NCBI GenBank assembly: GCA_017414715.1
Contig: JAFQKV010000061.1
Span: forward strand, 1 to 55,207
Reading direction: 5' to 3'
Source of the DNA: Clostridia bacterium
Lineage (GTDB): Bacteria > Bacillota > Clostridia > Oscillospirales > QAMX01
Length of the DNA: 55,207 nt
This document shows positions 1 to 55,207 of this stretch, piece by piece. The first letter of the stretch is position 1. Each line of letters opens with the position of its first letter. Under the pieces are notes generated by a model, which was given only the letters and a program-made list of their open reading frames with translations, was not told where the DNA came from and ran no database searches. The translations under genes were made by a program, and so were the position numbers.

Positions 1-104
1 ATAGTATATTTATGCCCAAAAGTAAAGCGACTCGTCAGCGACTTTGCAAACATATTTTTAACTAAAATCACTGCTTGGTTGGAAAAACAAATACAAAAAC
101 AATA

Positions 105-152
105 AACAATACCGCCGAGTGAGACTGAACCGTTTCTCTCGGCGGTATTGTT
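105..152 (-). terminator. intrinsic terminator downstream of the HAD hydrolase gene
   Basis: 15-nt inverted repeat AACAATACCGCCGAG (105-119) / CTCGGCGGTATTGTT (138-152). On the minus strand the hairpin is followed by a T-rich tract (complement of 81-104). Confidence 0.6.
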
Positions 153-209
153 ATTCATTTGATGGACCTGCTTTATGGTAGGTAGCCCAAGCGCTTCCTC
201 TTTGTGGAT

Positions 210-881
210 TTATTCCTTTGGGATCAGCCGTGCAAGGCTTTCGCCTTCGGCAATATATTCCATTGCGGTGGCGCGGAGCACCTCCTGACCGTAGTTATTG
301 CGGTCATAGATACCCACTGTGCGCATACCGATTCCGGCTGCCGTCTGTACGGCGAGGGCAGAGTCCTCAAACACGCAGATCTCCTCCGGTTTTGCCCCGA
401 GGTAATCGGCTGCGATCAGGAATACGTCAGGCTTATCCTTTCCTACCCCAAGGTCGGCGCAGGAGAAAAACGTTTCAAAATAGCCGTCGATACCGCAGTG
501 CCGCAGGGCCACCTCAAGGAGATCCCGCGAGGTAGCGGAGGCGATACACATACGCACACCGCGTTTTGAAAAATAAGCCAGCAGTTCCCGGACCCCGGGC
601 TTTGTTTCTACACGGTTTGCATAGAAATCCAGCATAATTTCATCCGATTCTGCCATCAGCGCCTCACCCGTGGCACCAAGACCATACTTTTCATGAGCAT
701 GCAGCATGGATGCAGCCACCGGCTGGGTACGGTAGGCACGGTCATCCGCCGGGTCGGGTCGGAAGGACGGATCGCCAAGATATTTTTCACCGAACATCGA
801 CCAGAAAAACTCCCAAAGTCCGAGGGAATCCACCAGCGTTCCGTCAAGATCGAAGATAGCCGCACGGATATCCCGGATCAT
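210..881 (-). CDS. HAD-IA family hydrolase (beta-phosphoglucomutase-like phosphatase)
   Basis: 223-aa ORF with HAD motifs FDLDGTLVDS (I), CIASATSR (II), GVGKDKPD (III) and FEDS (IV). Its ATG overlaps the stop of the upstream symporter gene (ATGA at 878-881). Confidence 0.85.
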   Translation of the reverse strand: MIRDIRAAIFDLDGTLVDSLGLWEFFWSMFGEKYLGDPSFRPDPADDRAYRTQPVAASMLHAHEKYGLGATGEALMAESDEIMLDFYANRVETKPGVRELLAYFSKRGVRMCIASATSRDLLEVALRHCGIDGYFETFFSCADLGVGKDKPDVFLIAADYLGAKPEEICVFEDSALAVQTAAGIGMRTVGIYDRNNYGQEVLRATAMEYIAEGESLARLIPKE

Positions 882-2431
882 TTACCGAATTCCTCTGCGA
901 GAGCACGCTCGGCTTCTGCCTGAAGCTCAGCATCATAGGAAAGCATAGGCGCAATCTTTTTTCCTTTGATGTTGCGGTCAACGTAGTTCTTGACAATCCT
1001 GAGGACCAGCGGGAAGAGGGCAAGAACACCGATAAGGTTGGGAATCATCATCAGGCCGTTGAAAGTGTCGGACAGATCCCAGGTCAGGCCGCCCTCGAGC
1101 ACCGCACCGGAGACGATCATAAGAACGAAGACTACCTTGAAGATCTTCACACCGACGGAACCGAAAAGGTACTCAACGGCCTTGGTTCCGTACTGGGACC
1201 AGCCAAGGACGGTGGTGAAGGCAAAGAAGAGCATGGCAATGGCGACAAACCAGGTACCGGGAGCGCCAAAGTACTGACCGAAAGCCGTAGACACAAGGGT
1301 ATCACCGTTGATACCGGCATTGGGAGCACCGGTGGCAAGGTCAATATAGCCGGTGGAGAGAACAACAACAGCGGTCATGGAGCAAACAACAAAGGTATCA
1401 AAGAAGACTTCGAAGATACCCCACATACCCTGCTTGACGGGCTCCTTGACGTTGGAGGAGGAATGAACCATAACGGAAGAACCGAGGCCGGCCTCGTTGG
1501 AGAAGACACCGCGCTTAAAGCCCTGGGTCATGGTCTTTTTGATAAGCATACCGATGCCGCCGCCGATGAAGGCTGCCGGCTGGAAGGCAAAACGGAAGAT
1601 GGACGCAAACATGGAACCGACCTTATCGATATTCATGACAAAAATCACAAGGCAGCCGATACAATAGATGACCGCCATGAAGGGAACGACGATCTCGGCA
1701 AACTTTGCAATGCGGCGCAGACCGCCGATGATGATCAAAGCTGCGAGAATAAGCAGCGCAAAGCCGAGAATGAGGTGGATGATGCTGATCTCGGTACCGG
1801 GAACAACGCCAAGAGAAACATTCTTAAAAAAAGCAGCATCCATATTCAGCACGATCTTGTTGATCTGTGCCATGTTGCCGATGCCGAAGGAGGCCAGGAT
1901 CGTAAAGCAGGCAAAGAGAACCGCGAGGATCTTGGAAGCCGGCTTAAGCCACGTCTTGCCATAGATCCTGCCAAGACCGTCAGTCAGATAGTACATCGGG
2001 CCGCCGGACCACTCACCCGCTGCATTCTTGCGGCGGAAATAGATACCCAGCAGGTTCTCAGAGAAGTTGGTCATCATGCCAAAGAAGGCGGCGACCCACA
2101 TCCAGAATACGGCACCGGGGCCGCCGGTAACGATAGCCGCCGCAACACCGGCGATATTACCGGTACCAACGGTGGCTGCCAAGGCAGCACAGAGCGCCTG
2201 GAACTGGGAGATGGATGTTTTGTCTGTCAGTCTGGTGCTGGCACTGTTCTTGTGAAAAATGCTGGCGATGGTCTCCTTCCACCAGTTGCCCACATGTCCG
2301 ATCTGGAAGAATTTCAAGCCGCAGGTCAGCAGAATGCCGGTGCCGATAAGCAGGATGAGGCCCGGCAGCCCCCAGACCGCACCGTTGACAGCATCATTGA
2401 CCGATTCAACGGCTTTCATAAAGTTTTCCAT
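878..2431 (-). CDS. alanine/glycine:cation (sodium) symporter, AGCS family
   Basis: Multi-TM ORF with the AGCS signature region ATVGTGNIAGVAAAIVTGGPGAVFWMW. I chose the ATG at 2431 (MENFMKAV...), preceded by GGAGGAAAAC, rather than the ORF-track start at 2479. A glycine riboswitch lies upstream. Confidence 0.9.
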   Translation of the reverse strand: MENFMKAVESVNDAVNGAVWGLPGLILLIGTGILLTCGLKFFQIGHVGNWWKETIASIFHKNSASTRLTDKTSISQFQALCAALAATVGTGNIAGVAAAIVTGGPGAVFWMWVAAFFGMMTNFSENLLGIYFRRKNAAGEWSGGPMYYLTDGLGRIYGKTWLKPASKILAVLFACFTILASFGIGNMAQINKIVLNMDAAFFKNVSLGVVPGTEISIIHLILGFALLILAALIIIGGLRRIAKFAEIVVPFMAVIYCIGCLVIFVMNIDKVGSMFASIFRFAFQPAAFIGGGIGMLIKKTMTQGFKRGVFSNEAGLGSSVMVHSSSNVKEPVKQGMWGIFEVFFDTFVVCSMTAVVVLSTGYIDLATGAPNAGINGDTLVSTAFGQYFGAPGTWFVAIAMLFFAFTTVLGWSQYGTKAVEYLFGSVGVKIFKVVFVLMIVSGAVLEGGLTWDLSDTFNGLMMIPNLIGVLALFPLVLRIVKNYVDRNIKGKKIAPMLSYDAELQAEAERALAEEFGK

Positions 2432-2450
2432 ACGTTTTCCTCCGAAACAA

Positions 2451-2487
2451 TAAAAAAATGACGAACCGCGAAACAACACGATTCGTC
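2451..2487 (-). terminator. terminator hairpin forming the expression platform of the glycine riboswitch
   Basis: Minus strand GACGAATCG-N-CGGTTCGTC (9 bp with one G-U) followed by ATTTTTTTATT. It sits between the aptamers and the symporter RBS. Confidence 0.7.
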
Positions 2488-2518
2488 ACAAAAAGACAAC
2501 ACAAACAACGAAATTCGA

Positions 2519-2685
2519 CTTTGTCCTTTTGCCTGAGAGTTTGGCGTGTTGAAACGCTTGCACCTTCGGCCCCCAAGTGAATGGGTGTCTCCAAAGCTCT
2601 GTCCGTGTTCAGTCCTCATCCCCTAAGGGACACCTGAGAGCATGACTCCTTCGGCTGCGGTATGCCGCAATTTCCTGAGACACAT
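2519..2685 (-). promoter_or_regulatory. glycine riboswitch: one canonical aptamer preceded by a second, more divergent aptamer-like element
   Basis: Minus strand, 3' aptamer (2596-2519): CTTTGGAGA...GGCCGAAGGTGCAA...CTCTCAGGCAAAAGGACAAAG. This matches the conserved GGAGA / CCGAAGG-GCAA / CUCUCAGGCAAAAGGAC cores with a CTTTG/CAAAG P1. The 5' element (about 2685-2608) reads CTCAGGAAA...CAGCCGAAGGAGTCA...CTCTCAGGTG...TGAGGACTG. AGCS transporters are a classic downstream gene for this riboswitch class. Confidence 0.8.
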
Positions 2686-2750
2686 CATACAGAATATGAA
2701 ATTAACGAGGATAGTCTATCACATATGTCCGCTAAATGCAAGTATATCTT

Positions 2751-3284
2751 TCAATATCTGTAAATGCTGTATCTTTTCCCCAGAACGTGCGCCATGCAGC
2801 GCCGCAGCTCGGACATATCCTCATCGGAGAGCGTTGCACGGTCAACGATAAAGGTCTGATTCTTCGTCTGGAACAGGTACAGATATGCTTTTGTTTCCAC
2901 AACACGCACCAGTGCAGAATAAGAAATGTGCGCCTCTGCCTTCTGGCTTGCGCCGTCAGTTGTTACAACAAAATCTGTTTCACGGAAGACGAAGCGGTTC
3001 TCCGCATCACGCAGATCCGCCATATTTCTGTACTGGATGCGGGGAAAGATGAAAAAAATCACCAGCTCAAGACACAGCCCTACCGCACAAACAGTCAGCA
3101 GCACGGCAATGAAGGAATCAAATCCGCGGCCAAAGCCCAGCGCAATACAGACCCCCGCAACAAATCCGTAGGCAATCAGCATCAGCACCAGATGAAGCAC
3201 GGGTGTGGTCTTTTTCACGCGGAACATACGGCAAAGAGACGCAACGGTTTTCAGATCATATCTGCTGGACGCATGAATTTCCAT
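2751..3284 (-). CDS. YcxB-like membrane protein (two TM helices plus C-terminal YcxB-type domain)
   Basis: 177-aa ORF. RBS AAGGGGTG lies 6 nt before the ATG. Two hydrophobic helices (residues about 30-85) are followed by a soluble tail resembling the YcxB family. Confidence 0.65.
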   Translation of the reverse strand: MEIHASSRYDLKTVASLCRMFRVKKTTPVLHLVLMLIAYGFVAGVCIALGFGRGFDSFIAVLLTVCAVGLCLELVIFFIFPRIQYRNMADLRDAENRFVFRETDFVVTTDGASQKAEAHISYSALVRVVETKAYLYLFQTKNQTFIVDRATLSDEDMSELRRCMAHVLGKRYSIYRY

Positions 3285-3305
3285 ATATACACCCCTTTTG
3301 CGAGC

Positions 3306-4208
3306 TTATTCTTCGAAGCAGCCGTAGGCCTCAAGGGTCACACGACCGATCTCATAGAGAAGGTTCTCTTCTCTGATTCGAAGTTCCAGAGGGAATTTGC
3401 GAAGCTTCTCTTCCCCATTAAAGGCACGGCGGTTCTTTTCACTGCCCACAAAGGAGGAAAGTGCCTCAAAGGTAAAATAACCTGTATAACCGATCTGCTG
3501 CAGCCCGTGCATAAGGCTATCCATATTCAGCGTTCCGCACATCGGCACAAGATGAGTATCATGATCCCCCATATTATCCTGAATATGCAGCGCACGAACA
3601 TGACTTCCAAGGATCGCAAGCTCCTCATGCTGAGGCATGTCCTGCAGATTTCCGTGGCCAGCATCCCACACGGCATGGAAGTTCGGATGGCCGATGTACT
3701 CAATGAGTCCGCGAAGATCGCTGGCATTGTCTATCCAGTACATGCCCGGAACGCACATCTTGTTGAAATTCTCGACGAGCACGTTGACGCCGCACTCGGC
3801 AGCGGCGGTAAGCAGCGGTGCGTAGAACTCCGCGTTGCGCGCATAAGTCTCGGCTATGCTGATACCGGGCAGGTAGCCGGAATGGATCACGAGATTCGGG
3901 ATCCCAAGCTCACCGCAGGCATGCACGCAGCGCATGGTATCAGCAAGAAAGCTGCCGTCGGGATCGTCCAGAGGCTTGCCCATGGGCGCATGCGCCTGCA
4001 CAAGACCCATATCAAGTTCCTTTGCCCGGGCGCAAAGGGCCGCGCAGTAGGACCTCCAGTCCTCACTGTAAATACCGATCCGACGGAAATGATCTTTCCC
4101 GAAGTTGATGTCCGCGTACCGGAAACCGGCTTCGCGGATATATCCGATGGCTTCAATGGCATCGGCGGCATACGCGCCGAAATCGCCTGTTGTTGTCGCA
4201 AGTTTCAT
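3306..4208 (-). CDS. sugar phosphate isomerase/epimerase (xylose-isomerase-like TIM barrel)
   Basis: 300-aa ORF with RBS GGAGGAGAAGCC before the ATG. Pattern is typical of the AP-endonuclease-2 / xylose-isomerase-like barrel (LVIHSG, VLVENF, WDAGHGN, LHIQDN). Confidence 0.85.
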   Translation of the reverse strand: MKLATTTGDFGAYAADAIEAIGYIREAGFRYADINFGKDHFRRIGIYSEDWRSYCAALCARAKELDMGLVQAHAPMGKPLDDPDGSFLADTMRCVHACGELGIPNLVIHSGYLPGISIAETYARNAEFYAPLLTAAAECGVNVLVENFNKMCVPGMYWIDNASDLRGLIEYIGHPNFHAVWDAGHGNLQDMPQHEELAILGSHVRALHIQDNMGDHDTHLVPMCGTLNMDSLMHGLQQIGYTGYFTFEALSSFVGSEKNRRAFNGEEKLRKFPLELRIREENLLYEIGRVTLEAYGCFEE

Positions 4209-4310
4209 GGCTTCTCCTCCGCGGATATTTCTTCCGTATCATTATAACATCCGACACAGAATACAGCAAGAACAATATTGACAAATTCTGTGATCGACAG
4301 GTGCGGTTCT

Positions 4311-4892
4311 TCAGTTTGCCGCCGGGATGCGCACAAAAAACTCTACGTGTCCGTCACGGCAATTCACGCCGATATGTCCTTTATGCGACTCTGCAATTGC
4401 CTTGGCAATGGCAAGTCCCAGACCGTAATGACCGTCCTCGCCCGTTCTGGCAGCGTCCACCCGATAAAACCGTTCAAATATCTGTTCCCGATGCTCAATT
4501 GGGATTTCGCCCCCTTTGTTGATGACCGAAAGCCTGACGTGGCCATGTTCTCTGCCAAGCATCAGGCGTATATCGCCGTCTTCCGTGCTGTGCCGGATCG
4601 CGTTATCAAGCAGAATGGAAACAAGCTGCTTGAGCTGTGTACTGTTTCCGTCAACAAATATCCCGTCACAAATATCAGCGTGCAGCGTCAAGCCTTTTTC
4701 ATAAACAACGCTTTCAAAGGGAAGCATCTCACCGGAGGCTATCCTGCTGAAATTGACACACTCGGTCTGCGGTACAATGTTTTCCGTTCTTGCAAGCTCC
4801 AGAAGCTGTCCCACGAGCAGCCCCATCCGCTCATTCTCATACTGAATGTTTGCAAGCCAGCGGTTTTCTCCAATCTCCCGCGAAAGCAGCAC
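4311..4892 (-). pseudogene. sensor histidine kinase remnant: C-terminal half of the DHp helix plus the HATPase_c domain, with no TM/sensor region and no H-box
   Basis: The ORF opens directly after an in-frame TAA, and its only start is a GTG at the ORF edge. The product begins in DHp helix 2 (ENERMGLLVGQLLELAR). It carries N-box (LLDNAIRHS), G1 (NKGGEIP) and G2 (GLGLAIAKAI) motifs, but the phospho-accepting His region is absent. Confidence 0.7.
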
Positions 4893-4914
4893 AAGATTGA
4901 AATAAGATTGAAAT
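4893..4914. repeat. perfect tandem duplication of an 11-nt unit (AAGATTGAAAT x2) abutting the 5' truncation point of the kinase remnant
   Basis: 4893-4903 and 4904-4914 are identical. The repeat is immediately adjacent to the first codon of the remnant (4890-4892). Confidence 0.9.
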
Positions 4915-4954
4915 TACGGGCTCACGGTCAAGTGTTACCGTTAGTTAATAAACA

Positions 4955-4991
4955 GAAAAAATGACAGCACCACGTATTGCAGCACTGTCAT
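4955..4991 (-). terminator. intrinsic terminator of the Spo0A-family gene
   Basis: Minus strand ATGACAGTGC-N11-GTGCTGTCAT (10 bp including two G-U pairs) followed by TTTTTTC, 20 nt after the stop at 5011. Confidence 0.7.
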
Positions 4992-5010
4992 TTCAAAAAA
5001 GTTCCTTGTT

Positions 5011-5772
5011 TCAGCGAACCATACGGCCGTTCATATTCAACCGTTCCGCCGTTGCGGCAATGAATTCGGAGTTGGTGGGCTTGCCGCGGTCACCGTCGTT
5101 TCCGTAGCCCAGAAGCTGCCGCAAAAAGCCGGTCTCTCCCCGCTCCCAGCCGATACCGATGGCGTGGCGCCTGGCGCGCTCCACCCGCTGGGAGGTCGTG
5201 GAATATGCGTAGGCAATGCGGGGATAAAGCCGCTTCGTAACGGCATTGATGAGTTCCGGATCAAGAGATACGCACCGGATCCCTTCCCGCAGATACTGAT
5301 AACCCTTCAGATGTGCCGGAATACCCGCCCGCTGCAGCATCGCAGAAACCTCGCAGAAGCTGCGGCTGACGGTATTGCAGGCAGGAGCAAAGCAGCAATG
5401 CTGCAGGAAGATATTCTCCAGCCGCTCCACGAGCATTTCCGGATGGAACGGCTTTGCGATGACACAGTCCGCACCAACCGTTTCCGCGGCATTGTAGGAT
5501 TCGCTGTCCGGATAGGCTAAAAATACAACCGCTGTTGCTCGCTCTCCCCCGCGGCGCATTTCCTTCAGCACGGAGATTCCGTCCATTCGTGCAAGATCGG
5601 AATCCAGCAGCAAAATATCCGGCGGGTTTCGCCGTGCTTCCGCCAGAACACTCGGCCCGTCGCCCGCAGGCACAGAGACTGCGACCTCCAGATAAGGACT
5701 GGCGGAAAGCGCCTGCGCGAGAAGATCTCCCACAACGCTTGACGGCGCGCCGATCAGTACGCTTGCTTTCAT
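5011..5772 (-). CDS. spo0A: Spo0A-family response regulator with an atypical (degenerate) receiver domain
   Basis: The C-terminal domain carries the Spo0A signature: GIPAHLKGYQYLREGI, VTKRLYPRIA, TTSQRVERARRHAIGIGW and GKPTNSEFIA. Start chosen at the ATG at 5772 (MKASVLIG...), preceded by AAAGGGA. The receiver keeps LLLDSD...MDG and AKPF but reads GAPS where Spo0A has ADDN. Confidence 0.85.
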   Translation of the reverse strand: MKASVLIGAPSSVVGDLLAQALSASPYLEVAVSVPAGDGPSVLAEARRNPPDILLLDSDLARMDGISVLKEMRRGGERATAVVFLAYPDSESYNAAETVGADCVIAKPFHPEMLVERLENIFLQHCCFAPACNTVSRSFCEVSAMLQRAGIPAHLKGYQYLREGIRCVSLDPELINAVTKRLYPRIAYAYSTTSQRVERARRHAIGIGWERGETGFLRQLLGYGNDGDRGKPTNSEFIAATAERLNMNGRMVR

Positions 5773-5806
5773 TTTTTTCAAATCCCTTTCACTTTCTTGT
5801 GACAAA

Positions 5807-5835
5807 ACTATACCACAACCAAAAGACGCTTTCAA
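5807..5835 (-). promoter_or_regulatory. candidate sigma-A promoter of the Spo0A-family gene
   Basis: Minus strand TTGAAA (5835-5830), 17-nt spacer, TATAGT (5812-5807), about 35 nt upstream of the start codon. Confidence 0.5.
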
Positions 5836-5882
5836 TAAATGAAACGGACTTGTTGTAAATCTTTGAGAATTTTCATGAGTTT

Positions 5883-5923
5883 TTCGACATTTTTTCCTTA
5901 TATTGTGCATGCATATTTCGACA
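5883..5923 (-). promoter_or_regulatory. two perfect 0A boxes (TGTCGAA) in direct orientation upstream of the Spo0A-family gene
   Basis: Minus-strand TGTCGAA at 5889-5883 and at 5923-5917, 34 nt start to start. A 6/7 copy (TGTCGAC) is on the plus strand at 5953-5959. Confidence 0.55.
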
Positions 5924-5980
5924 AAGCACAACATACGGAAAAGGACAGATTATGTCGACGAAAGTCACTTTCCGTCGGAA

Positions 5981-6715
5981 TCAGTCAAAAAGTGTTGATT
6001 TACGTTCTTTGACGGAGGCCAGCCACTTTTCCAGACGGTCACGATCCGCATTGATAACCAGCTCTTCGGGTAAACCTACCGTCTCGATCATACGGATACA
6101 GTTTGCGGATGCTCCGACGCTGCGGGCATAGTGGGAATCCGACCCGATCATCACCGGAACACCGTACTTTCCGCAGGCCTCGCAGATCTCATAGCACTTT
6201 TTATCGTGTGCGGGTTTTCCCAGGCTGGACTCGTTGAATTCCACCGTCTTCCCGCCGTCACGGAAGGCGCGGATGACCGTATCCGTTTCAAAATCGAAGC
6301 GGTCAGGGTCGCGGCCACAATGGCCGATAATATCCACCGCGGGATCCTCTGCGATTCCGCACCAGGTGCTGGTCACCGTCAGACGGTCGGCAGCCCAGAG
6401 GCTGTTCCTGTGAAGACTTGCAATGACATAATCAAGATTTTTCATATACCTGCGCTGCATGAAGATCTTTCCGCGCCAATCGCTGATATCGGACTCAACA
6501 CCGCGAAGCACGCGCACGCCGTAGCTTTCCGTCAGCCAATTGTTCATTTTTTCAAAGTAAGCCATGGGGACACCGTCAGGACATGCCTGTGTATGTTCGG
6601 AGATGCCGACCGCCCAGAGACCGCGCTCCTTTGCCCGCAGGATGAGTTCCTGACGGGTGCAGTGGCCGTGGGGGCAGGCAGAAGTGTGCGTATGCAGATC
6701 CGCTACCGTTTTCAT
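5981..6715 (-). CDS. PHP-domain metal-dependent phosphoesterase
   Basis: 244-aa ORF. N-terminal DLHTHT..HG motif, later GISEHT and IGSDSH, all typical of the PHP family. The ATG overlaps the hprK stop (ATGA at 6712-6715). Confidence 0.8.
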   Translation of the reverse strand: MKTVADLHTHTSACPHGHCTRQELILRAKERGLWAVGISEHTQACPDGVPMAYFEKMNNWLTESYGVRVLRGVESDISDWRGKIFMQRRYMKNLDYVIASLHRNSLWAADRLTVTSTWCGIAEDPAVDIIGHCGRDPDRFDFETDTVIRAFRDGGKTVEFNESSLGKPAHDKKCYEICEACGKYGVPVMIGSDSHYARSVGASANCIRMIETVGLPEELVINADRDRLEKWLASVKERKSTLFD

Positions 6716-7659
6716 TGCATTCCACTCTCCCGCTTCATATCATTCATAATGCGCTCCGTCAGTTCTTCGGCGGCGTTAAAGCCCATCTTGCGGTTACGGT
6801 GGTTCATTGCGGCAACCTCAATGATCATGGCCAGATTTCGACCGGGCTTGACGGGAACGGTGATGGACGGCACCTTGATCCCCAGAATATCCATCTGTTC
6901 GTTGGTAAGGCCCAAACGGTCATAGACCTTCTGTTCGTTCCATGTCTCCATCTGGATAACGAGATTGATATTCTCCGTCACCTTAACGGCACCCATACCG
7001 AAAAGGCGGCGCACATCAACAACACCGATGCCGCGCAGCTCAATGAAGTAACGGATGTTTTCAGGAGCCGAGCCGACGAGAGAGCGGGAGGATACACGCT
7101 TGATCTCCACGGCATCGTCCGCGATAAGGCGATGGCCTCGCTTGACCAGTTCAATCGCAGTTTCGCTCTTACCGATACCGGAATCACCGAGCAGCAGCAC
7201 GCCCTCGCCGTACACCTCCACAAGAACACCGTGGAGCGTCGTGCGGGGTGCAAGCTGTACCTTCAGGTAGGAAATGAGAGATGCCAGGATCTCCGCGGTG
7301 TCATGCACGGTGGAAAGCACAGGAATACCGTGCTTCTCCGCCATTTCTATACATTCACGATAGGGCTCCAGTCCCTGCGCGATAAGCACGGCAGGGATCT
7401 TTTGAGAGAACAGCTTATCAAAGCTCTCTCTTCGGGCTTCCTCCGTAAAGCTTTTGAGGTAGGTGGTCTCAATACGGCCGATAAGCTGGATACGCGTATT
7501 GGAAAAATACTCGTAAAACCCCGCCAGCGGCAGTCCGGGACGGTTGATATCCGCCGCCTCGATGCGGATATTCCGGTATCCCTCCGGAGCATACTTGACC
7601 TCAAAGCCAAATTCATCGCACAGCTCACCCAAGGTTATGGTGTGAATTTTCCCGTTCAT
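6712..7659 (-). CDS. hprK: HPr kinase/phosphorylase
   Basis: 315 aa. Walker A GDSGIGKSETAIELVKRGHRLIADD and the HprK signature IELRGIGVVDV. RBS GGAGGAGGAG upstream. Confidence 0.95.
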   Translation of the reverse strand: MNGKIHTITLGELCDEFGFEVKYAPEGYRNIRIEAADINRPGLPLAGFYEYFSNTRIQLIGRIETTYLKSFTEEARRESFDKLFSQKIPAVLIAQGLEPYRECIEMAEKHGIPVLSTVHDTAEILASLISYLKVQLAPRTTLHGVLVEVYGEGVLLLGDSGIGKSETAIELVKRGHRLIADDAVEIKRVSSRSLVGSAPENIRYFIELRGIGVVDVRRLFGMGAVKVTENINLVIQMETWNEQKVYDRLGLTNEQMDILGIKVPSITVPVKPGRNLAMIIEVAAMNHRNRKMGFNAAEELTERIMNDMKRESGMQ

Positions 7660-7691
7660 ATTTCTCCTCCTCCGAAATAGGAAGCATGGGT

Positions 7692-8744
7692 TTATTTCTC
7701 CAGCGTCCGCAGGAGCACCTGCGCATACAGGCGTGCAAGGAAGTCGTTTGGATGATTGACGTTATTGCCGCTCATATCATAATAGCGCTTGCGGGCAAGC
7801 AGATGCTTGTGCATATCGGTGATGTTCGCAACGGCGCAGGACTCTCCCTCAAGCTTCATAAGCTCAGGCAGATACTCTTCCTGATTGCCAAGGAAACGCG
7901 CGACGATGGCGTGCGGCATCATGGTGGAAATCAGGATAAATTCCACATTGGGATTCTGCTCACGGATGCAGTTCATAATACCGATGGTGCGGGTGATATA
8001 GTGCTCAACAGGAACGCGTCCGCTGCCGTCGTTCATGCCAAAGCCGATGATTGCAAGATCAGGCTTATGATCAGCGGCAAGCTCCTTTGCATTTTCGAGA
8101 CCCCAGCCTGTCGCAGTTCCACCGACAGCGGTATTCACCAGTTCGATCGGTGCGGAATACTTATCTTCAAGGGTACCGACAAGCATATCGAACCAGGCCT
8201 CGGCATAGGGGGCCGCCTCCACACGCTTGGTGGAGTTAGCGCCGGTGGAAATGCTGTCGCCGTAGACGAGGACCTTCAGCGGCTCTCCGCCTTCAAGCTT
8301 TGCGAGGGTCCTGGGAAGCAATCCTCCCTTTGCCCCGGGAACAGGACCGTTCCATTCCGCGCTGTGGCGATAGCTGACAGAAATCTGGCGGACATGCATG
8401 CCGTCCTTCTCGGCAAAGAAGATATGACCGCCGAAACGGCAGGGGAAGCTGCCGCAATCCTCGGGCTTATCCTCGAAGAAATAACCGTCGTAAGGAACGG
8501 TGGGAATAACGCCGTCAGACAGGATACGGAGTTTTCCCTCATGCAGGATATAATCCTTCCCCTCCGTATATAGCGTAGCCAGATCGGAGGAACGCACCTC
8601 GAGGATCTCATCCGCAGGATACATCAGCGCGATATCGTGCAGATGACCGTCCCGGCTTTCCAGGGGGAACACAGACTCATTTTCCGTAATGTTTCCTTGC
8701 CAGTAGTAACTGACATATGTGCTTCTTTCATAGCGGTCGCTCAT
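7692..8744 (-). CDS. SGNH/GDSL-family hydrolase
   Basis: 350 aa. Block I YGDSIS, block III GFGMNDG, block V NHPND. RBS AGGAGA upstream. Confidence 0.8.
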   Translation of the reverse strand: MSDRYERSTYVSYYWQGNITENESVFPLESRDGHLHDIALMYPADEILEVRSSDLATLYTEGKDYILHEGKLRILSDGVIPTVPYDGYFFEDKPEDCGSFPCRFGGHIFFAEKDGMHVRQISVSYRHSAEWNGPVPGAKGGLLPRTLAKLEGGEPLKVLVYGDSISTGANSTKRVEAAPYAEAWFDMLVGTLEDKYSAPIELVNTAVGGTATGWGLENAKELAADHKPDLAIIGFGMNDGSGRVPVEHYITRTIGIMNCIREQNPNVEFILISTMMPHAIVARFLGNQEEYLPELMKLEGESCAVANITDMHKHLLARKRYYDMSGNNVNHPNDFLARLYAQVLLRTLEK

Positions 8745-8828
8745 GATCTATCTCCTAATACATAATGTTGTGCCGGCGCAAGGAGGATCCCGGCGCCGGC
8801 CATTACCGGCGGTGATTTCAGCCCCGGT

Positions 8829-10502
8829 TTATTTGTTATTCATTTTGGCCCAGCTGTCCTTAAGGCTGACGATGCGGTTAAAGTTGCCGGGATTTTTGGA
8901 ATCCACACAGAAATATCCCTGACGGACAAACTGGAAACGCTCACCGGGTTTTGCATCGGCAAGGGAGATCTCCAGCTTTGCGCCGGAAAGGACAGACTTG
9001 GAGTCGCGATTGAGATAATCGTCATAGGTCTTGCCCTCTTCCATATCATCGATGTTTGCAATGGTAAAGAGGGAATCATAGAGACAGAGATCTGCATCCA
9101 CACAGTTGGAGGCAGAGACCCAGTGGATGGCACCGCGCACCTTGCGGCCGTCGGCGGGATTCTTGCCAAAGGTATCGGGATCCACGGTGCAGTAGAGGGT
9201 GGTGATATTTCCGTCATCATCCTTATCAAAGGAATTGCACTTGATAATATAAGATCCAATAAGACGCACCTCACCCTCGGGCTTCAGTCGCTGATACTTG
9301 GGCGGCGGGACCTCCGCAAAGTCAGCGCGCTCAATATAAAGCTCACGGGTGAAGGGAAGCTTTCTTGTGCCGGCGCTCTCATCCTCGGGATTGTTGACGA
9401 CCTCGGCGTATTCCACCTTATCCTCGGGATAGTTGGTCAGCACGACGCGGATGGGATCGGTGACCGCCATACGGCGCTGGGCGGTACGGTTGAGCTCATC
9501 ACGGATACAGTGCTCCAGCAGTCCGGAATCCACCACGCTGTAGGTCTTGGCAACGCCTGCACGGCGCACAAACTCCAGAATGGCAGAGGGCGTATAGCCG
9601 CGGCGGCGCAGGCCGCAGAGGGTAGGCATGCGGGGATCGTCCCAGCCATCCACGAGACCGGTCTCCACCAGCTGACGGAGATAACGCTTGCTCATGACTG
9701 TGTTGGTTACGTTCAGGCGGGCAAACTCACGCTGCTTGGGGCGGTGCGGCACGGGAACGTTCTCCACGACCCAGTCATAGAGGGGACGATGGTTCTCAAA
9801 CTCGATGGAGCAGAGAGAGTGGGTGATGCCCTCCAGGGCATCCTGGATGGGATGGGCAAAATCGTACATGGGATAAATGCACCAGCGGCTGCCCTGACGG
9901 TGATGATCGGTATGCAGAATACGGTAAATGACAGGGTCGCGCATATTGATATTGGGGGATGCCATATCGATCTTTGCGCGGAGGGTACGGCTGCCGTCGG
10001 CGAACTCACCCTTCTCCATGCGGGCAAAGAGATCCAGATTCTCCTCTACGCTGCGGTTGCGATAGGGGCTCTCCCGGCCGGGCTCGGTAAGGGTCCCGCG
10101 GTATTCGCGCATTTCCTCCTGGCTTAAGTCACAGACGTAGGCCTTCCCCTCACGGATGAGGTGAATGGCAAACTCATAGCACTTCTCAAAGTAGTCGGAT
10201 CCGTAGAAGATACCGCCGGAGGGCTCCTCACCCGTCAGCCACGTGATATCCTCATAGATGGACTTGACATACTCGTCCCCTTCCTTGACGGGATTGGTAT
10301 CGTCATAGCGGAGGTTAAAGATTCCGTTGTACTTTTTGGAGATGGAATAGTTGATCCAGATGGCCTTGGCGCTGCCGATGTGCAGATAGCCGTTGGGCTC
10401 CGGCGGAAAACGGGTATGGATACGCTCGGTAAGACCCGCAGCGATATCCTCGTCGATGATATCCTCGATAAAATTATTGCTTGTGTTCAGAATCTCGTCC
10501 AT
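8829..10502 (-). CDS. glnS: glutamine--tRNA ligase
   Basis: 557 aa. RFPPEPNGYLHIGSAKA (HIGH region) and VMSKR (KMSKS), with length and C-terminal beta-barrel region typical of GlnRS. Confidence 0.95.
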   Translation of the reverse strand: MDEILNTSNNFIEDIIDEDIAAGLTERIHTRFPPEPNGYLHIGSAKAIWINYSISKKYNGIFNLRYDDTNPVKEGDEYVKSIYEDITWLTGEEPSGGIFYGSDYFEKCYEFAIHLIREGKAYVCDLSQEEMREYRGTLTEPGRESPYRNRSVEENLDLFARMEKGEFADGSRTLRAKIDMASPNINMRDPVIYRILHTDHHRQGSRWCIYPMYDFAHPIQDALEGITHSLCSIEFENHRPLYDWVVENVPVPHRPKQREFARLNVTNTVMSKRYLRQLVETGLVDGWDDPRMPTLCGLRRRGYTPSAILEFVRRAGVAKTYSVVDSGLLEHCIRDELNRTAQRRMAVTDPIRVVLTNYPEDKVEYAEVVNNPEDESAGTRKLPFTRELYIERADFAEVPPPKYQRLKPEGEVRLIGSYIIKCNSFDKDDDGNITTLYCTVDPDTFGKNPADGRKVRGAIHWVSASNCVDADLCLYDSLFTIANIDDMEEGKTYDDYLNRDSKSVLSGAKLEISLADAKPGERFQFVRQGYFCVDSKNPGNFNRIVSLKDSWAKMNNK

Positions 10503-10533
10503 TTATGTTCATTTCCTTCCTAATTATCGGGTT

Positions 10534-12165
10534 TCAGGCCTTTGCGGCTGCAAGACAGCGGGCAGTCACTTTCTCTGCGCCGAGGATCTTCATGACCTCG
10601 TACATATCGGGAGAGCTTTCGCGTCCGGTGACAGCAACGCGCAGGCACATGCTGACATCACCGATGTGACCGCGGTACTTTTCAGGCTCTGCCTTGTAGG
10701 CCTTCATGTCGCCGGCATAGCCAACCGACTCGGCGATGGCACGGATGCCGTCAAACCATGCTGTCTGATCGGCGGTTTCATCATAGCTCTCCGCAAAGGC
10801 GGTAAGGATCTTTACGCGGTCGGCGGGCTCCACATTGGCGGGCATTTCCGCAGATACAGTGAAGAGCTCCTCAAAGAAGAAGGAAACATATTCCTTGACT
10901 TCCTTCCACAGAGCGATATCCTTGCGGGGCTTTGCACCGCCGCGACCGATACCGAGGATCCGGCGGCTGTAGTCGGGATCTCGCGTGAGCAGCGCATGCA
11001 GCTCGGGATCGTACTCCTCCGCCCAGCCGGTGACCTTATTGTAAACGGTTTCGGCATCCATGCGGGAAACGACGTTCTTGCAGACATCGTTGAGCTTTGC
11101 CATATCAAAAAGGCAGCCGGAGGGGCTCATCTTCTTGATGGCGAAGGGGAACTTATCGATATCCTCGTTGGGATTTGCACGGCGCCAGTCCTCAAAATTG
11201 GAATTGAGAAGAGTCATAACGTATTCCGTCACGCACTCGGGAGCATAGCCCTCGGAGAAATAATAGGTGATGCCGGCACCGGCATCGCGCTTGGAAAGTT
11301 TCTTCTTTGCCGTACCCTCCAGCCGCATAAGCTGGGAGATGTGCATATACTTCGGCAGCCTGAAGCCCAGAGCCTGGAAGAGCTGCACGTGGTACGGAAG
11401 GCTCGGCAGCCACTCCTCACCGCGGATGACGTGGGTGGTGCGCATGAGGTGATCGTCCACCGCGTGGGCCATGTGGTAGGTGGGAATTCCGTCGCTTTTC
11501 AGGAGGACGTGGTCGATGGAGTTCTCGGTGATCTCAAGATTTCCCTTGATAAGGTCGGTGATCTTGACCTTATTCTCGGCATTTCCGTTGGAGCGGAAGC
11601 GGAGAACGAAGGGCTTTCCGGCCTTGAGATTTGCCTCCACCTCCTCATAGGACAGATCTCGGCAGCGGACGTATTCACCGTAGTAGCCGGGAGTCACCTT
11701 GGCCTCCTCCTGACGGGCGCGGAGCTCATCCAGCTCCTCTGCGGAACAGAAGCAGGGGTAGGCATGTCCGTTGGCCACCAGATATTTGGCGTAGCACTGA
11801 TAAATGGCCTTGCGGTCGCTCTGACGGTAGGGGCCGTAGTCGCCGCCGTGAACGATGCTCTCGTCAAAGCGGATGCCGAAGTGCTCAAAGGCACGGATGA
11901 TATCCATCTCGGCACCCTCGACCTCACGCTTGGAGTCGGTGTCCTCAATGCGGAGCATGAATACACCGCCGGACTGATGGGCAAGGCGCTCACAGACCGT
12001 TACGGGAAAAAGACCGCCAAAATGCACAAAACCCGTTGGACTCGGGGCAAAGCGGGTGACCTTTGCCCCCTCCGGCAGATCGCGCGGGGGATATTTTTCC
12101 TCATAATATTCCGGCGTTTTGTCGATATCCGGGTACAGCAGCTGCGCCAGTTTCTGATAATCCAT
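10534..12165 (-). CDS. gltX: glutamate--tRNA ligase
   Basis: 543 aa. RFAPSPTGFVHFGG (HIGH variant) and KLSKR (KMSKS). RBS GGAGGA upstream. Confidence 0.92.
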   Translation of the reverse strand: MDYQKLAQLLYPDIDKTPEYYEEKYPPRDLPEGAKVTRFAPSPTGFVHFGGLFPVTVCERLAHQSGGVFMLRIEDTDSKREVEGAEMDIIRAFEHFGIRFDESIVHGGDYGPYRQSDRKAIYQCYAKYLVANGHAYPCFCSAEELDELRARQEEAKVTPGYYGEYVRCRDLSYEEVEANLKAGKPFVLRFRSNGNAENKVKITDLIKGNLEITENSIDHVLLKSDGIPTYHMAHAVDDHLMRTTHVIRGEEWLPSLPYHVQLFQALGFRLPKYMHISQLMRLEGTAKKKLSKRDAGAGITYYFSEGYAPECVTEYVMTLLNSNFEDWRRANPNEDIDKFPFAIKKMSPSGCLFDMAKLNDVCKNVVSRMDAETVYNKVTGWAEEYDPELHALLTRDPDYSRRILGIGRGGAKPRKDIALWKEVKEYVSFFFEELFTVSAEMPANVEPADRVKILTAFAESYDETADQTAWFDGIRAIAESVGYAGDMKAYKAEPEKYRGHIGDVSMCLRVAVTGRESSPDMYEVMKILGAEKVTARCLAAAKA

Positions 12166-12195
12166 TTTTATTAATCCTCCAAAAAGGTTGACTTC

Positions 12196-12813
12196 TTATT
12201 TGCGTTTGCGGAGATTCATTGCACGGCTGAGCTTTCCGCGCAGCTCATATCGCAGCCCGAGGCGGGTGCGAACAAGCTCGGCAAGCTGACGAACATCCTC
12301 CTCACTGCCGGAAACGAGTTCCAGCTCCAGCTCCGTGAAGCTGCGGCGTATATCTCCCCTGCGCAGAACGCCGCGGTCAATGGCAATTTCCACCGTGCAG
12401 CCGCGATAACGCGCCTCACAGCATCGGCGCAGGTAATCCGTTCTCGCGATGGGTACAAGAGCAGTTTTGCCGGAGATGATGTCCTCCACCGGGGGAAGCT
12501 GGATGGATATATCCAGGGATTTCAACGCCCCGGGAATATCCGCACCGTCGAAATCCGACTCCCACTCGTGTCTCGCCCCACCAGGAGCCGCCGTTTTGAC
12601 GGTAACAACGTGACGGCCGTCCACTCTGCGATGACGCAGGGCGATACGTGCCTGCCGCACAGCACCGTCGCTGGAGTCAAAATAGGTGTTCTCCTGCATA
12701 TGCTCACTCCAACAGCCAAGGGTCACGCCCTCGACGGCGGAGATAGCCGACTCAATCGTCCTGTTTTTCAGGTATCTCGGCAGCGCCAGCTTGATTTCAA
12801 ATTCAATGGCCAT
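12196..12813 (-). CDS. CYTH-domain protein (triphosphate tunnel metalloenzyme family)
   Basis: Start chosen at the ATG at 12813 (MAIEFEIKL..., the N-terminal ExExK signature), preceded by GGGAGGAAAC. This is one nucleotide after the stop of the upstream gene. The ORF-track start at 12966 lies inside that gene. Confidence 0.8.
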   Translation of the reverse strand: MAIEFEIKLALPRYLKNRTIESAISAVEGVTLGCWSEHMQENTYFDSSDGAVRQARIALRHRRVDGRHVVTVKTAAPGGARHEWESDFDGADIPGALKSLDISIQLPPVEDIISGKTALVPIARTDYLRRCCEARYRGCTVEIAIDRGVLRRGDIRRSFTELELELVSGSEEDVRQLAELVRTRLGLRYELRGKLSRAMNLRKRK

Positions 12814-12814
12814 T

Positions 12815-14851
12815 TCAGCGGTTTCCTCCCATATCAGAGCGCACGGGATCCCGGATCCATTCAAGGAAGAGAAAAACGCCAAGGCAAAAAACCGGCACCA
12901 GTGCAAAGGGAAGTGACATACGCCACGCACCAAGGCTGACCGCAGTAAATCCGCAGGCAGAGGCAAGTCCCTCTACGGAAAAGAACAGCACAGGAAGTGC
13001 CAGGGCCGCTGCTGCGGCAATATAGGCCGCTGGATGGCGGCGTAGAAGCCCGGAAGGTGCAATGCTGATACCGCAGCCGTAGGCAAAAACCTGCAGTGCC
13101 GTACTCATAAGCAGTGCCGCAACCGCAAGACTGACTGCCTGCGCAGACTGTTCGGGATACATCAGCGGCACAGAGATAAGGGGAACCGTAACAGAAGCCG
13201 CCGAAAGGCTCCAGCACAGCATGGAAAAAACACGCTTTGCAGGGGTATGCAGACGGTCACGTCCCATCTCCCGGGGAGTCTCGCTGTTTTTATACATCAG
13301 GGATACGCAAAGTGCCGCGGCCCAGCCGAATATTCCGGCAAAAAGAGCCACCGCAGGCGTGACACAGGCCGTAAAGCTTTGCATGATAACGGCACAAAGA
13401 ACGGGCCACAGCAGGGAAACAGAAATGAGACCAAGGCGTGCGGCTGCAAAGCCCTGGGCTGCGCGCTCCGCGTTTCTGCGCATTTTAATGCAAAGCATCA
13501 GTTTCTCACAGCTCTCGCGGCCGGAGAAGCCCGCTCGGACTGAGCTTCCGCCGCAGGAAATCTCCTGCATGCCGATATAGGCGGGACGATGCCTCTCGGT
13601 TCGGAAAGCGTTCAGAATCTGCTCCGTCTCCTGCTGCGATATCTCCGCAAAGAGACGGTGGGAAGCGATCTCCCTTGTCTCCGGCGGAATATTGCGGCCA
13701 GAAAGCTCCCGTCCGGTCATAAACCTTGTCACGGAAAGGCCGCACATTTCCGCAAGGCCGAAGATGACCTCACGGGCACCGGTGCCGGCAAAGCCGATGT
13801 CGATCCCGGCATCACGCATGGCGGCAACGGTCTTCTTCAGATCGCCCTCCCGGGACATACCGAAGCCGACCATGCCGAGAAAAACGGTGATGCCGCGGGA
13901 CGGCATGTGCATGGCATACGCAAAGGGGCGGCAGCCACGCTTTTTCATAGTCAGGCGCGCCTTGGCCACGTTGGCCAGCTCCTCACGTGTCAGGGGCTCG
14001 GGGCGCTCACCGTAGAAGCAATGTGTGCAGCGGGCAAGAACATCCGCACAGCTGCCTTTGATAAACATGACGGGAGTATCTCCCTGCAGCTCACGGCTGA
14101 GCGTAACGCCCTTCTCCTCCCTCTGATCCAACAGACGAAAATCTGCCTCATGCCGGCTGCTTTTCATCAAAAGCTCGGAAAGAGCGTTGATATTCACGCC
14201 CTCGCCGAGACAACTGACGGACGCATGAATAAGATGGCGCTGGGCATCGGCATCCAGTGCGCTCATATAGCTCAGCTCTCCGGCGTAGAAAAACTTCGGC
14301 GGGAGAAGATCATAGCGGGAGAAAACGTCAGGGTTGATGATCGCTACATCTGCATTGCCGAGCACATAAGGATCATCGGAGTTTTCCAGCACCTCATCTC
14401 CGCGAAGCAGACGGAGGTTGAGGGCAAAGCAGGAGGCGGCAACAACATCCTCCGCACCAAAAAGACCAACGGCAACACCAAGCCCGCCAAAAAGGTCGCG
14501 CAGCGTAGAAAAGACAGACATGTCCGCAAAAACGGCGATCAGGCCAAAAAACACGGCAAGTCCGCCGCAGGCCAGCGAAAGCAGCCGCTCGTTCACATCC
14601 TTTTTTCCCGCCCGGGGAAGCTCTGCTCCGCAGGAGGGACCGCGAAGCACGCGCGTAACCGCCCAAAGCGCTGCAAACAGCAGCGCCGAAAGGGTGGTCA
14701 CGATGCCTTTTCCGATTTCTCCCGCCGCAAGAGCGAGAAGTCCGGAAAGCAGCGCGATCCAGACCGGAGGAACAGCCAGTTCCTTCAGAACCACCTGCCG
14801 CCGGTCACTGTTTTTATTCAGAACAGAATATATCCGCTCCGTAAATTTCAT
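12815..14851 (-). CDS. integral membrane protein homologous to type-II P-type ATPases but lacking all catalytic motifs
   Basis: 678 aa with about 4 N-terminal and 6 C-terminal TM helices. The central region is colinear with the P/N domains. LGNADVAIINPDVF sits where LG..VICSDKTGTLT is expected, and KGSCADVLARC matches KGAPE..L..C. FLGMVGFGMSREGDLKKTVAAMRDAGIDIGFAGTGA sits where LG..G..DP.R......I..C..AGI.V.MITGD is expected. No TGES, DKTGT, TGD or GDGxND motif is present. Confidence 0.75.
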   Translation of the reverse strand: MKFTERIYSVLNKNSDRRQVVLKELAVPPVWIALLSGLLALAAGEIGKGIVTTLSALLFAALWAVTRVLRGPSCGAELPRAGKKDVNERLLSLACGGLAVFFGLIAVFADMSVFSTLRDLFGGLGVAVGLFGAEDVVAASCFALNLRLLRGDEVLENSDDPYVLGNADVAIINPDVFSRYDLLPPKFFYAGELSYMSALDADAQRHLIHASVSCLGEGVNINALSELLMKSSRHEADFRLLDQREEKGVTLSRELQGDTPVMFIKGSCADVLARCTHCFYGERPEPLTREELANVAKARLTMKKRGCRPFAYAMHMPSRGITVFLGMVGFGMSREGDLKKTVAAMRDAGIDIGFAGTGAREVIFGLAEMCGLSVTRFMTGRELSGRNIPPETREIASHRLFAEISQQETEQILNAFRTERHRPAYIGMQEISCGGSSVRAGFSGRESCEKLMLCIKMRRNAERAAQGFAAARLGLISVSLLWPVLCAVIMQSFTACVTPAVALFAGIFGWAAALCVSLMYKNSETPREMGRDRLHTPAKRVFSMLCWSLSAASVTVPLISVPLMYPEQSAQAVSLAVAALLMSTALQVFAYGCGISIAPSGLLRRHPAAYIAAAAALALPVLFFSVEGLASACGFTAVSLGAWRMSLPFALVPVFCLGVFLFLEWIRDPVRSDMGGNR

Positions 14852-15267
14852 CAGTCGTCCACTCCGTGTACCACGATATTATCAATGCCGTTGTTTGCAA
14901 ATTCCTCGGCGTACTTCTCCGTCAGCGCGTCAAGCTCCACTTTGTTTGCGCCGTCCACATCCAGCCCCTGCAGATCGCGCCGGGCGAGCTCCTCGGCAAG
15001 GATATTGAAAAAAACCGTATCCTCATAGTCCATGATCGCCTCGTGGATGCCGCCGGCAGCATAGGCCTCGGAGGGATAACCGGTCCCACCGTCCATCACC
15101 GCAAGCTGCGGCATGCCCGCCTCCCGGCAGAAGGCAAAGATCTTGCTTGCCACCGCGTCATACTCACCGATACGGTCGGGCCCCCTCTGTGAGTTGAGCA
15201 CCCAGTTGCCCGTGTATATCAGATCAAGAAGCAGTCGGAATTCCCGTTTTCCAAGTTCGATCCTCAA
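14851..15267 (-). CDS. hypothetical protein (138 aa), translationally coupled to the downstream ATPase-like gene
   Basis: ORF opens with TTG at 15267, with GGGGGGTG upstream. Its stop shares one base with the next ATG (TGATG at 14849-14853). I recognise no family. Confidence 0.5.
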   Translation of the reverse strand: MRIELGKREFRLLLDLIYTGNWVLNSQRGPDRIGEYDAVASKIFAFCREAGMPQLAVMDGGTGYPSEAYAAGGIHEAIMDYEDTVFFNILAEELARRDLQGLDVDGANKVELDALTEKYAEEFANNGIDNIVVHGVDD

Positions 15268-15387
15268 GCACCTGCACCCCCCGTTCGCTGTTTATCTGCG
15301 GTCAAAGACCGCCCATTATCTATTTAGCTTTAATATTATATACTAACCGTTCGTGTTTTTCCATAGTCTTGCGCAAATTTTTCTCTC

Positions 15388-16140
15388 TTAAAGGGCAAGA
15401 TCCATCAACATCATCAGTGCAAAGCCGCAAACGGTACCGAACATCCCTGCACGGGTGCGCCCGCACTCCGGTGCAAGCTCACCGAAAACCACCCATATCA
15501 TGGCTCCCGCAGCAAAAGAAAGGGCAAAGGGAAGCATCGGGCGGAATATCTGCACAAGCAAAGCACCGAGCACACCGCCCACCGGCTCCACAAGGCCCGA
15601 AAACTGCCCCCAGAAGAGACTTTTTCCACGGGAATATCCCGCACGCCGAAGCGGTGCCGCCACCGCAAACCCCTCCGGCAGGTTCTGAAGCGCAATACCG
15701 ATGGCAAGCATCCACGCCCCCGGCATATCCGCACCGGGAATCTGTGCTGCCGCCGCGCCAAAGGCAACACCGACGGCAAGCCCCTCCGGCAAATTGTGAA
15801 GCGTCACGGAAAGAACAAGGAGAAGGTCACGGTCTTTCCTGCCCCCGCCCCGGCGCTGCAGAATCTCCGCCGTCAAAGCAAGAAACAGACAGCCGCAGAC
15901 AAAGCCAGCCGTTACGGGAACATAAGGACGTGCCTCCATGGATTCCGCAAGCTCCACCGCAGGCGACAGCAGGCTCCAGAAGGACGCGGCACACATAACC
16001 CCTCCGGCAAAGCCCACCGCGGGCTGCCACAGTCGGCTGTTATCTGACCGCATAAAAAGCGCTGCCGCGGCCCCTGCAGCCGTAAGTGCCCAGGTCATCA
16101 CCGTCGCTGCAAAGGCCGCAATCACCGGATCTGTCGGCAT
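15388..16140 (-). CDS. ZIP-family divalent metal (zinc) transporter
   Basis: Duplicated HNLPEGLAVG / QNLPEGFAV motifs and about 8 TM helices. Start chosen at the ATG at 16140 (MPTDPV...), preceded by GAAAGGTGGTG. Confidence 0.9.
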   Translation of the reverse strand: MPTDPVIAAFAATVMTWALTAAGAAAALFMRSDNSRLWQPAVGFAGGVMCAASFWSLLSPAVELAESMEARPYVPVTAGFVCGCLFLALTAEILQRRGGGRKDRDLLLVLSVTLHNLPEGLAVGVAFGAAAAQIPGADMPGAWMLAIGIALQNLPEGFAVAAPLRRAGYSRGKSLFWGQFSGLVEPVGGVLGALLVQIFRPMLPFALSFAAGAMIWVVFGELAPECGRTRAGMFGTVCGFALMMLMDLAL

Positions 16141-16284
16141 AAAAGCACCACCTTTCTCCGCCGTATACATCCCGCATGATCCTATGCCGCGGCCTGCGTA
16201 CCCGTTCCGCTATTGCCATTGACCCGGGTTTATGCTAAAATACAGGCAGAAAAATCCATGATTTCAGAAAGGACGGACCCTGTC

Positions 16285-17346
16285 ATGTTAAAAAAACTGC
16301 TCACATCCAGAAGTGTTCCGCCGCTTCCGCACGCAGTCTCTCCCGCGGAATGGGAGACACTGCGCCCTGAGATGCTGAAAAGCCTGCAGGACAATGTCTA
16401 CGGACGTATGCCCGCGGCTGTTCCCGTCACCTCAAACATCACCGAGCGTGACCCTGCTTTTCTTGCTAACCGGGCAATTTACGATAAAGTCACCATTTCC
16501 TTTGCTTATGCGGGGCGCGACTACAGCTTCCCAGTGCAGATCATTCAACCAAAGTTCCGGCGCAAGGTGCCATATTTTATTACACTCTCATTTCGCTCAT
16601 CGGTCTTTGACCGATATCTTCCCGCCGAGGAAATTGTCTCCAGGGGTTTTGGTATCGCCATCGTGCAATATACCTCTGTTGCCGGGGATGATAACGATTT
16701 CGAGTCCGGTCTCGGCCCCATGGCCGACGACCGCACCGCACCCGATGCCCCCGGCAAGATCGCGCTTTGGGCGTATGCAGCCTCCCGTACGGCGGATTAT
16801 CTGCTGACCCGACCTGAATGCGATGCAAAAAATCTCATCGTAATCGGCCACTCCCGTCTTGGCAAGACTGCTCTGGTGTGCGGTGCCCATGACGAGCGCT
16901 TTGCCTTTGTCATTTCCAACGATTCCGGCTGCTCCGGTGCCGCAATCACCCGCGGAAAATATGGAGAGGACATCGCATTCATCACAAAGACCTTTCCCTA
17001 CTGGTTTGCACCGAGATACGCCGAATATGCAGACAGGGAGAACGCACTTCCCTTTGATCAGCACTGGCTGCTTGCCCTTACCGCGCCGCGGCACCTGCTT
17101 GTAGGCAGTGCAGTGGAGGATACCTGGGCAGATCCCGCCTCGGAATTTCTGTCCTGCCGTGCAGCTTCCCCCGCATGGGAGCTCTACGGTCTGCCCGGTC
17201 TGCGCAGCTTCGATCGACTGGCCGTACCCGGAGAGAAATATCACGAAGGCTATATCGGCTATCACCTCCGTCCCGGCGCACACTTCATGGCGCGGACCGA
17301 CTGGTGCCGGTACATGGATTATATCGCCGCACACAGGAACAAATGA
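16285..17346 (+). CDS. alpha/beta hydrolase, glucuronoyl-esterase (CE15)-like
   Basis: The nucleophile motif GHSRLGKTAL resembles the CE15 G-C-S-R-x-G-K motif. Start chosen at the ATG at 16285 (MLKKLL...), after GAAAGGA. The function call rests on motif-level similarity only. Confidence 0.65.
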   Translation: MLKKLLTSRSVPPLPHAVSPAEWETLRPEMLKSLQDNVYGRMPAAVPVTSNITERDPAFLANRAIYDKVTISFAYAGRDYSFPVQIIQPKFRRKVPYFITLSFRSSVFDRYLPAEEIVSRGFGIAIVQYTSVAGDDNDFESGLGPMADDRTAPDAPGKIALWAYAASRTADYLLTRPECDAKNLIVIGHSRLGKTALVCGAHDERFAFVISNDSGCSGAAITRGKYGEDIAFITKTFPYWFAPRYAEYADRENALPFDQHWLLALTAPRHLLVGSAVEDTWADPASEFLSCRAASPAWELYGLPGLRSFDRLAVPGEKYHEGYIGYHLRPGAHFMARTDWCRYMDYIAAHRNK

Positions 17347-17389
17347 TCACAGCGCGGGAGACCCCGTATTTCGGGATCTCCCGCGCATT

Positions 17390-17920
17390 TTATATTTCCG
17401 GATCTCTTTTCAGAAGCTCCGCCCGCTCCCGCCAGTCGGGCAAGATCCGCTCCACGGCACGGTAGAATTCCGGCCCGTGATTTTTATGCCGGATGTGGCA
17501 GAGTTCGTGTACAACGACATATTCCACCGTCTTCCGCGGCCAAAGCATGAGATAGAGCGAGAAGCAGAGATTTGCCCTTCCCGAGCAGGAACCAAAGCGT
17601 CTCTTTGCTGCGGTGATGCGGATCCGGTCGGGACTCTCCCCCATTCGCTGCGCCCATTTGGAAACGATTGCCGGTATTTCCTGCTCTGCAAGAACACGCA
17701 GTTGTGAAATGCGTTCCGGGCTTAAGCTTTCTCTGGGATCCGACGGCAGAGACAATGCTCTGTGACGTGCGATCCACGCTGCCTTTGACGAAAGAAACGC
17801 ATCAATCTCACGCATGCTTGCCGATCGCGGTACCCGAAGGGTAAGCTTACCGCCCGGCCCGATCTCCGCACAGAAGGACCTGCGGTCTGACCGCAGGATC
17901 AGATCTCCGGGATACAGCAT
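17390..17920 (-). CDS. M48-family/YgjP-like (DUF45) metallohydrolase
   Basis: 176 aa with the HELCHIRHKNHG zinc motif near the C-terminus. RBS GAGGTGA upstream. Confidence 0.85.
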   Translation of the reverse strand: MLYPGDLILRSDRRSFCAEIGPGGKLTLRVPRSASMREIDAFLSSKAAWIARHRALSLPSDPRESLSPERISQLRVLAEQEIPAIVSKWAQRMGESPDRIRITAAKRRFGSCSGRANLCFSLYLMLWPRKTVEYVVVHELCHIRHKNHGPEFYRAVERILPDWRERAELLKRDPEI

Positions 17921-18048
17921 TTCACATCACCTCTTCCACATTTTATCACATTTTCGATCCCGTGTCATTTTCTCTTGAATTTTTCAGGGTATTTGCGTAT
18001 AATGAAATCACAGACTGCATTGATTCAACAGAATATGAGGTGACATTT

Positions 18049-19125
18049 ATGTTCTTTGCAAATCCCATGGGCGATCTCTCCCGAATGACAAATGCCGTTA
18101 CACGCTCCATTTCCAGCGAGAACCCCACCGGTGCCAAGGGAGTCGGCGGCTCCTGTCCCGTCGGAGAGGGTTTCTCCTCCAGTCAGGCCAGAGATCTGGG
18201 ACTCGGCTGGAAGGTCAATCCCTGCACAGGCGTTGGCCCCGGCGAGATCCTGACCCTTGCGGATATTGAGGGGCCCGGCTGCATCACCCAGATCTGGACC
18301 ACCCTGACCGGCACTTTCCGCAACTGGATTCTGCGCATCTACTGGGAGGACAGCGAGGTGCCTTCCGTGGAATGTCCTGCCGGTGACTTCTTCTGCAACG
18401 GATGGAACAGGTATGCCCCGGTCGTTTCCCTGCCTGTCTGCGTCAATCCCGGCCGTGCCTTCAACTGCTATTGGCAGATGCCCTTCCGCAAGCGATGCCG
18501 CATCACCATCGAAAATCTCTCCGACAAGCAGGAGGTCATTTACTATCAGATCAACTATGAGCTGCGCGAGGTTCCCGAGGACTGCGCTTATTTCCATGCC
18601 CAGTTCCGCCGCTCAAATCCCCTGCCCTATAAGTCCGTCCACACCATTCTGGACGGAGTCACCGGTAAAGGACAGTATGTAGGCACCTACATGGCCTGGG
18701 GTGTCAATAACTGCGGTTGGTGGGGCGAGGGTGAGATCAAATTCTATATGGACGGTGACCGGGAATTTCCCACCGTCTGCGGCACCGGTACGGAGGACTA
18801 TTTCTGCGGTTCTTATAACTTTGAAAACCAGCAGACCCACCAGTACGAGGTCTTTACAACACCCTACGCAGGTCTCTGTCAGGTCATCCGTCCCGACGGC
18901 CTTTATTCCTCCCAGCAGCGGTTCGGACTCTACCGGTGGCACATCACCGATCCCATCCGCTTCTCCGAAGACCTGCGTGTGACCATTCAGGCACTCGGCT
19001 GGCGCAGCGGCGGCCGGTATCTGCCCCTGCAGGACGATATTTCCTCCGTGGCCTTCTGGTATCAGGACAAGCCCGCAAAAAAAATGTCCGCCCTTCCCGA
19101 CCGTGACGGTCTGGAAATCATCTGA
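18049..19125 (+). CDS. DUF2961 / glycoside hydrolase family 172 protein
   Basis: Start chosen at the ATG at 18049 (MFFANPMGDL...), after GAGGTGA. The sequence pattern (SSENPTG, ITQIWTT, YWQMPF, GEGEIKFYMDG, GTGTEDYF, YRWH) is as I remember for DUF2961. Confidence 0.8.
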   Translation: MFFANPMGDLSRMTNAVTRSISSENPTGAKGVGGSCPVGEGFSSSQARDLGLGWKVNPCTGVGPGEILTLADIEGPGCITQIWTTLTGTFRNWILRIYWEDSEVPSVECPAGDFFCNGWNRYAPVVSLPVCVNPGRAFNCYWQMPFRKRCRITIENLSDKQEVIYYQINYELREVPEDCAYFHAQFRRSNPLPYKSVHTILDGVTGKGQYVGTYMAWGVNNCGWWGEGEIKFYMDGDREFPTVCGTGTEDYFCGSYNFENQQTHQYEVFTTPYAGLCQVIRPDGLYSSQQRFGLYRWHITDPIRFSEDLRVTIQALGWRSGGRYLPLQDDISSVAFWYQDKPAKKMSALPDRDGLEII

Positions 19126-19134
19126 TATGCAAAA

Positions 19135-19166
19135 TCCCGGCCGGAGTCCCTCCGACCGGGATTTTT
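19135..19166 (+). terminator. intrinsic terminator after the GH172 gene
   Basis: TCCCGGCCGGA-GTCCC-TCCGACCGGGA (one mismatch) followed by TTTTT. Confidence 0.7.
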
Positions 19167-19191
19167 CTGTGCAGAAAGGTACGAAAACGCA

Positions 19192-19221
19192 TTGACCTTA
19201 CCGCCATGTTTGGTATATAAT
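19192..19221 (+). promoter_or_regulatory. candidate sigma-A promoter of fucI-araB
   Basis: TTGACC (19192-19197), 18-nt spacer, TATAAT (19216-19221), 56 nt before the fucI ATG. Confidence 0.5.
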
Positions 19222-19277
19222 AACAGAAGCACAGCTTACTTGAAAAAATATTTATATTTTCTTTTGGAGGTACAACT

Positions 19278-21065
19278 ATGAAGAATCTTATCGGTTCCTA
19301 TCCCAAGATCGGTATCCGTCCCATCATCGACGGCCGCCGCAAGGGCATCCGCGAGTCCCTTGAGGATAAGACCGCCGGTCTTGCCAAGGCTGTTGCGGAT
19401 CTGCTCAGCGCAAATCTCCGCTACCCCGACGGCTCTCCCGTGCAGTGCGTCATTGCAGACAAGACCATCGGCGGTGTTGCCGAGGCTGCCCTCTGTGAGT
19501 CCAAATTTGAGAAGGAGAACGTCGGACTGACCATCTCCGTCACCCCCTGCTGGTGCTACGGTACCGAGACTCTGGACATGCATCCCACCCGCCCCAAGGC
19601 TATCTTCGGCTTTAACGGCACCGAGCGTCCCGGCGCAGTTTATCTTGCTGCCGCTCTCGCTGCCCACAATCACAGAGGTCTGCCCGCCTTCTCCATCTAC
19701 GGTCATGAGGTGCAGGATCTCGCCGACAACACCATCCCCGAGGATGCTGCCGAGAAGCTGCTTGCCTTTGCCCGCGCCGGTCTCGCCGTCGCCATCATGA
19801 AGGGCAAGAGCTATCTCGCCATGGGTACCGTTTCCATGGGTATCGCAGGCTCTATCGTTAACGATAACTTCCTGTATGACTATCTCGGCATGCGCACCGA
19901 GTACATCGACCTCTGCGAGTTTGACCGCCGCATGGAGCAGGGCATCTATGACAAGGCCGAGTACAAGAAGGCTCTTGCCTGGGTCAAGGAGAATTGCCCC
20001 GAGGGTGAGGACCGCAACGTTCCCGAGAAGCAGCACACCCGCAAGCAGAAGGACAAGGAGTGGGAGACTTGCGTCAAGATGACCCTCATCGCCCGCGATC
20101 TGATGGAAGGCAATCCCAAGCTTGCCCGTATGGGTTACATCGAAGAGTCCAACGGTCACAACGCCATCGCCGCCGGTTTCCAGGGTCAGCGCCAGTGGAC
20201 CGACTTCCGTCCCAACGGTGACTTCCTCGAGGCTATGCTCAACTCCTCCTTCGACTGGAACGGCGTGCGCGCTCCCTACATCGTCGCCACTGAGAACGAC
20301 AGCTACAACGGCATCTCCCAGCTCTTCGGCTATCTGCTGACCAACGCTCCCGCCATCTTTGCCGACGTCCGCACCTACTGGAGCCCCGAGTCCGTCAAGC
20401 GCGTTACCGGTTATGACCTCGAGGGTGATGCCGCCGGCGGTATCATCCACCTCATCAACTCCGGCGCTGCCGCTCTGGACGGCACCGGCGAGATGGAAGT
20501 CAACGGCAAGCCCGGCATGAAGCCCTTCTGGGAGATCAGCGCCGAAGAGGCCGACAAGTGCCTGAAGGCCACCAAGTGGAGCCCCGCAGCCACCGACTAC
20601 TTCCGCGGCGGCGGATTCTCCTCCTCCCTGACCACCCGCGGCGGTATGCCCGTGACCATGGTCCGCATCAACAACGTCAAGGGTCTCGGCCCTGTCCTTC
20701 AGATCGCCGAGGGTGTCAGCTGCGACCTGCCCGAGGATGTTCACACCGCCCTTATGGACCGCACCGATCCCACCTGGCCCTGCACCTGGTTTGCTCCCCG
20801 TCTGACCGGTGAGGGTGCCTTCAAGGATGTTTACTCCGTCATGGCCAACTGGGGTGCCAACCACGGTGCCTTCTGCTACGGCCACGTCGGCGCAGACTTC
20901 ATCACCCTCGCTTCCATGCTGCGCATCCCCGTGAGCATGCACAACGTTCCCGACGAGAAGATCTACCGTCCCACCGCATGGGGCGCCTTTGGCACCAAGG
21001 ATCTCGAGGGTGCGGACTACCGTGCCTGCGCCACCTACGGTCCTCTCTACAACGGCATCAAGTAA
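19278..21065 (+). CDS. fucI: L-fucose isomerase family protein (FucI; the family also has D-arabinose isomerase activity)
   Basis: 595 aa, colinear with E. coli FucI over its whole length ([68 protein letters not shown]). RBS GGAGGT upstream. Confidence 0.95.
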
Positions 21066-21086
21066 GATTTAAGGAGCCATAAAACC

Positions 21087-22757
21087 ATGGCAAAATACAG
21101 TATCGGACTCGATTTCGGCACCCTCAGCGGCCGTGCGCTGCTGGTGGACGTGGTTACCGGCGAGGAGCTTGCCACCGCGGTGATGAATTACCCTCATGCC
21201 GTGATGGATGAATACCTTCCCGACGGTACCACCCGTCTTGCACCCGACTGGGCTTTGCAGCATCCCAGGGATTACCTTGAGGTCGTTGCAAAGGTCATTC
21301 CCGAGGTTCTCACTGCGGCCTCCGTTCAGGCGGAGGACGTGGTGGGCGTTTCCATCGACTTCACGGCCTGCACCGTGCTGCCCATCCTCGCAGACGGAAC
21401 GCCTCTCTGCTTCCTGCCGGAGTACGCCGGCAATCCCCACGCCTACGTCAAGCTCTGGAAGCATCATGCCGCCCAGGACAAGGCGGAGATCATCAACCGC
21501 AAGGCTGAGGAGACCGGCGAGAAGTGGCTTGCCCGCTACGGCGGCAAGGTCTCTTCCGAGTGGATCTTCCCCAAAATCTGGCAGACCCTGGATGAAGCTC
21601 CCGAGATCTATGAGAAGGCTGCCCACTTCATTGAGGCCGGCGACTGGCTGACCATGCAGCTCACCGGCAAGCTCACCCGCAACGCCTGCGCCGCAGGCTA
21701 TAAGGCCATCTGGAGCAAGAAGGACGGTTTCCCCTCCTCCGAGTTCTTCAAGTCCCTCGACCCGAAGCTGGAGAACGTCGTTGCCGACAAGCTCTCCGGT
21801 CCCATCCTCGCCATCGGCGACAAGGCCGGCGAGATCAATGCCGCCGGTGCCGCTCTCACGGGCCTGAAGCCCGGCACCGCCGTCGGCGTTGCCAACATCG
21901 ATGCCCACGTGGCAGTTCCCGCCCCCGGCATCACCACCCCCGGCACCATGCTCATCATCATGGGCACCTCCTCCTGCCATATGCTGCTTGGCGATACCGA
22001 GGTCAACGTACCCGGCATCTGCGGCGTGGTGGAGGACGGTATCATCGGCGGCTATCTCGGCTACGAAGCCGGACAGTCCTGTGTCGGTGACCATTTTGAC
22101 TGGTTTGTGAGAAACTGCGTGCCCGCAAGCTATCACGAGGCTGCTGCCGCCGAGGGCGTTAACATTCACACCTATCTGACCGAAAAGGCAAAGAAGCTTT
22201 CCGTCGGTGAATCCGGTCTTATTGCACTGGATTGGTGGAACGGCAACCGCTCCGTGCTGGTCGATGTGGATTTGACGGGCGTTATGCTCGGCATGACCCT
22301 CACCACCAAGCCCGAGGAGATCTACCGCGCCCTCATCGAGGCAACTGCCTTCGGTACCCGTAAGATCATCGAGACCTTTGAGAAAGGCGGCGTGCACATC
22401 GAGCGCATCATCGCCGCCGGCGGCATTGCCGAGAAGAACGAGCTTATGATGCAGATCTATTCCGACGTCTGCAACCGTGAGATCGGCATCTCGGGCAGCC
22501 CCCAGGCCTGCGCCCTCGGCTCCGCCATGTTCGGTGCCGTGGCCGCCGGCAAGGAAAACGGCGGCTGGGATACCATCGGCGAAGCCGCCGAGCATATGTC
22601 CAAGCTCAAGGACACCTTGTATGTACCCAATGCAAGCAATGTTTCTGCCTACGATGCTCTTTATGCAGAGTATGAGACACTGCACGATTACTTTGGCCGC
22701 GGCGTAAACGATGTTATGAAGCGTCTGAAGGCCATCAAGAAGCAGGCCCGTGCCTGA
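21087..22757 (+). CDS. araB: ribulokinase (AraB-type FGGY kinase)
   Basis: 556 aa. The N-terminus [27 protein letters not shown] and the later DWALQHP, IDFTACT and [15 protein letters not shown] closely parallel Bacillus AraB. RBS AAGGAG upstream. Confidence 0.92.
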
Positions 22758-22776
22758 CTTTTACAACTGACCCTCT

Positions 22777-22812
22777 CACGGGCCGGGGCATCCCGGCCCG
22801 TGAAGCCCTTTT
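22777..22812 (+). terminator. hairpin/terminator after araB
   Basis: CACGGGCCGGG-GCAT-CCCGGCCCGTG (11 bp) followed by AAGCCCTTTTA. The U-tract is modest. Confidence 0.55.
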
Positions 22813-22828
22813 ATCGGAGAACATACCA

Positions 22829-24001
22829 ATGGATATCAAAGAAAAAGCACTCCTTGCTCATGCCGAGTGGCAGGGTAAGCTCGAAGTCACAAGCCGCGTG
22901 TCCGTCACGTGTGCCGAGGAACTTTCCGTTGCCTATACCCCCGGCGTTGCCGAACCCTGCCGTGCCATTCAGGCCGACCCCGACCTCTCCTATTCCCTGA
23001 CACGCCGTCACAATCTGGTGGCCGTCGTAACCGACGGCACCGCGGTTCTCGGTCTGGGGGATATCGGTCCCGAGGCCGGTATGCCGGTGATGGAGGGCAA
23101 ATGCGTGCTCTTCAAAACCTTTGCCGGTGTGGATGCCTTCCCTCTCTGCATCCGCTCCAAGGATCCCGACGAGATTGTCCGCACCGTCAGCCTGCTTGCC
23201 GGCTCCTTTGGCGGCATCAATCTGGAGGATATCTCTGCCCCCCGCTGCTTTGAGATCGAGGAAAAGCTCAAGGCCGTTTGCGACATTCCCGTTTTTCACG
23301 ACGATCAGCACGGCACCGCTGTGGTGGTGCTCGCCGCCATGCTCAATGCCTGCCGTCTCACCGGCCGTCCCCTCTCGGAGCATCGCGCCGTGGTCTGCGG
23401 TGCCGGTGCCGCCGGAACAGCTATCACAAAGCTGCTTCTCTCCCGCGGACTTTCCGACGTTACCGTCTGTGATAAGGACGGCATCGTTTATTCCGGCAGA
23501 CCGGAAAACGGCGCAGCTCTCGAGGAGCTGGCACAGCTGACCAATCCCCGTGATCTGCGCGGAACACTTTCCGATGCCGTGCGCGATGCCTCCCTCTTCA
23601 TCGGCGTTTCCGCCCCCGGCGTGCTGACCCCCGACATGGTCAGGACGATGGCGACCGATCCCATCATCTTTGCCATGGCAAACCCTGTGCCCGAGATCAT
23701 GCCCGAGGCTGCCCGCGCCGCCGGTGCTGCCGTTGTCGGCACGGGTCGCTCCGACCACCCAAATCAGATCAACAATGTTCTTGCCTTCCCCGGCATTTTC
23801 CGCGGTGCCCTGGACGTTCGCGCACGCACCATTAACGACGAGATGAAGATCGCCGCCGCAGAGGCCATCGCAGCGCTCATTCCCGATGCGGAGCTCACGG
23901 CAGACTACATTCTGCCTGCCGCCTTTGACCCCCGGGTCGGTCCCGCCGTGGCCAGAGCCGTTGCAGAAGCGGCACGGGCCACCGGCGTTGCGCGGTTGTG
24001 A
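22829..24001 (+). CDS. NAD(P)-dependent malic enzyme (short form)
   Basis: 390 aa. AYTPGVA, VTDGTAVLGLGDIG, PVMEGK, FGGINLEDI and the Rossmann motif VVCGAGAAG. Confidence 0.92.
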   Translation: MDIKEKALLAHAEWQGKLEVTSRVSVTCAEELSVAYTPGVAEPCRAIQADPDLSYSLTRRHNLVAVVTDGTAVLGLGDIGPEAGMPVMEGKCVLFKTFAGVDAFPLCIRSKDPDEIVRTVSLLAGSFGGINLEDISAPRCFEIEEKLKAVCDIPVFHDDQHGTAVVVLAAMLNACRLTGRPLSEHRAVVCGAGAAGTAITKLLLSRGLSDVTVCDKDGIVYSGRPENGAALEELAQLTNPRDLRGTLSDAVRDASLFIGVSAPGVLTPDMVRTMATDPIIFAMANPVPEIMPEAARAAGAAVVGTGRSDHPNQINNVLAFPGIFRGALDVRARTINDEMKIAAAEAIAALIPDAELTADYILPAAFDPRVGPAVARAVAEAARATGVARL

Positions 24002-24399
24002 CCATGGCAAGAAAAAAGCCGACCCCCGTCGGCGACGATGCCGTTTACACCGTCAATCTTGAGGAGGGTCTTCCCCTCTGTCACGAGGCCATCAACCGCC
24101 TCAAGCACGAGCTGGAGGCCGCAGGTGAGCGCGGTGTCGGCGTGATGAAGCTCATCCACGGGTACGGCTCCTCCGGCACCGGCGGAAGACTGCGGATCGC
24201 CGTACGGCGGCATCTGGACGGCTGCAGGCTCAACGGTTTTATAGCAGATTATATCGAGGGGGAGCACTTTGATATCTTCGATGCCCGTACACAGAAGGCT
24301 CTGCAGGCCTACCCCGAGCTTGCCCGGGATCGGGATCTGCAGCGGCATAACAACGGCATCACGGTGGTGCTTTTAAACTGCGTCAAAAAGACACGGTAA
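23998..24399 (+). CDS. Smr-domain protein
   Basis: 133 aa. LIHGYGSSGTGG resembles the Smr H-G-x-G core. The GTG at 23998 overlaps the malic-enzyme stop, and the ATG at 24004 is an alternative start. Confidence 0.65.
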   Translation: MTMARKKPTPVGDDAVYTVNLEEGLPLCHEAINRLKHELEAAGERGVGVMKLIHGYGSSGTGGRLRIAVRRHLDGCRLNGFIADYIEGEHFDIFDARTQKALQAYPELARDRDLQRHNNGITVVLLNCVKKTR

Positions 24400-24420
24400 T
24401 TCCGTGTCTTTTCTCGTTTT
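24387..24420 (+). terminator. intrinsic terminator after the Smr gene
   Basis: AAAGACACGG-TAATT-CCGTGTCTTT followed by TCTCGTTTT. The stop codon lies in the loop. Confidence 0.75.
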
Positions 24421-24480
24421 GACCTTTACTTTCAACATGAAATAGTGTTACAATAAACAAAACCGCAAGGAGGTTCTGAT

Positions 24481-26658
24481 ATGACTTTCAAGGAGCTTTT
24501 CGGCAACGCCGCATGGGTAACACCGGGCGAGACCTGCGTTGCCCCCTATATGCGCAAGATCTTTACCGCAGGCACGCCCGAGCGTGCCGAGCTGACCATC
24601 TGCGGTCTCGGTCATTTTGAAGGCTTTATCAACGGAGCCCGCATTTCCGAGGATCTGTTTGCCCCCGCCGTCAGCGATTACGAGCCAATGCCCGAGCGCG
24701 TGTGTGAGGAGCGCTTCGGCGAGGAGACCGCTCACCGCGTTTACGTTATGCGCTACGATGTGACCGATCTGCTGCGCGAGGGTGAAAACTGCCTTGGCCT
24801 TCGACTCTATCCCGGCTGGTACGGCCATCGCTGCGACCGTACCACAAAGCTCGTCTTCCGTCTGGTTATCCGCAGCGGTAACGATGTCATTACCGTTTGC
24901 TCCGATACCGATATACGCTGGTGCAGAAGCGAGATCACAGAAACCGACTATGTCCGTGCCGAACATCAGGATGCCGCCTTCCTTGCCGAAGGCTTCTCAA
25001 AGCCGGATTTTGATGACGCCGCATGGAAATCTGCCGTCCTCTGCGCAGGTCCCGAGGGCCCCTTCTATATCCAGACCTCTCCTGCCGACCGTGTTATCCG
25101 CCACATCCGGCCCCGGCGCATCGGCACCACCGCAGACGGTGCCGCCCTCTACGATGCCGGTGAGAACATCACCGGCTGGCCGGTACTGCGCGAGACCGGC
25201 AGCACACCGCAGACCATCATCCTCACCATGTCCGAAAACCTCTGCGGCGGTGAGCTGGACCCGACCCGGATCCACAGGCAGATCTGCTCCTATAAGACCG
25301 ACGGCAAGGGCCGTACCTGGCGCAGCCGTTCTCTATGGCACGGCTTCCGTTATTTCACGGTGGCGGGCGAAGCCGAGTGCAGCGACGTTCTCGTCGTGCA
25401 CGCCAACGTTCCCGTAACCGCTGAATTTTCCTGCTCCGATCCGGTGCTCAACTGGATCTATGATGCCTACGTCCGCACCCAGCTTTGCAATATGCACGGC
25501 GGCATCCCCTCCGACTGCCCCCATATCGAGCGCCGCGGATATACCGGCGACGGACAGCTGGCCTGCCCGGCTGCAATGGCAATTCTCGATGCAAAGGAGT
25601 TCTACCGCCGCTGGATCGGCGATATTTCCGACTGTCAGGACCGCAAGTCCGGTCACGTGCAGTACACTGCTCCCTACGTACATTCCGGCGGCGGCCCCGG
25701 CGGCTGGGGCTGCGCGATCGCAGAGCTTCCCTGGCAGTTCTGGAAGGCCTACGGGGATGCCGCGCCCGCAAAGGAGCTCTATCCGCAGATGCTCCACTAC
25801 TTTGATTATCTTGAGGCTCACAGCGAAAACGGTCTCGTTGTCTCCGATCAGCCGGGCGAATGGTGTCTCGGTGACTGGTGTACCCCCGATACGATCGCCA
25901 TTCCCGCGCCCTACGTCAACACCTATTTCTACGTAAAGACTCTTCGCCGCGTGCGCGAGATCGCGCTGCTTTGCGGCGATATCGACGGCGAGCGCACCCT
26001 CGCGGCCCGCGAGGCGGAAAAGATCGCTGCTCTGAAAGCAAACTACCTCGACGAGACCACGGGCAACTGGTGTGAAAATGTGCAGGGCGCAAACCTCTTT
26101 GCTCTGGATCTCGGCATTACCGACGATCGTGCGCTGGATACCGTCGTTTCCCACTACAGCGCAACCCGCAAGCTTGACACCGGCATTTTCGGTACCGACC
26201 TGCTCTTCAAGGTGCTTATCGATCATGGCTATGCCGAGCTTGCCTTTGATATTCTCTGCGGCCGGGAGGCTCCCTCCTTCGGTCACTGGTTGGAGCTTGG
26301 TGCCACCACCCTGTACGAGGAATGGAAGGACGAGGCCCGTTCCCTCTCTCATCCGATGTTCGGTGCTGTAGTGCAGTACTTCTTCTCACATCTTCTCGGT
26401 ATCCGTCAGGCAGCGGACTCCTTCGGTTATGCGGATATCATCATCTCCCCTGTCTTCAGCCGCCGCATTCCCAGTGCCCGCGGATCTCAGCTGACCGCCG
26501 CAGGAAAAGTCTCCGTTGACTGGCGCTTCTTTGAAGAGGATATCCACCTCACCGTTGAGCTTGATGCCGGTATGAACGCGACCCTTCGGTTTGCAGATGA
26601 GGAATTCGTACTCTCTGCCGGAAAAAATGAGTTTATCCTCCCGGCAGACAGAATCTAA
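24481..26658 (+). CDS. alpha-L-rhamnosidase family protein (GH78)
   Basis: 725 aa with RBS AAGGAGG. The motif IPSDCPHIERRGYTGDGQ is conserved in the GH78 (alpha/alpha)6 catalytic domain, and the protein ends in a beta-sandwich. Confidence 0.88.
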   Translation: MTFKELFGNAAWVTPGETCVAPYMRKIFTAGTPERAELTICGLGHFEGFINGARISEDLFAPAVSDYEPMPERVCEERFGEETAHRVYVMRYDVTDLLREGENCLGLRLYPGWYGHRCDRTTKLVFRLVIRSGNDVITVCSDTDIRWCRSEITETDYVRAEHQDAAFLAEGFSKPDFDDAAWKSAVLCAGPEGPFYIQTSPADRVIRHIRPRRIGTTADGAALYDAGENITGWPVLRETGSTPQTIILTMSENLCGGELDPTRIHRQICSYKTDGKGRTWRSRSLWHGFRYFTVAGEAECSDVLVVHANVPVTAEFSCSDPVLNWIYDAYVRTQLCNMHGGIPSDCPHIERRGYTGDGQLACPAAMAILDAKEFYRRWIGDISDCQDRKSGHVQYTAPYVHSGGGPGGWGCAIAELPWQFWKAYGDAAPAKELYPQMLHYFDYLEAHSENGLVVSDQPGEWCLGDWCTPDTIAIPAPYVNTYFYVKTLRRVREIALLCGDIDGERTLAAREAEKIAALKANYLDETTGNWCENVQGANLFALDLGITDDRALDTVVSHYSATRKLDTGIFGTDLLFKVLIDHGYAELAFDILCGREAPSFGHWLELGATTLYEEWKDEARSLSHPMFGAVVQYFFSHLLGIRQAADSFGYADIIISPVFSRRIPSARGSQLTAAGKVSVDWRFFEEDIHLTVELDAGMNATLRFADEEFVLSAGKNEFILPADRI

Positions 26659-26689
26659 CGGTTAACGTGTAAGAAAGGACTACTGAAAC

Positions 26690-29302
26690 ATGGCTCTGCA
26701 GATTTACGGACTGACCTGCGAATACATGCAAAATCCCATCGGCATCGATGAGAAGAACCCCCGCCTATCCTATAAGCTTCGCTCCGACGAGCCCGGCTGT
26801 TATCAGACCGCCAGACGTCTTGAAGTGTCGCTTTGTGAGGATTTCTCCGTTCTCTGCGCCGATTCCGGCTTTATCGAGGACGACAATACTCTCTTTATCG
26901 AAACCGGACTGAAGCTTTCCCCCTGCACCCGGTACTGCTACCGCTTTACCGTCCGTGACAATCTCGGACGCGAGGCCGTTTCCGAGCCTGCCTTTTTTGA
27001 GACCGGACTTCTCGGCACGGCATGGCGCGCAAAGTGGATCTCCCGCCCCGACGAAAACGCCGGAGATGATGTCGTTCCCCGCTATATGCGCACCTTCCGC
27101 CTTGCCGAGGCCCCGTCCAAGGCACGGCTTTACATCACTGCCTGCGGTGTTTACCGTGCCCAGCTCAACGGCGAGTACGTTGCCCCCGATCTGCTGGCCC
27201 CCGGCTACACAAGCTATAACAAGCACCATCAGTACCAGACCTACGATGTGACCGAGCTTCTGAAAACCGGCAAAAACGAGCTTTCCGCCATCGTCGGACC
27301 AGGCTGGTTCACCGGAAACCTCATCGGCAAGAACCGCCGGAACATTTACGGCGACCGTACGGCGCTGCTCTGCCGCCTCGACATGACCTTTGCCGACGGA
27401 CGGGTCCGCCGCATCGTCTCCGACGGAAAATTCACCTGGGCGGAGAGCGAGGTGCTCTACTCCCAGATCTATCACGGCGAGGATATCGATGCCCGCCGTA
27501 CCGATATGCCTGAAAACTCCGTTGCCATCCTTGACCGCGGCTTTGATATGCTCGTCGGTCAGCAGATGCAGGCCGTACGACCTATTGAGGAAATCGAGCC
27601 CATTGCGCTCATCACCACCCCGAAGGGTGAGCGCGTGCTGGACTTCGGACAGAACATGGTCGGCTTTGTCCGCGTACGCGTCAAGGCCCCTGCCGGCCGC
27701 GAGATCCGTCTGCGCCACTTTGAGGTACTGGATAAGGACGGAAATGCCTACTTTGAAAACTATCGCACCGCCCGCGCAGTTGCCTCCTACATCACCTCCG
27801 GTGGAGAGGACGTTTTCGAGGCACTGCTGACCTTCTACGGCTTCCGCTACGTATCCGTCGATGCCTTCCCCGGCGAGCCCGCTCTGGAAAATTTCACCGG
27901 CGTAGTCATTCATTCCGAGCTTGAACCCACCAACGAGTTCTCCTGCTCCCATGCGCTGCTCAACCAGCTGCAGCACAACATCCTCTGGGGACAGAAGGGA
28001 AACTTTGTTGACCTGCCCACTGACTGCCCGCAGCGAGACGAGCGTCTCGGCTGGACGGGTGATGCCCAGGTCTTTGCCTCCACCGCCCTGCAGAATATGC
28101 AGTGCGGCGCCTTCTTCACCAAGTGGTTTGGGGATGTGCGTGTCGATCAAACGGAGGAGGGCGCTGTAACCATCATCGTCCCCAACTCCATGATCAAAAA
28201 GAATGCCTCCAACGCCTGGAGCGACTGCGTCACCATCATTCCCACGGATATATGGCAGGCCTACGGAGACAAGCGAATTCTCCGCGACAACTACCCCGCC
28301 ATGAAGAAGTGGGTCGGCTATATGAAGAACTGGGGCGACGATCCCTACACCTTCAACGGTCATTTCCAGTTCGGCGACTGGCTGGGACTTGACGGGGACA
28401 GCAGCACCTGCAACGGCGGTACCTCCACAGAGCTTATTGCCAACGCCTTCTATGCCTATTCCACCCGGCTTACCGCCGAGACCGCCGAGATCCTTGGATA
28501 CACCGCCGACGCGAAGAAATACCGCAATCTCTACAAAAATATCCGTGCAGCCTTCAACCGTGACTTTGTCACCCCCGGTGGACGCCTTGCCGCAGGTCCC
28601 CGCAACCAGACCGCTTTTATTCTCGCCATCTGGTTTGATCTTGTGGACGGAAAAGCATTGGAGCACTGCAAAAAGGAGCTTATCGCCTCCCTCCGACTCT
28701 CCGGGAACCACCTGACCACCGGTTTCGTCGGCACACCCTATCTCTGCCACACCTTCTCCCATATCGGCGAGGAAGACCGCGCCTTCGGGCTTCTGCTGCA
28801 GGAGACCTTCCCCTCCTGGCTCTTCTCCGTGCGCATGGGTGCCACCACCATGTGGGAGCACTGGGACGGCATCCGCCCCGACGGCACCTTCTGGTCCCCC
28901 ACCATGAACTCCTACAACCACTATGCCTACGGCTCCATCGGCAACTGGATGTACCGCCACATCGGCGGTATCGGTCTCCGCAAGGATTCCCCTGCCTACA
29001 AGGTCTTTGATATCGCTCCCTCCGTGGGTGGCGGCGGTCTGACCGAGGCGTCCATCCGCTTTGAATCCGTCCGCGGCACCATCGGCTGCAGCTGGACTCT
29101 TACGGACGGCACCGCTGCGCTGAAGGTCTCCGTGCCTGCAAACACCGAGGCAAATTTCACCCCCTATCGCTGTGCCGATCCGGGGGCCGTGCAGATCCTC
29201 CAGAACGGCAAGCCCTTTGCCGCCACGGGTGAATGCACCCGTCTCCCCTCCGGTGAATACGAGATCACCTATCCCGTGCTTCCCGTTGAGGAAAAAAAGT
29301 AA
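26690..29302 (+). CDS. alpha-L-rhamnosidase (GH78)
   Basis: 870 aa. The N-terminus LTCEYMQNPIGID is typical of the rhamnosidase N-domain. DLPTDCPQRDERLGWTGDAQVF and WEHWDG are also present. Confidence 0.92.
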   Translation: MALQIYGLTCEYMQNPIGIDEKNPRLSYKLRSDEPGCYQTARRLEVSLCEDFSVLCADSGFIEDDNTLFIETGLKLSPCTRYCYRFTVRDNLGREAVSEPAFFETGLLGTAWRAKWISRPDENAGDDVVPRYMRTFRLAEAPSKARLYITACGVYRAQLNGEYVAPDLLAPGYTSYNKHHQYQTYDVTELLKTGKNELSAIVGPGWFTGNLIGKNRRNIYGDRTALLCRLDMTFADGRVRRIVSDGKFTWAESEVLYSQIYHGEDIDARRTDMPENSVAILDRGFDMLVGQQMQAVRPIEEIEPIALITTPKGERVLDFGQNMVGFVRVRVKAPAGREIRLRHFEVLDKDGNAYFENYRTARAVASYITSGGEDVFEALLTFYGFRYVSVDAFPGEPALENFTGVVIHSELEPTNEFSCSHALLNQLQHNILWGQKGNFVDLPTDCPQRDERLGWTGDAQVFASTALQNMQCGAFFTKWFGDVRVDQTEEGAVTIIVPNSMIKKNASNAWSDCVTIIPTDIWQAYGDKRILRDNYPAMKKWVGYMKNWGDDPYTFNGHFQFGDWLGLDGDSSTCNGGTSTELIANAFYAYSTRLTAETAEILGYTADAKKYRNLYKNIRAAFNRDFVTPGGRLAAGPRNQTAFILAIWFDLVDGKALEHCKKELIASLRLSGNHLTTGFVGTPYLCHTFSHIGEEDRAFGLLLQETFPSWLFSVRMGATTMWEHWDGIRPDGTFWSPTMNSYNHYAYGSIGNWMYRHIGGIGLRKDSPAYKVFDIAPSVGGGGLTEASIRFESVRGTIGCSWTLTDGTAALKVSVPANTEANFTPYRCADPGAVQILQNGKPFAATGECTRLPSGEYEITYPVLPVEEKK

Positions 29303-29310
29303 TTTTTGAT

Positions 29311-29348
29311 AAAGCAAAGGCAGATGCCGGGGCATCTGCCTTTGCTTT
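29311..29348. terminator. bidirectional terminator between the convergent GH78 and spmB genes
   Basis: 18-nt perfect inverted repeat AAAGCAAAGGCAGATGCC / GGCATCTGCCTTTGCTTT, flanked by A/T runs on both sides. Confidence 0.75.
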
Positions 29349-29878
29349 TAGAAAAACAGCCACTTTACTGCGTATACCGAAACAAGCATGGCCGTAAGAT
29401 CACCGAGCAGCGCACAGAGCATCGTATAACGTGCCGGTTTCATCCCAGAGGCTGCGGAATAAACCGCAGCGGTGTAGAAGGTGGTCTCGCTGGACGCCAT
29501 GAGCACAGCAGCAATGCGGCCGGAAAGAGAGTCAGCGCCTGCGGAAGCAATACATTCACCCGCAAGGGCAAGGCTTGCACTCCCCGAAAAGGGTCTGAGC
29601 AGAAACAGCGGCAGACAATCCGACGGAATTCCGAGAAGCTCCGTAACCGGTAAAAGGCACTCCGCGAGAAAGTCCAGCGCACCGCTTGCCTTCAGCATCT
29701 CCACGGCACACAGAAGTCCGCAGAGCGTCGGCAGGAGCTTTACCACTACCTGCAGACCATCAGCAGCCCCCTTTGTGAACACAGTGAACACGTCTGAACA
29801 CCGTCTTACGGACAAAAGTGACGCACCGAAAAGAATCAGCACAGGAAGTATCGCCGAAATGGTACCAAGTGCTCTCAT
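29348..29878 (-). CDS. spmB: spore maturation protein B
   Basis: 176-aa membrane protein of the nucleoside-recognition (Gate) family. Its ATG overlaps the spmA stop (ATGA at 29875-29878). Confidence 0.85.
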   Translation of the reverse strand: MRALGTISAILPVLILFGASLLSVRRCSDVFTVFTKGAADGLQVVVKLLPTLCGLLCAVEMLKASGALDFLAECLLPVTELLGIPSDCLPLFLLRPFSGSASLALAGECIASAGADSLSGRIAAVLMASSETTFYTAAVYSAASGMKPARYTMLCALLGDLTAMLVSVYAVKWLFF

Positions 29879-30438
29879 TTAGCATACTTCCCGATCAGCA
29901 CAGCACTTCCAAGCGCTGCAAGCAGTGCTGCCCCCGAAGTCAGCCATACTGCCGGGCAGATATCATAGGGAGACGCAGCGCCGTACCCCGCACGAAGCGC
30001 CGCAACCGTGGTAGGAATAAGCTGAACGGACGCAGTATTCAGAATAATGAGTCTTGAAAGCGCACTTCGCTTGTTTTGTCCGCCAAGCAGCTCGGCAGCC
30101 TTCAGACCCGGCGGTGTTGCCGCATTGCCCAGCCCAAGCAGATTTGCGCTGAAATTCGCGCAGATATTTTCGCGAAGATCGCGGCCCGCTTTTCGCAGTC
30201 CGAGCATTGCCGATATCGGTCTCCAAACCCATCCGGAAAGAGCAGTGAGAAGCCCGCCCCGGCGCATCAGCTCCGCAGCTCCGGACCAGAGAAGCATGGG
30301 GCCTGCGATGGAAAAGGTCAGTTTTACCGCAGATTCAGCGCCCGCCAATGCCGCAGTGCTGACCGCCTCCAGACTGCCGTTGACCGCACCAAAAACAATA
30401 GCCGCCGCCATCATACCTATCCAGATATAGGAAAGCAT
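29875..30438 (-). CDS. spmA: spore maturation protein A
   Basis: 187 aa. The N-terminus MLSYIWIGMM..A.VFGAVNG....V..A...GAE.AV is typical of SpmA. Confidence 0.88.
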   Translation of the reverse strand: MLSYIWIGMMAAAIVFGAVNGSLEAVSTAALAGAESAVKLTFSIAGPMLLWSGAAELMRRGGLLTALSGWVWRPISAMLGLRKAGRDLRENICANFSANLLGLGNAATPPGLKAAELLGGQNKRSALSRLIILNTASVQLIPTTVAALRAGYGAASPYDICPAVWLTSGAALLAALGSAVLIGKYAK

Positions 30439-30481
30439 AAAAAAGTCCCCCGTTTCCCTACATTGTATCGGAAACGGGGGA
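30439..30481 (-). terminator. terminator of the lipid-kinase gene whose 3' arm contains the spmA ribosome-binding site
   Basis: 12-nt perfect inverted repeat TCCCCCGTTTCC (30446-30457) / GGAAACGGGGGA (30470-30481). On the minus strand it is followed by CTTTTTT and then directly by the spmA ATG (30438). Confidence 0.65.
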
Positions 30482-30484
30482 GTA

Positions 30485-31414
30485 TTATGCCTTGGGAAGG
30501 ATAAGTCGCAAAGCCCCTGGACGGATCTGCAGATGAAATTCGGTGCCTTTGATAATCTCGCCGTCCACGGCGCGGGCCGCAGGACGGTCCAGACTCAGTT
30601 TGAGGCTTTTGCATTTTCTGTATGTAACGATGCCGGCAACTCTCGGATCCTCCAGATGCCGACCTGCTTTGTATACGCCGATGAGCGATGGGAAACGGCG
30701 GCGCGGGACCTGACGGAGCATGCAGACATCCATAATGCCTTCATTGAGCTTTGCCGTCGGCAACGCCATGTACTTCCCTCCGCATACACGGCCGACACCC
30801 GCGGCGCAGAGCATAAACGGACCTGCAATCTCTTCATTGCCGTCAAAGGTTGCCTTTATCGTCCAGCTCATGCGTGACACAACGCCCGCCCCCACCGCAA
30901 GTGAATATGCAAGGGGACCGGTGACGAGAGGGATCCGTCGGAAAAGACGCATCCGATGGGCAACAAGGGCATCAAACCCGATGTTGGTCATATTGCAGCA
31001 CAGCTCGCCGTCGACATCCACCAGATCCATCCGGCAAATTGTGCCTTTCATAAGCGCCTTAAGATCGCGGCACAAGGCGATATCGGTCGGCAGTGACTTG
31101 ACGTAATCGTTCCCCGAGCCGCAGGGATAGATCCCAACGGAAGCATTCTCAAAAGGTGCCGCTGCATTGACGGTCTCCTTGACCGTTCCGTCACCGCCGC
31201 AGGCATATACACGCAGAGGTCTTCCGCCCACAGCGGCTTCTTCGATAGCCTTGCGTGCATCTCCCGCATGTGCGGGAATACAGACAACCGCCTCGACACC
31301 CAGCTCCTGCGCCGCAGCGCGGATGCGTTCCGGCAGTACTGCCTGCTCTTTTCCCTTTCCTGCATGGGGATTTATGATGAATAGGTGCAGCTCTTCCACA
31401 ATACGTTCTCCCAT
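30485..31414 (-). CDS. diacylglycerol-kinase-family lipid kinase (YegS/DagK type)
   Basis: 309 aa with NPHAGKG and ACGGDGTV motifs. The GTG at 31399, preceded by GGGAGAA, is a plausible alternative start. Confidence 0.88.
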   Translation of the reverse strand: MGERIVEELHLFIINPHAGKGKEQAVLPERIRAAAQELGVEAVVCIPAHAGDARKAIEEAAVGGRPLRVYACGGDGTVKETVNAAAPFENASVGIYPCGSGNDYVKSLPTDIALCRDLKALMKGTICRMDLVDVDGELCCNMTNIGFDALVAHRMRLFRRIPLVTGPLAYSLAVGAGVVSRMSWTIKATFDGNEEIAGPFMLCAAGVGRVCGGKYMALPTAKLNEGIMDVCMLRQVPRRRFPSLIGVYKAGRHLEDPRVAGIVTYRKCKSLKLSLDRPAARAVDGEIIKGTEFHLQIRPGALRLILPKA

Positions 31415-31423
31415 AGTTTTTTA

Positions 31424-31456
31424 AGCAAAACCCCCGAAAGAGATACCTTTCGGGGG
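31424..31456 (-). terminator. intrinsic terminator of mgsA
   Basis: Minus strand CCCCCGAAAG-GTATCT-CTTTCGGGGG followed by TTTTGCTT. Confidence 0.75.
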
Positions 31457-31472
31457 ATAATCAAGCAACGAT

Positions 31473-31871
31473 TTATTTCTTGCGAACCAGCTCACGCCAG
31501 TCAAGATCGCCGCGCGCAAGGCCAAGGACGAGCATTTCCGCCGTCGCAAGGTTGGTAGCGATGGGAATATTCTGCTCATCGCAGAGACGGATCATGGCAT
31601 CCACATCCGGCTCATTGCCAAAGGAATTCACATCCCGCAGAAAAACGACCATATCGATCTCGTTATAGGCGATACGGGCACCGATCTGCTGGTCGCCGCC
31701 CTGCTGTCCGGAAAGATATCGGTCAATGACAAGGCCGGTAGCCTCGGAGATCAGCTTGCCCGTCGTCGCGGTGGCGCAAAGGTTGTGCTTTGCAAGAATA
31801 CCGCAGTAGGCGATACAGAACTGAACCATCAGCTCTTTTTTCTTATCATGAGCGATCAAAGCAATATTCAT
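31473..31871 (-). CDS. mgsA: methylglyoxal synthase
   Basis: 132 aa with the N-terminus [12 protein letters not shown] and later ATGTTG-type and GGDQQIG motifs. RBS GGAGGTG upstream. Confidence 0.93.
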
Positions 31872-31940
31872 CCAAAAACACCTCCGTTAAGAATACGTCC
31901 GGGGTCGGGAATTCAATCAACGATCTACAAAACCGCTGAT

Positions 31941-31969
31941 ATTATAACATATTTTTCACCCGGACACAA
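31941..31969 (-). promoter_or_regulatory. candidate sigma-A promoter of mgsA
   Basis: Minus strand TTGTGT (31969-31964), 17-nt spacer, TATAAT (31946-31941). Confidence 0.5.
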
Positions 31970-31979
31970 TGCACAATTT

Positions 31980-32705
31980 TCAAAAATAATTTGAAATAAT
32001 CCGCTCGGCAAGCGACTTTACGCTCTTTCTTATCGGGCTGCGGGAGGTATCATAGAATACGTGCCCCCGGGCGACTGCAAGACGGACCCCTTCATCCTCC
32101 GGGATCACGGCGGCAAGGGGAAGCCCTGCGGTATCCATGCAGGTGTCGATACAGATGCGTGTCTTGCGGAGAATGCTGCGTCTGAGCGGCACGCGGTTAC
32201 AGACAAGGCGCGTTGTCAAAGCCGGGCGCTGTGCAAGAAACTGTGCGGTTGCAGAGGCATTACGCAGACTGGCATCCTCCGGCAGCGAAACAACAAGCGC
32301 CAGATCTGCCGCAGAACGCGCCGCAGACAGAACATCGCCAAGCCCTGCACCGCAGTCAAGAATCACATCCGTATCCTTTGCATGCATCTCCGCACAGAAG
32401 GCCACAAGACGGTCAGCCGCGGGAACGTATCCCGCCGCGGGTGCTGTGAGCAGGAAGAGTCCTTCCCTGCCGTGCACGGGTGCCGCGGCCTGCTCTGCCG
32501 ATACAGCACCGGAAAGCACCTCCGCGAGAGAAAAAAGTGCCGCATCATGCATTCCGAGCGCTATGTCAAGATTTCCCATTCCCGCATCGAGATCCGCTGC
32601 GAGCACGCGGCGGCCGGCATCACACAGCGCGCAGGCAAGGGCTGCCGCAACGGTGGTCTTCCCCGTTCCGCCCTTTCCCGATGCAATCAGAATTACTCTT
32701 GACAT
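31980..32705 (-). CDS. MinD/ParA-family P-loop ATPase (orphan; no minC or minE nearby)
   Basis: Start chosen at the ATG at 32705 (MSRVILIASGKGGTGKTT, a deviant Walker A), after GGAGAGGAAAG. The ORF-track N-terminal extension to 32951 overlaps the divergent transporter gene. Confidence 0.8.
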   Translation of the reverse strand: MSRVILIASGKGGTGKTTVAAALACALCDAGRRVLAADLDAGMGNLDIALGMHDAALFSLAEVLSGAVSAEQAAAPVHGREGLFLLTAPAAGYVPAADRLVAFCAEMHAKDTDVILDCGAGLGDVLSAARSAADLALVVSLPEDASLRNASATAQFLAQRPALTTRLVCNRVPLRRSILRKTRICIDTCMDTAGLPLAAVIPEDEGVRLAVARGHVFYDTSRSPIRKSVKSLAERIISNYF

Positions 32706-32776
32706 TGATCTCTTTCCTCTCCGATAAATCCAAAAACTTATCACAGAAATCCACGAATATAGTATACTATACCGCT

Positions 32777-32804
32777 TTGCGAATTTCAAATATTGTGATA
32801 AAAT
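32777..32804 (+). promoter_or_regulatory. candidate sigma-A promoter of the EamA transporter gene
   Basis: TTGCGA (32777-32782), 16-nt spacer ending in TGTGA, TAAAAT (32799-32804). Confidence 0.5.
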
Positions 32805-32846
32805 ATTCTCGTATTTTTTTAACAATTTCACGCAGGAGCTTTTCTC

Positions 32847-33758
32847 ATGCACAAAGACAGAAAAAATCAGCTGATCGGTGCGCTGATGCTGCTGGTCGCC
32901 GCCTTCATCTGGGGCTTCGCTTTCGTTGCCCAACGGCAGGGCATGGATCACATCGGCCCCACGACCTTCAACGCCGTGCGTTCCTACGTCGGTGTTGCTG
33001 CGCTCGTGCCTGTGGTGCTCATCTCCGACCTATTCGCCGGACGAAAGCCCTTTCGCATGCATCCGGAACACAGCAGGAAAGATCTTTGGATCGGCGGCAT
33101 CCTCTGCGGTGTGCTGCTCGCCCTTGCCTCCAATCTCCAGCAGATGGGTATCGTGGAGACCAGCGCGGGCAAATCCGGTTTTCTCACCGCGCTCTACATC
33201 GTTTTCGTGCCGATTTTCGGCATCTTCCTTCGCCGAAGAACTCCCCTGCTCGGCTGGGTGAGCGTTGCCATTGCCACAGGCGGCATGTATCTTCTCTGCA
33301 TCACCGAGGGGTTTTCCCTGAAGACGGGAGATATTCTCCTGCTTCTCTGCGCCCTCTTCTACACCGCGCATATTCTGACCGTCGACCGCTTTGTAACTTA
33401 TACGGACGGCATCCGCCTCTCCTGCCTTCAGTTTGCCGTCAACGCGATCGTTTCCACAGCCTTTGCACTGATCATGGAAACACCGGAGCTTTCCGGCATC
33501 CTTGCCGCATGGAAGCCCATCCTTTTCACCGGTCTTTTTTCCAGTGGCATCGCCTACACACTGCAAATCCTTGCGCAGAAGCGTTGTCCGCCGCAGGTTG
33601 CCAGTCTCATCATGAGCCTTGAATCCGTCTTCGCCGTCATTGGCGGCTGGCTGGTGCTTGACGAGCGGCTCTCCCCACGAGAGGGACTCGGCTGCATCCT
33701 CGTATTCGCAGCCATCATACTCATCCAGTTTGCCCCAACCAAAAAAAGAGACACATGA
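32847..33758 (+). CDS. DMT-superfamily (EamA) transporter
   Basis: 303 aa with about 10 TM helices and two EamA-like halves. RBS AGGAG upstream. Confidence 0.88.
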   Translation: MHKDRKNQLIGALMLLVAAFIWGFAFVAQRQGMDHIGPTTFNAVRSYVGVAALVPVVLISDLFAGRKPFRMHPEHSRKDLWIGGILCGVLLALASNLQQMGIVETSAGKSGFLTALYIVFVPIFGIFLRRRTPLLGWVSVAIATGGMYLLCITEGFSLKTGDILLLLCALFYTAHILTVDRFVTYTDGIRLSCLQFAVNAIVSTAFALIMETPELSGILAAWKPILFTGLFSSGIAYTLQILAQKRCPPQVASLIMSLESVFAVIGGWLVLDERLSPREGLGCILVFAAIILIQFAPTKKRDT

Positions 33759-33764
33759 CATACA

Positions 33765-33798
33765 AAGATACCCTGTCCTTTCTGGGACAGGGTATCTT
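33765..33798. terminator. bidirectional terminator between the EamA and SLH-GH25 genes
   Basis: 14-nt perfect inverted repeat AAGATACCCTGTCC / GGACAGGGTATCTT with a 6-nt loop. Confidence 0.75.
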
Positions 33799-33803
33799 CT
33801 TGC

Positions 33804-35390
33804 TTAATAAGCCTTGAAGCAGATGTTGCGGTCCACGTCGCCTTCGATTCCGTTCACACGGCCGGTGGAGGTATACTGCCAGATATCGAATGCATAGTAA
33901 AAACGCGGAGTATCGGATTTATAACGTGCATACCAGAAGTCGTAGGCCTTCAGCTTGTCCAGTTGAAAATCGAGCAGACCTTTGGAGGTTCCGAAATAGA
34001 CGGAGGGGATATACCCTGCCGCCTTGACCTGCTCACAGAAGGCAATTGCACAGGCATTGAGGGTCGCGTCAGTGACCTTCGCGGTGCGGGCACTTTTATC
34101 ATCCACACTCTCCCAGTCAAATACCACAGGATATTTCAGTTTGTAGCCCTTGATACGGGATAAGACAAAATCCGCCTCCTGCCGTGCCTCCTTCTCAGAG
34201 ATCGCCTGGGAGAAGAAATATACGCCGACATCAAGACCGGCCGCGATCGCACCCTCAATATTTGCCTTGAAATATTTATCCTCGGAAATGCCGCCGACGG
34301 TATAGCCGCGGAAGCCGACACGGATGATCGCAAACTCAATACCGTCCGCCGCTACCTTTTTCCAGTCGATCTCACCCTGCCAGGAGGAAACGTCGATGCC
34401 CTGAACCGTCTTGACTCCGGGCGCGTTGTAGGTGATAACACCCTTGGAATCGGTTTTAAAACAGCTGTCCTTCAGGGTGTTTTTCGGTACATCCTTCAAA
34501 ATATCCAGCTTTTCCTTGCCGTAAACGATCTTTCCGTCCACAACAACGCTGTCACCACTGTCGGGCTCATTGGAAAGATCCGGAGCAAGCTCCGCGCTTT
34601 CGCCGTCCTCAGATACGTCTCTGCAAAGGAGCTTTCCGGTATAGCAGACGTTTTCCATCACGACGGACTTGACATCCGCGACGGAATCGCAGATAACGAT
34701 ACCGCCAAACACGAACATATTCTTCAAAGACGCGCCCTTCGGCGAGGAAATGATGCAGAATCCGTTCACATCTCCGGTATATTCTCCGGGCTCGGTGATC
34801 ATAAGGGCAACGATCTGGTCAAGGACCGTCACCGCCTCTGCGCGGGTAAGGTTTGCCTTCGGGCGCAGATAACCGCCGCTGCCGTGGATATATCCTGCAC
34901 GGATCATGGCATAGATCGTCGTATACGCCCAGCGACTGACCTCGAGACGGTCCTTGAACTCGATCTGATGGCCGGTGACAGGCTCGATCCCAAGGGCGCG
35001 GGCAAAGAGGGAAAACGCCTCCTCCCGGGTAATCGGGTCGGTTGGACGGATCTTTCCTTCGGAACCAAGCATGACACCCGCAGCATTGACCTTCAGAACG
35101 GCATCGGTATACCAGGTATCCGGGAGATCGGAAAAGGTATTTACTGACTTTGTCTTGTATTTCATAAGGTTGTTGAGGATCACGGCCATCTCCGCACGGG
35201 TGATATTCTGATCCGGATAGAATTTGCCGTCAGATCCGTTGATGATCCCATATCCGCTCCATTTATCGATGGCCTTTTTCGCCCAGTGGGAATCCGCAAC
35301 ATCACTGTATTCGGCGGCGGACGGAATCACGAACAGACTCGCCAGCATACAGAGGGTAAGACACAGGGCGAGGATACGGTGCAGTTTCAT
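33804..35390 (-). CDS. secreted cell-wall hydrolase: signal peptide, SLH repeats, C-terminal GH25 muramidase
   Basis: Start chosen at the ATG at 35390 (MKLHRILALCLTLCMLASLF...), after AAAGGAGAA. SLH repeats are present (YSDVADSHWAKKAI, FSDLPDTWYTDAV). The GH25 core reads GIDVSSWQGEIDWKKVAADGIEFAIIRVG. Confidence 0.88.
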   Translation of the reverse strand: MKLHRILALCLTLCMLASLFVIPSAAEYSDVADSHWAKKAIDKWSGYGIINGSDGKFYPDQNITRAEMAVILNNLMKYKTKSVNTFSDLPDTWYTDAVLKVNAAGVMLGSEGKIRPTDPITREEAFSLFARALGIEPVTGHQIEFKDRLEVSRWAYTTIYAMIRAGYIHGSGGYLRPKANLTRAEAVTVLDQIVALMITEPGEYTGDVNGFCIISSPKGASLKNMFVFGGIVICDSVADVKSVVMENVCYTGKLLCRDVSEDGESAELAPDLSNEPDSGDSVVVDGKIVYGKEKLDILKDVPKNTLKDSCFKTDSKGVITYNAPGVKTVQGIDVSSWQGEIDWKKVAADGIEFAIIRVGFRGYTVGGISEDKYFKANIEGAIAAGLDVGVYFFSQAISEKEARQEADFVLSRIKGYKLKYPVVFDWESVDDKSARTAKVTDATLNACAIAFCEQVKAAGYIPSVYFGTSKGLLDFQLDKLKAYDFWYARYKSDTPRFYYAFDIWQYTSTGRVNGIEGDVDRNICFKAY

Positions 35391-35430
35391 TAGGTTCTCC
35401 TTTTCGACGTTTCCATACACGTTTCGACAA

Positions 35431-35464
35431 CAGAAATGCCCGCCACCCCCGCAGGTGACGGGCA
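35431..35464 (-). terminator. GC-rich hairpin at the end of the aro operon and in the 5' leader of the GH25 gene
   Basis: Minus strand GCCCGTCACC-TGCGG-GGTGGCGGGC (10 bp, one G-U) followed by ATTTCTGTT. Confidence 0.5.
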
Positions 35465-35477
35465 GATATCGGATATG

Positions 35478-35506
35478 ATTGTACCACAGGATCGCATCAT
35501 TTTCAA
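35478..35506 (-). promoter_or_regulatory. candidate sigma-A promoter of the SLH-GH25 gene
   Basis: Minus strand TTGAAA (35506-35501), 17-nt spacer ending in TGTGG, TACAAT (35483-35478). Confidence 0.5.
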
Positions 35507-35533
35507 CAAGCAGTTATTGCCATCGGAAACTTT

Positions 35534-36322
35534 TCAAATACCGAGAAGCTTGCGGGCATTTCCGGACAGGATCATCTCTCTTTGATTCACAGTCAGATCC
35601 AGCGCATCCAGAAGGCGCAGTTCCTGCCCCGGCGCATGCCAGGGAGTATCCGTTCCGAAAAGCAGGCGATCAGCACCGTGCGCCTCGACGATCCGACGGG
35701 CAAGACTTGGCGGTATGACACCCTGGCCAAAGGAAATATCAAACCATACGTCCTTGCCGCACAGATGTGTAAGCACCGCCTCGCCCATGAACATACCGCC
35801 CCAGTGCGCGGCGACCACAGGGCCTTGCATCCGGGGAAGCGCACGTGAAAGGCGTTCCGGTGTGCAGCGGTAAGGTCCGGGAAAACCAAGATCACCGCCG
35901 GCGTGAAAAAGAGTGATGAGCCCGAGCTCACCGATCTTTTGATAAATGGGCATCATGCGCGGATCATCCACAAAAAAATCCTGATACTCCGGATGGAGCT
36001 TGACACCGCGCAGCCCAAGCTCCGCGATCCGATCCAGCTCCTGCAGTACGTCAGGGGCATCCGGGTGCACAGAACCAAAGGCGATCAGATCCGCACTGTT
36101 GATGGATGCAGCAAAATCGTTAACGGCGTGCATCTGTCTGGGATTGGTGGCAATATTTGCAACGACGGAGATATCCACTCCGCCTTCATTCATGGAGGCG
36201 CGCAGGCCTTCAACCGTTCCGTCGGTGCAGGGCGGCAGTCCACCGGAGGCATCGGACAGGGATCCCACCGCCCGGGCGGCAAGCTTATCCGGGAAAGCAT
36301 GGGTATGAAAATCAATGACCAT
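35534..36322 (-). CDS. amidohydrolase-family (TIM-barrel metal-dependent hydrolase) protein
   Basis: 262 aa with the N-terminus MVIDFHTHAFP. The start is 9 nt after the aroQ stop, and the RBS (GTGAGGG) lies inside the aroQ 3' end. Confidence 0.8.
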   Translation of the reverse strand: MVIDFHTHAFPDKLAARAVGSLSDASGGLPPCTDGTVEGLRASMNEGGVDISVVANIATNPRQMHAVNDFAASINSADLIAFGSVHPDAPDVLQELDRIAELGLRGVKLHPEYQDFFVDDPRMMPIYQKIGELGLITLFHAGGDLGFPGPYRCTPERLSRALPRMQGPVVAAHWGGMFMGEAVLTHLCGKDVWFDISFGQGVIPPSLARRIVEAHGADRLLFGTDTPWHAPGQELRLLDALDLTVNQREMILSGNARKLLGI

Positions 36323-36331
36323 TCCGCGCCC

Positions 36332-36772
36332 TCACTTTCCGGCCAATCTCGCGGCCATGAATTCAATGGCATCACGATAGCTGTCAAAGCCCTTGCCCTT
36401 AAAGGTGGCAACACAGGCCTCTCCTGCATAGGAGATGTGCCGATAAGACTCCCGGGCATTGATATCCGAGAGATGTACCTCCGCCGCGGGAATCTCCACC
36501 GCCCGCAGGGCATCAGCAATGGCAATGCTCGTGTGCGTATAGGCTGCGGGGTTAATGATAATGGCATCCACGCCAGTCTCCAGAGCGCCCTGGATCATAT
36601 CCACCAGAACACCCTCGTGATTGGTCTGAAAGACCTCACATTCGGCTCCTGCAGATGCACAGCACTCCTTGACAAAGGCCACAAGTGCCGCATAGTCGCG
36701 CTTGCCGTAGATCTCCGGCTCACGGCGGCCCAGCAGATTAAGATTCGGTCCGTTCAAAATCAGGAATTTCAT
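36332..36772 (-). CDS. aroQ: type II 3-dehydroquinate dehydratase
   Basis: Start at the ATG at 36772 (MKFLILNGPNLNLLGRREPEIYG), overlapping the stop of the upstream gene. Confidence 0.93.
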   Translation of the reverse strand: MKFLILNGPNLNLLGRREPEIYGKRDYAALVAFVKECCASAGAECEVFQTNHEGVLVDMIQGALETGVDAIIINPAAYTHTSIAIADALRAVEIPAAEVHLSDINARESYRHISYAGEACVATFKGKGFDSYRDAIEFMAARLAGK

Positions 36773-37989
36773 AATTTCAGTGCCTCCAGAACAAGTTTTG
36801 CCGTTTCTTCCGCAGTTTTTGCGGCAGATACGGTGATATCGCTCCATTTTCGGTACATTGGCATGCGCTCCGCGTACAGGACCTTCACAGACCTGCTTTG
36901 GGAGATGGGTCTGCCATCAACGGGAAGCTCCTCCACAGGGCGGTCAAGCCACAAAATGATCCCATTCTGGTGATAAAGAGGGTAGTTTTCCTCTCTCGTT
37001 ACAACCCCGCCGCCGCAGGCGATGACCGTACCGCTGCGCTTTCCCAGCTCCGCGGCACACTCCGTCTCCAAACGACGGAATGCATCCTCGCCATCCGTCC
37101 GGATGATCTCCGGCACAGAACGGCCGGTGCGGGCAGAAAGCTCTGCGTCCGCATCACAAAAAGGACGGCCAAGCCTTTCCGCAATGATCTGTCCGACGGT
37201 GGATTTGCCGCAGCCGGGCATGCCAATGAGAACGATATTCTCCGTGCGCCGGGCAATCTTCCCAACGATGGCATCTGTGGCCGACTCCGGGATGCTCTTC
37301 CCCGTAAATATCTCCGATGCCCGTCGACCCTGATCGACCAGCATGGTGAGTCCGTTGATGCAGGGTATCCCCACAGCTTCGCAGTCCAGGAGAAGCTTTG
37401 TACGGGCAGGATTGTAGATAATATCCGCAACGCCGCAAAGCCTCGGAAACCCGGAAATATCAAGCGGGCTCACGCCGCAGTTCGGATACATACCCACAGG
37501 AGTGGTATTGATGATGTATTCCGCATCGGCATGCAGCCGGAGATTTCCGTAGTTATTCTCCCCCTTCCGGGAAATGACCACGGGATATGCCCCGAGATCT
37601 TTCAGCACGGCGCATGCCGTGCGGGAGGAACCTCCGCTGCCGAGAACGAGCACTTTTTTACCCGTCATGCAAAATCCCGCACGGCGGAACATGTACAGCA
37701 TACCGTCGGCATCGGTATTATCTCCAAACAGGGTGCCGTCAGTCCGACGAACCACTGTATTGACGGAGCCGATACGTCTTGCCCGTTCAGACAGCTCATC
37801 CATCATGGGAAGCACTGTTTCCTTATAGGGAATGGTGACGTTGAAGGCATCCAATGGTCCGCGGCGGACAAAATTCTCCACTGCCTCCGGTTCCAGCTCG
37901 TAAAGCTTGTATGCATACGCATCCAGCTCTGCGTGGATCTCCGGGGAGAAGGAGTGCGCGAGCTTTCGCCCGATAAGACCGCAGCGCAT
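36769..37989 (-). CDS. bifunctional shikimate dehydrogenase / shikimate kinase (AroE-AroK fusion)
   Basis: 406 aa. Residues 1 to about 245 are AroE-like (GLIG..L.HSFSP.IH, NVTIPYK, GDNTD, VLGSGGSS). Residues about 250-406 are AroK-like (IVLIGMPGCGKSTVG, FCDAD, IACGGG). Confidence 0.9.
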   Translation of the reverse strand: MRCGLIGRKLAHSFSPEIHAELDAYAYKLYELEPEAVENFVRRGPLDAFNVTIPYKETVLPMMDELSERARRIGSVNTVVRRTDGTLFGDNTDADGMLYMFRRAGFCMTGKKVLVLGSGGSSRTACAVLKDLGAYPVVISRKGENNYGNLRLHADAEYIINTTPVGMYPNCGVSPLDISGFPRLCGVADIIYNPARTKLLLDCEAVGIPCINGLTMLVDQGRRASEIFTGKSIPESATDAIVGKIARRTENIVLIGMPGCGKSTVGQIIAERLGRPFCDADAELSARTGRSVPEIIRTDGEDAFRRLETECAAELGKRSGTVIACGGGVVTREENYPLYHQNGIILWLDRPVEELPVDGRPISQSRSVKVLYAERMPMYRKWSDITVSAAKTAEETAKLVLEALKL

Positions 37990-39134
37990 CAGGGCACCAT
38001 CTCCGTATAGCTTCCGAGATAGCGGAACTCCCGGCAGGAACTCTCAAGCTCCCGCAACAGCTCCGCAAGCTCCGGTGCGGCCACAGGCTTATCCAGGTCC
38101 AGATAGAAAACAAACTCGAAATCCCGTTCAGGGATAGGACGGCTTTCCAGCTTCACCATATTCACGCCGAGCGCCGAGAAGCGCGCCAGTACACGGTAAA
38201 GCGCACCGGGTTTATTGGGAAGAGCAAGCATGATGCTCGTTCGGTCGGCACCGGGATATATCTCCAGTTCACGGGACACGCAGATAAATCGGGTATAGTT
38301 GTTCGCACGATCCTGCACATCGTCCTCCAGTACAGAAAGCCCGTAGAGATCGGCGCAGTTGACGCTGGAAAGCGCCGCAATATCATCCCTGCCCGATTCC
38401 GCCACGATCTTTGCGGCAACAGCCGTGTTGTCGCAGGGAATGACCTTGACACCGGCAAGTCCGTGCAGGAACCTGTCGCACTGGGCGATGGCCTGGCCGT
38501 GGGAATAGATCTCGCGGATGTTTGAGAGGTTAACTCCCTTTTTTGCAAGCAGGCAGTGATCCACTTTCAGGCGCAGGCTTCGCACGATATACAGTCCGGA
38601 TTCTGCCACGAGATCCGCGACCTCCTTGACGGAGCCTGCGGTGCTGTTTTCGATGGGCAGCACACCGTAGCGGCATAAACCGTCGCGCACGGCGGAGAAA
38701 ACGCTCTTGAAATTGCGGCAGTACATGACGGAAGGAAGCCGGAACAGCCGCTCACAGGCAAGCTGCGCATAAGCGCCCTCCACACCCATGCAGGCTACCT
38801 GCGCACGCTCCGGAAACAGTGCCGGGGTATTCTCCGTCGCATGCTTAATGCGCGCCTTCAGATCGGAGCCGGACTTCAGAAGCCGATCCTGCTTTGCGCG
38901 GGAAAGCTCAAAGATCAGCTCATACAGTGCACAGGCTGCGGTGCGGTATTCCTCCCCCGCGGTATCCGCAATGCTGCAAAGCTTATCCCGCTCCCGGGCA
39001 GGGTCATATACGGGAAGACCTTTCTCCGCCTTGACTGCCGCCACCTGAGAGACGATGTCCATCCGGCGGCAGAAAAGCTCCACCAGCTCCTTGTCGATCG
39101 CATCGATTTCCATACGAATATCTTTCAGTTCCAT
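37989..39134 (-). CDS. pheA: bifunctional chorismate mutase / prephenate dehydratase
   Basis: 381 aa. N-terminal CM_2 helix (IRMEIDAIDKELVELFCRRMDI), a central PDT domain and a C-terminal ACT domain (ESRP motif region). Confidence 0.92.
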   Translation of the reverse strand: MELKDIRMEIDAIDKELVELFCRRMDIVSQVAAVKAEKGLPVYDPARERDKLCSIADTAGEEYRTAACALYELIFELSRAKQDRLLKSGSDLKARIKHATENTPALFPERAQVACMGVEGAYAQLACERLFRLPSVMYCRNFKSVFSAVRDGLCRYGVLPIENSTAGSVKEVADLVAESGLYIVRSLRLKVDHCLLAKKGVNLSNIREIYSHGQAIAQCDRFLHGLAGVKVIPCDNTAVAAKIVAESGRDDIAALSSVNCADLYGLSVLEDDVQDRANNYTRFICVSRELEIYPGADRTSIMLALPNKPGALYRVLARFSALGVNMVKLESRPIPERDFEFVFYLDLDKPVAAPELAELLRELESSCREFRYLGSYTEMVP

Positions 39135-39154
39135 AAGTCACTCACACTTTCTGT

Positions 39155-40237
39155 TTAAATATCTGCCTCACACCAGGCATCCAGGATCGCAACAGCCAAA
39201 GCGGCCTCCATACAGGGAACTGCGCGGGGAACGATGCAGGGATCGTGTCTCCCGACAACACGCAGCTTTGCCGCTTCCAGACGGGAAAGCGATACCGTAT
39301 CCTGCTCCATGGCGATGGAAGGGGTTGGTTTGATGGCGGCACGGAAGATGAGTGGCATGCCGCTGGTGATCCCGCCGAGGATACCGCCGTGATGGTTGCT
39401 TACCGTGCGAATGCCTTCCGGGGTGGAGATATAAGGATCGTTATGCTCGGCACCGGACATCCGGGCTGCATCAAAGCCGCTGCCGAATTCCAGACCCTTG
39501 ACCGCGGGAATTCCGAAGACAAGACCTGCGATGCGGTTCTCCATGCCGTCAAACATGGGATCGCCGAGACCTGCCGGAAGCCCCACCGCGGCGCACTCGA
39601 TAACGCCGCCAACGGAATTCCCCTCAGTCTTTGCCGCAAGGATACGCGCCTGCATCTCCTTACCCGCGCTGTCCGACAGAGTCGGGAAAGCCTTTTCCAC
39701 CAATGCGGAGAAGGTATCCGGTGCGATACTGACTGCATCAAACCGGTCATCCCGTACGCCGCCGATCTCGGCGATATGTGCACCGATCTCAACACCGCGG
39801 CGGGCAAGGATCTGCGCCGCAATACCGCCGGCGATGCAGAGAGGAGCCGTCAGCCGGCCGGAGAAATGCCCGCCTCCGGCCTTGTCCTGCCATCCGCCGA
39901 ATTTGACCTCCGCCGGATAGTCGGCATGTCCCGGACGCGGAAAATCCGCCATTGCCGCATAGTCGGCGGAGCGGGTGTTTGTATTGCGTATGATCGCGGT
40001 AAGGGGCGTTCCGCAGGTGACACCGTTATGCAATCCGCAGAGGATCTCCGGAACATCCGGCTCCTTACGGGAGGTTGCCAGGTTTCCGCCGGGGGCACGG
40101 CGGGCAAGAAAGGCCTGCAAAACCTCGGTATCCACGTGTTCTCCGACAGGAAGTCCCTCCACCGTAACTCCGATGGCCTGTGAGTGGGACTGCCCGAATA
40201 TTGTGATCTTCAGATGATTTCCAAAGGATGATGCCAT
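39155..40237 (-). CDS. aroC: chorismate synthase
   Basis: Start chosen at the ATG at 40237 (MASSFGNHLKITIFGQSHS...), after GGAAGGAGAA. It carries the chorismate synthase signatures (RPGHAD, GGGHFSGR). Confidence 0.95.
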   Translation of the reverse strand: MASSFGNHLKITIFGQSHSQAIGVTVEGLPVGEHVDTEVLQAFLARRAPGGNLATSRKEPDVPEILCGLHNGVTCGTPLTAIIRNTNTRSADYAAMADFPRPGHADYPAEVKFGGWQDKAGGGHFSGRLTAPLCIAGGIAAQILARRGVEIGAHIAEIGGVRDDRFDAVSIAPDTFSALVEKAFPTLSDSAGKEMQARILAAKTEGNSVGGVIECAAVGLPAGLGDPMFDGMENRIAGLVFGIPAVKGLEFGSGFDAARMSGAEHNDPYISTPEGIRTVSNHHGGILGGITSGMPLIFRAAIKPTPSIAMEQDTVSLSRLEAAKLRVVGRHDPCIVPRAVPCMEAALAVAILDAWCEADI

Positions 40238-40238
40238 A

Positions 40239-41486
40239 TTATTCTCCTTCCGACAGGCTGACCTGTCCGCCGAGACTTTCAAGATCCCGCCAGAAGCCGG
40301 GATAGGATTTGTTCACCGATTCTGCGCCGCGGATGATGCTCTTCCCTTCCGCGTGTACAGCTGCGATAGCAGCTGCCATGGCAATGCGGTGATCACCGTA
40401 TGCATCTGCAGCTCCACCGGGTATGGGCTTTCCGCCATGGATCAGCAGGCCGTCACCCTCCTCTCGGATATCGGCACCAAGGCTTCGCAGCGCCGCCGCG
40501 GTGGTAAAGAGCCGGTCGCTTTCCTTTGCCCGGAGACGGGCTGCGTTAATAATGCGGGTCTCACCCTGCGCAAATACGGCTGCCGCAGCAAGGGGCGGCA
40601 CAAGATCGGGGATCGGATCCGCATCGATAACCGTACCGTGCAAACGACCTTGCGCAGAAAAGGCCGCGCCCTCCCGGCAGATTTCCGCCCCCATGCGGCA
40701 AAGGACATCCAAAACGCGCCGGTCGCCCTGGGCGGTTTCTCCCAAAAGGCCGGTGACAGGCACCCCGGCACACAGCCAGAAGGCCGCACCGGACCAGTCG
40801 CCCTCGATGTGCATCTCCCCGGGAGATCTGTACGCCGCATCTGCAGGGATACGGAACCCGCTTTCCGTCCGTTCCGTCCGGATTCCGAAAGCAGCGAGGG
40901 CCCGCAGGGTCATTTCCACATAATCCGCAGAGGAAAGTGGGCCTTCAATAACAATTTCACTCTCTCCGTCAAGCAGCGGCAGCGCAAAAAGAAGACCGCT
41001 GACAAACTGTGAGGAAACATTACCCGGAAGAACATATCTTCCAGGCTGCAGTTTTCCCCGTACGCGCACCGGATTTGCTCCGGCGTCGGAAAGGGTCGCG
41101 CCATGGGATATCAGGGCATCCCGCAGGGCATCCATCGGGCGCTCCGGCAGCCGACCGGCACAGTGAAACGCTGTCTCACAGCCCAGCGCCGCCGCAACGG
41201 GAATAAGAAACCGCAGTGTAGATCCGCTCTCACCGCAGTCCGCCTTCGCTGCGTTTTCAAAACTTCCGCCAAAGATACGCACACCGTCCGCCATCCGTTC
41301 TGTACGGGCACCCAGAGCGTTGATGCAGCGGAGGGTAGCTTCCATATCCGCATTGGTGTCCGCACAGCGGATATACGTTTCTCCGGCAGAGAGAGCTGCA
41401 CAGATCATCGCACGATGCGCCGCCGATTTGGATGCCGGAGCACGTACACATCCCGACAAACGGGACGGAGTGATGCGCGCGATCAT
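40239..41486 (-). CDS. aroA: 3-phosphoshikimate 1-carboxyvinyltransferase (EPSP synthase)
   Basis: 415 aa with PASKSAAHRAMICAAL and ESGSTLRFL motifs, and C-terminal DHRIAMAAAIAA. Confidence 0.95.
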   Translation of the reverse strand: MIARITPSRLSGCVRAPASKSAAHRAMICAALSAGETYIRCADTNADMEATLRCINALGARTERMADGVRIFGGSFENAAKADCGESGSTLRFLIPVAAALGCETAFHCAGRLPERPMDALRDALISHGATLSDAGANPVRVRGKLQPGRYVLPGNVSSQFVSGLLFALPLLDGESEIVIEGPLSSADYVEMTLRALAAFGIRTERTESGFRIPADAAYRSPGEMHIEGDWSGAAFWLCAGVPVTGLLGETAQGDRRVLDVLCRMGAEICREGAAFSAQGRLHGTVIDADPIPDLVPPLAAAAVFAQGETRIINAARLRAKESDRLFTTAAALRSLGADIREEGDGLLIHGGKPIPGGAADAYGDHRIAMAAAIAAVHAEGKSIIRGAESVNKSYPGFWRDLESLGGQVSLSEGE

Positions 41487-42541
41487 ACCCTGCCTCCGAG
41501 ACCGAGGCGCGCATATTCCGTCACCTTCTCCACAGGAACGGGGTTAAGAATGCAATTTCCCGCCGCCTTCGGAACCACCAGTGTTACCGTGTTCCCGCGG
41601 CGCTTTTTATCACCTGCCGCCGCTGCGGCAATGTCCTCCGGTGCATAGTCACATCCGGTGGGAAGCCCAAAGGTCTCAAGCTTTCCGATAAGCAGGTCTG
41701 CATCGCGTATGCTGCAAATACCGAGCCCGGCGCAGGCACGGGCCATAACCGACATACCAATCGCCACAGCGCGACCGTGAGAAATTTTATAATCGGACAG
41801 TTTTTCGATCGCATGTCCGAGCGTGTGTCCGAAATTCAGCAGCTGTCGGTCACCATTGTCAAACTCATCCCGGCAGACGATGTCGCGCTTGATGGCAACG
41901 CAGCGGGCGATGATTTCCTCGCGGTCAAAATCCGGTCCCGAAAGCGCATCCAGAAGCTCTCTGTCACAGATCATTGCGTATTTGATGATCTCTGCACAGC
42001 CGTCAATAAATATCTCCTCCGGCAGTGTATCCAGAAGGTCCGGATCGCAGATTACAGCCCGGGGCTGACAGAAGGCACCCACAAGATTTTTCCCCGCCGA
42101 AAGATCAACGGCCGTCTTGCCGCCGACGGAGGAATCCACACAGGACAGTACCGTTGTCGGGATCTGCACAACTGCGATGCCGCGCAGATACGTCGCTGCC
42201 GCAAAGCCCGCAAGATCTCCCGTCACGCCGCCGCCGAGAGCAACGACAACAGAAGATCTGTCCACACCGTTTTCAGCGAAGAACTCCAGCATTTTCACAT
42301 ATTCAGCCGTATTTTTCGATGCCTCTCCCGCAGGAAACACATACCGAAGAACACGGAAGCCTGCGGCTTCAAGGCTTTCCGCCGCCGTATTTCCCCACAG
42401 GGCATCTACCGTGCTGTCGCTCACCAGCACGGCAAGAGGCGCATTGATCACGGCGCGGACAATCCGTCCGGCATCCCGCAGAAGGCCGCGTCCCACCAGC
42501 ACATCGTAGGCGGAGGAGGCCGAAACCGTAATGCATTTCAT
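41483..42541 (-). CDS. aroB: 3-dehydroquinate synthase
   Basis: 352 aa with GGGVTGDLAGFAAATYLRGI and NFGHTLGHAIE motifs. Its stop overlaps the aroA start by 4 nt. Confidence 0.95.
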   Translation of the reverse strand: MKCITVSASSAYDVLVGRGLLRDAGRIVRAVINAPLAVLVSDSTVDALWGNTAAESLEAAGFRVLRYVFPAGEASKNTAEYVKMLEFFAENGVDRSSVVVALGGGVTGDLAGFAAATYLRGIAVVQIPTTVLSCVDSSVGGKTAVDLSAGKNLVGAFCQPRAVICDPDLLDTLPEEIFIDGCAEIIKYAMICDRELLDALSGPDFDREEIIARCVAIKRDIVCRDEFDNGDRQLLNFGHTLGHAIEKLSDYKISHGRAVAIGMSVMARACAGLGICSIRDADLLIGKLETFGLPTGCDYAPEDIAAAAAGDKKRRGNTVTLVVPKAAGNCILNPVPVEKVTEYARLGLGGRV

Positions 42542-42565
42542 TTCAAAATAACCTCGTCTTCTTTG

Positions 42566-43569
42566 TCAATCGTGGATTATGCTGCGGATCTCACGCACCC
42601 TGCGGGCCACGTCCGCAAACTGCTCCGGTGTCAGAGACTGAGCACCGTCGCACAGAGCATTCTTTGGATCATTGTGCACCTCGATCATCAGACCGTCTGC
42701 CCCGGCAGCCGCCGCCGCAAGGGCCATGGGGCGCACAAGACGTGCAACGCCGGTGGCATGGCTCGGATCAACAACAACGGGCAAATGCGAGAGCTCATGC
42801 AATACGGGCACCGCAGAGAGATCCAGTGTATTGCGGGTAGCCGTCTCATAGGAACGGATGCCGCGCTCACAGAGAATAACATTCTCGTTTCCGCCAGACA
42901 TGACGTATTCCGCGCTCATCAGAAGTTCCTTGAGCGTTCCCGCAATGCCGCGTTTTAAAAGGATAGGCTTGCGGGTATGTCCAAGCTCCTTAAGAAGTTC
43001 AAAGTTCTGAATATTCCGTGCACCCACCTGAATGACATCAACGTCTTCAAACAGCGGCAGGTGATGGGCACTCATGATCTCGGTTACGATAGGCATACCA
43101 GTCTCTCGCTTTGCCTCCAGAAGCAGTTCAATGCCTTCCGCAGCAAGCCCTTGGAAATCATAGGGCGAGGTGCGGGGCTTGAAGGCACCGCCGCGCAGAA
43201 AGGCGGCACCGCTCTCCTTCACCGAGCGGGCTACCTCAAGGATCTGCTCACGGCTCTCCACGGAACAGGGGCCGGCAATCATGGCAAAGTTCCCGCCGCC
43301 GAGCTTGACACCGCCAACATCAACAACGGTGTCGTCGGGATGAAATTTACGGTTCGCACTTTTGAATGGCTCGGAAATGCGCTGAACGCTTTCAACAATA
43401 TCAAGCCCTCCAGAAGGCCGATATCCAACGCCGTGGTATCTCCGATCAGACCGACAATGGTCTGAAACTCACCCACCGCCACATGTACGCCAAGACCGCG
43501 TCCGCTCAGCCAGTCACACAGCGCGTCGATTTTTGCTTTTTCAACTCCGGGGCGAATAATTGCAATCAT
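42566..43569 (-). pseudogene. aroF: 3-deoxy-7-phosphoheptulonate (DAHP) synthase, type I-beta with an N-terminal ferredoxin-like/ACT regulatory domain; the reading frame is broken by a 1-nt deficit (real, or an assembly error)
   Basis: ORF 43569-43279 gives MIAIIRPGVEK...[20 protein letters not shown] and then nonsense. ORF 43282-42566 gives [13 protein letters not shown]...[18 protein letters not shown]. Adding one G to the GGG run (plus-strand CCC at 43406-43408) yields a continuous ...[54 protein letters not shown]..., colinear with Thermotoga-type DAHPS. Confidence 0.85.
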
Positions 43570-43599
43570 ATTTTTCTCTGCCTTTCCTGTTACTCTGTC

Positions 43600-43635
43600 A
43601 AAAAAATTCCGCACAGTGATCTCACTGTGCGGAAT
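43600..43635 (-). terminator. attenuator terminator in the aro operon leader
   Basis: Perfect 14-nt inverted repeat ATTCCGCACAGTGA / TCACTGTGCGGAAT followed by seven T, ending 30 nt before the aroF start codon. Confidence 0.85.
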
Positions 43636-43675
43636 GAAACAGCTGACTCTTTATTTCTCCGATAAAAAGCGGCCC

Positions 43676-43765
43676 TTACATTTCAGCATGCGAAATCACT
43701 CGTACTTCCGGCTTGGTAAAGTAAAAGTAAAAGAAGTATTCCGCTGCAAAAAAGTTACGGGACAT
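43676..43765 (-). CDS. candidate aromatic-rich leader peptide (29 aa: MSRNFFAAEYFFYFYFTKPEVRVISHAEM)
   Basis: ATG at 43765, 7 nt after GGAGA. The ORF has 6 Phe and 3 Tyr codons, 7 of them consecutive (43738-43718). It lies between a consensus promoter and the attenuator terminator. Confidence 0.55.
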   Translation of the reverse strand: MSRNFFAAEYFFYFYFTKPEVRVISHAEM

Positions 43766-43796
43766 CTGTCATTCTCCAACGATCAATTATGAGGGT

Positions 43797-43825
43797 ATTA
43801 TACTCCTTGATTCTGCCGCTGTCAA
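43797..43825 (-). promoter_or_regulatory. consensus sigma-A promoter of the aro operon leader
   Basis: Minus strand TTGACA (43825-43820), exactly 17-nt spacer, TATAAT (43802-43797). Confidence 0.7.
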
Positions 43826-43893
43826 GAGAAAGCTGCACGGTTTTTTCTTTTCGATGCTGTTCCCGCCATCGGCATTCCGTTTCCCTGCCGCTT

Positions 43894-44841
43894 TCACTCG
43901 GCTACGGTGTTGATGGGCGAACCCGCAAGATAGGCCCGCAAATTCTCCGCGGCAGCGGCCATCAGCCGCCCGCGTGCCTCACGGGTCGCCCAAGCGTTAT
44001 GGGGCGTTACAATGCAGTTTTTTGCATCAATGAGCAGGTTCTCCTTCGGCGGCTCACAGGACAGCACATCCACCGCCGCGCCGGCAATCATGCCGCGATC
44101 CAGCGAATCGCGCAGATCCTCCTCCACCACCAGCTGACCGCGGGAGGTGTTCACAAGATAAGCCGTCGGCTTCATAGCCGCCAGAAAGGCCGAATCCACC
44201 ATATTGACCGTATCCGGCTTTGCCGGGCAGTGGAGCGAAATGAAGTCTGACTCCCTGCAAAGGGTTTCACGGTCACAGAAGGTCACATCATGCTCATCCG
44301 TCGGATGAGGGGTGTTGCAGAGGATTCGCATACCAAATGCCCGGGCGAGCTCTGCGGTTCGGCGGCCGATACGGCCGTAGCCTACAAGACCGAGTGTCTT
44401 GCCACGAAGCTCGATCTGCGGGGTAATGCTGTAGGAATAATCCGGGCATGCAGACCACCCGCCGCCGCGCACACTCGCCGTGTGCGCTCCGACACCGCGG
44501 CAGAGCTCCAGGATGAGCGCAAAAGTATACTCCGCAACGCTGTCGGTACCGTAGGCGGGAATATTGGTCACGGTGATTCCATACCGGGCTGCTGCCGCAA
44601 CATCCACCACATTGTATCCCGTGGCCAGAACGCCGATATAGCGAAGCCCGGGAAGTTTTGCAAACTCAGCATCGCCAAGAGGCGTTTTGTTGGTCATGAG
44701 AATCTCCGCACCGGCTGCTCTGGAGAGTATTTCCTCCGGCGCGGTACGGTCATATACCGTAAGGTCGCCGAGAGCGGCCACCGGTTCCCAGGGATTGTCC
44801 CCGGGGTTGAGGGCATATCCGTCGAGCACAACGATCTTCAT
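43894..44841 (-). CDS. D-isomer-specific 2-hydroxyacid dehydrogenase (glycerate dehydrogenase-like)
   Basis: GLVGYGRIGRRTAEL Rossmann motif and the catalytic R/E/H region (NTSRG, PH). The ATG at 44841 (MKIVVLDG) has better spacing from GGAGGAAA than the ATG at 44847. Confidence 0.88.
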   Translation of the reverse strand: MKIVVLDGYALNPGDNPWEPVAALGDLTVYDRTAPEEILSRAAGAEILMTNKTPLGDAEFAKLPGLRYIGVLATGYNVVDVAAAARYGITVTNIPAYGTDSVAEYTFALILELCRGVGAHTASVRGGGWSACPDYSYSITPQIELRGKTLGLVGYGRIGRRTAELARAFGMRILCNTPHPTDEHDVTFCDRETLCRESDFISLHCPAKPDTVNMVDSAFLAAMKPTAYLVNTSRGQLVVEEDLRDSLDRGMIAGAAVDVLSCEPPKENLLIDAKNCIVTPHNAWATREARGRLMAAAAENLRAYLAGSPINTVAE

Positions 44842-44843
44842 TG

Positions 44844-45731
44844 TCATTTTCCTCCAGCGGTAAACCAGATAAGTCTTCCCGCATCCGCGCGGGCATCCAC
44901 ACGTCCCATATCCATCAGGCAGGACAGCATACCGGAGACGGTGCTGCCGATCAGATAGCGCTGGGACAGGGTCATGCGAAGCTTATGGCGGCGGAAGAGT
45001 TCCGAGAGAAGCTCCTCAAAGGTCATACCGTCGGACAAAAGCTCCGAAATCTCCAGAAGCCGCGCATCCAGTCGCTGCAGATTCTCTGCAGCAAGGGATG
45101 CAATATCCTCCGTCGGCTCACAGTGAGACGGGATATAGATGCCTTTATCCCAGCTGCAAAGACGCTCAAGCGTATTCCTGTAAAGCTCAATATCATAGGC
45201 ATAGGTATACACAAAGCGGTCAAGCACCCGGGTCGATGCCACACAGTCCGCCATGAAACAAACGCCGTCCGGGGTGCGGACTCCCTTCTGGAACATGGAA
45301 TGCCCTTCAAGGGAAATGAGCTCCATACCCTCCGGAAAAGGAAATTCTTCCGCTTCCCGGGCAGGCCAGTCCTCCGCCTTCATAAAGCGGTCCCGCATCA
45401 GCTTCTGCGGCGGCCGTCCGCCGTACATGATGGCCGTGCCGAGCTCCGACACGGTGCAAAAGGCTGCATCCTTGGAGGAGCACCAGCAAACAGCGCCGGT
45501 CTGCTCCGCGATATAGCGGTTTCCTCCGATATGGTCGGGATGGCAATGGGTGTTGAGTACATGGCGAATGTGAAAACCAGCCTCGTTTACCCGCTCAAGA
45601 ATGCGGGCCGCCGTTTCCGGCGTATTGCCGCTGTCGATGAGAATGGCCTCGCCATCCTTTTCCCACAGGCCGACGCGGACGGGACAATCGATGTAGTAGG
45701 TATGCGCCGCGACACGGATGAGTTCAAACAT
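44844..45731 (-). CDS. MBL-fold metallo-hydrolase
   Basis: 295 aa with the HCHPDHIGG (HxHxDH) motif. RBS GGAGA upstream. Confidence 0.85.
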   Translation of the reverse strand: MFELIRVAAHTYYIDCPVRVGLWEKDGEAILIDSGNTPETAARILERVNEAGFHIRHVLNTHCHPDHIGGNRYIAEQTGAVCWCSSKDAAFCTVSELGTAIMYGGRPPQKLMRDRFMKAEDWPAREAEEFPFPEGMELISLEGHSMFQKGVRTPDGVCFMADCVASTRVLDRFVYTYAYDIELYRNTLERLCSWDKGIYIPSHCEPTEDIASLAAENLQRLDARLLEISELLSDGMTFEELLSELFRRHKLRMTLSQRYLIGSTVSGMLSCLMDMGRVDARADAGRLIWFTAGGK

Positions 45732-45810
45732 TTTCAGTCTCCATTATCTTCCACATCAAGAACGCGGCCCATCCTAAGGACAGGCCGCGGCAGATCACAT
45801 TCTGAGATTC

Positions 45811-46287
45811 TTATTTTGCGGCATAGCCGAGAGACTTTGCGAGCTCCTCAGCCTCGGCTGCAAGTTCCGTACCAAAGGCTTCCATGTAAATAAAGGTCTC
45901 ACCGACAGAGGACACCAGGCGGTAAACGCCGGTGCTCTTCTGCTCATAATAGCTGTAATTTGCGGATGCGGCGACCTTTTCGGATGCGGAAGGTGCAGCC
46001 AGTGCTTTGAATTCATCGGCAAAGTAGGTAACGTTACCCTTTGCGGTGTCCTCTTTATCGAGGATGTAAAACTCGACATTCACATCCGTCTTGTCTGCCG
46101 TGACGGCAGTCTTGATATATTCCTCGGATGCGAACTCCTCAGTCATGTCCTTGACCTCAAAGCCCTTGTCGAGCATAGCGGAAACAAACTGATCCGAAGT
46201 AGCGGCCGTGCGGGGCTGGCCGCAGGCAGCGAGGGAAAGCAGCATCGCCACACAAAGCAGCACCGTAAACATTCTGCGAAGCTTCAT
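45811..46287 (-). CDS. putative lipoprotein (function unknown)
   Basis: Start chosen at the ATG at 46287 (MKLRRMFTVLLCVAMLLSLAACG, a lipobox LAAC), after AAAGGAGA. Confidence 0.7.
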   Translation of the reverse strand: MKLRRMFTVLLCVAMLLSLAACGQPRTAATSDQFVSAMLDKGFEVKDMTEEFASEEYIKTAVTADKTDVNVEFYILDKEDTAKGNVTYFADEFKALAAPSASEKVAASANYSYYEQKSTGVYRLVSSVGETFIYMEAFGTELAAEAEELAKSLGYAAK

Positions 46288-46385
46288 TGATGATATCTCC
46301 TTTGGCAATCATACATTATTTATAAATTATATATAATAACCGGGGTTTTGTCAATGCTTCCACCTCCGGATTTATGGGAATGATA

Positions 46386-46413
46386 TTGACAATCATCGAA
46401 AAAAATGTATAAT
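46386..46413 (+). promoter_or_regulatory. near-consensus sigma-A promoter of the CNNM/CorC-family gene leader
   Basis: TTGACA (46386-46391), 16-nt spacer, TATAAT (46408-46413). Confidence 0.6.
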
Positions 46414-46509
46414 GGAATCAACACAGAAATGGGGTGTTTGCTTTTCTTACCGAAAGCAGCAATAACGATGCAGGCCGATCATGCCGCTCTGCTTATATTG
46501 TGTCTGTCA

Positions 46510-46558
46510 GCATACCCGCCCGTCCATCGGGACGGATCGAGCGCGGGCATGCTTTTTT
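46510..46558 (+). terminator. terminator-like hairpin inside the roughly 200-nt leader of the CNNM/CorC-family gene (candidate attenuator or riboswitch expression platform)
   Basis: GCATACCCGC-CCGTCC-ATCG-GGACGG-ATCGA-GCGGGCATGC (nested stems, one mismatch) followed by TTTTTT, 60 nt upstream of the GTG start. Confidence 0.7.
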
Positions 46559-46617
46559 GCACTTCAAATTCTGTAAATAATTCGTCAAGCCACACACGAA
46601 AGGAAAGGTATCTCACC

Positions 46618-47964
46618 GTGGACGACCCTTTATTATTGCAGCTTTTGCTCCAGCTCATCCTCATTGGCCTCAATGCATTTTTTGCCTGCGCAGAAATTGC
46701 CGTCATTTCGGTCAATGAGACCCGACTCGATAAGCTTTCTCAGCAGGGAGACCGCAACGCTCGCAAGCTTTTGAAGCTTACTCGCCGCCCCGACCGCTTT
46801 CTTGCCACCATACAGGTTGCCATCACGCTCTCCGGCTTCCTCGGCTCTGCATTCGCGGCAGATAATTTCTCCGAGCGTCTGGTCAGCTTCATCTACGACG
46901 GTCTCGGATTTACAGTTTTGCCGATGGAGACCGTCGATATCATCTGCGTGGTATTCATCACCCTGCTTCTCTCCTTCCTTACGCTGGTCTTCGGTGAGCT
47001 CGTCCCCAAGCGGCTGGCCATGAAGAACTCCGAAAAGCTGGCGCTTTCCATGTCCGGCGCACTTGTGTTTTTCTCCCGCCTCTTCGCACCCGCTGCCTGG
47101 TTGCTCAGCATTTCCACCAACGGCGTGCTCCGTCTTCTCGGCATCGATCCCAATGCTGAAGAGGAAAGCGACACCGAGGAGGATATTCTTCTGTTGATCG
47201 ATGCCGGCGCAGAGAAGGGCACCATTGACGAAGAGGAAAAGCAACTGCTGCAGAACGTGTTTGAATTTGACGATGTTTCCGCAGAGGACGTTGCGACTCA
47301 CCGTACCCGTGTGGAAATGCTGATGATGGAGGACAGCGATGAGGTCTGGCAGGAAACCATCTTCTCCTCCAGACATTCCAACTTCCCCATCTGCGGTGAG
47401 AGCGTAGACGACATCATCGGCATTTTAAACGCCAAGGCATACTTCCGTCTCAGCGATAAAAGCCGTGAAAATGTCATGGCAAACGCCGTATTCGAGCCGC
47501 ACTTTATCCCCGGCTCCGTCAAAGCCGATGTTCTCTTCGCCGATATGAAGCGGCGCCGCAACCACTTTGCCGTTGTTCTGGATGAATACGGCGGCGTTCA
47601 CGGCATCGTTACGCTCAACGATCTTTTGCAGGAGATCGTCGGTGATATTTTTCAGGAGAATGACGATACCCCTCCTCCCATTGAGCAGACCGGTGAAGAC
47701 ACCTGGCATATCCGCGGCTCTGTCGAGCTGAAGGATCTTGCAGATGCGCTGGACATGGCCGACCTTCCCGTTGACGAATTCGATACCCTCGGCGGCCTTG
47801 CCGTGAGCACGCTGGATTCCTATCCCGAGGACGGCGAACAGTTTGAATGTACCGTCGCAGGACTGCATATCAAGGTGCTTCGTATCGAGGAACGCTGCGT
47901 TGAGGAAGCCATCGTCACCCGCCTTCCCGCACCGAAGGATGAGGACGAGGACGAAGAGGAATAG
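46618..47964 (+). CDS. hemolysin-family / CNNM (DUF21-CBS-CorC_HlyC) transporter-like protein
   Basis: Start chosen at the GTG at 46618 (VDDPLLLQLLLQLILIGLNAFFACAEIAVIS, the usual DUF21 N-terminus), 9 nt after AGGAAAGG. A CBS pair and a CorC/HlyC C-terminal domain follow. Confidence 0.88.
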   Translation: MDDPLLLQLLLQLILIGLNAFFACAEIAVISVNETRLDKLSQQGDRNARKLLKLTRRPDRFLATIQVAITLSGFLGSAFAADNFSERLVSFIYDGLGFTVLPMETVDIICVVFITLLLSFLTLVFGELVPKRLAMKNSEKLALSMSGALVFFSRLFAPAAWLLSISTNGVLRLLGIDPNAEEESDTEEDILLLIDAGAEKGTIDEEEKQLLQNVFEFDDVSAEDVATHRTRVEMLMMEDSDEVWQETIFSSRHSNFPICGESVDDIIGILNAKAYFRLSDKSRENVMANAVFEPHFIPGSVKADVLFADMKRRRNHFAVVLDEYGGVHGIVTLNDLLQEIVGDIFQENDDTPPPIEQTGEDTWHIRGSVELKDLADALDMADLPVDEFDTLGGLAVSTLDSYPEDGEQFECTVAGLHIKVLRIEERCVEEAIVTRLPAPKDEDEDEEE

Positions 47965-47982
47965 CCTTACTTTCCGATTTTC

Positions 47983-48020
47983 ACAACATCCGCAGAAATA
48001 TCTGCGGATGTTGTTTTTTT
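47983..48020 (+). terminator. intrinsic terminator after the CNNM-family gene
   Basis: 14-nt perfect inverted repeat ACAACATCCGCAGA / TCTGCGGATGTTGT followed by TTTTTT. Confidence 0.85.
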
Positions 48021-48023
48021 CTC

Positions 48024-48052
48024 TTGACAAGCGGGAAAAAATGTGATAGTAT
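48024..48052 (+). promoter_or_regulatory. candidate sigma-A promoter of the tRNA cluster
   Basis: TTGACA (48024-48029), 17-nt spacer ending in TGTGA, TAGTAT (48047-48052), about 30 nt before tRNA-Gly. Confidence 0.65.
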
Positions 48053-48082
48053 TTACAGGCTGATTTTGAGCTGATCGGTCAT

Positions 48083-48156
48083 GCGGGTGTAGTTCAATGG
48101 TAGAATCCCAGCCTTCCAAGCTGGTCGTGTGGGTTCGATTCCCATCACCCGCTCCA
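48083..48156 (+). tRNA. tRNA-Gly (anticodon UCC)
   Basis: Cloverleaf read by hand: acceptor GCGGGTG/CACCCGC, anticodon stem CCAGC/GCTGG with loop CTTCCAA, T-loop TTCGATT, encoded CCA. Confidence 0.95.
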
Positions 48157-48176
48157 AACGCACACTGCGTTGACAT

Positions 48177-48253
<77 letters not shown>

Positions 48254-48256
48254 TAT

Positions 48257-48334
48257 GGTGGATGTAGCTCAGCTGGTTAGAGTATCAGGTTGTGGCCCTG
48301 AGGGTCGTCGGTTCGAACCCGATCATCCACCCCA
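48257..48334 (+). tRNA. tRNA-His (anticodon GUG)
   Basis: An extra 5' G(-1) is opposite C73. Acceptor GTGGATG/CATCCAC, anticodon loop TTGTGGC, T-loop TTCGAAC, encoded CCA. Confidence 0.95.
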
Positions 48335-48338
48335 TAAA

Positions 48339-48375
48339 GAAAGCGCCTGCATCTGCAGGCGCTTTCTTCTTTTAT
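48339..48375. terminator. bidirectional terminator between the tRNA cluster and the convergent HAD gene
   Basis: 13-nt perfect inverted repeat GAAAGCGCCTGCA / TGCAGGCGCTTTC followed by TTCTTTT. Confidence 0.85.
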
Positions 48376-48378
48376 ATT

Positions 48379-48984
48379 TTATATCTTAATAAACTTACGC
48401 AGCTTCTCTATATTTCCGTCGAAAAGATATCCCGGGATACCGACAGCACTTGCTCCACGGATGTTTTTCTCCGAATCATCAATAAAAATGCATTCCGCCG
48501 GATCAAGTCCGTACTTATCCAAAAGATATGTGAAAATTTCGTGTCCCGGCTTTGTCATATGCAGCGGACCGGAGAAAACCAGACCGTCAAACAGGGAAAA
48601 CAGCGGACCTATCCATTCGTTTATGCTGTATTCCTGCGCAAATCGGATACTGATGTTAGAGCAGAGAAAAAGTCTGCCGCCGGCGGCATGAATATCACGA
48701 ACCAGCTCCGGCATACCGGGTACCGGTTCCCGGTCTGCGATCCAGTGATCATAGAGCTGACAGGCGATTTCTCCCACCTTGCCCGGAAGTCTTTTCCGGA
48801 TATCTGCAATCACATCCGACTCTTCAATCGTTCCCTCATCCAGCCGATCCCAGTACTTTCGATCAAAAACGACCGAGAGAATCCGCTTTGCCTCTTCCTT
48901 ATCCGGATATGAGTGCAAAAAATGCTCATTGGGATAAAAGCGTGCAAGGACATTGCCAAAGTCAAAAATATAGTTTTTAATCAA
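48379..48984 (-). CDS. HAD-family hydrolase
   Basis: 201 aa with motif I FDFGNVL and motif IV FIDDS. It opens with TTG at 48984, with GGAG 9 nt upstream. Confidence 0.8.
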   Translation of the reverse strand: MIKNYIFDFGNVLARFYPNEHFLHSYPDKEEAKRILSVVFDRKYWDRLDEGTIEESDVIADIRKRLPGKVGEIACQLYDHWIADREPVPGMPELVRDIHAAGGRLFLCSNISIRFAQEYSINEWIGPLFSLFDGLVFSGPLHMTKPGHEIFTYLLDKYGLDPAECIFIDDSEKNIRGASAVGIPGYLFDGNIEKLRKFIKI

Positions 48985-49009
48985 TTTTCAGGCTCCAAAG
49001 CAAAGTATT

Positions 49010-49041
49010 AAGGGGAGATATGCCGCAGCATATCTCCCCTT
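49010..49041 (-). terminator. hairpin downstream of the Gfo/Idh/MocA gene (weak U-tract)
   Basis: 14-nt perfect inverted repeat AAGGGGAGATATGC / GCATATCTCCCCTT with a 4-nt loop. Neither strand has a strong T-run. Confidence 0.45.
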
Positions 49042-49054
49042 GCGTTATCAAATT

Positions 49055-50140
49055 TTATTTGTCGAAATAGTAGGGCTTGCCCGTCTTTGCGGACTCGTAG
49101 ATGCCCTCGAGGATCTTGGTAACAACGATGGCCTGCTCGGGAAGGACGCAGGGATCGGTATCGTTGAGGATGGCGTGAACCCACTGGGTGGCCTCGATGA
49201 CGGCGGGATCGCTGCTGCCATTGCCCTCATAGAAAGCAACGCCGCCGGCGTTAAGGTTGGGGGTGGTCACGTACTGACGGCCGTGCATGATGCCGTTGAC
49301 GCGGATGCCGCCCTCCATATCCACACCGGCCTTGGTGCCGGACAGGGAGCACTTGGCCTCGCGGACGTCCAGAGAGTTGAGAGCCCAGCTGGACTCGAGG
49401 ATGATGGTCGCGCCGTTCTCCATAACGATGAAGCCAAAGGCGGAGTCCTCAACGGTGAACTTCTCGGGATCCCAGTCACCCCAGGCGTTGCCCGTCTCGG
49501 TGTCGTTGTTGAGCTTGTGATAGGTAGTACCGACGCAGTACTTAGGCTTGTAGTTGTTCATGTTCCAAAGGGTGAGGTCCAGCGCATGGGTTCCGATATC
49601 GATAAGGGGACCACCGCCCTGCTCATATTCGTTGAGGAAGACACCCCAGGTGGGAACGGCTCTGCGGCGGATGGCGTGGGCGCGGGCATAGTAGACCTCA
49701 CCGACGGTGCCGTCCTCGCACAGCTGCTTCATGAGCTGGGAGTCGGAACGATAGCGGTTCTGATAACCGATGGTCAGCTTCTTGCCGGTGCGGGCAGCAG
49801 CATCCAGCATCTTCTGTGCCTCGGCGGAGTTGATGGCCATGGGCTTCTCACACATAACGTGGCAGCCGGCCTCAAGGGCATCAACGGTGATAAAGCTGTG
49901 GGAACGGTTGGGGGTACAGACGTGGACAACATCCAGCTCTTCCTTTTCAAGCAGCTCCTTGTAATCCGCATAAACGCGGGCACCTTCAGCGCCAAACTTC
50001 TTCGCCGCCTTCTCGGCGCGCTCAACAACGATGTCGCAGAAGGCAACCATCTCCACCTCGGGAACCTGGGCGAGAGAAGGCATATGCTTTCCGTTGGCGA
50101 TACCGCCGCAGCCAATGATACCAACTTTGAGTTTGCTCAT
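49055..50140 (-). CDS. Gfo/Idh/MocA-family oxidoreductase
   Basis: 361 aa with an N-terminal Rossmann motif KVGIIGCGGIANGKH and a typical EKP motif (CEKPMA). Confidence 0.9.
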   Translation of the reverse strand: MSKLKVGIIGCGGIANGKHMPSLAQVPEVEMVAFCDIVVERAEKAAKKFGAEGARVYADYKELLEKEELDVVHVCTPNRSHSFITVDALEAGCHVMCEKPMAINSAEAQKMLDAAARTGKKLTIGYQNRYRSDSQLMKQLCEDGTVGEVYYARAHAIRRRAVPTWGVFLNEYEQGGGPLIDIGTHALDLTLWNMNNYKPKYCVGTTYHKLNNDTETGNAWGDWDPEKFTVEDSAFGFIVMENGATIILESSWALNSLDVREAKCSLSGTKAGVDMEGGIRVNGIMHGRQYVTTPNLNAGGVAFYEGNGSSDPAVIEATQWVHAILNDTDPCVLPEQAIVVTKILEGIYESAKTGKPYYFDK

Positions 50141-50183
50141 AGTAACATCCTCTTTTCTTTATTCACAATGGGGTTATGTAAAA

Positions 50184-50212
50184 ATTATACAGCTTTTATG
50201 ACCGTAATGCAA
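50184..50212 (-). promoter_or_regulatory. candidate sigma-A promoter of the Gfo/Idh/MocA gene
   Basis: Minus strand TTGCAT (50212-50207), 17-nt spacer ending in TG, TATAAT (50189-50184). Confidence 0.65.
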
Positions 50213-50219
50213 CAGATTT

Positions 50220-50861
50220 TTACTCACAGAGCGATATTTCTCCAAAGTATTCCGGTCTGTGGAAATCAGGGCCTTCCGTCCCAATGGGATTCCAGCTTCC
50301 CCAGTGCGGGATTTCCGTCTTGTCGCCGCACTTATAGAAATTTCCACGGATGCCGCCGTTCCTGTAAATATCAAAGTCGGGCACAAAGCGACGGATGAAG
50401 GCAAACGGAATGTCAAAGCCCACCTGCCAGCGGGAATCCGCACCGCGTCCGAGGGTCTGCCGGGTCTCAACACGGAAATACGCATTGTCCGGCGCATCCG
50501 TGATTTTTTCGGAGCTCTCCCTCGTCCCTGCAGGCGAGAAACCAACATACATGGTGCCGTGTGGATTGAATTCAAAATTGAAATAGGCAAGGCTACCCGG
50601 AATGGGCGCAAAGAAGAACTCCAGGCAGGAATCCAAACATACCATATCGTTTCTTGCGCTTCCCTCCGCCCGTATCTTCTCCTCCCAGGCAGTAAGGCAG
50701 ACGCGGAGGGCATCCTCACTAACCGCCACATAGGCCTCCGCCCGGGGCATATAATCCGTCTGCCAGCGATATTCTCCGATGACGGCATGCAGACCGTGTT
50801 CTGCCGCTGCAAAGATATCGGCATCCGCCGCGATTTTTCCAAGCTTATAGGTTTTATCCAT
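50220..50861 (-). CDS. carbohydrate-binding family 9-like protein
   Basis: Start chosen at the ATG at 50861 (MDKTYKLGK...), after GGAAAGGAAA. DSCLEFFFAP...YFNFEFNPHGT resembles CBM9-like/DOMON-like proteins. This is a family-level guess only. Confidence 0.6.
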   Translation of the reverse strand: MDKTYKLGKIAADADIFAAAEHGLHAVIGEYRWQTDYMPRAEAYVAVSEDALRVCLTAWEEKIRAEGSARNDMVCLDSCLEFFFAPIPGSLAYFNFEFNPHGTMYVGFSPAGTRESSEKITDAPDNAYFRVETRQTLGRGADSRWQVGFDIPFAFIRRFVPDFDIYRNGGIRGNFYKCGDKTEIPHWGSWNPIGTEGPDFHRPEYFGEISLCE

Positions 50862-50950
50862 AACATATTTCCTTTCCGCCCGAATACGTCCGGACCGGTA
50901 CTTTTCCGGATCCATTATACATTATCATTTCTTTCTCCGCAAGGTTTCTT

Positions 50951-50979
50951 TTGACATATGAATCACGCTGTCGTATAAT
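50951..50979 (+). promoter_or_regulatory. consensus sigma-A promoter of the flavin reductase / PH-domain / ABC exporter genes
   Basis: TTGACA (50951-50956), exactly 17-nt spacer, TATAAT (50974-50979). Confidence 0.7.
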
Positions 50980-51016
50980 AAATTCATAATATTTACAGTA
51001 AAGGATGGATCCTCCC

Positions 51017-51526
51017 ATGGCCTTCCGCGAAATCGACCCAAAAAGCATTCCCGACAACCTTTTTAAGCTTATCGGTGATGACTGGATGCTTCTCTCTGCC
51101 GCCTGCGGCAAGGATTTCAACACCATGACCGCCTCCTGGGCGACTGCCGGTGTTCTTTGGAACAAGCCGGTCGTGCAGGCTTTTGTCCGGCCCCAGCGCC
51201 ATACCTACGGCTTTATGGAAAAATCCCCCTATTTCACCTGCTGCTTCTTTGATGAATCCTACCGCGATGCCCTCACCTTCTGCGGTAAAAACTCCGGTCG
51301 TGACACCGATAAAATGGCAGCAACCGGTCTCACACCGGTGCTTTGCGAGGACAGCCGCGTCTGGTACGAGGAAGCACGTCTCGTACTTGTATGCCGTAAG
51401 CTCTATGCACAGAATATCGATCCCATGGATTTTTACGATGACAACATCGATTCCACCGTCTATGGCAACCGCGACTATCACCGCGCTTATTTCGGTGAGA
51501 TCGTCCGCTGCATGGTAAAGGAATAA
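51017..51526 (+). CDS. flavin reductase-like FMN-binding protein
   Basis: The ATG at 51017 (MAFREIDPK...) follows AAGGA. The ATG at 51005 would lie within the RBS. The split-barrel flavin reductase pattern is present (LIGDDWMLLSA, NTMTASW). Confidence 0.85.
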   Translation: MAFREIDPKSIPDNLFKLIGDDWMLLSAACGKDFNTMTASWATAGVLWNKPVVQAFVRPQRHTYGFMEKSPYFTCCFFDESYRDALTFCGKNSGRDTDKMAATGLTPVLCEDSRVWYEEARLVLVCRKLYAQNIDPMDFYDDNIDSTVYGNRDYHRAYFGEIVRCMVKE

Positions 51527-51530
51527 GCTT

Positions 51531-51953
51531 ATGAAATTCAAAAGCCGTGTTGGGCTGTGGTTTTATCTGCTGCTCACAGCCTGTGCCGCGCTGGCTGTTA
51601 TCGGATCCGTGCTCTGGAGCAGTTCCCGGGAAGGTACGCTCTTTTGCGTAATGCTATTTGGCTGCCTTGATATCGCACTTCTGCTACCGCTTCTTTTTTT
51701 CACAGATTACACGGTGTCGGAGGACAGCCTCACCGTCCGCTGTGCATATCTCATGAAGGAGCGCATCCCTCTCCGCTGCATCAAGCTCGTGCAGGAGGCA
51801 CGGGACTTTACCTTCGGCCCGGCTCTTTCCTTTGACCGCATCGAAGTCCGTTTCCGCATTGCCGGTAAGGACGGACGGCTGCTTCTCTCCCCGAAAGACA
51901 AGGCGGAATTTATCCGTCTCCTGACCGAAAGAATCCAGTCTGCCAACAAATAA
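51531..51953 (+). CDS. membrane protein with a bacterial PH-like domain
   Basis: 140 aa with two N-terminal TM helices, then a PH-like soluble domain (RIPLRCI....FDRIEVRF...LLLSPKDKAEFIRLL). Confidence 0.7.
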   Translation: MKFKSRVGLWFYLLLTACAALAVIGSVLWSSSREGTLFCVMLFGCLDIALLLPLLFFTDYTVSEDSLTVRCAYLMKERIPLRCIKLVQEARDFTFGPALSFDRIEVRFRIAGKDGRLLLSPKDKAEFIRLLTERIQSANK

Positions 51954-51962
51954 GGAGTATAT

Positions 51963-53945
51963 ATGGCCTATTTTCAGCCGCCACGCAACCGCGTGAACGA
52001 CCAATACCGCGTTCCTCGCCCGAAATCTCTGCGTGAGGTACCGGGTTATGTCCGGACCGTGATCAAAAACTTTTTCACCCGTCTGTTTTATATCTATCAG
52101 CTTGTCTGGGAGGCCCGGCCCTCCATCCTCTTTGTGATGGTCTTTATGTCGGTCTTCAACGGCGTGATGCCCGTGCTGGGTGCGCTGCTCAGCGCGAATA
52201 TTCTCAATGCCCTTGCCGAAGCCTATGCCGGAAAGATGACCGACTTTGCCCGCATTTTTGCCCCCCTTGCCGGATATTTTGTCTGGTTGTTCCTCAATTC
52301 TATGGCATCCCGGCTTTCCAACATGGTCACCCGTATTTCCGGTGAGGTCGTATCAAACCACATCAAGGTCAAGATCATGAACAAGGCCCGCGAGGTGGAC
52401 ATGGCGAGCTTTGATCTGCCGGAGTTCTACGCCAAGATGGAAAATGCCAACCGTGAGGCCGGCCGCCGTCCCATAGAGATCCTCAGTTCCACCTTCAGCA
52501 TCGTATCCACGGTCATCAGCATGGTGAGCTTTGTCGGTCTTCTCTTTGCCGTCAGTCCATGGGCACCCCTCATCATCATTCTAATGTCCATTCCCTCCAC
52601 CATCATCAGCTTTGTATACCGCCGCAAGAACGTGCGCTATATGTTCTTCCATTCCAAGGAACGCCGGCAGCTCAACTACTACTCCGATGTCATCGTCAAC
52701 AAGGATATGGTCAAGGAAGTCCGTATCTTCCGCCTCTACGACGCCTTTATCGGCCGCTACAAGGCTGTGTTTTCCCGATATTTTGCCGGCATCAAGCGGC
52801 TTATACGTCAGGAAACGGTATGGAATATTGCCAGCACCGTCGTGACCACCGTGGTCAACTGCCTGTTGTTTGCTTACGTGGCAAAGGGCGTGTTTGACGG
52901 GCGCTTTCAGGTGGGCGACTATTCCCTCTACACCGGCGCACTGAATTCCGTGGCAAGCTGTGTGGCGACTCTCATCACCACCACCGCCACCATCTACGAG
53001 GGCACCCTCTTTATCAATAATATGATCGCTTTCATGAAGGAAAAGCCTTCCGTCATCCCCTCCGTCTCTCCTGCCCGCAGTGTACGGCGGCACGAAGGGC
53101 ATACGGTTGAATTCGATCACGTGTATTTCCGCTATCCCGGCACAGACCGGGATGTCATCAGCGATCTTTGCCTGACCATCCATCCCGGTGAAACGGTGGT
53201 CATCGTCGGTCTGAACGGCGCCGGAAAAACCACACTCATCAAGCTGCTCTGCCGCCTCTATGACCCGACTGAGGGACGCATCCTGCTGGACGGGCACGAT
53301 ATCCGCGAATACGATACCGAAGATCTTTACCATATGTTCGGCATTATTTTCCAGGACTTCGGCAAGTTTGCCGTCACTGCGGGCGAAAACATCGCCTTCG
53401 GCAACACCGCAAGGGATGTCGATCCCGCCCACGTCAAGCGCAGTGCCATCATGTCCGGCGCGGACAGCTTCATTCTGCGGCTGCCCAATGCCTACGACAC
53501 GCCCATGATGCGGTATTTCGAGGACAACGGCATCGAGCCGTCCATCGGCCAGTGGCAGAAGATCGCCATCGCCCGCGCCTTCTACAGCGATTCGGACATC
53601 ATGATCCTTGATGAGCCCACCGCCTCTCTGGACCCCATGGCGGAGCAGGAGATCTTCAACCGCTTTGATTCCCTGCGCAAGGACAAGACCACTATCTTCG
53701 TCTCCCATCGACTCTCCAGCGCAACAAGCGCCGACAAGATCGTCGTGTTGGAATACGGACGTATTCTGGAGGTCGGCAACCATGCGCAGCTGATGAACCT
53801 CCGCGGCCGCTATCACGAGCTCTTCACGACGCAGGCCAGCCGCTATCAGGTAGATGTCGACGAGAACGACGTACTTCCCGGAACAACGCTGCCCGCAGGC
53901 CACCATCCTCCAAAGCCTAACTGTCCCAAACCTCCAAGATCGTAG
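51963..53945 (+). CDS. ABC transporter, fused permease/ATP-binding protein (type I exporter)
   Basis: 660 aa. Six-TM N-terminal domain, Walker A GLNGAGKTT, signature-like SIGQWQK, Walker B IMILDEPTASLD. RBS AAGGAG upstream. Confidence 0.92.
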   Translation: MAYFQPPRNRVNDQYRVPRPKSLREVPGYVRTVIKNFFTRLFYIYQLVWEARPSILFVMVFMSVFNGVMPVLGALLSANILNALAEAYAGKMTDFARIFAPLAGYFVWLFLNSMASRLSNMVTRISGEVVSNHIKVKIMNKAREVDMASFDLPEFYAKMENANREAGRRPIEILSSTFSIVSTVISMVSFVGLLFAVSPWAPLIIILMSIPSTIISFVYRRKNVRYMFFHSKERRQLNYYSDVIVNKDMVKEVRIFRLYDAFIGRYKAVFSRYFAGIKRLIRQETVWNIASTVVTTVVNCLLFAYVAKGVFDGRFQVGDYSLYTGALNSVASCVATLITTTATIYEGTLFINNMIAFMKEKPSVIPSVSPARSVRRHEGHTVEFDHVYFRYPGTDRDVISDLCLTIHPGETVVIVGLNGAGKTTLIKLLCRLYDPTEGRILLDGHDIREYDTEDLYHMFGIIFQDFGKFAVTAGENIAFGNTARDVDPAHVKRSAIMSGADSFILRLPNAYDTPMMRYFEDNGIEPSIGQWQKIAIARAFYSDSDIMILDEPTASLDPMAEQEIFNRFDSLRKDKTTIFVSHRLSSATSADKIVVLEYGRILEVGNHAQLMNLRGRYHELFTTQASRYQVDVDENDVLPGTTLPAGHHPPKPNCPKPPRS

Positions 53946-54045
53946 GCACATAAAACGAACCGATGCAGAAAACATGAATGTCGAACTCAGCTCTCAAAAT
54001 CGTTATGCGGCTTTCTCACACATCGGTCGCGATATAGAAAAAGCT

Positions 54046-54080
54046 CGTCTGATTCTTCTTGAGAATCAGACGGGCTTTGT
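54046..54080. terminator. bidirectional terminator between the ABC exporter gene and the convergent last gene
   Basis: 11-nt perfect inverted repeat CGTCTGATTCT / AGAATCAGACG. It is followed by GGCTTTGTT on the plus strand and AGCTTTTTCT on the minus strand. Confidence 0.6.
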
Positions 54081-54152
54081 TCGTACGCACCTGCGGCAAA
54101 CGAAAATCGGGTTGAATAACAAGTAAAATAGTGAAAGACGGAACTGATATTA

Positions 54153-55207
54153 TTAATTGTTGTTATAGTGTTTGATGATATTTGAGAGTATTTTGTCTGC
54201 GACAATATCAGAACCGATATTCTCGGCCAAGCGAAGCGTATTTACCAGGTATTTTCCTTCACCGCACGCAAATTCACCCAGAACCAATCCTGCAATGCAA
54301 CTTCCTGGGGCAAACAGTCCGCTGCCGAATGCGGCGCAGTGGGTTTTCACAGGTTTAGCAGTATCCACCATATAGTGACATGGATATACATCACGGAAAT
54401 CTTCCATATCCAGAATTCCGCTGTCCAGAATTCCGGCAAACAGAGGACTGTGTGAAGCATAGCTGTCCAGATGATACAGCCAGTTTCTGTAATATATCCG
54501 TTTTCCCGCAAAACCATTTGATGTTCCATCAAGTTTTGCCTGTTCCATGAAGCCCTGACTGGTACTGTTTTCACTCGCGGAGCCTTCCCAGAAGCTGCTG
54601 TCCAACGGAAATACAATACATCCTGCAGAAGCCTTGGAATTAAGCGTATGCAGGACAGCTTCTTTGTCTGCACAATCCGGAATACTACCAACAATAATAA
54701 GTCCGCTTTGTGCTTCCGTATAATCACATACGCTCACTCCGTGACAGCATAGGTATTCCATAATATTATCCGGTACATGGCATATTCCAACCTGTGTATA
54801 GTGCAAATCCGTTTCGTCACAGAGAATACGAAATGCTTTTTTGCTGCAAGTCGGAACGGGTCCGCCAATCAGAGCGGCAGAAAATGTATAGGAACCATTG
54901 TCAGCAATTCCCGGAATTGTTTCTTTCCAGACGCTGTATGCCAACGGAGGACGTCCGGATTTGCCAATAGAAGGATACATAAAGGGCACTTCTTTCTGCC
55001 AAACAACACCGTTCTTTCCCGTGACAGAAAGCAAAGCGGTATATTCTCCCGGCTCCAAAACATCTTCATTACAAAGAACCGCTTCGAGTTCAAAAGGCGC
55101 TCCCGCACGGATAAAACTCTTTTCAGTAAACAGTGACCATTTCAGGGGGGCCCAGCAGTCATGCAGCGTTCGACAATACCCGGCATATACTTGCCTTCGT
55201 CATAATA
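54153..55207 (-). CDS. hypothetical protein, probably the C-terminal part of a larger (glycoside-hydrolase-like?) protein; 5' end lies outside the window and the frame appears broken at a homopolymer
   Basis: The ORF-track start at 55058 is a TTG, but the frame stays open and protein-like upstream to 55199 (…PLKWSLFTEKSFIRAGAPFELEAVLCNEDV). A different frame is open from the window edge (YYDEGKYMPGIVERCMTAGPP*). The two join smoothly if the G6 run at 55145-55150 had one more base. G+C is visibly lower than the rest of the window. Confidence 0.55.

Follow-up and report, generated by a model that had tools for sequence, protein, structure and literature searches.

Which sugar is served by a fucI gene that is directly followed by araB, downstream of a gene encoding a GH172 glycosidase? 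This gene order is found on contig JAFQKV010000061.1 of an uncultured ruminant-gut bacterium (Clostridia bacterium), within a window of 55,207 nucleotides, that is, the whole stretch of DNA that was analyzed. According to the ORF list and profile searches, the three open reading frames lie at 18049-19125, 19278-21065 and 21087-22757, all on the plus strand, as placed in an earlier sequence-only reading, and solved homologues close to all three proteins are found in the PDB. Domain profiles identify the neighboring genes as those for a YgjP-like peptidase, a CE15-like esterase, ZupT, malic enzyme, Smr and two GH78 proteins. Every genome compared is a MAG, the genome carrying the locus being 92% complete, and "not found" below does not prove that a gene is absent.

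The longest ORF call for the GH172 gene begins at a GTG at 17962 (ORF finder). A sigma-70-type promoter is predicted at 17975-18003 (+; TTGAAT-17-TATAAT, 10/12 consensus match), with the TATAAT at the same place in two relatives, G002 and L157. As this promoter-like site is followed by a GAGGTG ribosome site at 18037-18042, the ATG at 18049 is the likely GH172 start. Downstream of the gene, an intrinsic-terminator-like hairpin with a T run is found at 19131-19167 (+), with an RNAfold energy of -24.8 kcal/mol (z -5.0) that was equaled in 0/200 shuffles; a simple terminator scan had missed it. The near-consensus fucI-araB promoter (TTGACC-N18-TATAAT) follows at 19192-19221 (+) and, with 11/12 matching positions, is the top promoter match across 13 kb. 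In G002 and L157, a hairpin with a T run occupies the corresponding position and this promoter is conserved; the terminator and promoter that the sequence-only reading had placed behind GH172 are borne out. araB starts 21 nt past fucI and is preceded by an AAGGAG ribosome site. A further hairpin at 22776-22803 (+; -27.8 kcal/mol, z -5.0), with a short U tract offset by about 5 nt, probably terminates the unit ahead of the malic enzyme gene. Judged from these signals, fucI-araB is a two-gene unit and GH172 a separate transcription unit, the two being separated by the terminator and promoter at 19131-19221.

The first gene of the pair (19278-21065) encodes a FucI-family L-fucose/D-arabinose isomerase of 595 aa, which is intact, carries the three FucI domains and scores above the cut-offs of TIGR01089 (1035 versus 850 bits) and PRK10991. 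Its best PDB match is 3A9R, a D-arabinose isomerase. It is 65% identical to E. coli FucI, the metal ligands of which (E337, D361 and H528) correspond to E339, D363 and H529; over metal and substrate residues, 15/15 compared positions are the same. The preferred FucI pairs are L-fucose/L-fuculose and D-arabinose/D-ribulose (PMC6894278).

The second gene (21087-22757) encodes an intact AraB-type ribulokinase of 556 aa, exceeding the cut-offs of the L-ribulokinase family TIGR01234 (768 versus 583 bits) and of PRK04123 (765 versus 428) and falling far below that for fuculokinases (TIGR02628, 46 versus 471); hence, both enzyme assignments of the sequence-only reading, a full-length FucI homologue and an AraB-type kinase, hold. 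With 210 bits against a cut-off of 409 for the FGGY pentulose kinase family TIGR01315, it is not a member of a dedicated D-ribulokinase (DarK/RbtK/RblK) family. Its A94, K206, D272 and E327 align with A96, K208, D274 and E329 of the best PDB match, 3QDK, the last three of which we take to be ribulose-binding residues. A96 has been named as a ribulose-binding residue, and phosphorylation of D-ribulose by AraB is documented in vitro and in vivo (Cottam et al. 2025, PMC12307932). The enzyme can act like a D-ribulokinase although it stands outside the DarK/RbtK/RblK class. The fucI-paired kinases of the family form a cluster (SH-aLRT 87). The tree, computed quickly and with an outgroup on a long branch, speaks to clustering and not to direction.

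Genome-wide searches found no fucK, fucA, araA or araD on the contig of the locus, in agreement with what the sequence-only reading had seen in the window. That reading had also counted fucK/fucA or araA/araD elsewhere, if co-regulated with the locus, as evidence against its proposal. FucK and FucA, the mark of the canonical L-fucose system (fucPIKUA), were not found anywhere in the genome, and neither were fucU or an enolase-family dehydratase. On the other hand, an araA-araD cassette is present on another contig (C109), 3' of a GH29 gene, with no kinase alongside and apart from araB, unlike a canonical araBAD operon. The cassettes of G000, G001 and G002 are all without an adjoining kinase. 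Since araA-araD lacks a kinase of its own, AraB probably serves L- and D-arabinose alike. In total, the genome encodes five FGGY kinases (AraB, XylB, a RhaB-like kinase and two unassigned ones), two class II aldolase-family proteins (AraD and a RhaEW-like protein, an identical set being present in both sister genomes), as well as rpe, rpiB and transketolase. A second araA fragment lies on the 2.3-kb contig C46, together with another type of FGGY kinase and the first part of an araD gene. Because its GC content is the assembly minimum, its GC3 is 0.55 versus 0.75 and its kinase type was not found in five relatives (G001, G002, G005, G012 and G030), we regard C46 as probably a contaminant or else recently gained; were it genuine, it would weaken the shared-kinase step, in this genome only.

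Among relatives, fucI adjoins araB in 13/35 family genomes. The pair is carried by G004, G017, G025 and G034 (96-98% complete), in which no araA, second FucI-like isomerase, araD or fucA was found and the class II aldolases are of RhaD type or adjoin rhaB. With these genes not found, conversion of D-ribulose to D-ribulose 5-phosphate is the only evident job of the kinase in those four genomes. The predicted route from D-arabinose via D-ribulose to D-ribulose 5-phosphate is well supported by comparative genomics. To this extent the original proposal of a D-arabinose route stands, whereas its exclusion of L-arabinose is weakened, the kinase-less araA-araD making a shared AraB probable.

The GH172 (DUF2961) protein (358 aa) matches PF11175 (E 3.6e-98, 328 bits), and its best PDB match, over its full length, is ExoMA1 (8IC8, 416 bits), compared with 148 bits for alphaFFase1 (7V1V). 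The two catalytic glutamates and the adjoining Asp are kept, with E227 in WWGEGE and E249-D250 in GTGTEDY, at a spacing close to that of E233/E254/D255 in DgGH172c. N257 occupies the position of ExoMA1 Asn253, an Asn that blocks fructofuranoside binding and in place of which alphaFFase1 has Gly299. No hydrophobic N-terminal stretch was found, indicating a protein devoid of a signal peptide. On these features the enzyme looks like an alpha-D-arabinofuranosidase, predicted to be exo-acting in the manner of ExoMA1.

The pair could also belong to two separate pathways. AraB would then be the relocated L-ribulokinase of an ara pathway that has been split up, and FucI would serve L-fucose use via a promiscuous RhaB and a RhaD/RhaEW aldolase. 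The kinase-less cassette on C109, next to its GH29 gene, would fit this arrangement, as would the four GH29 fucosidase-like genes, rhaB and the RhaEW-like aldolase gene in the genome; among 80 close AraB loci, moreover, an araD-like gene is near 36 and fucI near only 5. We nevertheless consider it quite unlikely. In the four near-complete genomes discussed above, fucI-araB is retained although neither araA nor araD was found, leaving AraB no role in L-ribulose use there; the RhaEW-like reading frame of our genome is interrupted by a stop, and RhaD and FucA differ in stereoselectivity. Parts of one report describe RhaEW as always encoded within rha loci and present assays on rhamnulose-1-P only (PMC3870299). 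It is very improbable that fucI-araB handles another accepted sugar, e.g., L-xylose, D-altrose, L-galactose or free D-ribulose. D-altrose and L-galactose do appear as FucI substrates in the titles of works cited in PMC6894278, and the D-arabinan-degrading GH183 was not found in 34/35 family genomes; however, no L-xylulose-5-P 3-epimerase scores above cut-off in our genome, an isomerase would be superfluous for free D-ribulose, and AraB is a pentulose kinase with no hexulose phosphate outlet linked to it.

A different objection accepts the shunt and concerns GH172, which might be a chance neighbor cleaving another alpha-D-furanoside, uncoupled from fucI-araB. Besides having its own promoter and terminator, GH172 adjoins the pair only in G000, G002 and L157, i.e., within this genus plus a single near relative (0/11 among the remaining family genomes with the pair), no GH172 was found in G004 and G017, fucI lies within 10 kb in only 2/79 other close GH172 loci, and GH172 neighborhoods elsewhere are highly varied. 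GH172 occurs in 12/14 family genomes that have the pair (G015, in which a contig break splits it, included) versus 13/21 without, a small difference among related genomes. Against a chance association, the FucI substrate is the exact product of an ExoMA1-type enzyme, the gene order is held in three lineages with identity down to 77%, and GH172 is joined with araB or fucI in the independent clusters L114, L101, L162 and L124, the order being GH172-GH183-GH183-araB-fucI in L114, an independent locus from an unrelated genome, and araB-FucI-like-GH172-GH172 in L101. On this evidence we judge a chance association unlikely. Of the three-gene module of the sequence-only reading, the assignment of GH172 as a likely alpha-D-arabinofuranosidase survives, while its separate transcription, its narrowly confined adjacency and the two GH172-less genomes speak against a single module.

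We thus think it fairly probable that fucI-araB is a two-gene D-arabinose shunt with a kinase shared with araA-araD and with GH172 supplying D-arabinose. This analysis shows what the genes are, which residues their products carry, and how the genes are ordered and distributed; enzyme activities derive from published work on homologues, while we infer which substrate is used in vivo, that GH172 feeds the shunt and that the kinase is shared. FucI would convert D-arabinose to D-ribulose, which the AraB-type kinase would phosphorylate at C5 to D-ribulose 5-phosphate; this would enter the pentose-phosphate pathway via Rpe, RpiB and transketolase, making an aldolase and a 4-epimerase unnecessary. 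The same kinase would probably also phosphorylate L-ribulose for the araA-araD cassette. Most likely, the cytoplasmic GH172 would trim terminal alpha-D-arabinofuranose off small imported glycans that are scavenged and not released by the cell itself. Neither GH183 (a PF13810 search, positive in G033, and tblastn with two L114 GH183 proteins, which gave no match) nor GH116 (PF04685) was found in the genome, and no sugar transporter or regulator accompanies GH172-fucI-araB; the locus thus carries neither the GH183 nor the GH116 with linked oligosaccharide transporter of D-arabinan utilization loci. This leaves substrate origin and uptake unaccounted for, which counts against the model.

Neither the chemistry nor the GH172-isomerase-kinase scheme is new, leaving a modest advance. 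The scheme leading from D-arabinose to D-ribulose 5-phosphate was drawn in Fig. 9b of Shimokawa et al. (2023, PMC10509167), and evolved E. coli K-12 grows faster on D-arabinose through FucI and AraB (Guzman et al. 2019, PMC6452873). Like ours, the D-arabinan locus of Microbacterium arabinogalactanolyticum (PMC10509167) encodes an ExoMA1-type GH172 that is cytoplasmic and has the determining Asn, along with a putative isomerase and kinase. In contrast, GH183 endo-arabinanases, GH116 and an ABC transporter are missing here, GH172 is a separate unit and the host is a gut clostridium. In Dysgonomonas gadei PUL42, too, GH172 exo-alpha-D-arabinofuranosidases occur together with a fucose isomerase, which on D-arabinan exceeds all other carbohydrate-active proteins in abundance (Al-Jourani et al. 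2023, PMC10115798; Ross et al. bioRxiv 10.64898/2026.08.13.744632). PUL42, however, has three GH172 proteins, predicted to be periplasmic, plus GH183, whereas our locus has a single cytoplasmic GH172 and no machinery for breaking down the polymer. E. coli K-12 (PMC6452873) and EHEC (PMC12307932) use the same enzyme families and chemistry, with one AraB for L- and D-ribulose. There, however, the fuc and ara operons are separate and a regulatory mutation or L-arabinose induction is needed, whereas here the pair is native, under one promoter, and araA-araD lacks its own kinase. The fuc locus of E. coli B with its darK insertion, described by Elsinghorst and Mortlock (1994) as cited in PMC12307932, also pairs FucI with a D-ribulose-phosphorylating kinase for D-arabinose; DarK is a dedicated FGGY D-ribulokinase, unlike the AraB-type kinase here, and our locus lacks fucK, fucA and fucP. 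A literature search joining GH172, D-arabinose and ribulokinase gave no match.

The locus would place common uncultured gut Clostridia among the users of D-arabinose, as a natural counterpart of the evolved E. coli FucI and AraB route, and it illustrates how the automatic labels 'L-fucose isomerase' and 'L-ribulokinase' can mislead. It also makes testable where gut bacteria devoid of D-arabinan-degrading enzymes obtain D-arabinose. More speculatively, this gut Clostridia family as a whole may have natively reorganized its pentose metabolism so that one AraB handles both arabinose enantiomers, some members keeping only the D-arabinose branch; if true, this would point to a steady D-arabinose supply in herbivore guts, reached without known endo-D-arabinanases.

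Two further genes were seen beside the pair in relatives. An SDR gene 3' of araB in six of them was considered as a ribitol dehydrogenase and rejected, as the PDB entry it matches best, 4WUV (E 8e-99), is presumably a mannonate-oxidoreductase-type SDR, and no ribitol dehydrogenase is near the top. In genus g3, GH43 genes with 5C0P as best PDB match lie 5' of fucI and may encode galactofuranosidases.

All three open reading frames of the locus were confirmed on the + strand where the sequence-only reading had placed them: a DUF2961/GH172 gene (18049-19125), fucI (19278-21065), scoring above the fucI equivalog cut-off, and araB (21087-22757), scoring above the L-ribulokinase cut-off, with pentulose-kinase and fuculokinase models far below theirs. 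The terminator and promoter proposed after GH172 were likewise recovered: a strong hairpin (z -5.0) and its T run, followed by an 11/12 promoter match; both recur in two relatives. Given this hairpin and new promoter, the 21-nt fucI-araB gap, which contains a ribosome site, and a second hairpin 3' of araB, the locus comprises a single-gene unit (GH172) and a two-gene unit (fucI-araB). No regulator or sugar transporter was found among the flanking genes. Downstream of araB (22829-29302) lie a malic enzyme gene, a small Smr-domain gene and two GH78 rhamnosidase-family genes, in the same order in the sister genome G002; in the metagenome locus L157, an SDR replaces the malic enzyme. Three consecutive tRNA genes, Gly(TCC), Arg(TCT) and His(GTG), occupy 48083-48334. 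The contig belongs to a 1.8 Mb MAG (92% complete). G002 matches a sheep-rectum Clostridia MAG, family members carry the database labels Oscillospiraceae or Eubacteriales, and an identical FucI is present on an ENA metagenome contig.

GH172 matches the Microbacterium exo-alpha-D-arabinofuranosidase ExoMA1 (PDB 8IC8) over its full length with 416 bits, versus 148 bits for the fructofuranosidase alphaFFase1. E227, E249 and D250 are retained, and Asn257 takes the position of ExoMA1 Asn253, reported to block fructofuranoside binding (Shimokawa et al. 2023, PMC10509167). No signal peptide was found in GH172. The closest PDB match of FucI is the D-arabinose isomerase 3A9R, and FucI is identical to the E. 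coli enzyme at 15/15 compared positions, metal ligands included. The kinase is closest to ribulokinase 3QDK, with sugar-binding residues intact. AraB reportedly uses all four ketopentoses with similar kcat. It is also reported to speed D-arabinose growth in evolved E. coli (PMC6452873) and to be needed by EHEC for D-ribulose use (PMC12307932).

We propose that small alpha-D-Araf glycosides would enter the cell by a putative transporter, that GH172 would free D-arabinose from them, and that FucI and AraB would convert this sugar to D-ribulose and then to D-ribulose 5-phosphate, which would pass to pentose-phosphate enzymes; AraB would additionally phosphorylate L-ribulose made by AraA. The source genome has rpe, rpiB and transketolase, which supply an outlet for D-ribulose 5-phosphate. 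Whether or not GH172 feeds it, the D-arabinose shunt is likely; towards the full scheme, fed by GH172 and with AraB shared with L-ribulose, we lean with more reserve.

The strongest evidence here is the family comparison of fucI-araB pairing with araA and araD, based on draft genomes of related lineages. Searches of 34 relatives recovered araB in 32, fucI and GH172 each in 24, and classical araA in 5. The pair is adjacent in 13 of the 35 family genomes, and probably also in G015, across a contig break; the kinases of such pairs cluster in the tree. Separate roles of AraB and FucI in L-arabinose and L-fucose routes are quite improbable. In genera g7 and g9, which are without fucI, araB is instead accompanied by a FucI-like isomerase of ~500 aa (6/6 genomes) and by araD (5/6). 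Four genomes 96-98% complete (G004, G017, G025, G034) carry fucI-araB, and no araA, second FucI-like isomerase, araD or fucA was found in them. Any L-ribulose 5-phosphate formed there would lead nowhere, and D-ribulose therefore stands out as the evident substrate. Searches of the source genome (92% complete) recovered no fucA, fucK or fucU, and no enolase-family dehydratase that would serve an oxidative fucose pathway. Another sugar as the substrate is very unlikely. FucI-type enzymes favour L-fucose and D-arabinose pairs (PMC6894278).

GH172 as a neighbour uncoupled from the shunt is likewise unlikely, and its link to fucI-araB at this locus is loose. The order of the proposed three-gene module is kept in G002 (on two contigs overlapping by 47 bases) and in L157 (77-83% identity), but GH172 forms its own unit and adjoins the pair in 0/11 other family genomes with the pair, in two of which no GH172 was found. 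Across 79 other close GH172 loci, fucI lies within 10 kb in two and a full-length AraB-type kinase in two. An instructive case among them is L114, where GH172 is followed consecutively by two genes of the GH183 endo-D-arabinanase family and then by araB and fucI, its kinase falling on a different branch of the tree; in L101, araB and a FucI-like gene stand with two GH172 genes, and in L162 GH172 is directly upstream of araB. From these orders, the enzyme types came together more than once.

L114 (9941-18293; uncultured Eubacteriales) and L116 (Candidatus Avimonas caecicola), both from gut Clostridia MAGs, share GH172 followed by two GH183 genes, and L114 continues with araB-fucI; both are probably D-arabinan loci in Clostridia. 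In a Lachnospiraceae MAG (L124:8916-14123), GH172 lies between two DHDPS-family aldolase genes, with fucI after. In genus g3 (L020, L025, L026), fucI-araB has between one and three GH43 genes upstream, each bearing a long N-terminal extension. A tandem two-domain class II aldolase of about 424 aa (L241:5130-6404, on contig C4 of relative G007) is present in nine family genomes, each half 27-30% identical to FucA.

D-arabinose had been favoured over L-arabinose. The D-arabinose shunt is supported, but the exclusion of L-arabinose did not stand: araA and araD exist on contig C109 of the source genome, without their own kinase, and this cassette recurs in both sister genomes. The only other candidate L-ribulokinase, an FGGY kinase of another type, is on C46, a 2.3 kb low-GC contig (L006, 1-2258) that also holds a second araA fragment (81% identical) and the start of araD. 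No such kinase was found in five relatives, and C46 is probably contamination or a recent gain. The simplest reading is that the window AraB also serves L-arabinose. On C109 (L011:10635-14239), a GH29 alpha-L-fucosidase-family gene lies directly before araA-araD, an arrangement kept in 3/3 genomes of the genus although such a gene would not be expected beside an L-arabinose cassette.

A route from GH172 through isomerase and kinase to D-ribulose 5-phosphate was already proposed by Shimokawa et al. (2023, PMC10509167). In Dysgonomonas gadei PUL42, GH172 enzymes are paired with a highly expressed fucose isomerase (PMC10115798), and a version of the D-arabinose route with darK is known from E. 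coli (PMC12307932). In function, the window locus would correspond to the final, catabolic part of a D-arabinan locus; it lies outside that class because GH183, the exo-beta-D-arabinofuranosidase family GH116 and a transporter were looked for and not found. As neither GH183 nor GH116 was found in the source genome, the organism does not match the published type of D-arabinan degrader. This analysis adds the pairing of fucI with araB across a family of gut Clostridia and, probably, one kinase shared by both arabinose enantiomers.

Contig C36 of the source genome holds rhamnose genes in one run (L012:1026-14302): a RhaEW-like aldolase-dehydrogenase, rhaB and rhaA, together with a DeoR regulator, a zinc alcohol dehydrogenase, an unannotated 451-aa gene and a 2-oxoacid dehydrogenase complex (E2, E3, fused E1 alpha-beta). 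The RhaEW-like frame (L012:8230-10014; C36:20229-22013) ends about 60 codons early: it is 601 aa long, against 659 aa in each sister genome, and the gene contains no indel. The cause is either a strain mutation or an assembly error.

What the first reader, a model, noticed from the sequence alone, without database searches (positions are those of the whole stretch)
43600..43825. Phe/Tyr-rich leader peptide plus terminator: candidate ribosome-mediated attenuator for a complete shikimate/Phe operon
All elements are read on the minus strand.
- A consensus promoter: TTGACA, 17 nt, TATAAT (43825-43797).
- GGAGA lies 7 nt before an ATG (43765).
- A 29-codon ORF follows: MSRNFFAAEYFFYFYFTKPEVRVISHAEM-stop (43765-43676). 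Nine codons are Phe or Tyr, and seven are consecutive (YFFYFYF, 43738-43718).
- Next comes a perfect 14-nt inverted repeat, ATTCCGCACAGTGA/TCACTGTGCGGAAT, plus T7 (43635-43600). It ends 30 nt before the DAHP synthase start.

UACUUC inside the aromatic run is complementary to GAAGUA 25 nt downstream. CGGAA and AGUGA each recur in the leader and in the terminator arms. Mutually exclusive 1:2, 2:3 and 3:4 pairings are therefore plausible.

The genes behind it encode all seven common-pathway steps plus chorismate mutase/prephenate dehydratase. This is the architecture of the enterobacterial pheA, pheST and trp leader-peptide attenuators. In Firmicutes, aromatic amino-acid genes are classically controlled by T-box leaders or TRAP, and I see no T-box motif here. 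I cannot tell from sequence alone whether this leader class is already catalogued.
Basis: partly seen in the sequence, partly recalled or inferred. Interest (0 to 1): 0.75.

Follow-up and report, generated by a model that had tools for sequence, protein, structure and literature searches.

The report
Phe/Tyr leader-peptide attenuator, aro operon
A 29-codon mini-gene packed with phenylalanine and tyrosine codons, followed by a transcription stop signal, sits in front of the aromatic amino-acid synthesis operon and most likely switches it on when these amino acids run short; the element is real and conserved in many gut Clostridia, but this kind of switch was already predicted in Clostridia in 2019.

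Summary
The ORF is the single outlier among 1,021 ORFs in the window (7 aromatic residues in 8; next best 5).

Comparative data support the attenuator reading:
- 58 of 78 species-level relatives carry the same unit upstream of DAHP synthase: near-consensus promoter, SD plus ATG, F/Y-run mini-ORF, conserved RNA motif and intrinsic terminator.
- The aromatic codons pair with the downstream motif (helix 1:2). Covariation includes Phe UUU to Tyr UAU swaps that are compensated in the partner strand.
- The same motif pairs with the distal 5' arm and loop of the terminator (2:3), and it co-varies with its own terminator.
- The positions of the stop codon and the aromatic codons fit the classic trp/pheA model.

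A covariance model finds one copy per locus. In metagenomes it also precedes a PF04392 ABC-transporter operon, an aroE-aroK fusion and a pheA gene.

No Rfam, Pfam or NCBIfam family matches. However, Stav et al. 2019 (PMC6429828, supplement) already described F/Y-rich "aromatic amino acid attenuators" uORF-12 and uORF-13 upstream of aroF, other shikimate genes and transporters in Clostridia. C. glutamicum aroR is an experimentally studied analogue.

Verdict: real, well supported, not new in kind.

The parts
43797..43825 (-). Sigma-70-type promoter: TTGACA (43825-43820), 17 nt, TATAAT (43802-43797). The -10 hexamer ends 31 nt before the leader ATG.
   Evidence: 12/12 match. A promoter scoring at least 10/12 lies at the same distance (mode 30-31 nt) in 46 of 59 related leaders, against 2 of 59 on the reverse-complement control.
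43773..43777 (-). Shine-Dalgarno GGAGA, 7 nt before the leader ATG.
   Evidence: An SD-like motif lies 4-16 nt upstream of the in-frame ATG in 59 of 59 leaders in the F/Y frame, against 2 and 1 of 59 in the other two frames.
43676..43765 (-). Leader ORF of 29 codons plus stop: MSRNFFAAEYFFYFYFTKPEVRVISHAEM.
   Evidence: It was called as a 29-aa gene in an independent 99%-identical metagenome contig, L201, with a K18E difference. It is unnamed in public protein collections.
43718..43738 (-). Regulatory codon run Tyr-Phe-Phe-Tyr-Phe-Tyr-Phe, the proposed ribosome stall site.
   Evidence: Across 59 leaders the run codons are TTT 174, TAC 132, TAT 86, TTC 26 and TGG 3.
43718..43751 (-). Segment 1: UUUUGCAGCGGAAU plus the aromatic run. 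This is the 5' strand of helix P1.
   Evidence: P1 is -18.3 kcal/mol in the window.
43681..43709 (-). Segment 2, the conserved RNA motif: GGAAGUACGAGUGAUUUCGCAUGCUGAAA in the window, family consensus AAAAGUAAUAGUGAUUUGUGCUGCAAA. It is the 3' strand of P1 and also the 5' strand of the antiterminator.
   Evidence: Searches show the conservation. The motif lies in all three frames relative to the ORF, and the stop codon precedes it or lies within it in 29 of 48 leaders, so the conservation is at RNA level. Pairing with the terminator arm and loop is shown.
43669..43760 (-). Match to covariance model R1 (P1 region: aromatic run plus motif). It is the only match in the window.
   Evidence: 55.4 bits, E = 2.4e-8.
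43646..43670 (-). Weak AU-rich spacer hairpin between segment 2 and the terminator. It is predicted in this sequence only, and conservation was not examined.
43600..43635 (-). Intrinsic terminator. Segment 3 is ATTCCGCACAGTGA (43635-43622), segment 4 is TCACTGTGCGGAAT (43619-43606), and the T run extends to 43600. In the antiterminated state 43635-43612 pairs with segment 2 (43705-43681; duplex -20.8 kcal/mol).
42566..43569 (-). DAHP synthase (FXD regulatory domain plus type I-beta catalytic domain), the first regulated gene. In this assembly the frame is broken by GGG instead of GGGG at about 43409-43411.
41483..42541 (-). aroB, 3-dehydroquinate synthase.
40239..41486 (-). aroA, EPSP synthase.
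39155..40237 (-). aroC, chorismate synthase. The start is placed by analogy with the gene call in L201.
37989..39134 (-). Chorismate mutase / prephenate dehydratase / ACT (pheA type).
36769..37989 (-). aroE-aroK fusion (shikimate dehydrogenase plus shikimate kinase).
36332..36847 (-). aroQ, type II 3-dehydroquinate dehydratase. The true start is probably about 25 codons inside the listed ORF.
35534..36322 (-). Amidohydrolase_2-family gene, the last gene before the operon terminator at 35464-35437.

Best explanation
This is a classic ribosome-mediated transcription attenuator of the trp/pheA type. It senses the supply of charged tRNA-Phe and tRNA-Tyr and controls read-through into the aro operon (DAHP synthase, aroB, aroA, aroC, CM-PDT, aroE-aroK, aroQ).

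Transcription starts at the consensus promoter, and a ribosome loads on the 29-codon leader.

State 1, Phe and Tyr plentiful:
- The ribosome runs through the YFFYFYF codons to the stop codon.
- There it covers 12 of the 19 nt of segment 2 that would form the antiterminator.
- After release, segment 2 is recaptured by segment 1 in helix P1.
- Either way, segments 3 and 4 form the terminator and RNA polymerase stops 30 nt before the DAHP synthase ATG.

State 2, Phe or Tyr scarce:
- The ribosome stalls on the aromatic codons, which are themselves the 5' strand of P1.
- Segment 2 (43705-43681) stays free and pairs with the distal 5' arm, the loop and the first bases of the 3' arm of the terminator (43635-43612).
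- The terminator cannot form and the operon is transcribed.

State 3, no translation: P1 and the terminator both form, giving termination.

Shown by sequence and comparison: all parts, their conservation, the 1:2 and 2:3 complementarity with covariation, and the geometry. Inferred: stalling, coupling of the ribosome to RNA polymerase, the actual change in read-through, and whether both amino acids or only Phe matter.
For: Parts are present and non-random.

Conservation:
- 58 of 78 species-level relatives (Oscillospiraceae, Acutalibacteraceae, Lachnospiraceae, Anaerovoracaceae and other Clostridia MAGs) have a 14-40-codon ORF with 5-8 F/Y/W in 8 residues upstream of DAHP synthase. The reverse strand gives mostly 2-4.
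- All 59 leaders have a terminator starting 46-98 nt after the run.
- 46 of 59 have a near-consensus promoter about 30 nt upstream of the ATG.

Coding evidence: an in-frame ATG plus SD occurs in 59 of 59 in the F/Y frame, against 2 and 1 of 59 in the other frames. About 89% of run codons are UUU, UUC, UAU or UAC.

Helix 1:2:
- Mean duplex -20.5 kcal/mol, mean z -3.4.
- On a structure-blind MAFFT alignment 75.5% of cells are paired, against 39-55% in slid registers. The covariation score is 0.256 against 0.10-0.15, and 0 of 500 shuffles reach it.
- One pair reads UA 19 / AU 15 / UG 10. This is a Phe UUU to Tyr UAU codon swap compensated in the motif (the same result on the model-based alignment).

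Helix 2:3:
- The motif core GAUUUGUGCUGC (or GAUUUUUGCUGC) pairs with GCACAGAAUC (or GCAGUGAAAA) of the terminator arm plus loop.
- Mean energy for a leader's own pair is -12.1 kcal/mol, against -9.9 +/- 0.35 for cross-locus pairs; 0 of 5000 permutations reach it.
- Motif type and arm type are associated, 20:5 against 1:8.
- With a stalled ribosome and segment 4 not yet made, real arms stabilise the nascent RNA by -7.0 against -4.8 kcal/mol for shuffled arms (Wilcoxon p = 2e-7).

Window itself: the segment 2 to segment 3 duplex is -20.8 kcal/mol. With a stalled ribosome the terminated and antiterminated conformers are within 3 kcal/mol (-44.4 against -41.4).

Geometry: a ribosome at the stop codon covers at least 5 nt of the antiterminator strand in 36 of 49 leaders. 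A ribosome stalled on an aromatic codon leaves that strand free at 97% of the codons.

Regulon logic: the same model hits one site per locus. In metagenomes it precedes DAHP synthase (25), a PF04392/BPD_transp_2/ABC_tran transporter operon (23), aroE-aroK (1) and CM-PDT (1).

Precedents with the same logic: aroR of C. glutamicum and uORF-12/13 of Clostridia.
Against: - There are no expression, Term-seq or ribosome-profiling data, so everything is computational.
- For the window alone, the 2:3 complementarity is not significant against shuffled arms (z +0.2, -0.7). The support for 2:3 is at family level.
- In full-length thermodynamic folds the terminator always wins, so the switch must be kinetic. 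This is usual for attenuators but is assumed here.
- In 9 of 49 leaders a ribosome at the stop codon would not cover the antiterminator strand. Six have stops far downstream and three have stops very early.
- About 20 of 78 relatives lack the element, and they have no recognisable substitute.
- From my own knowledge (Johnson et al., Nature 2020): transcription and translation are functionally uncoupled in Bacillus subtilis. If that held in Clostridia, the ribosome could not keep up with RNA polymerase unless a pause, for example at P1, synchronises them.
- In C. glutamicum aroR only Phe limitation, not Tyr, changed transcription, so dual sensing is not guaranteed.
Confidence: 0.85

Rival explanations
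1. The conserved RNA (helix P1, the motif and the terminator) is a riboswitch-like or factor-binding leader. It would sense a metabolite, an uncharged tRNA or an RNA-binding protein, and the small ORF would be incidental to a U/A/C-rich helix strand.
For: The motif after the run is conserved at nucleotide level, more strongly than simple pairing would need, and in all three reading frames. The aromatic run is also a helix strand. Narunsky et al. 2024 treated a two-hairpin Firmicutes leader upstream of ABC transporters (the trpB motif) as a riboswitch candidate while not excluding an attenuator. The window has a weak, sub-threshold match to that model (19.5 bits against a gathering score of 59).
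Against: An ATG plus SD lies in the F/Y frame in 59 of 59 leaders, against 1-2 of 59 in the other frames. Substitutions in the run are confined to UUY/UAY codons although other compensated pairs would keep the helix. There is no T-box or other Rfam match. The identity of the codons matches the pathway products. The stop-codon geometry fits ribosome masking.
Confidence: 0.07
2. The ORF encodes a functional small hydrophobic peptide (an sORF product with its own role). The hairpin is just the terminator of that small gene, or of the upstream 2-hydroxyacid dehydrogenase gene.
For: Gene callers have called these ORFs in several assemblies, and one variant is seen on at least 1000 contigs. The peptides are hydrophobic.
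Against: Outside the aromatic run the peptide is not conserved. Its length ranges from 14 to 40 residues, and the C-terminal part is read in different frames or lies after the stop codon. The unit always sits in the sense orientation directly upstream of aromatic-pathway or transporter genes, with its own promoter. The terminator co-varies with the leader motif, which an independent terminator would not need. No Pfam or NCBIfam family matches.
Confidence: 0.04
3. The leader works mainly at another level, such as mRNA stability or translation of DAHP synthase, and not by premature transcription termination.
For: Some attenuators in other bacteria sequester the ribosome-binding site instead of terminating transcription (stated in PMC9413887).
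Against: The hairpin is a canonical intrinsic terminator (13 bp, G+C-rich, T7). It ends 30 nt before the ATG and does not include the DAHP synthase SD. All 59 relatives have a hairpin followed by a U run, ending 20-138 nt before the start codon.
Confidence: 0.04

Closest known systems
uORF-13 (and uORF-12) 'aromatic amino acid attenuators' of Firmicutes, found from the Clostridium novyi NT genome (Stav et al. 2019, BMC Microbiol 19:66, PMC6429828, Fig. 6b, Table S1b and supplementary text)
   Same: uORF-13 is described as follows:
- A short ORF with an F-Y-F consensus lying 'within the loop of P1', followed by a terminator stem.
- About half of its 336 examples are upstream of aroF (DAHP synthase). 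The others are upstream of tyrA, amino-acid transporters, shikimate kinase, shikimate dehydrogenase and EPSP synthase.
- It occurs in Clostridiales and other Firmicutes, and 57% of examples are metagenomic.
- The authors interpret it as a trp-like transcription attenuator.

The window element has the same anatomy, with the run enclosed by the outer P1 helix. It has the same gene contexts (25 DAHP synthase, 23 transporter, aroE-aroK, pheA) and the same taxa.
   Different: - Sequence-level identity with uORF-13 or uORF-12 could not be tested. The alignments are not in the held supplements and neither motif is in Rfam 15.
- tyrA was not seen downstream in my sample.
- The transporter found here is a PF04392 ABC system, whereas the supplement names a sodium-dependent tryptophan transporter for uORF-12.
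- The published description gives no 1:2/2:3/3:4 model, and no experimental test is reported in the passages read.
aroR leader peptide upstream of aroF in Corynebacterium glutamicum (Neshat et al. 2014, as summarised in PMC11802643)
   Same: A leader peptide with Phe-Tyr-Phe upstream of the DAHP synthase operon. Ribosome stalling raises transcription. It is supported by transcriptome experiments.
   Different: It is from Actinobacteria. Stav et al. state that its peptide and RNA structure are distinct from the Firmicutes motifs. It has only three aromatic codons, against 7-10 here. It responded to Phe but not Tyr limitation.
Enterobacterial pheL-pheA, pheM-pheST and trpL-trp attenuators
   Same: The same logic: a leader ORF with a run of regulatory codons inside segment 1, mutually exclusive 1:2, 2:3 and 3:4 helices, an intrinsic terminator, and a stop codon placed so that the terminating ribosome masks segment 2 (established knowledge; PMC3082878).
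   Different: There is no sequence or Rfam relationship. The codons are mixed Tyr and Phe instead of a single amino acid. It controls the whole common pathway plus pheA, not one terminal branch. The host is a Gram-positive anaerobe.
uORFC-13-1 motif upstream of aroF in Acholeplasma (Brewer et al. 2021, PMC8632094)
   Same: A promoter, ribosome-binding site, start codon, Phe-coding U run and adjacent terminator upstream of aroF, proposed to act as an attenuator.
   Different: It is reported only from Acholeplasma and unassigned environmental sequences (24 examples), with 'at least one' Phe codon and not a long F/Y run. A relationship could not be tested because no sequences are held.
His and Leu leader-peptide attenuators of Firmicutes (B. 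cereus group, C. difficile, Erysipelotrichales, Streptococcus, Lactococcus)
   Same: They show that ribosome-mediated attenuation exists in Firmicutes alongside T-boxes.
   Different: Different amino acids and operons, and unrelated sequences.
T-box leaders and TRAP, the classical Firmicutes controls of aromatic amino-acid genes
   Same: Same regulatory target and the same read-out, namely terminator against antiterminator.
   Different: No T-box match was found in the window or in 47 related loci. The sensor here is a translating ribosome, not a tRNA-binding RNA or a protein.

Membership tests
Ribosome-mediated (leader-peptide) transcription attenuator, trp/pheA type | A short ORF with its own ribosome-binding site and start codon in the 5' leader of the regulated operon | tested here: met
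   GGAGA, 7 nt, ATG and 29 codons. ATG plus SD is present in 59 of 59 related leaders in the F/Y frame, against 2 and 1 of 59 in the other frames.
Ribosome-mediated (leader-peptide) transcription attenuator, trp/pheA type | A cluster of codons for the amino acid(s) made by the regulated pathway | tested here: met
   9 of 29 codons are Phe or Tyr, 7 of them consecutive. The ORF is a unique outlier in the window. The run is conserved in 58 of 78 relatives while the rest of the peptide varies.
Ribosome-mediated (leader-peptide) transcription attenuator, trp/pheA type | An intrinsic terminator between the leader ORF and the first structural gene | tested here: met
   13-bp G+C-rich hairpin plus T7, -22.3 kcal/mol, ending 30 nt before the ATG. 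Present in all 59 leaders.
Ribosome-mediated (leader-peptide) transcription attenuator, trp/pheA type | Helix 1:2 that includes or abuts the regulatory codons | tested here: met
   Mean -20.5 kcal/mol, z -3.4. 75.5% of cells paired against 39-55% in slid registers, and 0 of 500 shuffles reach the covariation score. UUU/UAU swaps are compensated.
Ribosome-mediated (leader-peptide) transcription attenuator, trp/pheA type | Helix 2:3 (antiterminator), mutually exclusive with 1:2 and 3:4 | tested here: met
   Family level: consistent architecture; own against cross-locus energy -12.1 against -9.9, 0 of 5000 permutations; nascent-RNA test p = 2e-7. Window: duplex -20.8 kcal/mol, but not individually significant against shuffles.
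Ribosome-mediated (leader-peptide) transcription attenuator, trp/pheA type | Geometry: a terminating ribosome masks segment 2, and a ribosome stalled on the regulatory codons leaves it free | tested here: met
   At least 5 nt masked in 36 of 49 leaders, and 12 of 19 nt in the window. Segment 2 is free at 97% of the aromatic codon positions.
Ribosome-mediated (leader-peptide) transcription attenuator, trp/pheA type | Read-through rises on starvation for the cognate amino acid and depends on leader translation | not testable with these tools
   This needs Term-seq, RNA-seq or reporter assays.
[quoted passage not shown] 2019) | A short ORF with an F-Y-F consensus located in the loop of hairpin P1, followed by a terminator stem | tested here: met
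   The window peptide contains YFFYFYF. The outer helix (UUUGCAGC / GCUGCAAA type; 43747-43738 with 43697-43686 in the window) encloses the run, and the terminator follows.
[quoted passage not shown] 2019) | Gene context: about half upstream of aroF, the others upstream of tyrA, amino-acid transporters and shikimate-pathway genes | tested here: met
   Of 60 metagenome matches to model R1, 25 precede DAHP synthase, 23 an ABC transporter operon, 1 aroE-aroK and 1 CM-PDT. tyrA was not seen.
[quoted passage not shown] 2019) | Distribution in Firmicutes (Clostridiales and others) and metagenomes | tested here: met
   Record titles of L001-L080 are mostly Clostridia, Oscillospiraceae, Lachnospiraceae and Acutalibacteraceae. 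The element is abundant in gut and rumen metagenome contigs.
[quoted passage not shown] 2019) | A significant score against the motif's own alignment or covariance model, or a hit of my model on the type locus NC_008593.1:2308872-2309418 | not testable with these tools
   The alignments are not in the held supplements. The motif is not in Rfam 15 (no hit).
T-box leader (RF00230) | Specifier loop plus conserved T-box antiterminator sequence, detected by the Rfam model | tested here: not met
   No match at the gathering score in the window or in 47 loci. None with E up to 10 in 43400-44000.
Enterobacterial Phe leader and other Rfam leader families | A match to the Rfam covariance model | tested here: not met
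   The permissive scan (E up to 10) of 43400-44000 lists no leader family. The element works like them but is not a homologue.
trpB motif (RF04312, Narunsky et al. 2024) | A score at or above the gathering threshold of 59 bits | tested here: not met
   19.5 bits, E = 4, and mostly the terminator part. No hit in the transporter-linked loci either.

The most novel reading that the evidence does not exclude
The element could be a family distinct from the published uORF-12/uORF-13 motifs: an uncatalogued, very widespread attenuator of gut and rumen Oscillospirales and Lachnospirales that defines an aromatic regulon (aro operon, pheA, aroE-aroK and a PF04392 ABC uptake system). Its amino-acid specificity would be tuned by codon mix. 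Transporter-linked leaders are Tyr-biased (Tyr fraction 0.66) and biosynthesis-linked leaders are balanced (0.47). The regulatory codons also double as a helix strand, so that Phe/Tyr codon swaps require compensating changes in the antiterminator motif. Its abundance would also imply that ribosome-RNA polymerase coordination works in Clostridia, unlike the uncoupled transcription-translation reported for Bacillus subtilis.
Probability: 0.3. Interest if true: 0.45.

Novelty: already known. Interest (0 to 1): 0.25.

Why it matters
- It explains how many abundant gut and rumen Clostridia probably set the level of the whole shikimate/Phe pathway, and of a likely aromatic amino-acid importer: through the charging of tRNA-Phe and tRNA-Tyr, not through a T-box or TRAP.
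- This kind of element has no entry in Rfam 15, Pfam or NCBIfam, and the small ORFs are unnamed or uncalled. A curated model would improve the annotation of thousands of genomes and metagenomes.
- It is a clean natural example where coding and RNA-pairing constraints act on the same bases.
- If validated, it would bear on whether transcription-translation coordination exists in Clostridia.

None of this changes the fact that the kind of element has been predicted before.

Tried and rejected
- RNAalifold on the plain MAFFT alignment predicted no pairs, because runs of variable length misregister the 5' strand. I replaced it with an explicit column-pair search and the counting tool with its controls.
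- My first crude 2:3 test (first 45 nt after the run against the 5' arm) gave only mean z -1.3 and nothing for the window. Pairing became clear only when the terminator loop was included.
- One script exceeded its time limit and was rerun in parallel.
- T-box, TRAP-like and riboswitch readings were rejected on the Rfam results and the coding evidence.
- The weak trpB-motif match was rejected as sub-threshold and terminator-driven.
- Leader peptides scanned against NCBIfam and Pfam gave nothing. One call failed on a syntax error.
- No sequences were held for the Acholeplasma uORFC-13-1 motif in the supplements of Brewer et al. 2021, so that comparison could not be made.
- Literature searches for a dedicated paper on the Clostridial element found none. 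The description turned up only in the supplement of Stav et al. 2019.
- I first placed the DAHP synthase frame break at 43282 and then at 43403/43404. Alignment with L201 puts it in the G run at about 43409-43411.
Full report
**Observation.** On the minus strand the window carries, in order:
- a perfect sigma-70 promoter: TTGACA 43825-43820, 17 nt, TATAAT 43802-43797;
- GGAGA (43777-43773), 7 nt before an ATG (43765);
- a 29-codon ORF, MSRNFFAAEYFFYFYFTKPEVRVISHAEM, with its stop at 43678-43676;
- a 13-14 bp G+C-rich hairpin (43635-43606, -22.3 kcal/mol) followed by a T run to 43600;
- 30 nt further on, the ATG of DAHP synthase (43569).

The ORF is the only one of 1,021 ORFs of at least 10 aa in the window with 7 aromatic residues in 8; the next best has 5. 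The leader folds better than shuffles, z = -3.2.

The genes behind it are DAHP synthase, aroB, aroA, aroC, chorismate mutase-prephenate dehydratase-ACT, an aroE-aroK fusion, aroQ and an amidohydrolase. They end at a terminator at 35464-35437.

**Known RNA and peptide families.** Rfam 15 gives nothing here at the gathering score. With E up to 10 it gives only a sub-threshold match to the 'trpB motif', 19.5 bits against 59, mostly to the terminator. No T-box or other family is found in 47 related loci. The peptides match nothing in NCBIfam or Pfam.

**Relatives.** A scan of one genome per species with the DAHP synthase catalytic domain returned 80 loci. They are mostly Clostridia MAGs and isolates (Oscillospiraceae, Acutalibacteraceae, Lachnospiraceae, Anaerovoracaceae). 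The best identity is 85%, to a Pseudoflavonifractor.
- In 58 of the 78 loci with upstream sequence there is a 14-40-codon ORF with 5-8 F/Y/W in 8 residues, about 100-200 nt before the gene. The opposite strand scores mostly 2-4.
- All 59 leaders (58 plus the window) have a terminator hairpin starting 46-98 nt after the run.
- 46 of 59 have a promoter scoring at least 10/12, with the -10 hexamer about 30 nt before the leader ATG, against 2 of 59 in the control.
- The F/Y frame has an in-frame ATG with an SD-like motif in 59 of 59. The other two frames have one in 2 and 1 of 59.
- The run codons are TTT 174, TAC 132, TAT 86, TTC 26 and TGG 3.
- Outside the run the peptide is not conserved.

**A conserved RNA motif.** After the run lies a nucleotide motif, consensus AAAAGUAAUAGUGAUUUGUGCUGCAAA. 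It is read in all three frames relative to the ORF (20/19/9). In 29 of 48 leaders the stop codon lies before it or within it. It is therefore conserved as RNA, not as peptide.

**Helix 1:2.** The sequence just before the run (UUUGCAGC) pairs with the end of the motif (GCUGCAAA). The last aromatic codons (UUACUUUUACUUU) pair with its beginning (AAAGUAAAAGUGA).
- Duplex energies average -20.5 kcal/mol, z = -3.4 against shuffles.
- On a structure-blind MAFFT alignment of 52 leaders, 75.5% of cells pair, against 39-55% when the partner is slid by 1-3 columns.
- The covariation score is 0.256 against 0.10-0.15, and 0 of 500 shuffles reach it. The model-based alignment gives the same picture.
- One pair reads UA 19 / AU 15 / UG 10. 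This is a Phe UUU to Tyr UAU codon change compensated by A to U in the motif. The same bases are therefore under both coding and pairing constraint.

**Helix 2:3.** The core of the motif pairs with the distal part of the terminator's 5' arm plus the terminator loop. GAUUUGUGCUGC pairs with GCACAGAAUC-type arms, and GAUUUUUGCUGC with GCAGUGAAAA-type arms. This explains why these terminator loops are conserved in sequence.
- A motif pairs better with its own terminator than with those of other loci: -12.1 against -9.9 +/- 0.35 kcal/mol, 0 of 5000 permutations.
- Motif type and arm type are associated, 20:5 against 1:8.
- With a ribosome placed on the run and the 3' arm not yet transcribed, real 5' arms stabilise the nascent RNA more than shuffled arms: -7.0 against -4.8 kcal/mol, Wilcoxon p = 2e-7. 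On average 72% of their bases pair upstream.
- In the window, 43705-43681 pairs with 43635-43612 at -20.8 kcal/mol. With a stalled ribosome, the terminated and antiterminated full-length conformers differ by only 3 kcal/mol.
- Taken alone, the window's 2:3 complementarity is not significant against shuffles. The case for 2:3 rests on the family.

**Geometry.** A ribosome with the stop codon in its A site covers at least 5 nt of the antiterminator strand in 36 of 49 leaders, and 12 of 19 nt in the window. A ribosome stalled on an aromatic codon leaves that strand free at 97% of codon positions.

**Mechanism.** Together these results give the classic three-state model.
- With plentiful charged tRNA-Phe and tRNA-Tyr, the ribosome reaches the stop codon and masks segment 2. 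The terminator forms.
- With a shortage, the ribosome stalls on segment 1. Segment 2 pairs with segment 3, and RNA polymerase reads into the operon.
- Without translation, P1 and the terminator both form.

The anatomy, conservation, covariation and geometry are shown. Stalling, ribosome-polymerase coordination and the actual response are inferred. A caveat from my own knowledge: transcription and translation are uncoupled in Bacillus subtilis (Johnson et al. 2020). If Clostridia behave similarly, a pause (for example at P1) would be needed.

**Spread and regulon.** A covariance model of the P1 region (R1) finds one copy per locus in 54 loci plus the window (55.4 bits, E = 2.4e-8). That includes four loci not in the seed. 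There is no second copy in the 55-kb window.

Of the 80 listed loci, 61 match R1. I examined the downstream gene for 60 of them:

| Downstream context | Loci |
|---|---|
| DAHP synthase | 25 |
| Lipoprotein of family PF04392, followed by a BPD_transp_2 permease and an ABC ATPase | 23 |
| aroE-aroK fusion | 1 |
| Chorismate mutase-prephenate dehydratase | 1 |
| Too short to tell | 6 |
| Unclear | 4 |

Transporter-linked leaders are richer in Tyr than biosynthesis-linked ones: Tyr/(Tyr+Phe) is 0.66 against 0.47, Mann-Whitney p = 0.0004. The sequences are not phylogenetically independent.

**Comparison with what is known.** The logic is that of the enterobacterial trp, pheA and pheST attenuators, but there is no sequence or Rfam relationship.
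- Leader-peptide attenuators in Firmicutes are documented for His and Leu.
- An F-Y-F leader (aroR) upstream of aroF is experimentally supported in Corynebacterium glutamicum. It responded to Phe but not Tyr.
- A Phe uORF plus terminator upstream of aroF was reported in Acholeplasma.
- Most relevant is the supplement of Stav et al. 2019 (PMC6429828), which describes 'aromatic amino acid attenuators' uORF-12 and uORF-13, found from Clostridium novyi.
  - uORF-13 has 336 examples in Clostridiales, other Firmicutes and metagenomes.
  - About half are upstream of aroF. The others are upstream of tyrA, amino-acid transporters and shikimate genes.
  - It has a short ORF whose F-Y-F consensus lies in the loop of P1, followed by a terminator. 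The authors interpret it as a trp-like attenuator.

Every descriptive feature of uORF-13 that I could test is met by the window element. Sequence-level identity could not be tested, because no alignment is held and the motif is absent from Rfam. I estimate about two chances in three that it is the same family. Otherwise it is a sister family of the same kind.

**Verdict.** It is not new in kind.
- an explicit 1:2/2:3/3:4 model with covariation;
- the observation that Phe/Tyr codon swaps are compensated in the antiterminator motif;
- the ABC-transporter branch with Tyr-biased leaders;
- the fact that curated databases still lack the element.

**Side observation.** In all 78 relatives the FXD and catalytic domains of DAHP synthase are in one frame. 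In the window they are not. A 99%-identical metagenome contig (L201) has an intact 334-aa gene. The window has GGG where L201 has GGGG, at about 43409-43411. This is a homopolymer-length sequencing error or a strain-specific slip.

Noticed in passing
window 43405-43415 (minus strand), within the DAHP synthase gene 42566-43569: The first gene of the operon is frame-shifted in this assembly. The sequence reads ...LLEGL then goes out of frame to a TGA at 43281-43279. All 78 relatives, and a 99%-identical metagenome contig (L201, intact 334-aa gene), read ...[11 protein letters not shown]... The window has GGG where L201 has GGGG. This is either a homopolymer sequencing error or a genuine strain-specific disruption that would separate the FXD regulatory domain from the catalytic domain.
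   Followed up: yes
metagenome loci L086, L088, L090, L094, L097, L098, L102, L105, L107, L109, L112, L113, L128, L129, L139-L141, L149, L150, L152, L153, L155, L156: The same attenuator (matches to model R1) precedes an ABC operon made of a PF04392 substrate-binding lipoprotein, a BPD_transp_2 permease and an ABC ATPase. Its leaders are Tyr-biased (Tyr fraction 0.66 against 0.47 for DAHP synthase-linked leaders, p = 0.0004). This suggests an aromatic or tyrosine uptake system in the same regulon. One such leader peptide is seen on at least 1000 contigs.
   Followed up: partly
L081 (element 6045-6137, +) and L106 (element 4380-4473, +): The element also precedes a stand-alone aroE-aroK fusion gene and a chorismate mutase-prephenate dehydratase gene. 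These two leaders contain a Trp codon next to the F/Y run (YWFYFYFY and FWFYFYY).
   Followed up: partly
L002, L017, L018, L029, L033, L042, L044, L050, L058-L061, L063, L074-L076 (upstream of DAHP synthase): About 20 of 78 related species lack the F/Y leader upstream of DAHP synthase and show no Rfam-known element there, T-box included. How their aro genes are controlled is open.
   Followed up: partly
window 43597-43682 (minus strand): There is a sub-threshold match (19.5 bits against 59) to the Rfam 'trpB motif' RF04312. That motif is a two-hairpin Firmicutes leader mostly associated with an uncharacterised amino-acid ABC transporter, published as a riboswitch candidate with a classic attenuator not excluded. 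Whether it is a Trp-codon cousin of the present element was not examined.
   Followed up: no
L080 about 3540-3660: In this relative the terminator-like hairpin (GGCCGCACAGAATCACACTGTGCGGCTTTACTCTT) occurs twice in tandem between the leader and DAHP synthase.
   Followed up: no
window 46326-46354 (-) and 46386-46413 (+): Two further perfect 12/12 consensus promoters face away from each other about 30 nt apart, upstream of ORFs on both strands.
   Followed up: no
window 2511-2604 (-) and 48083-48331 (+): A glycine riboswitch aptamer (60.3 bits) and a cluster of three tRNA genes.
   Followed up: no
window 35534-36322 (-): An Amidohydrolase_2-family gene with no NCBIfam match is the last gene of the aro operon, before the operon terminator. 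Its role in aromatic metabolism is unclear.
   Followed up: no
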